Assembly: GCA_002633005.1 (NCBI GenBank)
Contig: NMRA01000274.1
Span: 101,817-165,816, forward strand
DNA length: 64,000 bases
Direction of reading: 5' to 3'
Source: Phoronis australis
Lineage: Eukaryota; Animalia; Phoronida
Shown here piece by piece: positions 1 to 64,000 of this stretch. The notes below the pieces were generated by a model. The model saw only the letters and a program-made list of their open reading frames with translations. It was not told where the DNA came from and did not search any database. Within the stretch, counting starts at the first letter, position 1. The number at the start of each line of letters is the position of its first letter. Both the position numbers and the translations under genes were made by a program.

Positions 1-2006
1 CAACACTCCTGAATCCTTTCTACTTGTGTTGCAGCAATGTGAGCGTAAATCAACAGTCTGCATTTCATTCACCACACAGGCCGCAGATTAAAATAACGCC
101 ACAAGTTTATGTATAAAGTTTATGCACAATTTACAGCAAGGTTCAATACAATCATGGAAGGAGGTTTGCCATCTATCTTACAAAATTAGCATACATGCAA
201 ATGTACAGATTGGTGTAAGTAGGCCCCGGCCAGTATGCGATCTTCCTATGCTACAACAGATGCATAAAGCTACAGGCCTCATCTTAGAATGCATGCAACT
301 GAAATCACTACAACTACTAGATTCATATGCACACTCCATTGTGCTCGCGTCTCTAAGCCACCTGCACGAAAGCACAACACGTTCACAACTTAACATTCAT
401 TCCTGCACCCAGTATTAATCGAACCGAGAGGCAAAAAGCTTAACAGCAACCGTGTTCTTTTCATTTTTGTCAACATGCCTTTTTATCGCGACGTCTTCCG
501 ACTTCGGTGCAGGAATCTTCGTGAAACGGAGCCACAATGACTTTGTTATACCTTGCACACAATAAGACAAAACCTTAGAAGACACCGTTCTTGTCTCGTC
601 CATCTCAACATCAGTTTCACAACCCTATAGTATACGTACAGAAAATCAAAAAAAGAATCCTTCAATTATTCAGAGGAAGACAGTCGATGGAATTGTGATC
701 CACTATTTAGGAAGGCACTGGCAAAATTGCAATCAACAATCATTTTACCACCAAAGGTATAAATCTCTTGAATAGTCAGTTATAAGTATAAAACGCACAG
801 CTCACAGAATTAAAATTTTGCGAAAAGACGAGACGCAACTGATTAAAAACAAAAGGCTGAATTACTATTAGTAGATTTGTCCAATAATTGCACTTTTTCA
901 AATAAACAGGCACATATTTTGAAACAAACATGTAGATAACCAGATTGAATCTTAACAAATACACCACTGAGTATCTAGTCGATATAAATGCAAAACTGTC
1001 TTGAACACAAGTTCTACAATACATGTATTTAAGTAAAACCAACACGAGATAACAAGCTGACGAGTAGTAAGTAGTAGCCATTAACAATGGACGTCCTACG
1101 ACAGTACGAGATCGTGAAATTCACGGATACGTAATGATATGTGCAACAGCTAGAGCAAGACTGGAGAGAATTCCTCTATTAAAAAATTACCCTAATTACA
1201 ACTGCATTCGCCAACAGTTACCAAATTGGACCACAACAAAGAAAGCAAGTCAACAACCTAGAAATTTACAATTTTCGCAACTAGAACTTAATTACACAAT
1301 TAGAAGGAGGCGGGTCGTCTCCCACCTGATTAATTACAATTTTAAGACATTCTCCGACAACTCCTCTCAGTGTGACCTGTTTGCAGGGCGGCTGCTACCT
1401 ACTACCTAATACTAGTACGTAAACATGAAACCTTTACAGATAAAATAAACACAAAGAGAGAGAAAAGCACCATGATTTGACAAAGTCGGAAAACCCAGTT
1501 CTAAGCTAGTAATATATATCATACGAAAATCTCATTTACAATATACACAAAAAATAATTGTTCAATATAAAAACTGTCACCACTTCGCTAACTCCCATAG
1601 TACGCGCACGTCACTCTTGGCGCGTCAATAAAGTAGATTGCCCACGTAAGGTAGGTCAGGTTTTGGTGTAATGCTTAAAAACGACCAATAGGCCACCGTC
1701 TCTCTGTGTGTGTAAACAAGTGTACATCGAGCCCTCGCAATGAAGGAAAACAGGAAATAAATTAGAAGACCCGGCGAGGTGGCCAGACCCAGATGACTAA
1801 CTAATAAATATCTAAAATATAATTTCTACTGTAGGATTAAGTACAGCTCTACTAAAACAATCACCAGGTGTCGCCACCGAACGCCGGGTCTCCGCAACAA
1901 GCGACAGCAAAAGCTGCCTCGTCAAGTTAACCCAAACTGCTTCGCGACACCAAACACTCAAAGGCATATCACATGTCGACACATCACCCAAGTTGCTACG
2001 GTAATG
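1..2006 (-). other. probable 3' UTR of the E-protein gene
   Basis: Follows the stop codon and is U-rich on the minus strand. I saw no clear AATAAA, so it may run past the window edge. Confidence 0.5.
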
Positions 2007-2155
2007 CTACTGCGTCGATGATGCCGTCGACGAGGTTGGTGCCAAGTTCTCGAGGTCACTGGCTTGTCGCGGAAGGATGCCGCTGGTCATATAGCCCATC
2101 CCCTGTGCAGGTAGATAGGTGCCTAGATGTCGTGGCCAGCTCATTGCCGCACCAT
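2007..2155 (-). CDS. TCF12: probable terminal coding exon (D)[48 protein letters not shown]
   Basis: Pyrimidine-rich acceptor gttcttgttccacag, phase 1, open to TAG at 2007-2009. A second acceptor at 2102 would stop at 2056. Confidence 0.6.
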
Positions 2156-5100
2156 CTGTGGAACAAGAACAACCGGGGGGTTAGTGGAAGGGACGGCTTC
2201 TGTCGGAGCTTCGTGGGGGAAGTGCATCGCTGTGTGTTGGGGGATATTCAAATCTACGAGGGTAAACAGAGGTCAAATTGCTGCACGGGGGGTCATGCGG
2301 GTGCAATTACTCCAGTAAAATAATCTTCAGTACTGGTGACCGTTACCAAATGCATTTCCAACTAAGAAGCCTTCATAAAACAACTGCTTTTGTCCATACA
2401 AGGCAAAGTCCCCAGTCTTAAAGGCCACCACACAGATAATGAAGAGTCGAGCAAAAACTGATTGACAAGGCAGACAACACATCGGAACATTTCCCAGCAT
2501 CAGCCCAAATAATTACCAACCATTTTGACACTCTAGCCCAACGAATAAATATTTCACTCCTGTGGTTAGGGTGATTTGACACAACCTATTCCCTATTTTC
2601 TTACGCCGGTCCACATTTTGAGAATAGGGGCAACTTGACAGAGGCTGCAAGTTGGCCACGTCACACATTACAACTAACAGTGTTTACATGGCGTATAATC
2701 TAACAGCAGTTCACACGACAGAAATTATCTCCTGTTTTGACTGAATACCAGTCGAGAACACAGCCAACAAGCGAACATAATGAGTGTGAGAAGGTTATTA
2801 CACTTTTCGGTCGACTAGCTTGGGGCCACTTATTACGGGAATGGCATTTTCGTGATGCCCGGGCATACAACTGGCAGAGCTAAATACACGTGCGGTCCTG
2901 GCAACACATTAGCCATCACATCAATTTACAAATCCCAACACCCTCTGCCAAATACCACACATAACAGTCACCTTTTGTTTGTCAACATATTGCTTACATT
3001 TGAATAAGTTAAGGTTTTGATGCCCATTTCCCGTGAAACTAGGTCAAGATAAATTAAAGCTCAACAGAGAATGGAACGTTTTTATCCAAATATACGCCCT
3101 GGGCATGAGGGAAATTCCTGCCCGTATTTGCCATTCGTAGGATAATTAAAACGCCGTGTGATCATTCCTCGCAAATCTCCAATCAGCCATCTAAAATAAA
3201 TTGTGTCCACCCAAATTGTGTTTTCATTTTCCAGGACTTTTACAGTCTACAAATCTCAATTTCCAAGAGTTATTTTTCCATGAAAAAGTAAACAATTTTA
3301 ATTTTTGCTGATGATTAATGCCAAGCCTAATCGAATGAATTAATTATCTATTTGAACCACAAAATGGGAGCTTCCTGAAATTTTCCTCCATTTTTTTGTC
3401 AAAATCGACCTTCTTTCAGTTTTCAAAACCCTTCCAACATTGTTGTGAATACCAACAACTTTATCTCAAAACCAGCTTCACTTCTCCACCACATTGCATC
3501 ATCAATTACGAGATTTCACCGTACTTGCACACAATTCGCCACTGCGCTTGAAAACGATGTGTCGTGTTCAAACTACAACGGTTCTGCACGTCTGGCAGGT
3601 TCTGCACGTCTGGCACACGCGTGCCTTAACGTTTGCATTGTCAAAATCGATGCTAAAACGAGCCTTTGTCCTAAACAATAATGCACAGCAATAGTTTTCT
3701 GCAGCGCTACCAAAGTGAGCAAGAAGTGAATTAGCGAAATGCGACAACATTCCACAATAAGCAGCCAAGAACCAGCCCAACTCGCCAGTCACTAACCTGG
3801 CGAACAACCCCCCCCCCCATCCTCTCCACTGCTGGGTTAGTATTAAGCACAAGCCAGAGGAATCAAGGGTGGTAGAAAGGGTACGAACCTTACCTGCCAG
3901 CGCCTGATGCGCTAGCTCCTCATGACTCAGTGCCCGGCCCCCGGGAAGCTCTTCGCTTTTTTCTTCCTCGCGCCGCTTCAGGCACGCTGCCTTGGGGTTG
4001 AGGTTACGTTCTGCAATGACAACCGTGAACGCGTGATCGTTGAGCAGTGGCCAACTCGCCAAAACGAGTACGTGTGGAAAACGCAAAATCGTGACGTGAA
4101 AATATATACGACAGGTCAATTCAGATATTATTTAGTCATCTACAATTGAGAAAGAAACAACCACAGTGGTTGAACTAGGTTGATGAACTACAAGTGAAAC
4201 TGAATTCAAGGGCAACACTTGCGTAACCAAGAGTGGAACAGTGGGAAATACTTGTAGTTGTCTCCCCTTAACAACAAATGAGTCAGAAGGGGTGCATATA
4301 ACCACGACAATGCGTACGGAAACGCACGCACACACACAAGTCACAAGAGAGAGAGATGGCTCTCACCTCGGATTTGCTCCTCTAAACTCGTGATAACATT
4401 GACGGCCTGCTGCAAAATGGTTAATTTTGTCTGTGGTTTGTCATTACGTAAGTGGAGACTACACATGCGACCCAACTCCTTAAATGCCTCGTTTATATCC
4501 CGGACACGTATCCTGTACGAAACAGAACAACAGAAAAACAAGATCAACAACTGATGTCAACAACCGCCCCAATGGGAGGCGGTGGCAGCAGCAGTGCCGT
4601 CTAGTGGCCCACCCAATGTACCACGATTCCCCAATGCACACGACCACCGAAATAACAAAGTCAGCTGTTCGATCGATACACACCCAACATTGCAAAAATG
4701 TTGTCACAAACCAAAACTGAATATTCAGTTATTACGGTACACTTTTTGCGTCGATCGCGACAACCAAAAATGCTCGGAAACTGGGTCGCGCAGGTGGGGT
4801 GGACGTGTCATCATCGGGTGGCGCCCCCTGTTATCACGTGACCAGTTCATTTACCTCGCACTTGCTGCTCTAGTGACGTGATAAGAGTGACTGCCTGCTG
4901 CAAGACCATTAGCTTGGTGAGTGGTTGGGTATTACTTGTGTGAAGTGTCACCATGTGGCCCAACTCTTTGAACGCTTCGTTGATGTCGCGAACGCGCACT
5001 CTACAGAGACAAAGCACACGCCATCGTTACACACGGGAATCCAGCACTTGGCCAGCAGGGGAGACAATAGCTGGATCTCATTTACAACATACGTGGATTA

Positions 5101-8100
5101 AAGTGAAACAATTGCCTACATTGATTAACAAATAATACAGGGTAAAATAAAATTACACAAGACACCGTAAACAAAATCTCAATACTTTATTTTTACAATC
5201 GATGCCAAGAGCCCTCACCAGTAGAATCGAATATTTTCTAAACCTTAAAGATTCAAACTTTAGAAAACAACTGTAGCACTACAGAAAAAATAGCCAGTGC
5301 TTAACATAACAGGAAGCATTGAAATCCTCTCCTTTGACCTACCTTTCCCTTGCATTGTTGGCCTGACGACGAACTTTTTCCCTTTCCTGCTTTACTTCAG
5401 CAGGCTCATCGGGATCTTCCTGGTCACTTCTGAAAAAGACCAGCGTAAACGTAATGATACAGCGAAACAACGTTCCAAGAGGCACAACACACGTAGCTAG
5501 AGCATCCATGTTCGTGGTGAATGCAATAATTAAACTACCGAAATGAACCAATCTGTGAAGTCTCATCCGACAAAATATAAACAGTTGATGAGGAACAAAA
5601 GCAAAGAAATCTGATGAAGATTTACACTATGTAATCCAGATGTCAAGGTGAAGGTTGCCAGAAAAGGCATGTGTGAACTCACTGTCACAGGATGGACAGT
5701 AATGGTGCACACAACAGGTTTAACACTTGTGGACAGTAATGGTGCACACAACAGGTTTAACACTTGTGGTCGGCTCATGCACAGCAGTTGATGAGACAAT
5801 AACGACACACTTATATCGGAGAATAACCACAAGACCATTGTGACCTCGTGATTGGTTATTGAGCTTCAGTTCAAGCAAGGGGCACTTTGTGATTGGTTAG
5901 TGAACATAAGAGCATGCAAAAGCAATCTTGTGATTGGCCATCGAATGCTAATTTCACTTTGTACCTGATGGAATATTTGGCATAGTCCATTTGAATGTTC
6001 ACAATGTTTATGTAATCCATGTTTCTCAGAGAATCATAAAAAAACAAAACCACACTGTTCTTTCTGAATGAAATACATGCAAGCTGCAGTTGCCTCTACT
6101 GGTGATCCGAAATTTGACAGATGGTTCATCCCAACTGGAAAAGTGGTCGGTTAGTTGAGTCAAGACTAAGCCAAAACTCATCTATATGCAGATGCTGTTC
6201 CAGAAAGCACAGATGTTTACTGCTGTGCTGTCTAGTTGCACACTTGGATGGCCAAACTGTCCAGACACATTATTGCAACAAGATCCAGCTGCGCATGGCA
6301 CAAACATATGGTGTTGCTGGCCAACTAGGCTTCGGGGACAGCCATGCCATTGGAAATTAATTATCAAGCTATCTGTGAGTGTGTACTAAAGTTACACCCA
6401 ACCTTGGTCACCAGGGGTCGCTGGTTTTAGGTTTGGATTCAACTGGTGACCTACTACCAGTACCCAACAGAACGGATTGGTAAGCAAGCAAGGTAAACAA
6501 AAGCATGAAGACACAGGATGACCAGCTTCTTACAAGATGCAACTTCCAAGCCAGACAAGAGAATCACTGGACATTAAAGAGACATTATCCTTTTTGCGGG
6601 CGAAAAATACCATTTTGGAATTTTAGTTGAATGATATAGACTTCTCAGTTATTTGCTTTGACCGGAGCTAAAAAATAACAGAATCCGTCCATTGTTTGTG
6701 TGGTTTTATTAAAAATGGTCTATTCTTGCTGATGTCCTCCAGACATTTGCTGAAATTACTGCAGGCATCTTCATCTACTTGAATACGCTTAAAAATACTC
6801 TATTCCCCACAAGGATTTGTCTAGGCGGCAGAGCGCTTGGCTGCTACTGCGAAATTAGTGGGTTCGATTCCGTGCTACTGCCAACTTTCGTAACATTACT
6901 TTTCTCCCCGATATAATGTCCCTTCCTCAACCGCTGCAATCCAGTGACTTGAACTATCAATACAGAAAACAAGAAAAAACAACGGGACAAACTTCCGTCT
7001 CTCTGTCATGTCACACGAGCCATCCTGAAGGCTACGCTGATAGGGTGCACTGCTTGCACTCAGCAATCATAACGGATTTATGCGTCGCTTTGTCCTATTA
7101 TTTTCAGCATGTAGTGTAGCTGACTAGACAGAAGACTAAGAGGCATCTCTCAAAGCCAAGCGTTAAGGCAATGCTGCAGTTCACTTTGCCAACATACATT
7201 TGACAGGGGACATTTAGCAACTTCGGTTGCACTGACCCAGCGGATGGGGCTTTCACCAACATCAATACGGACAAATGCTATTTACTCTGGCGCACAACCA
7301 CAACCAATGAAAACACCCCTTCCGCCCCATCCCTTGACCAATAGCAACCACTTTTGCCAATGTCTACTTACTGAGCAGGTTCTGATGTACTCTGGCGTAC
7401 ATACCGACTACGTTTATTGGGTGGTGCTGAAGACGTTGAATCCCGCCTTTCGGCAGGACTAGTTACTGGTTGTGATGACAGGCTTGCCTCTGAACGCGAG
7501 TCGTCCATGGCCGACTGCTTATCCATTTTTTCTATTTTAATAGAGCCATCTGTTGTTTGCTCCACAGGATCGGATTTCATGCCTGAAAAAAAAAGAGTTA
7601 AATTTCACGCATTTCTTGCAAAATAACATTAATATCAGACGATAAGACCACAGTTGGTTGCGAAACAGTGCCTATTACATCGATCTCGGAATGAATACTA
7701 ATTTAACTCGCATTTACAGTTATAACTGTTAGAACTGTAGCTGCCACAAACACATCAACACTCAAACAAAACTGTAACTCTTTCTCAAGAAAACCATAAT
7801 TTGAAAGCTGGGAACAGCTGCGAAACGTTTCTACCGAATTTTCACTTCACAGCACCCAACGAAGCAGGCGAAATTACTGAATTTACCCCTCCAATCTCCA
7901 CTACAGTGTATAGCACTCAGCTACAACTGACTGTGTCGCTGTGGCAACAGATCAGTGCATCATATGGCTCCAGTTGACTCTGCACTGGACCTGATAATTC
8001 AAAGTGGGTCAAGTTCATGTGATATTCATCTACTTGTCCACAACTAGGTTAACAAGGCCCAGTGCAGAGCAGCCAAACACCATCAGTTACCAACAGGGCT

Positions 8101-11100
8101 CGCTGGCAGGTAAATATTTAGGCTTGGGTTGGGTCGATTTACCACTCCCCACCTATGATCGGCTGGCCTTTAACACAGAACACCAATATATACATCCAAC
8201 AAAACGTACCATAAGTGTCTGTCTGTTCTCGCACTGGTCTACTCCTGTCGCTGTATGCGGGATGAGTGCCCTGCTGGAACACACCAAAGAAAAACATCAA
8301 ATCCAACAATGGATGTATCAAATTCTATAAAACTGTTGCACAGCACACACAAACAACTCTACACCAACTCCGCCACTCCTGGACTAAACAGACCGGCTAA
8401 CAACACACCAGTTTATATTCCATGCCAGACCACCGAAAGTTGATTGCTAACTCATGGCTGGAAGCACACAGCCTGACAAGTTTGGGGGACATTTGGCCCT
8501 CTGTTCTGTGTCCATTAATTCCACTTGTCATAAACATTTCTGTATAGCAACCACTGCCAAAAGCGCACATTCTGGCTCACAGAGCTGGTTTTATAAACAA
8601 AGAGCACAGCTTGTTTAGTGGTAAGTCATACAGGTTTAGATTACAGAATCAGTTAAGAAGCTCATATTCACAAGATGAAACTTACATAACCTTACGTTAC
8701 ATTAGCAGAGTATATTTTCAGTTAAAGTTACTCTCATCTCCTGTATACCTTCACAACACAAAACCTGAAACTGAAACTAATGAGGCAGCTTCCTGTAATA
8801 AGATTCTTACACCCAGTATCAACTATGTGAAAGTACCTTTGCCAGTATGCAGGCAATAACTGGGGAAAGACATAGTGTACAAAATCACCTACTCAAGTGA
8901 CCTATGAACAACCTGCCCAGCTTGTAATATGACAGGCATCACCCAGGGTAGTAATCCTTGTGTTGAAAGTTATCACGGATAGAACGAACCAGTTACATTA
9001 TCGAAGACAATAATTAAACAGCGCGTGGTAAAGATGGAAACTTTACAAACCGACTGACCCCATTCTAGTCCATCGAAAACTACAAAAAAATCTTAATTAT
9101 CCTGCAGACAGGGCCAGTGATGAAGATTTAATAGAGTGACCAGGGCAACTAGGAGCTCTGGTGAAGCAATGCTGGCTGTCAGGCAAAGCCAGTTACACGC
9201 CATTAAATGTAAAGTATAGACACTAACAAGATGGAAAGTAAACTCAGCCAGCTGAGAAAGAAATCCAGCACCATGTGTTAGACCAGTTGCTGCACAGCAG
9301 GCCAGATGTGTACCTTGACTAACGTCAGTGGAGCTGACTGGAGGAAGCCAAAACATCTTCAGCAGCAGGCTATGTCACCAACGTTTACAGAACAACACAC
9401 CCACACAGATCACTGCATGTGAATCACTATCCTCTCATCAAAGCTACAAACACTGCTGCAAGATGAGGATATCTTTTCACTACTACAGAAATCAACTGGC
9501 TCACCCAGTACTATGATTGAGCACTCTAAGTCGGTTGCTATGAACAACCTAACCAAGGTATTTAACACCGATACATGCGCCTACCCAGAGGTATGAGTTG
9601 AAAGTCGACACCGGTGGTGGCGCACCGGCAGCCTGGGAGAACTCCGGAGACTCCCACACCCACTGAGCGCACCACATGGCTGGTTGCACACCGTCGATTT
9701 CCGTTCCACTCCAGTGAACCCGTTCAGGCAGGTACCACAGTGATATTAACAGCTGCTTTCTAGACTGGCCAGTCCACCTCTGACCACTCAACTTGTCAAG
9801 GAAGCGCAGTGCTCTCGGACTGAACAGATGCTCAAGACGTGTGTGTCTGTGAGCGCGCCCGTGTGCCAAATCCAGCCAACACAGGTTGGTGACCAAGTGT
9901 AATTGGGATTGCCAGAAGACAGGCACACTAATTGAAACAAGCTGCAGTGAGCCAGAATAAGAGCAGGCGCAGAATCAAGACACATCACACATCAAATGCC
10001 AGTCAAAATTACAACAGATTAAACGCACATTGGCCAGTCAGGCCTACTCTGCACATGTGGAACCAATTTGAATGAAATCCGCTTGAAATACGCTCATAAA
10101 AAATAACTCTCATTCTACAGCCACTGAAAAGTCTACGGGGACTATGAGCAGGGTAATAGGACAGCATTCGGATGCATATTGTAGCACAAAGTGTGAGGGA
10201 CAACATCCTGACAAACAGTACAGTGGACAAGTGATAGTCATCATGCACTAACCCAGCTGACACATGTGGGAGTCACTACACAGTCAGGCAAGGCCAGGGA
10301 GCATTTGTTAATCATCGCCATCAGTACTGACTGTTAGCAATAAACACACTCCATAGGGGAAAATATCCATCAAATTAATTAGTATAATTGTGCACCACAG
10401 TAATCAGTGCGGTATGCCCCACCAAGCAGTTGGGATTCTTTATGGAGAGGCTCTTACTAGCTGAACACAACCAGATGGCAAGGCTGGATTTAGATCATGT
10501 AAGTGTGCAGGTATTTGTTTACTTATTTTTGAAGGGACACTAGTTTCTCTGTGGTGGCCTGTATCTGCAGCGGATCAACATCTACCGCGGTGTTGGACTC
10601 AAAGTTCCCAAGACTAGCACAGAGCATCAAATAAGATAAAGTTAACTAAAGACACTGGTCACTCTTATCAAACAGCCTTAGCGAAATACAATATTACTGT
10701 CTGGAGACCAATGTCCGATTCCCAAAAAATACAAGTACCAAGCACACCGCGTGCAGAACACATACACAGCATTCAATCGCGCAATAGATATGTTAACAGA
10801 AGAACAGCTAATCGATTTAAAACAATTGGGGCACTCTGTACTACAGCATTCTACACGACACGGCACAACCAAGCCACTCGCGTTCACCAAACACTGACGC
10901 ATGCATAGGGGCCCCGTACACTGGATAAGTGGTGGCCAGGGCTTAATTCAAATTGACCAACATCGGTGGCAGCAATGTCCCCCAGCTGGGAGTGGTTAGC
11001 GAGGTGTTTGCCTGTTGAACCTTCAATCATCACTTAACCAACTGCACCTGTGTGTACCTGGCGACTACTGCCGATGAACCGAGTGAACCCTGTCACCGTA

Positions 11101-14100
11101 GTGACGTTGTTGGAGCCAGTAACTATGGCGATATCAGTAACAGAGTTGTTTCCTAAGAATGTGTCCTTTAAAGGTATGTTCACCAAAACTGTTCGTAAAA
11201 ATAGACACCCAGGTTTTGCAGTTACTTAGTTAGTCAACTGAATTAAACAAGCCTCCCTTCACAGCATAATTCAATCAACTATCCAACTAAAATGCAACAG
11301 TATGTTAATTAAATGCCATAATTGATGAGGAAGAATAACCGAATAAATCATGACAGACAGATAGAAATGCACAGCACCACTCTCTCAGCAAACACAGCTA
11401 GTGATCATGTCAAAACCTCAACAGCAATAGGACAACAAAGGCATCAAAAGATCATCAACCACTATCACACAGCGCCACCTACCTGTATGTGTGAGTCTAG
11501 ATGGCCAGGCAGGCCCATGGCTGGATAGCTGGAGGGGATGGAATGTCCGGGGTGCACTAGACCGGCCATGCCGGGGTGCGGCGGGAAGCCAGGCAGTTGA
11601 CCCTCGGCGTGGTTGCGCAGGACGTGGATGGCGTCGTCCAGCCTCTCTTCCATTCGACTTTGCTATAACAGAAGAGATGGCAGTGATCAACAAGGCAACA
11701 ATGGATTCATACTTCATAGGTTTACATTCAACTTGCAACCTCATAAGAATCATGATCAAAGTAAGAATGTGGTTGTGGAATTCACCTGCCACCCTCAGGC
11801 ATAGAGTTCGGTGCGGTTGTTCAAAAGTCCGCATCAGGCTCCAGGATCTAATCTTTGTACTCGAAATCACACCCAAAATTACTTTTTGCATTTTCTGTTC
11901 TACTTTTGTGCAAACTTCATATAAGCGTCTATTATTCCGTATCTGAGTAAATTATGGTTTATGCGGGCAAGTTTCTAGTCCAAGTTTGCACTTAATGACC
12001 CCTGCATTAAAGCGACAAGTTAGAATGTGGACTCCAAAAAATCGAGAGTTTTTGCTCGAGATTGTAGTTCAAATTTAAAGCCCATCAAGAGCAAACTTAG
12101 AATAAATCAATTATCATAATTTACACAAACACAAAATAATAAACACTTAGTTTCAGTTTGTGCACAAACAGAATGGAAAAAGTAAAAAATAACTTTGAAT
12201 TTGATTTCGATTAAAAAGATTAGATCTCATGACCCCCCTCCCAGACCACTGTTTTATGAAACGCCTGAAGATCAGTACTGTAGTCAGGACCCAACACACT
12301 TTGAAATGAGGTTCAAATCGGTAAGTGCGGACAGTAACTCAAAATGTGAAGCCACTAGAACAAAAATGTGAAAGACATTTTCAATTTGTTGGTTCGCCAT
12401 TACATCTATTGAGAATTCATTGAAATAACATACCACAGTAACTGTTGCATGGGAGATTTCTTAACATAAACAGTTATTCACAGTTCATCAGCAGAAGTGA
12501 CTAGATTACTAGACTACCACAACACCGACTAGGGGAACTAGGGCACTAGGGGCTAGGTCCTATGCTAGACGGAAAGCACAAAGCTACGAAAGAAAGGTTT
12601 GCCAATAAAAGTTTTTTCCTGTTCGACACCTTTAAAGTAAGAGTCCAGTTTTGTGCGGCATTTCAACACACAACAAGGACTAGGAAGAAACAATTTCTTA
12701 TAGATCATGTGGCTGTCTTAGCCATTTTGTGAACTAAAAAAGCAAGAGAGCAACTTTCCATGACCAATGTATAATGGTATCGAACAGAAATAGGGGGCGT
12801 CTCTCAAGACCAGAGAGAGGTAGAGAGATCAACGGATCTTTGGACTGCTCGTGTTCGAGGCCAACACGACTAGTAGTATCTGCAAGGAAAATCTGCATGT
12901 AACACGACACGAAGATATGACGAGAAGCATGCATACAAGATGGCCGCCACCACAAGCACAAGCCCGTCCACCGAGTAGCCGCGTTACCTCCACTTGGTCA
13001 CGTAACCCGTGGATGGCGTCGTCTAGACGTTCCTCCACGCGGGATTGCTGAAAAAGTCGAGCACGAGGGTCTGGAGACGAGTGCAACCGCGCCAATACAT
13101 GTGACCTGCACAGAGCCTGTGGTACCTGTGACCTGCACACCCTATGATACCTGTGACCAGCACAGACCCTGTGGTACATGCTCCCTTAAGCCACTAGAGC
13201 TAAGTCAGGAAGAGAAACAGTCAACCACATGAACTACATATCTCTATCCATCTATCTATCCAACATGCATCCGAAAACAACGTGAAGACATTTTCAAATC
13301 AATCTAACGCGAGACGAATCGATCGAGATGAAATTTCAAATCCAATTTGCGCCCAATTAGCGCCAGGTGGCCACCAATCTTTGGCACCCGGTCCCCTTGT
13401 TTACCCAGTGTGTTTCTCATTGATGAGCACGCCCACTTACCAGACAATGTAGATGACTTTCAAAAGGTGGCGAGGTAGTGCTCTGTGTTGTAGGCCAACG
13501 ACCCGTGGGGGGACCTGCAATCAGATGGAACAACCTTGTAACAAAATCCTCCACCAGTAGTAAGCAGCACAAAATGAAGACCTAATTCACTTAGTTAAGT
13601 GAACTCTGGAGCACGACAAAAGTGCAGTTCGCATGCAGTCTTCCAACAATTATTTTACGAGAATTTCAACTATTGGTAGGGAATGCTGAATTGTATTTTT
13701 CTGCTTAAGTCCATTTTCCCCAAACCAAGCCACATCAAATCACTGACAACTGATAAAAACCATTGATGAGAGGGGGTTTCCTCTCATCCAAAAAAGTCCC
13801 CACTCAGACAGCACTGGTGAACAAGAGGCCAGGCAATTTAACAAGACTGGATCCCCACTGCTGCATATGTCAGCGATTTGTTCACAGTACAGTACAAATG
13901 AAACTCAGGTCAAACTATCGAAACCCGGTTTGTAAGTAAAATTTAAGAGCGAAATGTAGATTATACAAATAGGCCCTCTCGACTGGCTGTTCATTGACAA
14001 TTGGCAAGGCTGCTTACAACAGCTAGGACCAAGAAAGCGGGCGAGCCGCAGTTTACCTGTGATTGACTGTGGCGATGAGACTGGCGTAGAACTGTTTGAG

Positions 14101-15391
14101 CTGTAACTGGTGGCAGTGTGGTCTGTTGAATAGATCTGAAAACAACGAGTGAGAAAGAGACACGGTAAGGTCATGGTACTGTGGACAGTATTTTGATAAA
14201 TGACACCAAAGTTCCTCCTCAGCAGTGAGCCATGAGGTGGTTTTGAGCAACACTGACAGCAGTTTGTTATGATGACACTGATAATATACTCTTGCGTTAC
14301 TCAGCAGAATTTTAGCGGACCAAAATGGAAATGAGTCTAACTTTTTGTGCTAAAGGTGTTTCCCACTTAAATCATTTCCCTTGTATTTTTTGTATTTTTA
14401 GCACTTGGGTGAGCTAAATAAATAAGGTAAAAACACAAAAGAAAAATGGTTCACTAGACCACACAAATATACAGATTATCCTGGAGGCGTTTCAAAACTG
14501 GGAACTTAGTAACTGTGTAAAATCTATTGCGTTTACTAAATAACAGGGTTTGACCGGGTCTCGAGATATGGGGGAGTTTCAGCTGTGGCACAAATCTTGC
14601 TGACTGCGGTTATGCTAAACCTATATAGCACCAATAAAGATGAGTGAAAATTTATTCCAATTTCTCAAAAAATGAAGATTAAGGAAAATCTTGATTCTAT
14701 TATTAGCGTGATTTGTACTGTGTAGATGTAACCAAAGAATACTTTTCAAAGTTCCCATTATTTACAGCAAGGTAAAAAATAGAAAATTGACAATTTTGAC
14801 TATTACTTTGGTGCGAAATAAGAAATGACCTATCGCCAGGATATTGAGTGACAGCTTAATTGACCAATCAGAACCCAGCATTCTTGACACACATTAGTTT
14901 CCAAACTGCCATTTTACCCGACAAACAACACATTGTCGGGTAAAACTCATTGTTTGGTGACTTTTTACAAGGAGGCGGAGCTTGCAATAGGTCAATTACT
15001 GCATGACCAGACAGGCATCTCCACAGACGCCCAAGCACATGGCTCCACAGATCAGAATAACATCAAGTCACACTCAACAGTGCAACTGTATTACAGAAGT
15101 ACTTAGTCTCAAAACGGTGCCAGTGAAACAGAGGGTTCACCCGAGTGTGCATACTCACAGAGGCGAGCGCCTTTCCCAGGGCGTCCGAGCTGCCCTGTGA
15201 CCTCGGCACCAGGTCGGGCCCGTTGGCAGCGGTGGCTGGCGACGAGGTGGCCGCCGTCCGACTGTGGGCATGGAAGGTGGAGAGGGGCGGGAGACCCGAG
15301 CTCAGCTCTGTTGTGTGGTAGCCACCCTGCCACGAGTGAAGCAAAGGCATTTATAAGGGGATCACTGACCTTGAAAGGGCATCAGTTATCA

Positions 15392-15431
<40 letters not shown>

Positions 15432-18400
15432 CAAGAATCCAAAAATTTTGAATAAGTGCTAACATGGCTTCTAAAAATCAGGGAAGAATTCAGGCACGTT
15501 TAGTTGAAAAGAATCCACACAATCCGCTGTACACATCATGAAACTAAATTTGTTACATGTCTCACAAATTCTCAACTTAACTTTCACAGTCCACTTTAAC
15601 AAACCATGAAAATCATGGAAAATACAACACTGTGGTTACAAAGGAGAGCCAACTGGTGTGTATTAAGAAAAATTGCAAACACAAAACCGCGCGGTCGTAT
15701 ACACGAGTGGGTCCACTTTCAGAAACTCCGACTACACAAATCACAGCCGGAACCAAGTTTTGATGAATACTCATTTACCAGTAATACACTAAACACGGAC
15801 AACCATCTCCAGTACACTGCCAATTAGAATGTTCAGGATTTCAGTCCAGCATACCAAACCTGATGAGAAACGGACACCGCACAAAACAGGCAAGACAAAA
15901 CCCTCATTTGCCGCTCAACAGGCAATTTGAAAGTGGCACTCACCAGTGAGTCGTGTGCTGGGTGATACGAAGAGGATGTGTGTGAATACTGCGTTGTACC
16001 GGGGTGCGAACTCGACGGCCAAGGCTCTGTAGCGTGTGTGCCTTCTGTAGATAGAGGGACATAGAATCAAGGATGGCAATACACCTGCCAGAGATGCGGA
16101 CAGATGCTCTGGCTGACGGGGACCACGGCATAAATATAGTGATTGTGCACACGTTCCTAAATGATGATTGGAGCCGGTGGAAAAGGTCGCAAATAGTTTT
16201 CACCTAATACTTTTCAAGGAGTGCGTGTATGCTTCTAAACAAAATTTCATAATAATAATATTGTCAAGTAATTAAACCATTTGAAGCTGCACAGCTTTAT
16301 TCTAGAGAATTAACTTAAGACAAGAAATATCTATTAGGGAACTTGCAAGCAGTTCATGAGTCACAAGTTTCAGAGACTGAGAAAAAACATAATACTTAAC
16401 TAACATAAAGACAGGGAAACAGGTCCCTCACCTTGATTTTTTAACTACTTCAACACATACAAACTGACAAATCTACAACTGAACGTTGCGCCTTTCCGAA
16501 ACGGGATGGGCAAAAATCACAGCATTTTTAAAACATGGACCACGGGCAATAGTCAGGGTTTTCCCCGAGCCAAAACATGAACGTTGTACAAATTTGTACA
16601 TCAAGCTTATTTGCTTATTTACAGAAACAAATATAACCTGCTGAGTATACCCTATTACTTCTACATCATATGTATGAAAAATAAACACAACTGTCCGATG
16701 ATATTTCAATCATTTGTCTTCTAAAGTAGACAAAATTACAGGTTTTTCAAATATGGCTCAAGATTGTAAACACGGCTCAGAACTTCTCAAATACATTTAA
16801 AAACACGGCTCAGAACTTCTCAAACACGGGGCAGCACCATATGTGAAAACATGTAGCGAGAACTCGATGATGCTTTCTCAAAAAAATGAACAAGACAACA
16901 TGGATATCGCATCATGCATTGGGAAACTTTCTGATCAGCAAATCAGATCGGGTCTTGTTAGTGCGACTGAATTGAGATATTTGCGCACACGTCAATGGAG
17001 GCCAGAATACTCAAAACATCTGTCATGACAGGAAAAATGATTTACCAAACTTTCTGGCATCCAACACAGTTCACAGAGAGCTGACATGCTAATCACCTGG
17101 ACGAACATTTCACGCAGTTTTGTAGCATTCTAGTAAGACAATTATCTCAGTTCAGTTTAGATTTTTTTTCTAAATTGTCCCACATATTTCTTTAAAAAAT
17201 TATTGGAAGACAGTGATCAAATTTGAACAGGATATTCTTTTCTATATTGACAAATATTTTTATTTAAGTCAGGACAAATTTCCACAAACCCCAATGTCTA
17301 CCAGTTGTTCGGAACACAGTGTTTTAAAATCACACTGTTATAATAAAAAACAACACTACACAATGAAAAACTGGATCTAATGTTGGGTATTTCACCATAA
17401 GTGTTCACATCTTTCAAGTAAACCACACAAAAATTTGCCTTTTTATAAAAAATATGTCAATGCCAAGTTCTTGACAATTAAGTGACATGCTCAAACATCA
17501 ATTTAAAATACCTTTTCCAAAAACTTTCTATATCACATCTCAGTCACACATAAAAATTTTTATTTTAGAAGCGTAGTACTTGCTGGCAGCAATGCAAGGA
17601 CAAAAACACCACTCATTCTTTTCAAAAAAAATCTAAATGCCAAGATCAAACCACTGGAATCGACCAAACAATTTCAAAATCAAAAGTACTAAATTGCAGC
17701 TCTTCAACGCACAAACATTCTTTTCTGCGCTTCCACCTGCGGAGGCATCATGGAAGATAAATGTTCCGACTTTGTATTGATAAACATGAAAGAAAATCTG
17801 TGTTGGTTCTAAAAATCCAATTTTCTCCCCGATTATGTAATCCCTGTCAAAGCCAACAGATGTTAGCATCCATCAATCAGCTTCTGGCAACTGTTGAAAC
17901 TAAAAAAATCTCACTTTAAACCATAAACATCTGGTACGGCAAGACAATCTTTCCGTAGGCACCCAGTGAATCTGTGTTCCGCGTTGCACAAAATGGTGAG
18001 ATGTGGTCACGGACAGCATTCACTTTTGTTCAGATGCACCTTTACGTAAAAATCATTTCCCCCCGTTTCAGTAGGAGTGGAGCAGATTTTAAACCACCAA
18101 TTTTGCTGTATCAAACCTGCATTTGCTCCATTAGCAACACCAATTCTTCGGCAAATGACGGTAGACATCATGCGCTCCCAATTCGTGTCAAAACCGCACA
18201 TCGAAACTTTTCCTGATCAAAAAAAATCTAGAATATCTAATTCCAGAAAAGTCAACATTTGTTATTTTTCCTCCAAGGTTTTTAATAGCATTCCGCAATT
18301 CCAAGTTTACCACCAGCAAACACAGTTAAAAGTCCATTAACTTTAAATACCAATATTCCAAGACTATGCTTACTACTCATGTGGGCAGTCGTAAACTTGT

Positions 18401-19087
18401 CATTGGCTTGGCATGGGAGAATTTGGCTAAAATATTTAGAGGCCATGTGCAGTTTACCAGAACTATTTACAAACTTGGCTTAGGTGCTGGCAATCCAGAC
18501 AACTGCTTGTTTAAATTAACATTCGCAGAAAATTCAATAAAATAAATATAAGTTTCTGTGCATTTACGTTTACGTGCCCACAAAGCAAAGAGAGAGAGAA
18601 AGAGAGAGAGAGAGAATCCTAAAGCCGATATCGGGCAACAACCTCCCCACGCTAATCTTCAACACCCAAATCCATGCCAAAACTTGTAATGACGTGAAAT
18701 CAACGTTCTCTTACCTGTGCCGAATATGTAGGAAGGAGAGGTGAATCGGGGCGAGTCGTGTGTGTACTCATCGGGGCTCCCAGAATATACCTGAAACAAA
18801 GTGCAAGGATGTTTAACCAGCCAACGGTATATCGCGTTCATTTCTCGCACCACAGTAAATCAACTGCCGCTTAACCGTAGAGCCAAGGACAAATCGGACA
18901 GACTCTTAAATCATGGTGGCCCATAAAAACGACTGCGCATCATTTGATCATTCAGTAATCAAGGAAATAACTGAATTTGATGTTAGCCGATATGACAAGC
19001 ACAAAGCTTTTAAATAAATTGCGAAAAACCAACACGAGGAAGTAAACNATAAGTTTCTGTGCATTTACGTTTACGTGCCCACAAAGC

Positions 19088-19126
<39 letters not shown>

Positions 19127-22100
19127 ATCCTAAAGCCGATATCGGGCAACAACCTCCCCACGCTAATCTTCAACACCCAAATCCATGCCAAAACTTGCAA
19201 TGACGTGAAATCAACGTTCTCTTACCTGTGCCGAATATGTAGGAAGGAGAGGTGAATCGGGGCGAGTCATGTGTGTACTCATCGGGGCTCCCAGAATATA
19301 CCTGAAACAAAGTGCAAGGATGTTTAACCAGCCAACGGTATATCGCGTTCATTTCTCGCACCACAGTAAATCAACTGCCGCTTAACCGTAGAGCCAAGGA
19401 CAAATCGGACAGACTCTTAAATCATGGTGGCCCATAAAAACGACTGCGCATCATTTGATCATTCAGTAATCAAGGAAATAACTGAATTTGATGTTAGCCG
19501 ATATGACAAGCACAAAGCTTTTAAATAAATTGCGAAAAACCAACACGAGGAAGTAAACCATCCCAGTCACTCGCACAAAAGGCTTCATTGGTTACTATGA
19601 CAACGCTCAAATCAAACGTGAACCAATTTTTATTTAATCAACAGAGTGACTGGCTCTCTGGAAAATCACAATGCCCAAAGCGAACGATTTCCAACAAATG
19701 GTAGTGGTGAAATGGAGAAGAATGTGGAGTGAAAATTCTCTCCGTTTCGATAAGTGCCCATGCATGCTTTGTCACAATTATCTTTTCGAGGACAGAATGA
19801 AAGCAAACAATGGACAGCAAGGTCATTGCATAACTAACTAGCCATAGGATTAAAATTATTCAACATGGGACTGAAATAATTGCTAAAATAGCCACTTTTC
19901 TCATTCAGTAGATGGCTACCACACAAACCACGGTTAGAAAGAAGAAGGCAGAAGAACTTGCTCAAGAGTTATTTCTGTTGAGAAATCTCACTCGTCTGCC
20001 GTACTGTGTTTGCAAACTGCGGAATTTTTTTACAATTCTGCATCAATAACGTGTAAATCTGATACTTTGAAAAGTAATTCTGGAAATAATCTGAAAGGAA
20101 AGGCGCCAAACTATATAGTGTGTTAAGATAAAGAACTGATCTAAATTTGACAAACGCAACAGAATCAAAGCACAATGCATACGTTTACCGGGCAAAGCTC
20201 AAACTACAACAAGGAAATACTGGAGCCCAACGGTTCAAAATCTTAGGATGGCTATGTCCGGAGAGCCTAGAACTAGAAACCAGAGAAAAATAATTTAATT
20301 AGCTTTATTTCCTTCTTTTTTCAGGAAATTAATTTATCAAAAACATTTTGGCCCTAAAAGCTTTTAAGCAAATACTTCCATCCCCTTTTCAGCAATGTGA
20401 GCAAATTTAATTGATAAAAACTGACTGTTCACACAGCTCATTTGCAGATTGCCTGAAGCCCGTATATGAAATATAATTATTGAAAAGAGGAACACAAGTC
20501 TTGTCCTGAATTGACCGAACGAGGATTTTTTCAAGTTTTAGATGAGTCCAAAGGACACCTTAAAATTCATTCAGTTATCTTGGCACGCGGACGACACAGT
20601 GTATATAATTGAAAAAAAAAACTATCCTTTCGAAAATACAAGGTTTCCTACAGAAAATATTACAGAAGCCCAGGCGCTAGTCACCCGTCTCACAAGATGG
20701 ATTGAGTAAAGAAAGGCCAGACCAACACTGACACATTTTTTGTTTCGTTTTTTTTTATAATAATTTACGTAATTGATTGGTAAACGGACAAGGTTGGGCA
20801 AATTTAGGACAATTTGCAGCCCTGAACAGGTACAAACTCTCCCTAGTGTGGGGACTTGAATCAAATCCAGAACTGTAATAACTTAGCCCCAGCATAAGAA
20901 CTTGCAGACACGAATGCACCAGAAAACATAGAATCGTATTCACTGGTACTTATGACAGACGCTCACAGAATTTGCAACCAAATCTCAATGATGAGCAACT
21001 GTGTCCTGAGTAACTCTAAAACATGCTAGAGCCTGATGACAATTTAATGTCATTTTCCTTATTCACACAGGAAATGGTGAGCCTGGCAAACAAGATTACC
21101 CAACCCCCTCACATAGGAATCTCTTGTTACCAGATCACCAAGGAGAACTATTCAGTCCTCCAGCCACTGGTTCGGGCAAACTCTAGGATCTCGGTGGAAT
21201 AAACTCTCAATTCAAGCGATAAGTCACATAAGCCCATAAAATTCTGCTAAACAAAAATCTTGACAAAAATGTATTAGAATTGTAATTGTCACACCAATAG
21301 CACAAAAAAGTTTCCTTTTTGCAGTCCTGAAAACGCCACTAAGAAATAATTTTCATATTAAATGCCAAGAGAAAAACATGTATCATTACAACACCTGATC
21401 AAAGTTTTCTTATAAAAAATATCTTCTACGACGTATTAGTTCAGGTTTTACACCTCAAGGAATGAACAATTTATTGCCGCCCTACTGAGATTTACCAGCA
21501 GACAATTGTTTAAATATATAATTTGAATTATATAGTACATTCTCAGAAAGGGCGAGGAGCAGAAGGAATGCTACAGGCCCATTCACCTGGTAATCAAGCT
21601 GATAATAATTATGTCATGACAGTCACAAAGCACAATCACCCATGGGGAAAACTTTGAGAGGGGGTCTTTGTCAGTTCTTGGTCTTCACCAGAACTGCTGT
21701 GACAGATCAGGTCAGCTGGCTTAGGCAATAACTGAAGGCCAGGGAAATATGTGAACAGACCTGTACAAGAATGTTGATTGGCGTTTGGAGGGACAGCAGA
21801 GAAACCAACACAAGGGATAAGACAACACTTGGCCTTCCTCAGTTCAGACTGCAGAACAGCGATATACCAAGAATACACCACACTGTGTGTTATCAGTGAT
21901 CTATCAAGGATGAAGACATGTTTAGTTCTGTCCAAAAATACATCAAATTTCGAACCCCTTGAACTTTAATAATCATGGTTATCACGGACAGCAGTTTGCT
22001 ACAATTGAAAGGATATTTTTACTAAATTGTAATTCGCCCAATATTTGAAATATGTTTCATCGGTAATCAGTTTCTCAGGCCCAAACATATCACGGTAAAG

Positions 22101-25100
22101 TATCTCAAAAATAACGCAGAACGTGACAGAACAGTCAAATTTCATGCTATCAAAATTTTCGACAAGAATAAACAAGAAGACAATTACCTGACTATTGAAA
22201 AAATTCACACAGTACGACTGTCATCATGATGAAATGTTGACATTTTTAGCAATACACTGAGCATCTAAAAAATGCAAAAAATCTTGGCCATTATCTTTGA
22301 GTGAATGTGAGAAAACGTAACCATAAATAAGTGACATTGCAGGGGTGAGATGGTGTTCAATAATGTAAAGTTCAGACAGACTGGACCTCTGATTTGTAAC
22401 AAGCACCTCACTTCAGGGACACTTGGAGTTACAATAATTCAGCACGGTAGTTCAGCAGTGGATCTTGATACGAGCCACAGATAAAAAAATCTAATAACAA
22501 GTTATGACAAAAAATTATTTTCAATTTTCAACCTAATTTCATCAATTTTATCGTTTTGAAGATGGCACACTGCACTCTTACCAAGCTATGCTGTTACTAA
22601 TTCCAGTCATTCCAACACATGTTCCTGTGCTTCTGGGAAAGACGAGTAAAACAATTCTACCACAGAAACGGTGCCCCGTTGGCATAGGATTATAGTTTTA
22701 CATTTATTTAACACAAGTTGTGCTTGCCACAGTGCTAAAACCACAAGCGGTTAGGTATTCAAGAGTCCCTTAAAATATACGCAATGCAGATAAACAAACC
22801 ACCATTCATTTTCCAAATAAGAAGAACTATCTATTGAATTTCAATAAAAACAGTTGACCATATTGACATCATCAGCAAAAAAGTACTTAAGCTTGACCCA
22901 ATTCCCACAACAGAACCAAACGAGGAATAATTTGACCGTTAATGGACTTTCAAGGAGAGCCGACTCATTTTGCAGTACCTGAAGTTGTAAATACGCATGG
23001 AGCTGTTTTAGTACTGGAAGACTCGATTTTCAAACCACAAATTGTAATTTGAAATCTTTCAGTCCTTGGGATGACAAAGCGAAGTCTGACCACACAGACG
23101 TTCAACTTTCTCCTGATTTTACAGATTTACCAAGAAAGCATCGTCACATTTGGGTTAAGCTGTGCTGGCAGTGTGTACTCCAAGCACTTTTCATTACATT
23201 TCTCAGTGTTTACAAACTAAAACTATAGTAATAACAGCCATCTGGTTCATTCTAAATTATCTTCTCTTGTTTCCCATTGATAGAAGTAGCTCAAGATTGG
23301 CCTCATTTGTCTAACATACATTATGCAATGTTCCATTGGACCGTGTTCGTTTTCGCACACCCATAGAAACTGAAACGGACCATAACGCTTTTGGAAGGCG
23401 GAACAACTAGAGCCAGTATTTGGAACCGTGGGATGAACACAGCTCTAAATGACAATGTTTCAACATTAAACTGCAGATTGGGGAATGCCAGTTTTATCAA
23501 AGGTATCATCTTTGCTACGACAGGAACACTGACAAAATGGGTCCCTAGGTTTTTATTAAGTTTCCGTGCCTCATACGTCACTATAATTTACCAATACCTC
23601 ATTTCTTGTATGTGATCTAACGACTGTGGGACCAGTCCATCATCCCACAGATGCAGTAGTCAAGCTTTCACAAATCAGAACACAAGGTGGCAAACAACAA
23701 AATTTTGGTTTTGCCAAAATAGCTAAGTAAAATATGTACATCTAAGAAAACTTGAACACTTCTTAGCAGAAACATTTTGTACAGCAAAGATCAGCAAATA
23801 ACGAGTTGGTGGCAAAATTTCTCTCTCTCCGTGAGAATCTTCTTTTTCTAGTTTAGATATTCTAGCTTTGGTACTTTTGCCGAGCCCAGGCTCAATATTT
23901 AGTCTATCTCAGCTTTGGCACTTTCTTCCACTCCATGCTCAATGTACGCCTTCACAACTCAGTGCCAGAAGAACAAAGGAGCCCTTCTCTCTCTCTCTGA
24001 TTGGGTCATCAAAGTGCACTACACTGCTGAGAGTGTTCCAACTGTTATGTAACAGAGGAAAGGAAGAAGAACAGTATCCCTGGCCTGGATGATGCCACTT
24101 TGGTTCAAAAGTCGACCTTTAGTTACTAGAGCACAGAAAGACAACTTTGGGAAAATGTAACTGGTTTATACAACATTTTAATAAAAACTGTGGCTTTTGC
24201 GATTCCACCGCATATTTTATCTATCTGATCAATCAATGTTTAGCATTTAATAAGGAAGTGTTGTCACTTCAAGGTTGGGAGATGATGACCCAGGAGCCAA
24301 TTTACCATTTGAATCGGATGAAAATCAAGGCTATCCAAACAGAGACACATTGCTCGCTTGCAGCGTTGTCCAGTGCATAAGTACCTAATTAATGAATGTG
24401 TTAACTAGCCAACAACATGGTTCTCCCCAAGCAAAAATTCAAAATGCAAATTCCACGCCATATTGTTGTGTTCTAATTTCTTTTATGTTAATTCACAAAA
24501 ACAGCTATTGCTTACATATTACATTCATGTCACTGTCATATTCAATGCAAAATAATAGATGTATGCGGCCAACTATGCAACACTTTTTCAACCGTTGTGT
24601 GAAGCAGAAAAATGGCTTCTCTAACATGGCTTCACATTTAAAATATGGCTCAGGGCTTTTCAAACATGGCGCAAAACATGGAGCAGCAAACTGTTTGATA
24701 GCATGTACGGGGAACACTGAAACTAGGTGGAAAGAACTGTACACCATGACGCGAGAGTTTTTGATTTTCCCAGTAAACTAGGGTTCCTTAATTCAAAGAT
24801 ACTCTTAAGACAAAACGCAAACAAATTTCAACTCGTGGAAATCAGCACTAAAACTTTTCTTCAAACAAGACTGCAAATGAGAAGTACGTCACACATCTTT
24901 ATCTCATATTCAACTTAAGTACCAAGATGGAAACTGAACAAACACAAAAATTGTTGATCAAGTGTTGATCTAGGCCAATGGACCACATGGCATCCATGCC
25001 CAGTGTGGCGCTACAATAACAAAGTGAGGGACAACGGGTGCAGGATGGCCTTTGTTTTAACCCTCCCAAGTGGTGCCAACAATGGGGAGGTATTCGTGGA

Positions 25101-28100
25101 GCGACGTGTGCAAGTAAAACAAGGGAGCCACTATTCCCAGGAATCTGCACGGGACAAAGGAAATCATGGTCGATACATTTCCTGTGTTGATCGTGTCCTA
25201 ACGACTTCACTGTTGTGCTATTTTTACAGGCAACATTTTGAGATTAAGGAGACCAAGATAAAATGTCCCAAATATTAACAATGGAGAGTTTGCCTACAAA
25301 TGAACGCCATGTCATATACATGACAGGCTATATTCACCTCACATAAGCTGGCTAAATGAAGGATTGCCACACTAGTCAATTTTGTCAGCACTGGTAGGTA
25401 ACTTAAAACTATGAGAGACCACCATCGACTGGCGTCAGTTGTTGTAAGGTAACATGGCTACTCAGCTCAGTCAACATTCTCAGAAGGTGACACACCACAC
25501 TTCATCAATATACACATGGAGTGAGTAGGCAAGACCATAACCATATGACTAGTAATGGACAGAGGACCAGCAGTTACAACATACTTTTTTAGTTCCAAGT
25601 GAAGTTTTGTTCTTAAATTATAATAAAGGGTATTTTCTTATACATAAGACAAAAGGAAATTGAATGAATTTAAGATCTGCCATTAGGCCGAAAGAGAGAG
25701 ACCCTTCCCTTGTTGTAGACTTTCAGAGATGTGATAATGGAGACAGTAATAATTACACATCACAGACAAAAGCATTCGCAAAATAACTAGATCATACCTG
25801 GTATGGTCGATAGTAAAACATCGTTAGTCACCAACCGAGCCCCGCGACAAATCCTCAGCCTGTCCCACAACCCAAACAGCACACAAAGAACAACGAATGA
25901 CGACTAGAGTTATCTAAATATCCAAGGTTGATAAAAACTCCAGAATTGCCCGGCCTGCCTTTGTGAACGGTCCACAGTTTTACCCTTCCACAGTGGAACA
26001 TGCAGCTTGCTGGCCTCAAAACTGATATTAAGTTACCAAGCAAATTCACTGTTTGTGGAAGCCATCACTTCACATCAAGGGGTGACAGATGGTACCAATT
26101 AACATACATTGCGAAGGAATTCCCCAACGCAATAAACAACGAAAGTTTAACAAAACAACGTTTTCTAAGCAAAAGAAAAAGTCACTTAAATTTCACTGCA
26201 TGAAAATATGTCTTTCGAAGACGAATCCTGCTTAAACCTGGCCACCCCTCAGCCCATTACCGGCAGCCATTTTGTGAGAAGATGGCCAAGTGAGACGGCC
26301 AGCTGGGCTCACCGGCTGGGTGTAAATTCCTGTCCAAGAAAGATCAACTGCACACAAAGTTAGTAATTAAATTCTTTAAGTATTGGGTTCCATAAAAAGC
26401 GGGTCAATTTTCAAACTAATCCTCAAGAAAAAAGAAAGTTAACAGAAACATAGTAGCATAGCAATTTACAGGAGAACATTGAAACCAATAAGCCTTGTAG
26501 AGACACAAGCCAACCCACTCTTGCCTAGTTGCCAGAGGTCCAACAGACGTAATCTATTGCTGGTGACAGGCAGCACAACTGGCCAGAGCAAAAAAACACC
26601 ACCGCATCACCACGAATCAGTTACATCGAGCTGGCTCAGTGGCTGTAGATCTGTTCTCTGCCAGCTTATGACTTCAGCATGTTGCCAGAGAGAGCAGAGT
26701 GGGGCAGGTGTCCATCGGGTGGAATCGAAATCATTGTTGACAGGAGAAAAACACAGATGTACAGACTGCACATCTGTGCTGGCGGGGTTTGGAACCTGCT
26801 ACCAGTTGTAGTACTACTACCACTACTATCAGCAGCACCAGGCCTTTCAGTCACTCACCAGTCAGTACTGAGACTGGTGATTGAACAGGAATGGAATGGT
26901 GTCAAGACAGAAAGAAATGAAGAGCCCTCAAAGAGCAGTTGATAACACTTTTGGCAGGCGATTGTCTGATCAGCGCGTAGTTTAACGCCAACTGGAGACC
27001 AGTGTAAAAACGAGATCAACTGAAATAAGAAGCTGACAAGATATTACGTGATGATCACTTCAGAGCACAATTCAATATTCCCACTTGTGACGCAATGGAC
27101 ACGAGACCACAGTACATGAAAGAGATGGTGCAAAATATAGAGAGCAGATGAGATGTTAGGACCCAACGGTCGATCAGGATATTTTTGTTACCTAAGGCAT
27201 TTTCAAGTGCTTTATAGGCAAAAGATGACGAGTGTGTTCTCATAGCACAACATAGGAAAGGCATTGTAGATTACAGTACTGCAAATCATTACAAAACTGA
27301 ATGTAGTTAACGCTCAACAATAAGACGCTCAACAATAAGACGCTAGTTTGTGTCGTCGGGGAAAAATATGTGCCACAGTTTATTTTCAGTACATTCCTCC
27401 TGAGATGACGAGAGACAGATGAACTAATGACTACAGACAAACTAGGACACTGTACCTCGGGGAAAGGGGACAGTCGTGGTTGCAGCAAGTGAGTGTTCAG
27501 CAAACACCACATGAATTTCACTCAGTCACAGAGCAGTTAACAGTCAGACAAAGAATCATTTTATGACAAAATTCTTGAACCACATTTCAAAGCAGACTTT
27601 CAATAGCGATCAATTATGGAAATTAGTCATTTAATTACCAATTCGTAAAATTACCATAAAATCTCGACAATTTCTGACAAAAAAAGTTATTTTTGGATTT
27701 CCATGCAGTTCAACGTAGTAGTGAATATCCAAAGATTTTCAAAATATTGTTCCCAGTAACTATGGTACAGGACGGGAAAATGGTGCAATATTTTTAGAGA
27801 GAAAAAATTTGAAAATAAAATTCCATGTTTCTGCCAAGTTGTGACCTAAATGGGGGAGTAAGGAAATTCCAGATCCAAAGTTGGCGCAAAGTCACTAAGA
27901 AATAAGATGAGCCCGAAAATGCAGACTAACAAGCAAAAATGGCATTTGAAACTTTAAAAAATGGCATTTGAAACTCAGTAAAAGGATGACTTTTCTTGAA
28001 ATTCAATTTTTAAAACATATACGAAAGTTATGCCATGATTCATGAAATAATCATTCCTAAAAACATACAAAAAATCCTCAGTGCTGTTTCGTATTTCTGA

Positions 28101-31100
28101 ACTTTTGAGACCGTAAAATATATGTGCACAGCACACCTCGATAAAATGCGTGATCTGAGTCAACATTTGAAAATTTAAAACCGAAAACAACATGCAAGGC
28201 CAGTGAACCTAGCTACAGTACCCGAAATTAACATTCCCAACGTGGGTTAAATTTTGCAACGAGAACGGGTTACTGCCAAAACATGCCAAACTTCTGTTGA
28301 ATGTGGTCAAATAAAGCCGACCACATTCACCAGCCTAATGGCTATTCCAGTCACGGATCTCAAACTTGACTATTTTCCATTGGCTAATTTAGATTGGAAA
28401 ACACACCAGACAGGTGAATTAATAGCGCAATAAGTTCACACTTCTGATACTGTTAAAATATTAAATGACAAAATAGCTGTATTGATATATTCATGTGAAT
28501 AGTCATTCATACCTATCACGCACTAAGGCTCGGCAAAAATTCAAAGAGATTTTCTTTATTTTCTTAGAGCAATTACAATCATTAAGGAATAAAAATTAAC
28601 ATAATTACAATTATTAATGAATGAAAATTAACATGCTATACTTAGACTTCCAATCAGTTGAAAATATCAAAAGATATTAATTCTTAAAAGGTGATAGGGC
28701 AATTGACGTGAAAGGGCAATTGACTGTTTTGAACTGTTGCAAATTCTTAATACAATATTGTAAACATAAACAAAGATCTTTTTAAACTGATTACAAAAAT
28801 GCATTCAGTGTAAATTTAATATGATAATCATAAGCAAAGAATCTGTTACAATGAATGCTTACACACAATGACCAATGTAATTGTTTTTTAATTTAAAGAT
28901 CTTCACAACATATCTCAGGATGTGAAATTTGCCAAATTAAATCACCATTTGTTTTCTGTGGTTAAACTGCAGCCAGGATTGAGCTCATATGTTTTATTTT
29001 CGGCTTAACAAACTGGTTCATTCTTATTTTAATGTATTGGCCATTTTTGACCCATCAAAACCATGTTCCATGCAACTTTATAGCGATTACAGTAGAGGGA
29101 TGGAAAATTCTATTTCTAAAGAACTAAAAATCAGAAGACACAAGGAAAATGATAAAAGTAATCTTGAAATTCATCTTCAATAAAACGGTATTACAAATTA
29201 CCAATTTCCACAAGAAAGTGAGGTGTTTTAGACACAAGCGTAAACCACGAAAACAATAAATATACAAGAACTCCACCAGCCACACTGAGCATGGCATGTA
29301 AGTAGGGCAGCACTGGGCAGTGTGCCCACTACCCCCCCCTACAGCTAGCGAGGTGGTGAACTGGTGCACAAATCTGGCCTTCATTAGAGACCAGCCATGG
29401 CTGTGCATACTTTGCCCAATTCTCGCCATATGCGCTAGAGCCTATGAAAATAGTCCTGCAACCAATTAGAGCCGGGCCTTGTTGTTTGAGGGTGAGCGAA
29501 ATGAGGGCTACCAATTACCAGCGGGGGAGCATTTGGAGAGAGCCAGCACTGGACTTGGCTTTTCAGATTTTCACACCAGGCGGATTTGTGGATACATGTG
29601 ACAGCGCATATCCGGCAGCAGGTCATCAATGCGCGGACATAACAGGCTTGCAATGCGTGTAACAAAGTTAGTTGACAGATCACTTCGAAGATGACCTGCT
29701 CATTTATAATTACCCGATCTAATCACCTCAGTTGTAAAAACAAACACAGTCATCTATTATAGGTTCCTCCAGTGCATCCATTCAGTAATACCTTCTTCGA
29801 TCAGCAAAACAAACTCATCACCAGTAGAATGTCTACCAAACTGTATTAAAGCAGGTGAAATACTGGTAAATTTAAAGAGCAGTCGGCTTTAAATGTCAGC
29901 CACATAACTCTATTCATGAACAGCGAATCAAGCTGGCAAAGTCACACAAATGTTCCTCTCAGCACAAAAAAAAATCTTAACTTCAAACTTACAAAATAGT
30001 TGGAAGTGTAAGCCCCTACAGTGGGAAACAGAAAACCATGCAGGCAATTTTGTTTGGCATAACAGAATCAGTGTTGATGTTTTTTCTGGCACTGATAATT
30101 TAATCCAGATGGCCTCCAGTGGAGTCTGACCAGCACGCCTCCTGGTGGTGACAATACCTACTAAGCTAGTATTGCAAACGGACACCAGGTGAGGCTACTT
30201 GTTCACTGCAGCAAAACCACACTCACAAGTACACCGAATGAGAAAGCAAAGAACAACTTACGCCCTTGGCTTTGGCTTTGGCTGCAGCCACATTGTATTT
30301 CCCGGGAGGCGCCCCTGTGTTAGACAATTCAACATAGTCAAAATTGTGTCAAGCTTAAATATTAAAACAGCTGTTTCAGTACATTAAACTTATTTTGGAA
30401 AGGCAAATATTAGCTGTAGTCTAATTGGTAAACGTACAGCCTTTGTTGTAAAAACAGGCAGTCGTCATTTGTTTACATAGGTCATCACAACTATTATTGC
30501 ATGAAGGAAATTTAATGATCTATGGATCACAAGCATGTCACAGGATGATGAAATACAGAAACCTCCATCAAACCAATGAAGTTCATTTTCAACCGTAAAC
30601 AAATTCACTACATTAACGCTTGATTTAATTTCTTTTCAGGATAGCTGACAAGAAGCAAAAGTGGTTTTAAAGCTACTAATAGAAGAGTCCTTACCTGGTG
30701 ACAAACTGCCCGTGGGTGACATGTTTAGTAACAAGCCCTGAAATAGAAATGACCAGTTCACATTAGAATATTGCGCCAACATGGGCTAACACTTGTGACG
30801 TAATAAAAAGATACAAAAAGCTGTAGAAAGTGCCAAAAACATGCACGTAACTATAAAGAGTGGGACTAAAACAGGGTCAGCTTGTGTTTGGGAGATCCTC
30901 AATTCAGCACACTGGGTGACGTACAGCTGGAATTATATTTTGTCAAATTCGTCAAAAAATGGGAAAGACAGATATTTCCTATAAGTATGGATTGTGCCGT
31001 ACAGTTATGATAAAACATAACTTTTCAGCATTACAACGTAAGTAACTTTTTAAAAATGGAAACATGTAACTTTGGCTATAACCATTTCCTGATACAACGG

Positions 31101-34100
31101 CAAAATATTGAAATGTGCCTCACCACTAGATGACAGTAAATTAGCCAGGATTTTGCCCATCAGACATTCGCAGCTCCCAACTGCCAAATGGAATCTGGGA
31201 GAATTTTAGGGGGGCATGGCCCCCTTCCCCCCCCAAATCTGCTACTGGAGTAATTACATGAAAATGTTCCAAAATGACCGTGAATGAAAGAAACCCTACA
31301 TTGCCCCTGTTAACCCATCTTGTACATAAGAATTAGAAACTGGGTCAAGCACAAAACACTTGCATGCTAAATAATGTTTCCCGTTATTTGCGTGTGAAAT
31401 CGAACAGCGACGACCAAAATACATATTAAAGCACCACAATAAAAACCAACAAGTGAACACTTCTAGAACGGAGTGGCGACGTAACACAGAAGTGAAGAAA
31501 GAGTGGAATTGTAGTGGGACTTGAAATTCGCAAAAAAATACTTCAAATTTATAGATACACCGTCATCTCCAAGAACAAGATATGCACTACAAACAAACTT
31601 GGCACTATGAATTCTACAACTTCGTAAAAAACCACAGGGAGCCTGTCAAGAGGTATGTGTGACATGGAAAGAGACGATCACCTGTGACAAGGAAAATGGA
31701 ATCAATTAATTGCGAGCCGATAGCACACCTGAGCTCCCGTGACGACAATGAAAATGGGAAATTTGATATATCGACATTTCAGCTTGTTTTTGCTGTCAAA
31801 AAACAAATGAACAGAACAAACTAGAACATTGAAAAATCAAACAACACCACAACAATACAATAAAATAGGTTTTCCATAGTTCTCGACGATGTTGAGCAGG
31901 TAAAAATTCACTTAATACGAACTTCTTTGGGAACAGCGAGCCCACCATGAACCGAAACTAAGGTCTATAGCTCCCCCGGGTGCACGACCCTATTCTAGAT
32001 CTGGGTCAATAAAGTGCGCGTAATCCATTGGTTGAAAAAGACCCTAAGATGCGGGTGGAAACGTTCGAGTCATCAAGAAGTTTGTAATCAGTGAATTTTT
32101 ACCTGCTCAACACAACAATAATACTGTACAATGTCTCCAGTTTGGACAGTCTCTACCATTTGGGACACTAAAAATCAAGCCAAATTTTCTAGATTCTGAA
32201 GACTGGGGATATGGGCAATTTTGGCATTCACCCAAATCCTATTTCTCAACTATAGAACACTGTGTATCAACAGATACTGAAATAAGGATTTTTGACAGCT
32301 CATCAAATTGTCGATAAAATATATTGATGCAACATTTTCACACGTCTTCACAGTGCATAATTTCGAGGCAAATTCGGGACAGTCAATATTCCCCATTTCT
32401 AAAATTTGGTGCAAGCTCCAACTTTGAGCAAAATAATTTTTCGTGGTCACAAACTGGGGTATTTTCACGGTAATTATCAAACACCAGGTATGGGAAGTGT
32501 AACAACGTTAACATTCAACGACAAAAAAACACCGCAGCATTCAATTGTTTTCCCTATGCAACACCATCCTTTGTTTTAGTATTTTAATACCGCGAGTTTC
32601 TCATTACACACATGATAAAACTATGAACAGGATGGAGTTCATTAATTGGTTCAGTGGATAGATTCACCACCTCTAACTTCATTCATTTGAGTTCAAAGTG
32701 TACTATGTTGGCCCGATTATTCCGATTGGTGTTAAATAGTACTCTAAGATGCAATTTGACAAAAAGCTTTTGTTTTCATTCAAGGTACTCCCGACTGCTA
32801 ACATCCCTACCAAAAATAACTCCAGTCAAATGATCAAAAAAAAAACAACCCCACATGTTGAAAAGGTTGTTATGACCTCGATTTGTTGCGTTGCACGGAA
32901 ACAACTGTTGTCAACCAAAACTGCACTGAATGACCCCAGGATATAGGCGGCCAACACAACAGCCTGTTCACAGAACACTGAACACTAAGCAATAGCTAAC
33001 AATGGGAGAGGACGTGTTCGTTTTCTAGAATATTTTACAGCACAAGATTAAATCCCTGCTAGAGTAATAATTGGTGAGCGAGTGAGCGCAGATAAAAATG
33101 AAATATTTTTCAATTCACAGAATGAGCAAAATTCGGTAAGACCTTATCAATTCAGGACACAATATGGCGGGCAGGTGAAATGTTATATTCTCATAAATGA
33201 CACAAAGTGTCATATCCAAGTTCTGTGCTATAGAGACAAATTTTTGAAGGAGTGTGATTTTAGAAGCCCATAAAAAAGAAGAAAGTGTTATTTTGGTACT
33301 AATTATTTTGGTACTAATTATTTTGGTACTAATTATTTTGGTACTAATTCTTTTTGTCCAAATTTGGCGAGATTTCACTGCTTTCAGAATTAACAGTCAA
33401 TTGCAGCTTCTCAATTATATTTAAAGAGCTCCATTGAATCTACAATTGTTCAAATCAGTAAGACAATTTCCATAGTACATGGCAAAGCAGTGCTGCTCAA
33501 AAGCTTCATTTCAAAACTTTCATATGCCATTGACAGCTTGTGCATAAGCGGCGCAAAACAATTTCACCTCTCCAGCTGAGAATCAGATTCAAAAACACTT
33601 TGTACTTTGAAGACACTTTTGACCAGTAACCATGGAAACGATTTGTGTACTCACCTGAGCAGGACCCTCTCTACCCTGGTAACTCCTTGGATACTGTTGA
33701 TCTTTATCTATAAAGACGAGAGCGGGTCAATTTCAACAGGCTTTCTAGACCTGTCATTTGAGTCAGGAAACAGAACAGGTCAAATAACATGGGCGACAGA
33801 TGCAAGGCGTTGGACAATCTAATCCCAGCTTTGCACACCATACGGAGGGCCGGTGGAATTAGATTTCGACAAGTTTCTGAACTAAGAAGGGCGGCAAGAT
33901 ACTAAGGAATGACATCCGCTCTTAGCATGGTTTGTACCATGTAGTTGACAATAGACAAAAATAAATAAACAACTGTTCACTTTCAGCAATTTGGGAAAAC
34001 TAGAAATTGCCAATTTTGTCAAATATTTTTTAGAAAATAACCAAGGAATAACTACATACTTCCCACAAGAGGAATCCCATTGTGTCCCTTGGAATGACTA

Positions 34101-37100
34101 AATGTACTATAAAAAAGTTTTGCACTATTACACAAAGTTACAGAGATACCTAGAATTTCAGAGACAACAACACGTCGGGGATCAAAGTCGAAATATGAAC
34201 TCGACATTTCCGATGAAATATTGTTCCGTACAAGCGAAACCGCATATGCTCTAAGTGGGTCACTTTTGACGGGCTCGAGCTAACCTCAGCTTCTAGTCAG
34301 CCAGTGTTTAAAAATACCTCAAGTGGCCACAGGTGTAAAACAGTGTGTCAGATGAGGCGCAAGTGGTCTCAACACCTGTGATTTTTTAACGGCCTACAGG
34401 TGAGGTGAAGAAGCAGCCAGTTGCGTCAAGACACAGGGTTGTTCTAGGTGCAGAGCCAAGCACTTATCCTGTACAATGTACAGGGTGAAACCAACAGAGC
34501 GAGAGCTTGTCGACCCTGTCATTTTGTTCAACACAGTACAATACACACTAAACGCCTATGACAAGGTTTAACGACAGAAATAAAACTTTATGTCAAATGG
34601 CAATTTTGTAATTTCTCACGATCACTGCACACCTGGAGCAGGTTAATTGCCACAACATCATGTGCAGAACCATTAGGTCCAGCCCACGACAGCCGGTCCG
34701 ACTATAGGCATTCCTCTGCGCCCAGATGATGTTGAAAGGACGATCTGTGCAATAAATTTCACGACGTGCCAACCGTGAAATTGGCGCATAAAATCAACTT
34801 TTCAGAATGCTTCTGAAGAGCTCATACGGCGTTGTTGCAGCTAGAAAGTTGGCAGTAACTAGTGCACCTGCCAGTACAGAGCCTGGGAAAGTTTTTTGAC
34901 TGCCGGCAAAAAGCAGGTGTTGAGCCCATTTCAATTCATGAAGTTAATGAGGAAAGCGAATTTTAATTATTCATACACAAAAATTGACGCTCATTTTCTA
35001 GTCACAATTCGATGAAAAGAAACTCTGTACTACTAGAAAGAAAACTGTTTTTATAATTAATGGCAATAAGGTTTGTTAGCTCTATGAGAAACATCACAAA
35101 AACGACCCATACTCCGCAACACTGCTATAACAGGAACATTTTACAGAATTAGCACTACTTCTATGCTTCCTTTGAAGTACCTAATCGTATGTTTTCTTTA
35201 ACACTCCCCCCCATCATGTTACTTAACACCTTGGAATACCTCATCAACCACAAGGAAGTCAGAGGAACCCATTTTAAACGTTACACAAACACTAACAGGG
35301 GAACACTGTTCAGAGACAAGGCGAAGGAAATCTGTGAAATTCTGGAAGGAGCAAATTAAACAAACACTTGAAGAGCCGATTTGTTGAAGTTAAATACCCT
35401 AGTGAATGGAACAGTGGCTTTGGTAAACAGCAGAGGGCACTCCGAGTACCCCACCACCGGGTGACGCCATTGTGCAGTGTTATGCAATACAACTACAACA
35501 GCGGGTCTCATCAGATTGATAAATAGATCACTTTTAATACACCAAAAATGCCTTTTAATGAAAATAGGGAAAAACAGGAAGACCAACAAAAGTTTAAAAT
35601 TCAAACTGTATAAATAAAATAACATTCTGGTTATATGATTGGAATATAACTACAGTACTTTCTAGAATCTTTTAAATAAAAAAGACCAGACATTCCTTCA
35701 GCAAAATGGTGTTATATAATGTCCTTAAATTCGTAAAATAAATATGCGTAAATAAAACAACAAAAATGGATCACTGAAATTTTCGGATACAATAACAGAA
35801 ACAGAAAAAAAAATAAAGTAAAATAAAACACTATATAAATAAAACACTATATGACAACTGACAACTGATATATGGCGTAATGACAATGATACATTGTTGC
35901 GGAAAAAAGTAAAGGATATAATTTAAGAAGTCTTTATGTTCGATCCATTAGGTTAAAAAAATGCAGAATTTTATTCTGCTGCTACTACATTGGAGAACAA
36001 GTGCTGTCAGGTGATACCGTTGTCAAGCCAAGTAATTGCTTAAAGCGCACACAGATTTACAGTGCCAATGGAATAGTATTCTCAGAAACCGTGTGGAAAA
36101 GAAGCTCAGCTTTGTTTCAGTGCCGTGCGGCATGTATTTAATACTTACTTATTAGCGATGGCATGTCATTTGTGTAGGGTTGCATATCCACACCATGGCC
36201 ATTATAGGAGTTTGTGTTGTACATCTGAAAAACATCTCACTACAGCAATGACGTTCAAAGAAAAACACGCAGGCCCTTACAAAGAGATTTTAGGATCTGA
36301 AACCGACCTAAGAAAGACAAAATAATGGCGTCATGGTAATTCTACACTTATTTTGCACAAAAATAATTGCCAACATTTTATTTTTCCCGTTTTTCAAATG
36401 CTGCTTGCCTTACTGCAAATACTAGAAAACCTACAAGTTGCTTTATAGTAATACACTAAAACTTCCTAATCACTATTTCCGAGAAGAAATTTGACGAAAC
36501 AGACTTTCAATTCTCGGCCATACTGTGTGCTAAATAAGTGAAGAACTACGGCAAACAAAACTTAAAAGACCAGTTTCCAAAAGAAAGAGCAACAAAATCA
36601 GACAATTAATTTTGTAATCTTACAAGCTTTTCACTCTGAACAAGAGATCCCACACGCCCCGTACTCAGCTAGCTCACAATCACTGTGTTCAAAGATAAAA
36701 ATCCACATTAAAAAGGTTATCCTTCACTGCCTAGATCTCAAGTTTCAAAAATGTGCACAAAATATGGACCAACACAAATGACAAACAACCGCTTCACAGC
36801 AAGCAATACATTTCAGCCCTCCCCTACTGGTGGTGGTATGCGACCTTCAGTCCGTGACGGTCCGTCAATTAGAATTAGCAAAAGGTAAACAGAGTGACAG
36901 GTAGGGTCCAACAAGTACAACGACTGCCCAACTGCACCTGATAGTAAGACTACTTTGAAACACCTGCACCTTTCAGGTTTACAGTGCCCTTCCCATCCAC
37001 AAAAACAGCAAAGCACTGTTCAACAAGGAACAGTTTATCAAGCGGAATGCAAAATTACAGGAATACGCGGTTCGACCAGACTTAGTTGGTTTTATTCAGG

Positions 37101-40100
37101 TATTTTTGCCTTAAACTTCATTCGCAGTTTCAAGGCTTCTCAATAGCGATATTTCCAAACGGCGATACGACTTGCCGGACTTTCAAGTTATTTGGGGACA
37201 ACATGGCACAGGTTTGTGGAATTAATTCGAGGCATTCCATTTTCAGCATTGCTGATGTTTTTCAAATACATCGATATGAGGTTGTCGGCTCGTAAACATC
37301 CGGTGACATGAAGGACAACTTGGTGCTGCATAAACAGTTTGACGGAAAACAACGCTGGCCACTTGCGTGTACCAGAACTGGAAGCACAAGGTCACTATAC
37401 CTTAAACTTGCTGGTAGGAGGAGTATAACAAAGCAATGGTCGGAAAAGAAATAAAATATTGAAAGCAAGCCTAAAAATGCATCTAATAAATACATGTATT
37501 AGCAAATCTTTGGCACAAAAGATTCTGACACCACTGAATCACGCTGAAGTTAAATCTAGCGGACTAAAACGCAAATTATAAATCGCTGTATACATAGACG
37601 CGATGCCACCAGATGTTTTCGAGTAGACTACCATCCCGCAAGTCACTTGAAGAACAACCTCAACATCGCAGATGAAATCGCCCAAATTCCGTTCAATTTT
37701 GAAATACCTCTGAACATGGCAGTAAACAACTTCCATGCAAGTATATAAAGTCATACTTAGTTTTCATATAAAAAATAAGTAATTAGATAGCAGTCTTTGC
37801 ATAAGCATCAACACAATTAACTAATAACAAGTCAATCATACTTGACTACAAACATGTTTTTATGAGAATGGTAAACTGAAACCTGGCATACAAAACAGCA
37901 AATGAGGAATTCAATTTTGTGAAATTTCCCAACAATGGTCTCCATTGTTGGCGTTCACTTGTACAAAACAATTGAAGCGAGAAGTGTTATTTTTACAATT
38001 CACAACCAGGTAACCAGCTTTTAAAAATAAACAAGAATTCTGGCATTTTCGGTGCGAAACAACACAAGACTTTTCCCAGTCCACTTCCACATTGAGAAGA
38101 ACATAAGTCTCTCAGCAGGCTGTCCGCTAGGTGGCGCCTGAACAACTTGAAGCAGGTGGGAAACGTACAGAGGTTACTGGTCAGTAATGCAACGAGCAAC
38201 ACTTACCACCCTTGGGTCTCCTGCCCTGGGGTCATAATTCCAGTGTGTCCCTTGCGGGCCCTGGCCACTGTCGACGGCTGTAACACAAACACAAGAAATG
38301 AATGGACAACGACCAATCCACACAAGGTTTTCCATATTGTTTTCCTTGAACTAGAGTCTCCAATGTCACAGCAAAGGCAAGGTTTTGGAGTTCTACACTG
38401 CACAGCTTGCTGGCGATGAAATTTCAATTTCTTATAAAACAGTCGTACAGTAGGAGGCGTTAAATTCTAATATCACTTGCAAGTGTATACAAGGCAGCTT
38501 TTTTGACGACTTTGAGCTTTCTCACGTGTGTCAGTGAGGAAACAGTGTAACTCAAAGTTTGCCGTAAGGCGACCAGTACGGTAAATCTCAAATTTTGTCT
38601 GCAATAGTCCAAACAAATGAAATTTAGGTTTGTCAAATGACTCGAAAAATTAAGAAGAAATGTCTATTTTACCTTGGTTAGTACTGCATTTGAAAAGTAG
38701 AAAATTAGGAAAATCGGTCAATTACTTTTGTATTAAATAAGTGAAGAATTTTCTCACTCTGGGATCGTAAGAATTATTCAGTTCATTAACAAATGAAGAC
38801 GACCCTATCGTAACTTGAGGACACCACTAAATCGTAACGTTAATAAAAATTTCCTGATCCGTCGACAGTTTAAATTCACACCACTTGTTTGTTTAACGCA
38901 AGTATTCCCGTTTCAACAAAAACAAATCAATGAACAAGCGACACCACAAAAGTCAAATTCACAGAACGAGAAAGACCAAATCAGACAACACAAATCTTAA
39001 CAATAAATGAACTTTTTTTCAAATCACACACACGCATACGTACACACCCACTCTACTGCGTTTACCCAAATCTACGTTAAGAATTCTGAAAATAAAATAT
39101 TACATAAATAAAATATTACATGTAAATATGGTTAGACGTCTTGTCATTTAATTTTCAAAAGCTACAATTTCTCCCATTTTCACCAAAATGTAGAACACAG
39201 TGTGGGCGCCATTAATTGCAAGGAATTACTAATGAGGAGCATTTTTATCCAACCTCGGGGAAAAGATAACTTCAGTGTTATCACCCGTTGTTGTCATTTT
39301 GTAGGCGCACTCACAAAAATTAAAAAATTAAACCGAGAAATTCTTGATCAAATTATGTTCACTTTGAAAAAGGACTACAAGTCATGCCAATATAGAGAGC
39401 ACAAGAGAATTACCTTATTTTAGTTTAAAAGTATTTCTGAATTTTTAAACTAAAATCAAGCCTAGCGGGCATTCTCAATGTCACTACGGTAAATTCTTTC
39501 AAAAGTTTATCAATCGTCAAAGTTACAACAAAGGTGACTGATCAACGCAGTTGTGTAGCGATTGTGCTACTTTGGATACGATTTTCTGGGTCACTCTACA
39601 GCGAATATAAACAACAAATATCCACAAAAGAGGCCATCCATGGCTGATTTATCACCCACTCTTCATTGTTCCTTCCCCTGGCCTTCAATGAAAACATCTG
39701 TTACTGTGTGTACTTAGCATTCAAATTTAGTCCAACTATCCAATTTCGTCTAAAAGGAAAAACCCTAAACAACTTGATCAGCATTGAAAAAATTACGTCC
39801 TCAGAAAAGTTGTATGAAAAAACAATTTGAAACAAATCATGTTTTCCATGAGTCAGTTTTTCCGAAAATCAAAAATAATAATTTCCGGATTTCATTCCTT
39901 AATTTTGTAAAAAAAATCATTCATTTGGTTATACAATTTGGAACACTCAAAAGGCAGTTATAAAATGTAATGAATTTCGGAATTATTTACGTCGAAAAAG
40001 AATTTCTCTTTCGATAAACATTACATTATATGAAATATGAAAAATTTCCACTTCCCAATAAGCACAAATCTTTATGACCACTTCAAAACTGTGAATGTGC

Positions 40101-43100
40101 TTCCGAACTTTCAAGATAATAACTATCTTTTTGAGGCCTGAAATTCAACAAGTTACAGATATACACAAATTTCTAAGAGCACAACACAATTGATATCTGA
40201 TTTTTAGTGGATTCCTACGGATGCGTTGTACTCCTCAACATCACCCGGCACAGCAGACAAAAAGCACTCTCTTTTTGTCCCATGCTAATAAAGTACTGGG
40301 GGTAGTTCCTGTTACTTTGCACACAAAATCAACTGCTAAAACTGCCACTTTCCATTTTTCAAAGCTTGACCACTTCGCTAAAATTAATCAAAACTTTACC
40401 AAGTGTCGTTGGATGACAACACAACTGTGCCATCAATGTAAGGGATTTAGGAGAATTTAACAAATTTCCTTTTCACTTTTCAGCCTCTTCCCTAGGTAAA
40501 CATCAGAATGTAAACATAGAATAATGTAAAAAAAAGCACTTTATAAATGTAATGCAAAAACTGTTCTTTCACAACACGGGTGAGGGGGGTTACTCGACAG
40601 CGATTTACTTTCATCTGTTCAAATAGCAGAATTTTCCTTTGTACCTTTGTAAACAAGATAAAAAGCGAAAACATCACTCTTCTTCTTAGAAAATTATTTC
40701 ATTCCACTTTCAAGCCAAACAAAACAAAATAAGAACACTTACTACAAAGACCCGAGGCACAAGTTTAACATAAGACAAACTTCTCTACATGCACACGCGC
40801 GCGCACACACACACCAAAATCGAACCACAAAAAGATAAGAGCACAAATCAACTTTCTCTTAATATTGAGCCAATCTAGGTTGAACTGCTGGGGTGCTGGA
40901 CTGAGCAATATGAGTGTCTACTATTTAACAAGGCTCTCCCAGATAATGAGCTCCTTTCAAACCCCAAGCTATTCAGGTCAAATGACAGCTAGGCGCCATC
41001 ATGTCTAGCTTGAGTGAAGATAAAAATAACCCGAAGACACTCACAAAATCCCTGCCTAAACTATGTTTATGCTGCAAAAACACCACTGAAAAACCACATG
41101 AAATCACAGAGCACACCTTGGAGATTAAGAATATATAATGTCTATCAAAATTTGGAATGACTTTGCAGTGGAAAAGTTAGTGGAAAACTTTTCAAAAGTT
41201 TCCCTAAACTCCACCTCTAACAAGACAGGCAGGTCACATGACTAGCCATGGTGCCAGAATGTCTGTGCCAGAGATGAGAGGTGATTCCCTTCAACAGTTG
41301 GGAGTTCCAAACACACCAACACACCCGGCTGTGGGACAACAACAACTAAGAGACAGAAATGTGAAATAAAATAAGGAAAATTCACTAACCTGGATGGTAG
41401 TAGTTGAAGTGTCTTAGAGGCCACATTTCAATGTGAAGGTGTTGATGGGTCTAGTAGTGAAGACTATGGACTAGGCCACTCTCCAGAGGGGGTGTGAGGA
41501 GAGGATTGAATAACCTGGCTGGAATTCTATTCAGGCCCAGCCAAAGGAGTGGCCAGGCCATTGAATAAGGCAGCCCCCATTGCTACATTATAACAGTGTT
41601 GGGTAGGCAGTGGGTAGAAGGAGGGGGGGGGACAGTGGATCAAAGGAAGCCTGTCAGCGGGGTGGCATTCAGCTACCTGCAAAAGGTGGATTAAGGCTAA
41701 GGAGATTAGCCAGCAGAACAGGCCAGGTTTGGAAATCACAGCAGGGCTGCCTGTTGACAAGTGAAGATAAAAGAAACTAGACAATGGCAGCAGTGGAGGG
41801 CATGATTGAATTTAGTGTTTGCACTGGCCCTGTGAAAGCAACAAAACTGGAAGACCTTGTACACAGTGACACAGGCAGTAACACAATGGGTAGCAACCAA
41901 AAACCAACCGGCGCACAATGCCCAAAAAGCTCGTTCAAAAACGTCTATTCTGCGCCCTGCTGAACTCTCTTGACCCCCTTTGCACCCCTATTCAATGGCT
42001 AATGGGTAGACAAAGGCGGGATGGGGTAAAATTGTCCACACGCACAGGGGTAGAGAGAATGTGGTGATTCATTCAGATGATGCTAAGTAAATAAACAGGG
42101 CAAAGTGTTGGTTGAACTCCAGCTTGGGCCTTGGAGAACCCCTAGCATCAATCGTGTAAGCGATGGAGAGCGTGGGACCTCATCTCTGCAAATCTTGGGA
42201 CTGCAGTGTGGAGGTTTAACCTGGCCGATGACAAAGAAATATGTAATGCATGAGTAATTCTATGTTTAATCAGCAACTCGGCCAGATTCACATAACCCAC
42301 GTAGTCAGCAGGCAGGTGTAGGAGTTCAGAACTGATGGGGACCTTCACAAACAAACGACAATCGGTTATTTCTCAAACAACACAATAGCGTCTAGCGATA
42401 GTGTTTCGGAGGCAAACATCCCAAGGGCGAGAGACCAGACCCAGGGTTATGGATTCTGTCCGATTTCACGCCTTTCCTAAATAAACCCATTACCTTGTCA
42501 GATGGACGACATTCACAATGGTTCGTCCAGAACACAATGTTATGCTAAAATTAACAAGTCAACAAGGGGCTATATGGGCAGTCCATTCAGTTATCAAATC
42601 GTCTATCTAATGAGCCAGACTTTTGCACAATGGTTTCACTAGCAGTTTAATTATGATTAGCCAGTTAAATCACAAACAAGCTTATGAAAACTCTCATTCA
42701 AGTGTCCAGTAGAGCAACAGGCTGTGAAAACTAAACCTATTCATGAAATTGCATAACACCACCATGAAAACTCAGTACAGTGGACAACAAATCGAGCGTG
42801 TAATATTCATATTTCTGTATTCAGTGTCCATTTGCGTGCTGGTTGAAAAAACACCGCACTAAACGTGCAATCACTTCTCTCATTCAATGTGGAAACGTTG
42901 AGGTTTTTACTAACACAGCACAAACGCCATCAGAGTGGCCGTGGAACAATGCCACTATTTACATTGCGACCACAGGGTTGTGTTCGATTCTTAGAATCAA
43001 CTGGCAGCTTCATTTTCCCATGGGCCATAACTGACAAGTGTCAAGCATTCCTTATCAACAACAAGAATGACTTAATACCTCAGTTGAAGAATTCAATAGA

Positions 43101-44687
43101 TTTCAATTGAGGGAACAAGCAGAATTAATTAGTTCTAACACTAGCTCACAACTCTCAAAATCTACTTCCGTCAAGGAGACATGAGAATTAAACATTGACA
43201 CATTACAATCAAATCAGACCAATCTCGGGGGAAAAATATTGCCAAAATTGCCTTTTCCTTTTCACAGGATTCTAACACTGTTGAGAACGGCAGCAATTTT
43301 TCAAAATATTCCATGATGGTAACCAATGGTAACCAATGTACTAAACATAAAATGGTGAATACGCATGTCAAACCGTAATTTGAAATGAAAAAACAAATTA
43401 ACTTGAAATACTTTAAGTATTTAATACAATAATTTTCAGCACTTTGCCCATTTCCACAGAACATTAATGCAGCAAAAATGAACCCAGTGCTTTCAGTAAA
43501 CAAAACTTTCAAGGAAATCTACACCACAACCTATTACCGTGGCCCAAGGCCAATGTTAAACTTAAACTGGAGCTAGCCACAAGCAGCTGAAGAATTTCTA
43601 CTACAGGTCAACTGCATAAAGCCCAGTCATTAACAAAATGTTTGGAAAACTGTGTGAACAATGTCCAGGTACTCAGATCAAACAGCCTCACAGTGGATTG
43701 ATAAGGTGAAAACAATTCAGTCCACGCATTTGTTTCTCTACTGCCACAAAGACCAAGAATGTTCCCTGGAGTACTGGTTATTAATCACGGCCCATCACGA
43801 TGAGAGATACTTGAATGAAGACACAAAAACATGGATGAGAGATGCAGTCACCTGCGAGGTGAACATGTGAAGGTGTGAAACTATGCCCACCTCAATGTGA
43901 GCGGAAGTAGCGATTGTTTTGTGACACATTCCGCCGAGAACGGGGGTGTAAGTATAATGTTGTTACACCTCGCTTGGCTGCCCAGAGTAAATAAACACTC
44001 GGACAATGTGTGCTTGAACACAAAAAACAAATCGGGCGGTAAACCTTTTGAAAATTTGACTCGCTATAGAGAGATCCTATTATGAACGACTATTTTCACA
44101 AAACAAATGGCGGTTTGTTCTCAAAAAGAGAGTTTACACAAATCACAGAACCTAGTAGTTGAAATACGAATAACGGAAACAGTAAATATCAACAATTAAC
44201 ATGGAAATGTGATAAATCAGCGCTACAGACAAATACTTCAAACGCAAGCTGAAGATGTCCGTGGGCCCACTCACAATCTCACAAACACAGAGGGACATCA
44301 TCAACGTAATTCTAAACTTTAATATTCCATTTTAGTTTTGGCATTTTTCGCTTTTGGGACACGCAAGCATACAAGCGCCCATTGGATCTGCCTGGAAGAA
44401 AGATTTGCTTTTTTCCACATCTATTTACTTTGGTTTATAGGCAGAAATGTCAAATTTCGCAAAAAAGTCATGCAAATCATAAGTCACTTCTGTTTCAACG
44501 ACAGGTTGTTATGCATAAGTTAACCATCAATAAATCTCAAATAATTTTTGAAACCTTCCAATTTTTTCAATTGAAATAAGTTCCTACCAGAAATATAAAC
44601 GAATATAACGCATAAGACTTTGGAATAAGCAAGTCCAAACTAAAGAAAAATAGGAAAACAAAGCAAGGGAACAAATCACCACACGCA

Positions 44688-44729
<42 letters not shown>

Positions 44730-47700
44730 TGCACACAAAATCTCAAATAAGTCGCCCTAAGACTTCAAGACGTATAGGTGCTGATATAAAATTACCCAAG
44801 GACCGAAATTCAAAACAAACAGCAGTATCTCGACCAAACTCCACTACAGCCACGATAACGCACACACTGACACTTTGATTATGAATGAGGCAACACAAGT
44901 GCGTCATGTTATCAAGAAAAGTAGGGGGGAGATTTGTAATTCCCCACGACATGGACAAATATGGTTTAAAAAACACATGTTCATATGTTATTACTAACTC
45001 ACTTAAGGCTATTATCAAAAAATATTACAACCAGCACAGCTACTGAAAACTTCCCATTTCAAAACGCTGTACAGAGACATCACACTTTTACATAAGAGCA
45101 TTCTACCGCAAAAGTGTCACAGAACTGACAACATAAAGTGAGGGCAACACGGCGAACAACGACAGACAAGTGAACAAGTCACCACCACTCTTTTAAGAAC
45201 ACTTCTTCTCTTTTGCTTGATGATGTTTTCGTGTAAGAGTGAAATGTTTCGCCTGTTCGTATTGTGTTTTCAAAATATGAACTTTTCAGCAGCTTTGCTA
45301 GTTGTAAGATTTCTCATAACACTGTGGTCAAATACTAATGTAACCATAAAGGTTATAAGTAACTTTGAATAGCTATGGTAAAAACACTTAATAAATATTT
45401 TTTCTATATTTTGAAGGCCTACTTCAACACTGTGGAACTGGACAAACCAGGGCTTGGAAAAATAAATTGAAATACATAAAAGGCAATTTAAAACACATTT
45501 GCAGTAACGAAAATAGCACTTTGTATCCCGTTTCGGCGGCACGTAGAAAATCGCACTCAGGTGGTCAGGCCTAGCAGTAGCACTAGCAGCCAACGGCAAC
45601 GAGCGTGCATGCGGGATCAAACAAAAATCACTCACATCCCACGATTCAAATCCAATGAATAACCGGTTACGGTTGAATTTCCTTTCAGGAACCATCGTTA
45701 TTTCTAGTGTTTCAGCGTTTTCAATCGGTCCTCTGACTCAGACTTAGTCCAAGGCGACTCGGCCACGCACTCAGTAACTGTTCCTCTCTCGAAGTTTACA
45801 GAGCACAAACCTTGATTTGTGAAGACAATGACCATTTCTTTTATCTACTTTTTCCACAAAATATTGAGTCTACTCCACGCTCCACGCATTTTTGACCGCA
45901 GAATCGCACTATTTGTAACCGCAATTTTATACCAAATGCAGACGCCATTGATGAACCACGCTATCCCAGGCACAGGCACTTGAATTTATCTGTTGCTCGA
46001 TTGCCACTGACGTCACTCATTACTAAGAAAACATGTTTCTTATATATGGTTACAAGTCATCGGCAAAGTCGAGCGCCTGTGATCCGCAATTACAATTTTC
46101 GTTCCTCCGAAACATAAAGAGCAGTTTCCGCTTTTCGAGACGTCAGCAACGCCGCGGTGAGAAACCAAGTTACCGCAATAATTTTATGGCAAATCCGATT
46201 TTTCCGCGGAAATATAACAAAAATACGCGGATCGAATAAATGAAAAAAGCGGAAATCCGCGTTTCCGCGGACAAGTCCAATTCCTTGACAAACTTTCACA
46301 CACTGGAATACAGTGCAAACAACAGAAGCGATGATATGTAATTTCTCTATTACGGTAAAATCTAACCAATTACGAACAAAAATTATTACCAAGGGCTTTT
46401 ATCATAGTTATGAACCCTTATAACTTTTTATGCTATAGTCTGTTTGTAGCTACAGTGCAGAATTTGGATATGGCAAAGTAACATTCTGGTGCTCTGTGTC
46501 ATTTATGAAAAAAGAGAAAATAGAAATTAGCCTGTCCATAATCACTTAGTAAAAATTTTCCAATTTGGGACAGTGAAAAATCAACATTTTACTCAAGGTC
46601 AGAGCTTGTCCCAAATACTAGAAACAGCCAATATTGGCTGTCCCAAATTCAAAAATCACAAAGATTGAAAACACGGTGTCTGAAATTTGATTAACATGAA
46701 GAACGACATCACGCTCGTCTCTAACTACAGAATGAAGAAAATTCAATTTTTGTGAAAGTTGACATGTCAAATTCTACAGACTGTCCCAAATTAGCAAACT
46801 TTTACCATATTGTGTCCTAAATTGGTGATGCTCTACTCTTAATTATTTTTGCTGAGAAGTTAAGCAATACAAACCTCCACAATCACAATAATGTATCCTA
46901 AATTGATAATTTCTACCGTGACATGCATTTAGCCAAATCCGAAATGCGTTCAATTACCTTAATAAAGAACCGAGCCTCGTTAGTGAACCTGCTGGACTTT
47001 TATTTGAAGATTTTCACAAAACTATTTTATAACCAAAAGTATTTTTGTACTACGGGCAAATTGCGGCAAACTTCAACAAGATAAAAACTTCTTCACAGTG
47101 TACATGTGACTGTTATGCCTTTTAATTCACTTAAATGACGTCATCACAAGCATTACACAACTGAACATCATTCCAACACGATGGATCTCCTTCCTACAAC
47201 TGGACAAATGATACCATGAACATCAATTTAGAACACACACACACACAGAGGAACGCGAGGACCGATAAAAATTCAGACTTTCATTTTTATGTAGCCATTT
47301 ACGAAGAAAAATCACCACATAAATCTAGGCCAGAACCATCAAAAGTCACTGAGATCTCTATTGACTAAGTTAAACCTTCCCACAATGGATTTAACACCCC
47401 CAAGGAGAAAACTTTGCCAACCACAAATTGCTTAATGCTCGCTAATTGTCAAATTTCACGGGACTATATCAGCAGAGGAAGTGGTAACTTTTTGGACATC
47501 ATAAAAAGTTTACGCTGTAAAGAAGTTGCTCAGAATGGCATCAAGCCAAACGCACCAAGGCTTTAACTGCTGAAGCACAAAATGTCACGCTACGAGTTGA
47601 ACCACCACCTTTTCTGGGGCCAGTTAACGGTCATGCAAGCACTGAGAACAAAGCAACAAAAACCGAGCTTCATTTGACAACTGAACCTACAAGAGCACGT

Positions 47701-50700
47701 CAATTAAAAAGGCTATAGATTCTATTTCAGTTGCTGACAGTGCGAAAGTTTACTACTGGGCAAACTGATTGCCGTGCAAAACTGCCCCAGGCAGAACGAG
47801 CAAATATCAGTGCAGTTTGGTAACACGAAACTCGCCAAATAAGACCCAGTGTTGACAATCAGGTCAGGAGTTCACCAAGAGGGGTCGACAGAGACAGAGC
47901 TGGGTGCATTTCACATGCAGCCAGCAGACCTCACAGTTTTGTGTGAGGAAAGAGCCAGTTTTAATTATACAAAATAAACTGGGAGACACTCCATAGTCCC
48001 TACACTGGAGAGGTGTCACTGGGGACACACAAACAAAAGCTGCTCGATGGAGCATATGTAATATGACCTGACAAGCTACAAGATAGCCTTCAATAGCTGT
48101 GTTTACATAACAGTCATTGCAGTATAAAGACTGAGAAAAAGGCAGCAACTCCTGTACTTTTCTGAGCTGACTAATTTATCAACTGGCTATGATGTAATGT
48201 TTTTTCATATAATACCAGGTTGAACAAGTCACACAACCCAGCAGTCTGACAGCCAAGACAAACAGGTACTGAGCATGTGTACACACACTCCACCTGGTGG
48301 CAGCATAAAGAACTATTTAGTAAAGAGGATAATACTGTTGATGGTAACACTCAATTTTTGGCTGACCAGTAAAGTAAAAAAAAACTGTAAAAATGGGTAA
48401 TGTATCCTCACAAAATGTATATAATTAATTCATCAAATATACTTCAGAGTTCTAAGCAATATTGGTATTATTTGCACAAACCATTTTTTCTCAATAACCA
48501 GTTTTACTGGTGACGAGTGAATAAATTGCAAAGTCAGGTACGTAGCAGAGAGTACAAATGAATATTTCCAACTCTATAAAATTTTACTATTGCACAAAAG
48601 AGAACCCATGTTCTAATATCCCTTTTCAGAGGCTTTTCATTAAAGGTTTTAACAGGTCGTTGCAATATTCAACTTTCAGGCCAAGAAAGCCACACTGAAG
48701 TGCATAACAGGCATGTAACAATAACAACTGTGAAATAATTAACTCCAACATGAAATTGCAATAAAGGCAAAAATGTAGTTTAAGGGAAGGTATTAGAAAA
48801 TCTAGTTCTGGTCAAATTTGCGACCACAGACGGCAAAATGGATTTTGTTCAGCCACTAAACGATATTTTGATGGACAGGCTTCTCCAGCGGTAGTCATAG
48901 CCATTAGCGGAATAAGAGAAAAACACCTGTCCCCAAGTCCAACCACGATTTAATAGTCAACTGATCGATAACGGAATGTCAACATTAATATAGCTAGATG
49001 ATATTGACGCGTTGAACTCTGGCGTTTAAGACGAGTGTAATTTATGAAGGTGATATTAAAAAATTTTGTTGGAAAACCATTCTGGCTGAGAAGTCATGAA
49101 GATTGATACAAATCTGTGACGTATTTGTGAAGTCTCGAACTGTTTTCTTATCCATGTTCACAACTTTGAAGAGCAAACATTCAAGTGCAGTTAACAAGAC
49201 TTCAAAACAGAGATGACATGCTCACTTTGGAAAAAACGAAACCATTACACCTCAAGTGTTTACTGAAATTACTACTTGAAAATTTGTCAAATAATTGATG
49301 CGCTAAGATTGATGCGTGGTTTAACTAATTCAAGTTTTGTTTCTTCAAGTTCACAACATTTAATGATAAAATCTCAGGTCAGTCGTACGTCACATACACC
49401 CACACAAACATATACCTTCGAAAATTTAAACAAATTAACAGAATTTGAGTAAATTGCTTAAATAAACACAGGCGGTTAAAGCGAAATCAATAACAATTAT
49501 ATTTATCTCTTAACTGGAGTTCAGAAGTAGAAGTCACAGTCAGTTAATTTCAGGCAAATCTAAACAAAAACCATTGGCAAAATTGCCATTTTTCGTTCTT
49601 TAAAAAGTGCAAATACTTGTGTTGACAATTGAAGGTAAAGTGGCACATACATATTTTTTGATAAATTTGACAAAACAAGAGTTCATCTTTTCAACCAGAC
49701 ACATTGTCTTTTGAAGGGGTTAGAAATCACGAAAAACGCCTTCATGTAAATTGACTGTCATACACAAAATCATAGAAAAAATTATCCATTATGGAGCTTA
49801 GCATTACAAATGTGTTATGTAACTACAAGTCAAGCACACGGTGCAGGGACAACTGGATCAACAGGTCAAGTCACTGAACATTCATCTGATGAAGTCAAGA
49901 GTCACAGGTGTTGAACATATGTTGAACGTTCAATAGCGCCAGATGACAGAGACAATTCATCCTCACTGCATAATTATTGAGTGAGTGGGAAAGGATAGTC
50001 TTGAAAAGGGCAATGATTGGGTCTTGGCAGCAACCCAGGCAAGAGTAGATGAAAGAATCACATTTGAACTTAATCACATCATTGGCTCTGGGTGGGGAGT
50101 CCATTATTTAAGGCCTGTAAACATGCAGAATCAGACAATGTACTGAACACACAACATGGCCGACTACGAAATCAATACTATGAGAGTCTACTTAAGATTA
50201 CATAGGTCTCTAGAAATAGTAAAATTTGGCTTACTTCAGAACGTCATGTCTTAAAAGTCCTATTTTTGATAGTCACTCGTGCAAAAGTGTAACATTTTAA
50301 AACTAATTCAGCTTTCTAGAGAAAAGTGCAAAAAATAGTATGTTAAATTTGCATGTGAAAATGATATAATTCAGAAAATTGTAACCTCAACTAGGAGATT
50401 TTATCTTGAATATTTTTATCAAAATTAAATTTGGGCATGTCACGTGTACTATTGTTTTTCTAGGCATGTGCCTTTTTTGTTCAATTTTACTTAAAAGATA
50501 TGGATACGTCACCAATTAATGTCAGACTGGTATGTATAGTTTAAGATCGAACTATACATGCATTCTACTTTCACAAAATATATACTTATACAGACCTATT
50601 TTCTGTTTTCTAGACATTTGGCTAAATGAGTGCACTTGTCAGTAGGATCCCACAAAAACTTAGGTTATGCAGGACTCTACAAAAATGTGCAAATTTGGCA

Positions 50701-51684
50701 AACTTTGGAACATCATATTTCAATAATGGCTGACCACATTCATGAGGAACTTTCAGATACTATGTTTTACGCATTGTTTTCTAAAACCCTGATAGGAAAT
50801 ATTCAATGTTTCACTTTTGCATGCGGGACTATCGAAACTTAAGGCTTTTTTATTTTTATGAAAAAGGTTAAGTTTCATAAAACACAAACGAAATGACAAT
50901 TTACAAAACTATTACAGCTTTTTTGAAAATTCATCATGAACATTTTTTTATCAATCAAAATTGGTCACGTCGTTTAATAGTGTTGTTTTGCAATTGATGC
51001 TCCTTTATTTTTTGCTAGTTTTCACTAACAAGACATAGTCGCATTACCCAATAAAAGGCGAATTGGTATGAAATCAAAATCAAATTCTACAGGCTTTCCG
51101 CTATTAGAAAATATTCCCTCTATAGTTTTGCACATATTTGAGCTAAATACATAGACTTAGTCAATAGGGTCCACCCAAACTATAGAGTGTACTCCCAGAC
51201 AGCAGCATCATGGGACAGAAGTAAAGAAGTTCACTAATATGGAAACATGGAAAAGAACTTGGCTAGGAATCTGAACAGTTCAGCAGTAATAAAATACTTC
51301 AACTTTTTCATTATTTGTAGCATTCTTCAGTTATCATAACTATGCCCCAATCGCAACAATGGAAAGGGGCAATGGAAGCTACCATTTATGTCCGAAGTTG
51401 GTGACATTTTACTGCAGCAGTAGAACAGAGGCAGTAGAACAGTGTAGTAATGATAGCAGTTCCAGTGGCAGCTAGCAGCAACTAGCAGCAGCTAGCAATA
51501 GCTAGGAGCTAGTAGCAGCCTGCAGCAGCAGCACCAAAACCATCACCACCACCACCACCACCACCACCGCCACTACCACCATCATCACCACTAATACTGA
51601 TAGTTATAGTAATAACCAATTGCAGTAGCATTAGCCATAGCAGGATCAATAGTAGCAGTAGCAGTAGCAGCAGTAGTAATAGTA

Positions 51685-51730
<46 letters not shown>

Positions 51731-52494
51731 TAGTAACAGTTGTAGTAATACTTGTAGTAAGCAAAATCTGCCTAGACTGATAAAGAAGCAGACTGGGTTT
51801 ATTTCTGTACATGCAGCTGCACTGCAGCTTTAACACTGTCCAGATGGGTTGGTGGGAAGCCAGCTGAGACTCACAGCTGCCCCAACCAGTCAGTTGTAAG
51901 CTGCCCTACATTCTCCATCACAACCAGTGGAAGCTGCTGAGGACTGGCTGGTTGGCTGGCAGTAATCAGCTTATACCACACAGCAATATGAACATGTGTA
52001 AGTTTGGTGCTACATATATACACAGGGATAGGCCCAGCAGTTAAAGCAGCTTAACTCTATCCACTGTCACTTAGTCGGGCACTAGGTGCAGTGATGTCAG
52101 TAGNACACTTCAACTTTTTCATTATTTGTAGCATTCTTCAGTTATCATAACTATGCCCCAATCGCAACAATGGAAAGGGGCAATGGAAGCTACCATTTAT
52201 GTCCGAAGTTGGTGACATTTTACTGCAGCAGTAGAACAGAGGCAGTAGATCAGTGTAGTAATTATAGCAGTTCCAGTGGCAGCTAGCAGCAACTAGCAGC
52301 AGCTAGCAATAGCTAGGAGCTAGTAGCAGCCTGCAGCAGCAGCACCAAAACCATCACCACCACCACCACCACCACCACCGCCACTACCACCATCACCACC
52401 ACTAATACTGATAGTTATAGTAATAACCAATTGCAGTAGCATTAGCCATAGCAGGATCAATAGTAGCAGTATCAGTAGCAGCAGTAGTAATAGT

Positions 52495-52537
<43 letters not shown>

Positions 52538-52545
52538 ATAGTAGT

Positions 52546-52579
<34 letters not shown>

Positions 52580-52587
52580 ATAGTAGT

Positions 52588-52639
<52 letters not shown>

Positions 52640-55600
52640 ATAATAACAGTTGTAGTAATACTTGTAGTAAGCAAAATCTGCCTAGACTGATAAAGAAGCA
52701 GACTGGGTTTATTTCTGTACATGCAGCTGCACTGCAGCTTTAACACTGTCCAGATGGGTTGGTGGGAAGCCAGCTGAGACTCACAGCTGCCCCAACCAGT
52801 CAGTTGTAAGCTGCCCTACATTCTCCACCACAACCAGTGGAAGCTGCCGAGGACTGGCTGGTTGGCTGGCAGTAATCAGCTTATACCACACAGCAATATG
52901 AACATGTGTAAGTTTGGTGCTACATATATACACAGGGATAGGCCCAGCAGTTAAAGCAGCTTAACTCTATCCACTGTCACTTAGTCGGGCACTAGGTGCA
53001 GTGATGTCAGTAGCTAGCAAGGGGGTCAACTAGAGGAACTGCACACAGTGGAGGAGATAGAAATTTTCCACGGCACATCAGTTTGGCAATTATAAGCGAG
53101 TGAATATGCAGTTTTGTCAACCAGGGTAATGCTGTTTTTGATTGGGAATTAGTGGAAAATTTGTAAGAGAAAATACCAACAGGAGGATTGGCAAGAGTAT
53201 ATTAACAGAAAGAAACGGACGAAAACGAAATGGAAGAGTCAACGCCACCTATGCTAAGAAATCAACAGAAATGTCAAAATTTTGGATCTGTGCTCACAGC
53301 CTTCCTGCCAGAGATGCCACAAGGTGGACAACTGCAGACAGAAAACCATGTGTAACAAATTCAGTGCTACCACACGCAAAACAATGAAAATACCAGTTTA
53401 TTTAATACAAAACAGTTAACAATGCCAGTAATCATATAAACAATCCTTCTGCGCCATTTCTTAATCAGTAAAAACCTGGGAATAGGAACTTAATTAAATT
53501 AGTAAGATGACAGTAATGAACATAATTAGTATGATTGTAAACCAAGTGCAAAGTGACTTAAAGATAATTGGATAACTGCCAACAGCCAATCATAACACAG
53601 CGTAATGCGGCGAGGGGAAATCGCGGCTAATTAATCTTTGTTGGCAGCACTTAACATTTCAAAAACATTCGAGTAAATGCGACAGGGCAATACAGATAAA
53701 CTTCAAGTATTTTCATAGCCAAGTCAAACCTTCAACACGTGAGATTTGATCAGTACATTTCTTCACTGTTAACTAATAAAATCATTTTAGACGCTTCACT
53801 TGTTTTACACCAGTAAAAAAAAATTAATAAAGGAACCAACGCAGTCAGTCGCTGCCTTTTTCCATCCTTGACCTCAATGATATGCAAACCATGTTGAGGA
53901 GCTGCATTCAACAGTGTTTAGACTTTCAACGTCTCTAGAGTGTTTGTCAACACAAGTGAAGAGCTAAAAAGCCTATTTCCTGAGCGAGCAGTCCTAAACC
54001 CCGGCGACTTCCCCAAGCGTATAAGTCGAGCACCAATTAGAAGCGCTACGGTAAGCAGTGAAGGCTGCTTCATTTCAATGAGATGCGACCAAAACAATGA
54101 TGATTAGGCAGAGGTTATTTGCAAAGGCGATTAAGCAAATGACGCCGGCGGCTTGTTGAGATAGAGTTGGCAGTCAAATACTGAGGCGTTTACAACCTTG
54201 TTTGCCCATGACGCGAGAGTCATCGATCGCTTGTCAGCCAAATCAATTCCGGGAAGAATGTTAGAGAGCCGGATACTCATTGATTTCAGTTGGCCATTGA
54301 TTGCAACGTGTAGTCATTCAAGACCTGGTTGGTTCAACATTGAACCGAGCTAGGGGCATGATGAGCAGTGTGAGAACATGTGCAGACGGTGGGGCCACAA
54401 CTCTAACTGCGTTGTAGACACAGTGGTCGAATCAATTGTACAATGTTTAACTTTTTCACATCAGCCCATTGTCTATTTTCAATGGGAACTAACGCCAAAT
54501 GCAAACAGAGACTCCCCTGAGGCCATCTCCAAGAGAACGTCTAGAAAGCTACTTAATTCACTTTTTCCATTGTTTATTAAATAGCTGAAGCAATCAAAGC
54601 CTGACAAGAAATTCTAAGTGATAAAAGCAAGTCAACCAATCAAAAAGAGATGGGTAAAACTGAGGCATATTTACGTGGTTGTAAAAAGTTACGACTGAAG
54701 AAAATCGAAGAGGTCTTTGCTAAATAGTAACAAATAGAAAAATAGATCAATTAAACACAAAGTCATTGAAATTATCTTATTGATGTATCCCGAATCTTAT
54801 GTCTAAATTCTTAACAGTGCTAATCAAACGAAGTTGAAAAGAACTAGTGATAAGGTTTCCACTCCATCCAGGCTCAACATCATAGAAATCAGATTTGTAC
54901 ACTGTCAATTAGCGGCACTTTGTGATAAAAATTGATGACGTCCTTCCCGTATTGAGAAGAACACACAGTAGAGTACTGCCGGCCGCTCAAATTTGTGAGA
55001 AGGTTAGACTGGACAGGGAGAAGAGCCCTCCCACTAAATGATGGACAGATATTTTGTTATTGTAAATGATAAAACGCCATTGTTTTCAAGTAACTCAGTT
55101 CACAGGGGTAACATTGGCGTGTCCAATTTCATTCAGGCACACACAGGCAGCAAACCAAAGGCCGTAGATCGTGAACAGCTCCAGTTACTTGACCCAATTC
55201 TTTCAATGCCATTACCAAGACCAGACAATAATCCTACCAGGTGAATGCAGCTAAGACAGCCATCCTGAGAGGGCAAGGTTTTACTTTCCTGTTGATTTGT
55301 GGCTAGAATGTCCAATTTGATGGATTGTAAACTTAATTTCTTGTCATTAAAAACCAAAAATATTATAGAATTATTTCTAAGGCATCTGCAACTGAAGTAT
55401 GGAAATTCCACTCAAAATTTGTAATTTTGTCAACGAAGTCTAATTCGGTGAGTTTTCCGAAGTCACGAAAACCAGAGTCTCTAGAACTTACGACATGTCT
55501 CCACAAAAGAAAATCTATTATTTTTACGAGTGGCTAACATTTCCAAAGTAAGGAAATTTAAGAATGACACAAACTTAGAATCCAATCGTTGTTTTCAATA

Positions 55601-58600
55601 AAATAGAACCATTAATTGAAAAGTTTGCAAGATCGATGGCAACATCACATTTAAATAGACTAGTGCAGAACAAAAACACTCACCATCAAACATCATTGTC
55701 ATCATCGATACTGTTGTCATCACTGCCTTAAAAACATGTTACCAGTAGTGGCTTTGTAATTATAATAACTATCCACTGGCGAAACAGACGAGTTTGTATG
55801 CTAAATATGGGTGCTTAATCACAACTCTTGTCAATCTTTGTTCCGGGTGCGGGGAGCAATGTCCACATGCAAACTTAATATGCTGGTGCTGGCATAGGGG
55901 CAGGGTGTATTGAGTTAGTGAGCCAATGATCACTCAAGAGTTATCCATGAGGAAGGCGACCGCTTTTAACAACCCATCATGCGGTGAGTTGCACTGCAGC
56001 CTACTCCAAGTGCTGGGTAACGCATCAAAAACTGTGCCACCATATGTTTTCTGTGTTCAAGGCTAAGTGAACCTCAGTCATTGGACAGTGTGGTCATACT
56101 TCTCATGATATCCCGGATCCAACAGTTCACCAGTGAGAAGATTCCACAGAAAGTTGTTTAGAAGCCAAGCTGTCACACTTCTGAGGTTATAAATGTAAAC
56201 ACAAATTTACAACCATAAACCATTCTAAATAACATTCAGTTACCTAAGCCATTCCATTCATCACTTAAAATGAATGATTGGAAAATTTCGCAAATGCGTT
56301 ACAACTACACAACTGTTCTGAATAAAACCCCATCTAAAGATTTTTCATTTTTCAAAGCCTTTCCATTCTACAAAGCGATGACAGACAGTCCATAGTACAA
56401 GTGGACAACTGTTGACAACAATAGGCAACCGGTGATGCTTCTTTGAGAGATTAAAAAGGTAAAAAATCCCTTGTCGTGCTTCGAATTCAACTGGAGGAAA
56501 ATGGATACCCAAAAAAGGATGGTGAGTTCTTTGCAAACTTTTTAATCAAAGATCAACAATTAGCCTCTGCCCTCAGTCAGGGGAGTTGTTAATTTTCGTA
56601 GCCCTAATGGGCACTTAACTGCCTTTTATGATAGCTGTTACCGTAGGAAATGGTCTCTGATTTTTATATAATCTAAAACCAAAACAAATGCACAATCTAT
56701 GTTTATTTTAATGGTCTAGTGCTCTGATTAATGTTCCTTGTATGTATGAAGCCTTCATCAAGGCGAGACTACAGTGTGAAAATGCTGAAATTGTTTGTTA
56801 AAGGTATGAACACGGCTCATGTTTTAGATGTTTCACTTCTCGACAAGGTACTCAAAAAAATCCATAATTTTCACAAAGTAATAGATTTTCAACCCAAGAA
56901 AGGACAACTCAAAATACTGTTTTTGTGATATCACCTTGACCACCATGATCAAAAGAGATTCCAGCGATCCACTAATACCACTAGGGTAGTTTGATAGGAA
57001 GCCACATTTCCTTAGAAACACACTTTTGCCACATTCTACAAAAAACATGACGATGTGCGCCAATCAATAGAAATTTTTTGTAAAGTTCAAAACTTTACAC
57101 AGCATTAATTAAATAATATTCATTATTCAGTATCCATATAAACTGGTCGCATTGAATAACACTGAAACACTTGCCAGCACAAGATGAACAGTTGCCATCA
57201 GCAACAGTCCTAGTGATTTGGACTTCACTAGTTATCTACCAACTCAATGTTTCAAGAGTAAAATTCTATAAGTTATCTACATATTTTCAGAAACTCTAGA
57301 CTTTTCATAGATATCATTTAGCCTAAATTCAGACTAGGTGTTAAGATTACTCATAACCTCATGGCTCTTCACAACAGAAAATTCACTCGTGGAGAATTAC
57401 AAAATTCATATTCACGTTTGAAAGTCCATGTTCACCCTAGAGGGGAATCAGTGTGTTAAGTCTCAGAATAGAAGTACGGAACTGGTACCAAAAGCTCAAA
57501 ATATCCCTATTTGTTGAGGAAATCATTAATCTTCGGATACTTGAAACCTGTCGCGTGGGTTTTCGAACGCGGCCGGCGAGGCAAGTAAGCCAAACTCGCA
57601 GGTTGTGGAGAACACTGAGCCTTAAGTATAAAGTGAACATTCTCTTGTCTATGCTATTACAAGGAGCTGTAAAGAATCAAACATGCAAGGCCATCAATTA
57701 TGCCTGAGCCGTTTGATTATTCATGAATGGAGATTTGCTCAAAACAGTCAACTCACTCCAGAGACTTAGGGAGGGGGAGAGCTAACACATCCACAAATGG
57801 GGAGGGAGGACTACACCTCCACACATATACTGCAATTACAAACAACAAAACAAATGGTACTTTTACAAACGGCCGTCAATTATTCCGCATTAGCTACAGG
57901 ATCATCGAAGTGATTGGATTATCGAGGCTCAGAACCTCGGGGGGAAATGGCCCCCGAAGCTACTAAATCATGATAAGGTAGAATATCTCCGAGGCATTTC
58001 ACGCAAAAGTTTTGCCTATGGCTGTTATTACTGACTATACTTGAACTTCCGGGTAAATTGCAAGTTCACACATTTCCTAGATCCTAGAATTATGGTAATT
58101 TTCAACTTATTTAGTGCACAATAGGGGGACATGTAGAATTTTACTTACATTTCTGTAACAAAACTAAAGAACAAGAGATTTTAGCCTGTATCAGTTGCAT
58201 CATTTGTATAGTGTAGATGCAATGAAACATTTGGTCAAGTTTTCATTACTTGAAGTAGGTACGGTATATCATATTTCTCAAATATCGGGCATTGCCCACT
58301 GTATCAAGAAAATCTGAATATAAACTCAGCAGTTGATGTAATTGTTGAAAATAGCAACAGACACAATGTTTTCATGAGTGCCCATCCTGTGTAACATCGA
58401 GGTGAATGATAGTTCAAAAGTCGTTGATGGTAATTCTTGAATTTGGGAAGACCAACATTTATTATTTCTAAAATTTGGTACAAGCTCTGACACTAGCTCA
58501 AACTAGATAATTTTTTACGAAACCAGACTTCGAAAAATACAAAATAGAAAATAGAAAAAATGACAACTTTGGTCATTATTTTTGTGTGAAGTAAGACTTT

Positions 58601-61600
58601 CTAGAATATGCAACAAGACAAATTAGTCAAAAAATAATTGCAGGCAATCTAGTACATGTTGTAGAGACAGGACTCAAGGTCCACCAGTGTGCCCAGAGAG
58701 ACACAATCTTGAATAAAGAAAGCAAAGACTTATCACACAAAGCCACATCAGGGGAGGACGACAACTGCTAAAACAGTGGGGGGACACCAACCATGACTTT
58801 TTCCCCACTACTCTTCAACTGCAAACAATTTATTTGCAAATGAATACCACTTCGCAGCCAATACTTTTTAACTTAGAAGTGGAAAAGCACAGCAAACAAA
58901 TCTCCTTAGGCCATTTCATACCAACAGGATGCCGGCAGTGGAGCAGCATCCATGTACACTGTGTAGTTTTTTTGAACCTTTTAAACTAGTCTTGGGTAGT
59001 TAATGGACATTGAAGATATCGCAGTTTGATAAGTAGATCAATCGACATTGTTGCACGATGGTGCTCCAAAAACATGCAGGCGTTTTTTTTTTTAATTTCA
59101 CTGAATTACCATATTTATGGTTGGATAATCAATCAAATAAAGTTCTTATACTGGTAGAATGGCGAATAATTGAAAACAATATAAATCATAAATATCTTAA
59201 CAGGTGCCGGTATTGACAGCGACACCTGCCGATAACTCCGCTGAAAACAACGCTAACCTTTCACACCGCTGCTAAATCCAACTATTTACTGCCAAGTCAA
59301 CTCGCGCTTTTGACTCGGGAGTAGAGACCCAAGTTAATCGTTCGTACTGACCGACACTCGACAAAACATCGACATCCCTTTGTCATTGGTATAAAAGGCC
59401 CTTTGCACATTGAGAAAATTGACTGAAGCTTGAAGGTCAGGGAAGAGACAGAAGCCCCCAAGTGATCAAAGGAAACAAATTCCAGGAATCCGCTTGTAGT
59501 CAGTCTACTGTGCACTAAGACTGCGTGGCTCAGTCAGCCACATTCTAAGATACTGGAGACCCTGAGAAAGACAGGAGGCAAATGATTTAAGTAACCCATA
59601 TTTTCCAATTCGTTAAGGCTATGTAGAGCCGGAGAAAAACGTCTAGGTTTGGCAAACTTCGTAACACCACATCTCAGAAATAGTTGGCTGGATTCATACA
59701 AAACTCTCAGCTACTATGCTTTACGCATGTTTTACAATATGCTGTTAGAGTTTTGTTTTAACGATGTTCTACTTTTGCAAGAGGTGCTGCCAAAAACAAG
59801 ACTTCCAAGATTTTTATTAAAAAAAATCTAAAGTTGCATAGACCGAAAACGAGATAATTTAGACAACTACAGCAGTGTTTTTGATATTTCATCCTGAACA
59901 TTGACATCAAATGAAATTTGGTCACGTTATTGATTCCATTGGTTTGCTATGAATGTACCTTTCTGTTTTGCTACATTTCATTAAAAAGAGGGTCATGCAA
60001 CTCAATCAATGGCAGATTGGTATAAGGCAAAAACCAAACGCCTATTTTCAGAAAAGATCAACAATTACGGAGTTGTGGTTCTGTAACTTCAACACCACTT
60101 GTTTGAGACGCAATAGGTCACATTTCCCATCACATTCTACTTCTAAGACCAAGGTTTCAAACTCCAAAGATGCCTTTTTTGAGTCTCATCCACAGACATT
60201 TGTCAAGCATTTCAAGTCTCTAACTTTCGACACTGCAGCCTTCTATCCAGCAATAAAAAGACGCTGGTACCAGACCAACATACGATAATTTTGTTACGAA
60301 TAGTGATCATTATGATAGTAGCAAAGCCATGGCTTACAGATGCATCATACTGTGGGAAAATATCTTGTCCCAGCTGCAAGCAGAAGCTAAACTATTGTAC
60401 TGACATTAAAAAAAGAGACAAGATCCTTCCTAACAAGTCAGCTCTTCTAGACCCCACCCTGCCTCGCACCAATTTCGCACCCTCCCCACCCGCTGAAGGT
60501 TCAGTGATTCAAGGCAACTTTCCCCCCTCAGGCAACGGCCAATGAAAGAAGACGTCCAACAGTAGTACAAGGGCAAGAGTAGGTTACAGCCCTTCTCACA
60601 GTAATTAATAGGTTGAACACAGCAAGCTGTGTCCCCACTACAATTAATCCAACAATGGCCGCTGACAACTGGCTCAGGCGACAGATGTTCAAGTGTATTC
60701 AGCCCCCAGTCATTGGGAATGATGATTTCACGGTAAACATCAATTAAAAACCTAGCTGTTGCCCCAAGAGAAGCTGCATGGAAACACCAAGTATAGGATA
60801 GCTCAGCCAGTCAACAGATCAGAGTTGGTGTAGTGAGGTAGAATTTAGGACGCGATATGAGAAAAGAAGAAATTCTCATTTTTCTCACAAAAGAAAACAA
60901 GCAACTGATTTTTACCAAAATGCTGTGTAAGTCTCAAATAAAATATCCATTCTGTACACGGAAATGATTTCAAATCATGGAATACGATTAATAGAGGAGT
61001 GAATTTTTTCTACTAGTTTCAAATGCTAAAAAAGATGTAACAGTGGTCTGAAATTTGACAATTTTGTCTTCAAACCTAGATATTTTAGGAGGCAGTGATC
61101 GGCCGTTTTAATTTATATTCTGTGCAGTAGTTGTGCGTGCAAGTAGTTTGAAAATCCCAATAAGTGATGTCAAGTTGGCAGATCAAAATGGTCTTCTGAT
61201 TCAACCATTAGCAAACCTCTTGACAAGTTACAACTCAGTTCTTACAACCGAGAAGACACGTTTTCTAAAAGATGACAACCAACTCAGTTCATTCCTCAGA
61301 CAATAGGACTTCGGAGTCGACCCAGTTTATGAGATATTCTTTGGTTCTTAGGGGTTGCTGAAACAACATTAGCACATTCCACAGAAGGGACAGCCAGATA
61401 ACTATGGCGATAATAAAGGCATTAAATCTGAAAGGCCATGAAATATTACATGGTAAATCACTCAGCGCTGAAAATAACAACAGGGGGAAAAAGTGCAGAA
61501 AATAACAGAACGAGTAAAAAAGATAAGATAGGACTTCTCATGGAACCTATGATGACGAGAAAATGTGAACATCCAACCGTCCATGGTGTTGCCTGTCTAA

Positions 61601-63077
61601 CATTCTGGTCCATATCCATACTTCCGATAAGAAAATTCACAAAGAGACACGGTATTAAATAAAAGAATAGCCCTCTTTCTGCAATATGAATGGACAAGTG
61701 ATATGGTTGGTATTCAAACGGTGAAGAAGAATGATTTTTTTGTTATCTGTATGGCCAAAGAGACTCCGTATTATCTATAAAAATGATCTTTTTTGTTATC
61801 TGAATGTACCAACAAGAGACTAGGTATTAACCAGTTGAAGAAGAATGGTCTTCATTTTGTGACCTAACAGAACAGAACAGAGAAGAACAGAAAGCTGTTT
61901 CAACACTAGCATTGGAGCGTTCACGAACTAAGGATCCAGCATGATTGCTTTCCTGCAGCTAGGACCGTTGGCTCAATTGGGCTACCTAGAGTTCCAAACT
62001 GGCCGGTGAGCTAGCACTACGGTCCTGTCTAAACTTCCCAATCAGTGCTGACAGATGAGGAACTTGGTAAAAAATAACATCAGGCATAATATAAGGCATG
62101 ACGTTTTAAGGGATTTAGAACAAACATTTGTATGCTGCAACACAATTGTGTTATAATACATCTTTTGTGCAATACGTGCCTGCATTTAAGAACCAGTTGA
62201 TGACTATTATTCAGTGGGGAAAACTGGTTCTCAAAATGCAGGCTCATTACATCAGGCTAGTACTGTCTTTTGAGAATTAAGTTTTATAACTAAGATGAAT
62301 AAAATGTTTTGGACAACATTGTAGGTATGCAGTTGAGGACGACTTTGTAGATAAGCACAGCTCAATTGTTAAACTTTTAACCTGAGGAAGAAAAGCTACT
62401 GAAGTCCCATTCACTCGGCTTCAAAACTGGCAGAACGGTTATGGCATCCTAACTTGAAAATAAACACCCACGCGCACACGCACGCACACACCCACACACA
62501 AAAAACATCCTCCAATTCTCAGGTGACTTAAGTGGCATTTTCTCGCTTGTTTCCCTTCAGGCTTTACAATACAACTAAAGCCAGATGAGTCTGGAGGCGA
62601 CTCCACAGTACCTCTCACCTTTGTTACGTAAAAACATGAAGTGGAATTTCCCTTTGACTTATGTCGCATTCTTTAGAAAACTGTTCTTAGTCAACCCATT
62701 CAATTCTACCTCAACCACTAATCCTACCATATTCCCTGCCAACGCCCTTGCTTACCTGATGGAAAAGGTGTGTGTGCCCTCTGGGAGCGGAATTTCTTTG
62801 GGGTGAGGGGGCACCCCCGCACAACTGTGGAAGTTAAAAGTGATAGATTCTAAACTCGAGGGGAATTTTCATGATACTTGGAAGGGAACTTTTGCGCCTA
62901 ATGAGGGGGCTTGCGCACAATTTTACAATAATTTTTGTGACGAAATGGAGCCATCATTCCGCCACAAAATCGAAGCATCAAGGGCCGTCACCACTCCTCC
63001 CTGTAACTAGTTTTACACTCACCTTGTCTGTAACCCAGCGACGTCTTGTCTCCAGTGTGATTGGGCGGTGAGAACAT
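2007..63077 (-). CDS. TCF12: E-protein class I bHLH transcription factor (TCF3/TCF4/TCF12/daughterless orthologue), multi-exon, 5'-partial
   Basis: Phase-compatible GT-AG exons encode the family motifs in the right order: [110 protein letters not shown]. The symbol is a family-level label; an invertebrate E-protein is co-orthologous to TCF3/4/12. Confidence 0.97.
3580..3615. repeat. 18-bp tandem repeat x2 (ggttctgcacgtctggca)
   Basis: Two exact adjacent copies. Confidence 0.85.
3894..4010 (-). CDS. TCF12: C-domain exon [39 protein letters not shown]
   Basis: Invariant E-protein C domain, 117 nt, phase 1-1, donor CAG|gtaagg. Confidence 0.96.
4367..4512 (-). CDS. TCF12: mutually exclusive HLH exon B: [48 protein letters not shown]
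   Basis: Acceptor tttcgtacag, donor GAG|gtgaga, 146 nt, phase 2-1. Canonical E-protein HLH. Confidence 0.96.
4855..5000 (-). CDS. TCF12: mutually exclusive HLH exon A: [48 protein letters not shown]
   Basis: Acceptor tctctgtag, donor GAG|gtaaat, 146 nt, open, phase 2-1. Not present in the supplied ORF track. Confidence 0.92.
5343..5429 (-). CDS. TCF12: basic-region exon [29 protein letters not shown]
   Basis: E-protein basic region, acceptor ctttttcag, donor AG|gtaggt, 87 nt, phase 2-2. Confidence 0.96.
5693..5769. repeat. 37-bp tandem repeat x2
   Basis: tggacagtaatggtgcacacaacaggtttaacacttg occurs twice exactly. Confidence 0.9.
6813..6883 (+). mobile_element. tRNA-derived SINE head / degenerate tRNA-like remnant
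   Basis: A-box-like tgtctaggcgg (6818-6828) and perfect B box ggttcgattcc (6861-6871) at tRNA-like spacing. No convincing cloverleaf. Confidence 0.5.
7405..7582 (-). CDS. TCF12: E-protein exon (G)MKSDPVEQ...IKIEK...PPNKRSR (alternative donor at 7372)
   Basis: Acceptor (t)9cag, donor CG|gtatgt, 178 nt, phase 1-2. Contains an IKxE motif. Confidence 0.9.
8210..8273 (-). CDS. TCF12: E-protein exon (Q)[26 protein letters not shown] acceptor (start 8273 or 8270)
   Basis: Acceptor ttccag-cag, donor G|gtacgt, phase 0-1. Bridges the flanking exons in frame. Confidence 0.8.
11483..11662 (-). CDS. TCF12: E-protein AD2 exon [21 protein letters not shown]...DSHIQ
   Basis: Hallmark [13 protein letters not shown] motif, 180 nt, phase 0-0, donor CAG|gtaggt. 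Confidence 0.95.
11845..12226. mobile_element. degenerate MITE-like element with about 70-bp imperfect terminal inverted repeats
   Basis: gatctaatctttgtactcgaaatcacacccaaaattac... mirrors the reverse complement of ...taactttgaatttgatttcgattaaaaagattagatc. Confidence 0.65.
12988..13047 (-). CDS. TCF12: duplicated AD2-helix cassette exon [20 protein letters not shown]
   Basis: Acceptor ctttttcag, donor GAG|gtaacg, 60 nt, phase 0-0. 15/20 aa identical to the start of the next exon. Confidence 0.85.
13096..13180. repeat. about 26-bp imperfect tandem repeat x3
   Basis: tgtgacc(t/a)gcaca...cct(g/a)tg(g/a)tac repeated three times. Confidence 0.8.
13441..13514 (-). CDS. TCF12: E-protein exon (G)[24 protein letters not shown]
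   Basis: Resembles W...SPSYENSLHSL of TCF12, 74 nt, phase 1-0, donor gtaagt. Confidence 0.9.
14057..14135 (-). CDS. TCF12: E-protein exon [26 protein letters not shown]
   Basis: Conserved IYSxDHT...STPVxSP motif, 79 nt, phase 0-1, acceptor ttttcag, donor gtaaac. Confidence 0.94.
15159..15326 (-). CDS. TCF12: E-protein exon [19 protein letters not shown]...[12 protein letters not shown]
   Basis: Conserved LPPxSTF and DALGKALAS motifs, 168 nt, phase 0-0, donor gtgagt. Confidence 0.93.
15392..15429. repeat. (AAT)12 microsatellite
   Basis: Read directly from the sequence. Confidence 0.95.
15944..16044 (-). CDS. TCF12: E-protein exon (E)[33 protein letters not shown]
   Basis: Acceptor tctatctacag, donor gtgagt, 101 nt, phase 1-0. 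Resembles DGHHSSDPWSSS...HERL. Confidence 0.88.
18715..18790 (-). CDS. TCF12: E-protein exon [25 protein letters not shown]
   Basis: Acceptor ttgtttcag, donor CAG|gtaaga, 76 nt, phase 0-1. Homologous to the VYAPS...RDSP exon. Confidence 0.88.
19226..19301 (-). CDS. TCF12: second copy of the VYSGSP exon (within probable assembly duplication)
   Basis: Same peptide as 18715-18790 with one synonymous difference. Lies in the duplicated block after the N at 19048. Confidence 0.5.
25798..25821 (-). CDS. candidate alternative first coding exon MFYYRPYQ
   Basis: ATG preceded by an in-frame TGA, donor CAG|gtatga, phase 0, joining in frame to VYSGSP. Confidence 0.45.
30262..30314 (-). CDS. TCF12: E-protein exon (G)[17 protein letters not shown]
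   Basis: Acceptor aacacag, donor gtaagt, 53 nt, phase 1-0. Links in frame to the VYSGSP exon. Confidence 0.65.
30695..30737 (-). CDS. TCF12: E-protein exon [14 protein letters not shown]
   Basis: Acceptor ttctatttcag, donor CAG|gtaagg, 43 nt, phase 0-1. Resembles the 'SLL..DM..PGTLSP' segment of TCF4. Confidence 0.8.
31890..32112. mobile_element. 223-bp MITE-like element with 38-bp terminal inverted repeats, TG...CA ends
   Basis: 31890-31927 matches the reverse complement of 32075-32112 at 35/38 positions. No TSD seen. Confidence 0.75.
33288..33347. repeat. 15-bp minisatellite x4 (ttattttggtactaa)
   Basis: Four exact copies. Confidence 0.92.
33655..33707 (-). CDS. TCF12: E-protein exon [17 protein letters not shown]
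   Basis: Acceptor tctttatag, donor CAG|gtgagt, 53 nt, phase 1-0. Resembles the 'K..ERGSYSSYGRE' exon of TCF4. Confidence 0.8.
34320..34423. promoter_or_regulatory. intronic E-box cluster (7 CANNTG in 104 bp), candidate enhancer
   Basis: CAAGTG 34320, CAGGTG 34330, CAGATG 34349, CAAGTG 34360, CACCTG 34373, CAGGTG 34397, CAGTTG 34418. Confidence 0.45.
36149..36224 (-). CDS. TCF12: E-protein exon [25 protein letters not shown]
   Basis: Acceptor tgtttttcag, donor gtaagt, 76 nt, phase 0-1. Bridges the flanking exons in frame. Confidence 0.75.
38207..38277 (-). CDS. TCF12: E-protein exon [23 protein letters not shown]
   Basis: Acceptor tgtgttacag, donor gtaagt, 71 nt, phase 1-0. Positional equivalent of the Trp-containing exon after MFSPP. 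Confidence 0.78.
44680..44727. repeat. (CA)n microsatellite
   Basis: Read directly from the sequence. Confidence 0.92.
51294..53013. repeat. about 810/910-bp direct duplication flanking the single N at 52104, containing compound (GCA)n/(GTA)n/(CCA)n repeats
   Basis: 51294-52103 matches 52105-53013, differing mainly in trinucleotide repeat length. Confidence 0.9.
62756..62824 (-). CDS. candidate symmetric cassette exon (V)[22 protein letters not shown]
   Basis: Acceptor cttccacag, donor CAG|gtaagc, 69 nt, open, phase 1-1. No recognised homology. Confidence 0.6.
63023..63077 (-). CDS. TCF12: E-protein exon [18 protein letters not shown] (follows the AD1 exon)
   Basis: Acceptor tttttttctag, donor G|gtgagt, 55 nt, phase 0-1. 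Matches the MFSPP exon start of TCF4/TCF12. Confidence 0.88.
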
Positions 63078-64000
63078 CTAGAAAAAAAGGCAACATTTTA
63101 AAAAAAATCTTTATCGAACAGCCAGACCATGTGTTAAACAAGCAGACACATTCCAGGTATTACGATCTTGTCCGGAAAAATAACTAGGTACGAATACAAC
63201 TAAGAATCATAAAAGTCAATTCCGCCCTCAACGGTTTTGGTGAAATTCATTTTGATGCAACAGCAATTAACAACAGAACCATCATTTTCCATTTCCAAAG
63301 ACTTTTAAAAAATCCTCAGAAGAATCTTTCCCATACCGGGGGAACAGGATCCTAAAAATACACGTTGCCAATGGCAACTTTCCAAATCTCTAATCTAGAT
63401 GAATTAACCAGTTATTTAAATCAGCACGAGAGCAAACAAAACAAAAACATGAGTGTCAGAGTTCAGCTCTAGCTGTACAGACAGTTAATAAGTGAGCAAT
63501 GAACATACGAGCAAAATGTCATTGAACGTCATAGAGACCCAGCGACACTCTGAACTGGACAAAATTAAAAAGAAACAGCTGAAACACTTGTATATTCATC
63601 AATTAAATGAAAGAGCTGGAAACGGCGACAATAGGCAAACTTGATATGCTAAGAGAAAGACACCACTGACAGCTCCACCTTGAGTATAATTTCAACCAAT
63701 AGGCCTTGAGGTATTGATGAGACGTTGTGTACGTAAATTTCACCTCAATCGTAGAGGAAATGGCAGTCGGAATTGAATAGCAAGTCTCAACGACGATGAT
63801 GACAAAACGTGATGATGGAAAGATGACGACAAAAAATGACAAATTGAACTGCATCCAGACCAGGCCTTCATCTAGAGGGTATCCAGAGAGTCCAGTGGAC
63901 ACCTTCAATCAAAATTTACACACCCTAGCTAGGACGCCTTGTTCAGCATTTGAATACCCAAGTAAAGTAAGCAGGAGTGTCTCCTCACTTGCTAGCAGCA

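Follow-up and report, generated by a model that had tools for sequence, protein, structure and literature searches.

The 64,000-nucleotide window analyzed here, from Phoronis australis contig NMRA01000274.1, carries on its minus strand an E-protein (daughterless/TCF3-4-12) gene of the class I bHLH group. The gene is that of a lophotrochozoan, and summed tblastn scores did not discriminate between annelid and mollusc affinity. Its named homologues are TCF4, TCF12, and daughterless, and exon B, one of its HLH exons, has eight PDB matches, every one a TCF3 or TCF4 chain. The hallmarks of an E-protein are present in the form of the [16 protein letters not shown]-domain after the bHLH, encoded by exon C, and of an upstream LDDAIHVL motif in the exon at 11662-11483, which we take to be AD2. 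The peptides of HLH exons A and B both score above the Pfam HLH cut-off (PF00010), and with the contact residues conserved, the product is predicted to bind E-boxes as a homodimer or heterodimer. The features discussed below are as follows.

12988..13047 (60 nt), minus strand: cassette exon carrying a further copy of the LDDAIH motif found in the next exon (11662-11483)
7372..7582, minus strand: exon preceding S, spliced from either of two in-frame donors, 7372 (major) and 7405 (minor)
5343..5429 (87 nt), minus strand: shared exon S, encoding the acidic stretch and basic region; RNA joints 7372>5429 and 5343>5000
5001..5342 (342 nt), minus strand: S-A intron, separating the basic region from the HLH
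4855..5000 (146 nt), minus strand: HLH exon A, of the derived spiralian type with an uncharged loop; the only one of the two HLH exons spliced in the RNA examined
4513..4854 (342 nt), minus strand: A-B intron
4367..4512 (146 nt), minus strand: HLH exon B, of the ancestral-like type; intact and conserved, with no splicing in the RNA examined
3889..4010 (122 nt in reads), minus strand: common downstream exon C (RNLNPK ... C-domain); RNA joints 4855>4010 and 3889>2155
1900..2155, continuing below 1900, minus strand: start portion of the last exon, D, with a stop after 4 codons and then 3' UTR

Exon S ends in a split Arg codon after NNARE, the equivalent of TCF4 R578 and E47 R556. The intron thus cuts the bHLH just after the Glu-Arg that reads the E-box and leaves the HLH as a 146-nt module. 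A preliminary description of this locus had reported that the basic region is common to two forms that differ in a tandem pair of HLH exons, and on remeasurement its account of the layout held: the basic region lies in the single exon S upstream of A and B, both HLH exons are bounded by AG and GT, both are entered in phase 2 and left in phase 1, both are 146 nt long, and they agree at 33 of 48 residue positions and at 101 of 146 nucleotides. The claim of an old duplication under purifying selection is likewise borne out, with 9 of the 10 codons at positions 2 to 11 differing synonymously and a dN of 0.24-0.25 against a dS of 1.1-1.4 (three methods). Exon B shares 40-42 of its 48 residues with the last exons of four related loci, despite 14-29 synonymous codon changes, and its dN against distant B exons is 0.12-0.15, with dS saturated or high; in the cross-pair comparison, NG86 dS is saturated in 8 of 10 pairs. 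The equal length of the two introns (342 nt) hinted at a recent duplication, which we rejected because the A-B intron shows no likeness to the S-A intron (local score 20, against a shuffle mean of 20). An assembly artefact or chance repeat has a negligible probability. One artefact-like duplication does occur elsewhere in the window, around an N at about 18560-19340, but the two exons are only 69% alike, their synonymous sites are saturated, their introns are unrelated, and the layout recurs in many species. The tblastn matches listed for 13 queries included neither a third HLH copy nor another basic exon within the window.

The exon pair is not peculiar to the Phoronis australis genome. AG-146 nt-GT borders enclose 99 of 102 split HLH exons, in 71 of 80 related loci, and 20 of the 80 loci hold two to five such exons in the order A..(C)..B. 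The position of the S-A intron is common to annelid, mollusc, flatworm, and bdelloid-like loci, and A is followed by B in fused gene models of Lamellibrachia, Macrostomum, Taenia, Schistocephalus, and Cichlidogyrus. Automatic annotation gives either/or isoforms in Mesocestoides (P0092 and P0207, both of 362 aa, with all 16 differences within residues 150-195) and, in Owenia, four A-type isoforms and one of the other type. In a tree of HLH exons that rests on 48 columns, the first exons of all nine A-plus-B tandem loci form one clade (support 100/99) and B-type exons form no supported clade; judged from these sequences, A is the derived copy and B the ancestral-like one. Homology shows that the module was duplicated before annelids, molluscs, and flatworms separated, after which A diverged and B stayed close to the ancestor; in later lineages the number of copies rose, to as many as five, or B disappeared. 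Five mollusc-like loci (L002 and L004-L007) have exon A alone between S and C, and gastropod, pectinid, mytilid, and chiton isoform lists contain A only, while all 14 Octopus isoforms are of one B-like type; the pair is therefore dispensable. Rotifer, bdelloid, and bryozoan proteins have a single B-like HLH, and one HLH type each is found in hemichordate, echinoderm, chelicerate, and sponge isoform lists, as well as in myriapod and chelicerate proteins. On this comparative evidence the pair is spiralian-wide, expands to three to five exons, and recurs in crustaceans. There, one basic exon with two HLH alternatives is seen, by annotation only, in Homarus, Amphibalanus, Cyprideis, Hyalella, and Darwinula, and the automatically annotated isoforms of Cherax (4 versus 11 of the 15 listed) and Oratosquilla (4 versus 7 of 11) fall into two HLH types.

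How often such a pair arose has to be judged from gene structure as well as from the tree. Fused gene models place the crustacean intron after the basic region at the spiralian position, and this match in intron position and duplicated unit would fit one duplication in the protostome ancestor followed by many losses. Approximately unbiased (AU) tests in which only the named rows were constrained reject neither pairing of A and B with the crustacean exons (p 0.25 and 0.16). In the crustacean daughterless/TCF12 pair, however, it is the second copy that has diverged, and an uncharged loop is seen in neither, whereas in the spiralian pair the first copy, A, is derived; the crustacean exons lack the A signature, their second copies form a clade of their own (100/99), and both copies stay among arthropod sequences. 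With only one type in chelicerates and myriapods and a single B-like type in rotifers, bdelloids, and bryozoans, a shared protostome origin is distinctly improbable, and the crustacean pair is likely a separate duplication. The preliminary description had also proposed independence from vertebrate E12/E47, with one-to-one clustering of A and B with E12 and E47 as the contrary outcome. The free tree contains no such pairing, and E12, E47, and TCF4/12-like vertebrate rows group together (96/77), but the tests with only the named rows constrained do not reject it (p 0.45 and 0.31, and 0.43 for A with E47 alone). Stricter constraints rejected four pairings (p 0.002-0.027; 0.02-0.03 for E12/E47) and are biased toward rejection; we prefer the former tests because the strict ones forced unrelated rows apart. 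The tree is therefore silent, and the part of the claim that stands is the structural one: the duplicated unit in vertebrates includes the basic region, which is single here, and this argues for separate origins. Given in addition that invertebrate deuterostomes have one HLH type, one-to-one orthology with E12 and E47, through a bilaterian duplication with remodeled borders, is very hard to credit, and the spiralian pair likely arose separately.

The reading frame bears out the earlier claim that only inclusion of one of the two exons yields the full-length protein, since double inclusion and double skipping both lead to premature stops, 248 and 115 nt upstream of the last junction, respectively. 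RNA evidence came from three raw runs of one study with the same species label and an unspecified tissue, of which 18-19% of each was covered. Among the junctions by which the preliminary description proposed to follow exon choice, S>A (5343>5000) was supported by 16, 11, and 13 reads (total 40) and A>C (4855>4010) by 20, 20, and 16 (total 56), while S>B (5343>4512) and B>C (4367>4010) had no reads in the three runs and were absent from the X1 contig, which places exon B in at most about 5-7% of transcripts in the RNA examined. For exon B, read depth was zero in the bin at 4228-4421. Neither A>B nor S>C was among the joints with at least 3 reads. The earlier concern that exon A might go unused is thus settled, as A is the spliced form in all RNA seen. 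One-of-two splicing has support in the annotated isoforms of Mesocestoides, Owenia, Cherax, and Oratosquilla, but no exon B junction was seen in Phoronis. In the same runs, the exon preceding S was spliced from donor 7372 in 7, 12, and 15 reads and from donor 7405 in 0, 6, and 2, with products that differ by 11 residues. The 60-nt cassette, a second tandem duplicate within the same gene, was included (4, 0, and 2 reads at one joint and 3, 0, and 1 at the other) or skipped (8, 2, and 16 reads), and its doubled LDDAIH motif also occurs in Lamellibrachia, Pinctada, Haliotis, and Pomacea gene models.

The zero counts for B against 40 and 56 for A raise the question of whether exon B has become vestigial in this gene, recently silenced and heading to the A-only state of the mollusc-like loci and isoform lists, in which case the switch would be gone here. 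We consider this unlikely. Exon B retains an open frame, the exact length, and splice sites of good quality (15 of 20 pyrimidines), its low dN against distant B exons speaks of constraint, and the counts come from a single study of one unspecified tissue at partial coverage. We infer instead that B is a minor form, restricted by tissue or stage, and that regulated exon choice is combined with nonsense-mediated decay, which would clear double-inclusion and double-skip products. Steric block was rejected as the basis of exclusivity: in the 342-nt A-B intron, branch-point-like sites lie 30-43 nt from the acceptor, and the one nearest the donor is 190 nt away from it. Candidate RNA docking pairs were within the shuffle range, with intron-intron duplexes of -37.7, -32.5, and -35.9 against minima of -39.7, -39.9, and -37.0 in 30 shuffles each.

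What the exon choice may change was judged from residue roles transferred from human E47/TCF4 structures. The listed DNA contacts lie in exon S or are invariant between A and B, and the differences fall, as first described, at the end of helix 1, in the loop, and on outer helix 2. They avoid the listed dimer core (Fisher p 0.004), where 20 of 22 residues are the same and the two changes are conservative. Exon A lacks the charges that B carries in that region (a mean of 0.06 charged residues at positions 15-27, against 3.4 in B) and also loses a cysteine and a loop-stapling glutamine; the differences fall on the contacts G570-Q583, Q574-K581, Q583-Q591, T584-L587, and E568-R571 named in PMC8283981. 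The model of exon A comprises a helix at 3-21, a loop at 22-28, and a helix at 29-47 (pLDDT 91.8). The preliminary description held that the exons swap the dimerization domain and thereby partner choice, and this claim is weakened by the near-identical interface and by the five A-only mollusc-like loci, which indicate that A can serve as a general-purpose HLH. A true switch, in which A and B pick different class II bHLH partners, would be in keeping with the conservation of the type differences across phyla, with the presence of R571 of the E47-ID1 complex among the differing residues, and with differences at positions 17, 21, 39, and 47, which by our mapping correspond to the four-helix-bundle caps Cys29, Leu33, Val51, and Val59 of PMC3289634. 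Since an A-only gene must pair with all partners and the interface is almost unchanged between A and B, we regard such a switch as doubtful. Tuning rather than a wholesale partner swap is predicted, because A replaces the polar helix 1-loop-helix 2 hydrogen-bond staple with hydrophobic residues and loses loop charges. A and B would recognize identical E-boxes and have most partners in common, with differences in how stable the dimer is, how sensitive it is to Id/Emc, or how it contacts cofactors. With the basic region common to both forms, the pair offers a natural experiment on what the loop and the outer faces of the helices do in an E-protein.

Collectively, our results are consistent with a model, to which we assign a probability of roughly 0.72, in which one basic-region exon is followed by two duplicated HLH exons that keep the frame only when one is used, in an arrangement that is Spiralia-wide, likely separate from E12/E47, and predicted to alter the dimer in its loop and on its outside without affecting how E-boxes are read. 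More tentatively, and with the odds somewhat against it, the HLH of E-proteins may have been made swappable three separate times, in vertebrates, Spiralia, and Pancrustacea. The spiralian cassette would then comprise two to five HLH exons, combined in some lineages with two or three basic-region exons; form A, with its uncharged loop, would have slipped free of some of the ancestral control by Id/Emc or redox state, come to be used by default, and taken the place of the ancestral HLH in many molluscs; and insect Daughterless would stem from the derived second crustacean copy. MyoD, proneural, Twist, and SCL factors all require E-proteins as dimer partners, and to our knowledge invertebrates are usually credited with one E-protein gene and one bHLH. 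If the pair is conserved across Spiralia and crustaceans, a second isoform of this central dimer partner has been overlooked in developmental work on annelids, planarians, tapeworms, and crustaceans. Moreover, one transcription-factor domain would have been struck repeatedly by convergent duplication of exons, for which most known cases are ion channels.

Tandem either/or exons in an E-protein gene are already known from E12/E47, while an HLH-only invertebrate pair was without description in the literature searched. As here, exons 18a and 18b of TCF3 (E2A) are homologous tandem bHLH exons of which one is used at a time (PMC6795145, PMC6317319), and their 3' border before RNLNPK is common to both systems. 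In vertebrates the acidic stretch and the basic region are repeated in each of the two exons (fused models P0211 and P0234), whereas both lie in the single exon S here, and the S-A intron is missing from three vertebrate-like genomic loci. E12 and E47 owe their unequal affinity for DNA to the part that precedes the HLH on its N-terminal side; in Phoronis that part is common and only the HLH changes. The E12/E47 choice is described as controlled by PTBP1/hnRNP H intronic and exonic silencers, with a conserved element that acts with PTBP1/hnRNP H1 more than 500 nt from either exon (PMC6795145), compared with introns of 342 nt here. For lophotrochozoans, Bao et al. (PMC5381572) report one E12/E47-family gene per species in most of eight, and two members in Lingula and Helobdella; "splic" and "isoform" occur 0 times in the available main text, and the exon pair does not figure there. 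A general parallel is offered by the tandem duplicated exon substitutions of Martinez-Gomez et al. (PMC9741552), whose accessible main text contains no "TCF": like the present pair, they are homologous, ancient, core-conservative, and convergent in orthologues across phyla, but that comparison covers human, fly, and worm and finds enrichment in ion channels, whereas the pair described here belongs to a transcription factor of Spiralia and crustaceans.

The exon pair is a real and ancient tandem duplication within an E-protein gene (daughterless/TCF3-4-12), its two exons predicted to be mutually exclusive, and its host is a lophotrochozoan. A shared basic-region exon (S) precedes two helix-loop-helix (HLH) exons (A and B) and the downstream exons C and D:

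Exon S, 5429-5343, minus strand: basic-region exon, its 3' end within the Arg codon following NNARE
Exon A, 5000-4855, minus strand: first HLH exon, 146 nt, AG/GT ends
Exon B, 4512-4367, minus strand: second HLH exon, 146 nt, AG/GT ends
Exon C, start 4010, minus strand: downstream exon

All the features that the preliminary description had reported (the exons, their splice ends, identity, and premature stops) are present in the sequence. A and B share 33/48 residues and 101/146 bases, use different codons at 17 of the 33 identical residues, and have diverged with dN of 0.24-0.25 and dS of 1.1-1.4. Both peptides match the Pfam HLH domain, with TCF3 and TCF4 as nearest solved structures (8/8 matches), and the structural model of exon A predicts a helix at 3-21, a loop at 22-28, and a helix at 29-47. 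Including both exons creates a premature stop 248 nt upstream of the last junction, and skipping both creates one at 115 nt. Because these distances exceed the general 50-55 nt rule that marks such stops for nonsense-mediated decay, double-inclusion and double-skip transcripts are predicted decay targets. Exon A is placed with annelids in the tree (support 96/83); scores taken over the whole gene fail to tell an annelid affinity from a mollusc one.

Transcripts were sampled from three raw runs of one study (18-19% of each used) and one contig set, with reads mostly 99% alike and a splice joint listed only at three or more reads. The preliminary description had staked its reading on transcripts that use exon A, and both S-to-A (16, 11, and 13 reads in the three runs) and A-to-C junctions (20, 20, and 16) were seen; an assembled contig has the structure S-A-C-D. 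Among the joints listed at this threshold in the three runs and the contig set, none leads to or from exon B and none joins A to B or S to C. Read depth over 4228-4421 is zero in all four data sets, so no aligned read spans the 3' end of exon B; low depth near exon B in one run sums, by bin arithmetic, to about two full-length unspliced reads. The share of exon B is below about 5-7% in these samples. Exon B is intact, not decayed: 40-42/48 of its residues are identical to those of the final exon in four distant loci, with 14-29 synonymous codon changes.

The gene varies elsewhere too. A 60-nt cassette exon (13047-12988, minus strand), included or skipped in RNA, carries a further copy of the LDDAIH motif found in the exon that follows it and is a second old tandem duplicate within this gene; gene models from Lamellibrachia, Pinctada, Haliotis, and Pomacea also have the motif twice. 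Two in-frame donors at 7405 and 7372 (minus strand) lie 11 residues apart just upstream of the basic-region exon, and by place alone resemble the RSRS +/- donor pair in exon 18 of human TCF4 (PMC3137626). Exon C ends in two donors 5 nt apart, 3893 and 3888 (minus strand); reads use the distal one, which gives a 4-residue last exon, and with the proximal one the protein tail would be 43 residues longer. Across the last intron (2288-3839, minus strand), sense-strand reads reach a depth of about 8-26 in two of three runs and a much lower one in the third, which may reflect either retention or an alternative 3' end. On both strands, intronic repeats at 14826-14998, 11845-12130, and 3533-3669 collect many reads that originate elsewhere. 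At about 18560-19340, a 500-nt stretch containing one exon is present twice, nearly identical, around an N, a probable assembly artefact, and long low-complexity trinucleotide-like tracts at about 51500-52700 translate to poly-Ser/His.

The pair is distributed more widely than the preliminary description had supposed. A is followed by B in wrongly fused gene models of Lamellibrachia, Macrostomum, Taenia, Schistocephalus, and Cichlidogyrus, and the annelid-mollusc-flatworm split is more than 500 million years old. Isoforms of the pair are already present, unremarked, in automatic annotations: either/or forms occur in Mesocestoides (two proteins of 362 aa whose 16 differences all fall in residues 150-195), Owenia (n = 5; 4 A-type, 1 other), and Sinanodonta and Ruditapes (two A-like types). 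Pinctada has two A-like units and Magallana three. From 219 metagenome hits 80 loci were kept: 71 carry an intron at the same site between basic region and HLH, 3 are vertebrate-like genomic and continuous, and 6 are cDNA-like. Twenty of the 80 have 2-5 HLH exons ordered A, third type, B. The 80 loci are not independent cases, many being near-copies from few lineages, and short contigs may hide exons. Borders of the form AG-146 nt-GT flank 99 of 102 split exons. One locus holds five HLH exons (L008:80-2478), and a third type sits between A and B in loci L046, L048, L052, L060, and L076. Five loci resembling bivalve proteins have S-A-C without B, and A is the only type among isoforms listed for Haliotis (15/15), Patella (11/11), Pomacea (11/11), and pectinids (15/15); Octopus has a single B-like type in 14/14 isoforms. 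In loci that resemble the bdelloid Didymodactylos, the intron is present with one HLH exon, and raw frames resembling Brachionus and bryozoans read through without this intron. Protein models of abalone, chiton, bivalves, and Owenia (P0032, P0077, P0078, P0081, P0084, P0087, and P0372) carry a duplicate of the basic-region exon too, as does L010:3276-3490, and such duplicates could yield basic-by-HLH combinations. Bivalve-like loci L004, L005, and L007 (the last at about 4520-4930) repeat the start of exon C (RNLNPK) 2-6 times, every 68 nt.

A tree was built from 83 HLH units over 48 columns under LG+G4, leaving out a Hyalella unit of 49 residues. Its 31 A-type rows form a clade with support of 100/99, a value that is partly circular because the A label is defined by a motif within the tree columns; independently of that label, the first exon of 9/9 A-plus-B tandem loci in the tree falls within this clade. 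Crustacean second copies form a separate clade (100/99), vertebrate rows cluster at 96/77, and B-type rows lie unresolved among single-copy sequences. Since A rows form one clade and B rows lie among single-copy sequences, the sequences point to A as the derived copy and to B as the ancestral-like one. Crustaceans have a comparable arrangement, with a single basic region plus a pair of HLH units in the models of Homarus, Amphibalanus, Cyprideis, Hyalella, and Darwinula and either/or isoforms in Cherax (4 vs 11 among 15 listed) and Oratosquilla (4 vs 7 of 11), their intron positions being deduced from proteins, not DNA. The second crustacean exon (P0242, P0243, P0245, P0247, and P0328) is what we take to be the insect Daughterless type; chelicerates and myriapods resemble the first. 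Spiralian and crustacean pairs probably have separate origins. The Hypsibius model P0362 contains two full units of basic region plus HLH, of which the first is divergent; they are either tandem genes or a vertebrate-like whole-domain duplication.

Exon position n corresponds to human E47 residue 556+n. The DNA contacts of TCF4 (R569, R570, N573, N574, R576, E577, R578, R580, and K607; PMC6895265) and of E47 (PMC8283981) lie either within S or at residues invariant between A and B. Twenty of the 22 dimer-interface residues in section 11 of PMC8283981 are the same in A and B and 2 change conservatively; the A/B differences avoid this interface (Fisher p 0.004). Type-wide A changes are R571 to Q/H/S, C573 to V/I (31/31 A rows; Cys in 11/13 B rows), D/E580 to small residues, K581 to Q/T/N, Q583 to L/M/I, and 587 to M, with 581-587 overlapping the A-labelling motif and 571, 573, and 580 outside it. 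In E2A homodimers C573 forms a disulfide. Charged residues at positions 15-27 average 0.06 in A and 3.4 in B. PMC8283981 names the G570-Q583, Q574-K581, and Q583-Q591 bonds as fold-stabilising and assigns the E568-R571 bridge to the E47-ID1 complex; the A-type changes would remove these bonds and this bridge and may alter the pocket atop the bundle, if the residues map as we suppose onto those in PMC3289634. A and B are predicted to have the same E-box, the same core packing, and a different loop, and because the loop differs, dimer stability, inhibitor sensitivity, or cofactor surface may be altered. The earlier proposal of a switch in partner choice more than in E-box recognition keeps its second half, as E-box reading is predicted to be unchanged; a strict swap of partners is less likely given the loci that carry A alone.

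As a cause of exclusivity, a steric block was considered, and no such block was found in the A-B layout; intron RNA pairing gave nothing above shuffled sequences. Exclusivity could arise through regulated exon choice combined with nonsense-mediated decay, by analogy with TCF3 (PMC6795145).

We put the probability that the pair is independent of E12/E47, the vertebrate TCF3 products of mutually exclusive bHLH exons, at about 0.9, on the basis of gene structure and the single type in invertebrate deuterostomes. Listed isoforms show one HLH type per species in Ixodes, Parasteatoda, Limulus/Tachypleus, Ptychodera, Lytechinus, Acanthaster/Patiria, and Corticium; in Saccoglossus 10 isoforms share a single sequence and 1 further isoform differs from it at four scattered positions. 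In tests on 47 of the 83 tree rows of one-to-one pairings of A and B, with E12 and E47 or with the crustacean pair, strict constraints reject every pairing and fair constraints reject none (p 0.16-0.45), so independence from E12/E47, which the preliminary description had proposed, rests on structure.

Tandem duplicated, mutually exclusive exons are a kind already known; the invertebrate E-protein pair appears to be new. The papers compared include PMC5381572, PMC5882748, PMC1828162, PMC9741552, PMC8657788, PMC6317319, and PMC3137626, and searches of titles and abstract openings in the non-subscription literature turned up the TCF3 switch and no account of the invertebrate pair; material in the supplements to PMC5381572 and PMC9741552 could affect its novelty. 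Vertebrate E12/E47 differs from the pair in that the acidic stretch and basic region are repeated (fused models P0211 and P0234) and the intron between basic region and HLH is absent from vertebrate-like loci.

Follow-up and report, generated by a model that had tools for sequence, protein, structure and literature searches.

A duplicated activation-domain helix in a phoronid E-protein gene and its likely counterpart in the 'ankyrin-like' exon of TCF12

The AD2 helix of human E2A recruits co-activators. Leu397, Ala400, Ile401 and Leu404 are the E2A positions that matter for KIX binding, and a neighbouring second motif in E2A brings no gain in KIX affinity (PMC4066744). A second described element of the family is exon 15 of TCF12/HEB (72 nt; HEB-beta, REB), an optional, in-frame exon that lies in tandem directly before the AD2 exon, and that is labelled ankyrin-like in PMC3346973, PMC12699894, PMC13231128 and PMC5852603 and only named in PMC12034182. 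Its inclusion is reported to be preferred in neuronal lineages, with PTBP1 as a repressor (PMC12699894), to be repressed by QKI as well (PMC13231128) and to rise in myogenesis (PMC5852603). Links have been drawn between the exon and T-ALL, myogenesis and the neuronal versus mesenchymal states of glioma; after 30 years under the name 'ankyrin-like' it still lacks a mechanism in recent cancer papers. The E12/E47 bHLH exons of TCF3, an example of substitutions derived from tandem exon duplication (PMC9741552, PMC5852603), are, like the exon reported here, an old duplicated and alternatively spliced exon in a transcription factor. Within titles and abstract openings, the scope of our literature search, we found no paper tying TCF12 exon 15 to AD2 or to invertebrate exons; the main texts of PMC9741552 and the ASPRING preprint do not mention TCF12, although their supplementary tables could list the exon.

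The window analysed here, a stretch of 64,000 nt of Phoronis australis DNA, carries a class I bHLH (E-protein) gene on its minus strand. The exons span positions 19301 down to 2155 and, joined according to three raw-read runs, give a single frame through the bHLH (Table 1). A C-terminal class I bHLH with an AD2 motif upstream places the product in the E-protein class (TCF3/4/12, daughterless), and in a protein search the closest proteins to the AD2 exon were E proteins of a chiton and an abalone. These hits, and a bHLH exon pair that agrees in type and order with that of the annelid Lamellibrachia, point to a lophotrochozoan gene and away from an invertebrate chordate.

Table 1. Features of the E-protein gene in the window (reads are given as X1/X2/X3).
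Feature	Position	Strand	Details
Cassette exon, second AD2 helix copy	12988..13047	-	60 nt, AG/GT bounded, phase 0-0, RNA joints
AD2 exon	11483..11662	-	180 nt, phase 0-0; predicted KIX-binding helix in first 20 codons
Upstream exon	13441..13514	-	Donor joins cassette or AD2 exon directly
Downstream exon	8210..8273	-	Joined to AD2 exon (11483>8273, 6/14/21 reads)
Basic region exon	5343-5429	-	Marks gene as class I bHLH E protein
bHLH exon in use	4855-5000	-	Marks gene as class I bHLH E protein
TGCATG element	12928..12933	-	55 nt 3' of cassette donor

Splicing was assessed from about a fifth of each of three runs of raw reads carrying the source species label (X1, X2 and X3; tissue of origin unspecified), from which 15 of 18 RNA joints were listed, the remaining three being weaker. 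Reads joining the upstream exon to the cassette (13441>13047) numbered 4, 0 and 2 in X1, X2 and X3, respectively, and reads skipping it (13441>11662) numbered 8, 2 and 16, which puts inclusion at 6/32 upstream joints (95% interval 7-36%, on small read counts; 4/12, 0/2 and 2/18 by sample). All four X1 reads that leave the cassette at 12988 enter the start of the AD2 exon at 11662 (agreement 0.99). The cassette is a minor, in-frame optional exon, spliced in tandem before the AD2 exon. A preliminary description of this DNA had proposed that the cassette could be included, skipped or used instead of the AD2 exon without a frameshift: tandem inclusion and skipping both occur in RNA, whereas replacement, possible in frame, was not seen, since no 12988>8273 joint stands among the 15 listed and such a joint conflicts with the X1 read consensus. 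In this small sample (4/4 reads) the two copies therefore do not behave as mutually exclusive exons, in which one copy replaces the other, and the locus differs from the E12/E47 pair of TCF3 in that only the 5' part of an exon has been copied and that the copy is added rather than swapped. The hexamer TGCATG, which we take to be an RBFOX-type element, occurs within 150 nt of only one of the 12 donors checked, that of the cassette; with nine copies in 17 kb, one would fall near this donor with a chance of about 8%, and the element gives a weak hint that inclusion may be tissue-regulated. No QKI motif was found near the cassette.

Sequence comparison bears out the observation that the cassette duplicates the start of the AD2 exon in phase 0-0, with 15/20 residues and 41/60 bases identical over the first 20 codons. 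No third copy of the helix motif turned up in any of the window's six frames. Eight of the 15 identical residues are encoded by different synonymous codons (pS 0.84, pN 0.17), and codons 9-13, five in a row, are identical in DNA, which may reflect chance or local conversion. A young local duplicate that evolves neutrally and is included through splicing noise would be compatible with these five codons, with the low inclusion (none in X2), with the presence of intronic reads and with a tree that cannot reject a grouping of the cassette with its own AD2 (p 0.50), but it is hard to reconcile with synonymous sites near saturation beside so low a pN, with unrelated introns flanking the cassette and the AD2 exon, or with matching cassettes across phyla, and we regard it as very improbable. 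The cassette is an old copy under purifying selection, and an assembly echo is excluded. The exon in the window is real, spliced and old, and it casts a human exon already known in a useful new light.

By its residues, the copied helix is the predicted KIX-binding core of E-protein AD2. The AD2 exon matches residues 388-411 of mouse E2A (PDB 8ubk_P) with an E value of 0.067, and both window helices match E2A at the four key positions, where the cassette retains Leu, Ala, Ile and Leu and conforms to the AD2-1 motif hydrophobic-x-x-Ala-hydrophobic-x-x-Leu. The cassette has Gly at motif position +6, which may weaken its helix. E2A has a single copy of the helix against two in the window gene, and KIX binding has been measured solely for the E2A peptide (Kd 17 uM). 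We infer that the cassette would act as a second co-activator site.

A second helix directly before AD2 is widespread among annotated proteins, on which, rather than on genomes, all presence and absence calls given here are based. It was found in annelids (Lamellibrachia, Dimorphilus and, weakly, Owenia), in molluscs (oysters, the pearl oyster and the gastropods Pomacea, Haliotis and Bulinus), in chelicerates and myriapods (spiders, mites, a centipede and a millipede) and in crustaceans and hexapods (ostracods, a barnacle, a mantis shrimp, a springtail and many insects). Skipping forms accompany inclusion in the same species in Haliotis, Microplitis, Dimorphilus (2/5 full-length models) and Oratosquilla. 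Invertebrate isoforms annotated as 'TCF12', 'TCF4-like' or 'daughterless' (Lamellibrachia P0029, Pomacea P0050, Dimorphilus P0325, Stegodyphus P0469, Cotesia P0068) share with the window the same insert and the same end, often with 20 residues; they are automatic gene models for which we found no description, whereas the window cassette has RNA reads. The four KIX-relevant positions preserve their residue character in 37 of 40 distinct cassettes, defined as windows scoring above 3 bits on an AD2 profile and not amounting to independent lineages. Weaker inserts (Lineus, Tubulanus, Littorina, Babylonia, Nucella, Ruditapes, Octopus, Liolophura, Ptychodera and sea anemones) were left out of these counts and, Liolophura excepted, scored separately.

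In vertebrates, an insert at the same junction is carried by 5/7 hagfish and 9/10 lamprey isoforms, and a 24-residue insert is identical in 118 of the 119 TCF12 hits listed, from sharks to mammals, in a list that is biased by its ranking on likeness to a hagfish query. Two jawed-vertebrate paralogs bear an insert: TCF12, as exon 15, and a shark protein (P0495, Heptranchias perlo 'TCF12-like') that falls outside the starred TCF12 clade and has a more AD2-like insert. None of the TCF3- and TCF4-type representatives examined has one. Since the P0495 insert lies outside the TCF12 clade, the exon is likely to be older than the vertebrate genome duplications and to have been lost from the TCF3 and TCF4 types. 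P0495 also falls outside the starred TCF4-type and TCF3-type clades and may represent a fourth ohnolog of the E proteins that has survived; PMC8199221 takes this ohnolog as lost before the jawed vertebrates split.

No AD2-like insert was found in 7 amphioxus, 15 echinoderm and 4 priapulid annotated proteins, and no second AD2 helix in the corals listed. The hemichordate Ptychodera (P0131 and isoforms) has an optional 26-residue exon at the junction in 8 of the 15 isoforms listed, with a weak likeness to AD2 that is reached by 34/3000 shuffles; similarly decayed inserts stand at the junction in some gastropods and nemerteans. Sea anemone inserts (P0094 and P0061) show no AD2 match, their scores being reached by 615 and 2675 of 3000 shuffles. 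The Ptychodera and sea anemone inserts, of 22-26 residues, could be decayed cassettes or could mark a hot spot for new exons. Short insertions before the AD2 motif have also arisen separately, of 2 residues in some gastropods and 3 residues in vertebrates (P0103, P0073, P0127, P0130, P0148, vertebrate AD2).

The earlier statements that vertebrate TCF12 has an optional 24-residue exon at this same junction, and that this exon may be a diverged duplicate of the AD2 helix, were both supported: vertebrate isoforms carry the insert there, and the comparison of cassette, TCF12 insert and AD2 found profile similarity as well as a shared position. On a profile built from 51 invertebrate AD2 windows, the rat TCF12 insert (P0441, residues 398-421) scored 14.3 bits, against 5.5 bits for the best of 93,436 decoy windows from the family, and ranked second in its protein, behind AD2 alone. 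The score on the full profile was matched by 1/20,000 shuffles and that on a 10-column core by 22/3000. An HMM of protostome cassettes recovered the rat (per-protein E 5e-4), hagfish (3e-3) and P0495 (0.03) inserts, modest values, and missed the lamprey insert; an HMM built from invertebrate AD2 alone found P0495 at E 0.04, and with it the rat insert did not reach E 0.05. In a MAFFT alignment of 34 whole proteins selected for carrying the insert, rat Ala412 and Leu416 lie in invariant columns, and an annelid query spanning both helices aligned with TCF12 isoforms over 92-93% of its length. Exon 15 and the window cassette occupy the same junction, in frame, and are optional (window RNA; hagfish and lamprey isoform pairs); they also share the L-x-D-A-hydrophobic-x-x-L core, an acidic residue at +9 and an exon-final Glu. 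They differ in length (24 residues against 20) and in identity to AD2 (6/20 against 15/20 in the window copy). On this evidence from sequence the TCF12 exon 15 insert is very probably homologous to AD2.

An ankyrin repeat comprises about 33 residues, folded as a helix-turn-helix plus a hairpin. The inserts have 20-24 residues and one predicted helix: AlphaFold2 models the rat insert as one continuous helix (397-422), followed by a second helix (425-443), with pLDDT 83-86 in the cores of both helices and low confidence in the remainder. Against the label carried by papers since 1993, by which the vertebrate exon would be a true ankyrin-like motif sharing the junction by coincidence, Pfam listed no ankyrin family for 5 insert-bearing vertebrate proteins at E values up to 10 (HMMER filters drop weak hits), Foldseek with the low-confidence model returned nothing but bHLH proteins at E<0.01 and no ankyrin protein among the 16 matches shown, and the insert matches AD2 instead; a true ankyrin-like motif is in our view extremely improbable. 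Since optional exons that match it are found in vertebrates as well as in molluscs, annelids and arthropods, the 'ankyrin-like' exon of human TCF12 is likely to be this duplicated helix and not an ankyrin repeat.

The preliminary description had left open whether the cassettes share an ancient origin or arose by recurrent duplication, and an ancient single origin is now favoured, although unproven, as the trees reject neither. An acidic residue at motif position +9 is found in 32 of the 40 distinct cassettes, vertebrates included (hagfish have Gly), against 0/73 AD2 helices, in a count made without filtering on that position. The window cassette has a 3' end at +12 in common with the vertebrate exon and with the exons of many protostomes, and +12 is Glu in all vertebrate inserts but Val in vertebrate AD2. 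Once its 4-residue insertion is disregarded, the rat insert agrees with the window cassette at 9/20 residues and with its own AD2 at 6/20. Over the whole profile, simulated independent copies came as close to the protostome cassettes as the vertebrate inserts do with P 0.09-0.37, and with P 0.81 for P0495; an acidic +9 together with Glu at +12 appeared in about 0.5-0.7% of simulated copies, for sites that were picked after seeing the data. AU tests rejected neither one cassette clade (p 0.59 and 0.52) nor a vertebrate re-duplication (p 0.44 and 0.33). Relative to a free search, the log-likelihood of the all-cassette tree was higher by 2.2 in one set and lower by 0.4 in the other, and that of the re-duplication tree was lower by 2.1 and 5.7. 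A tree of 20 columns gave little resolution (5/47 branches starred).

These data also bear on two or more origins of the same helix, namely a protostome duplication and a separate duplication on the vertebrate stem, followed by convergence. Such a history would suit the gap in amphioxus, echinoderms and Priapulus, the extra residues that precede the motif in both the vertebrate insert and vertebrate AD2, and the simulation and AU values given above; in addition, the Glu-Gly codon pair that follows the helix needs a single base change to become an in-frame donor, which would favour the recurrence of the same 3' end with each duplication. It is opposed by the rarity of the joint +9 and +12 residues in simulated copies and by a re-duplication tree 4-5 log-likelihood units under the one-clade tree, while decay or loss is frequent even inside the molluscs and gastropod AD2 has an independent insertion at the same spot. 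We consider several origins rather unlikely, and a single bilaterian origin of the cassette probable from these comparisons.

What the extra helix does may be approached through the vertebrate exon. The sole biochemical report on the rat exon, Klein 1993 as cited in PMC13231128, describes weaker E-box binding and weaker dimerisation, and for this reason the main rival to a co-activator role is that the helix acts as a damper, packing on AD2 or the bHLH or competing for co-activator, with less DNA binding or an altered choice of partner as the outcome. PMC12699894, in which induced exon 15 inclusion lowered 253 genes and raised 70, points the same way, as does the vertebrate insert, which has moved away from the AD2 sequence but itself hardly varies, as a new binding surface would be expected to do. 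Protostome copies, that of the window included, nevertheless keep the AD2 motif almost unchanged, and the exon-containing isoform supports MyoD activity (PMC5852603). A damper is unlikely in our judgement; the two roles could coexist, and the vertebrate insert, being diverged, may have switched to a different partner.

The reading that we prefer, and hold to be fairly probable taken as a whole, is that the minor in-frame cassette adds a second AD2 helix, predicted to be a second KIX-type site for CBP/p300, and that it likely stems from one duplication in the bilaterian ancestor, with TCF12 exon 15 as its vertebrate survivor. The acceptor of the AD2 exon and its first 20 codons would have been copied upstream, and a new donor would have arisen in the copy, 12 residues past the motif's first Leu. 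Under regulated inclusion the protein would then carry two AD2 motifs in place of one, and these could hold two co-activator surfaces or rebind one, with recruitment raised or redirected, and the exon would have been lost or have decayed in TCF3, TCF4, amphioxus, echinoderms and several molluscs. A stronger version is possible but somewhat doubtful: a single duplication in the last common bilaterian ancestor, with TCF12 exon 15 as this same helix and inclusion as a conserved CBP/p300 valency switch in neural and muscle differentiation, kept for more than 550 million years. If true, this would be a very old case of alternative splicing setting the number of activation motifs in a universal partner of proneural and myogenic bHLH factors. 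The invertebrate copies present TCF12 exon 15 as a second version of a motif whose binding partner has been measured, and so make the question of its function directly testable.

Several further features of the locus were noted. The gene has tandem 146-nt bHLH exons resembling E12/E47, of which the one listed in Table 1 is spliced in 20/20/16 reads (X1/X2/X3) and the other, at 4367-4512 on the minus strand, has no joint among the 15 listed; Lamellibrachia P0029 has the same two exon types in the same order, and its annotation treats both as included. An alternative donor (7372-7405, minus strand) drops 33 nt right before the basic region exon and was used in 0/6/2 reads against 7/12/15. A direct repeat of about 510 nt (18548-19561, 97.5% identity), whose halves meet at a single N (19048), carries one exon twice (18715-18790 and 19226-19301), most likely as two haplotypes placed adjacently in the assembly. 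Intronic interspersed repeats lie at about 11845-12130 and 14826-14998, with both-strand reads and many loose ends.
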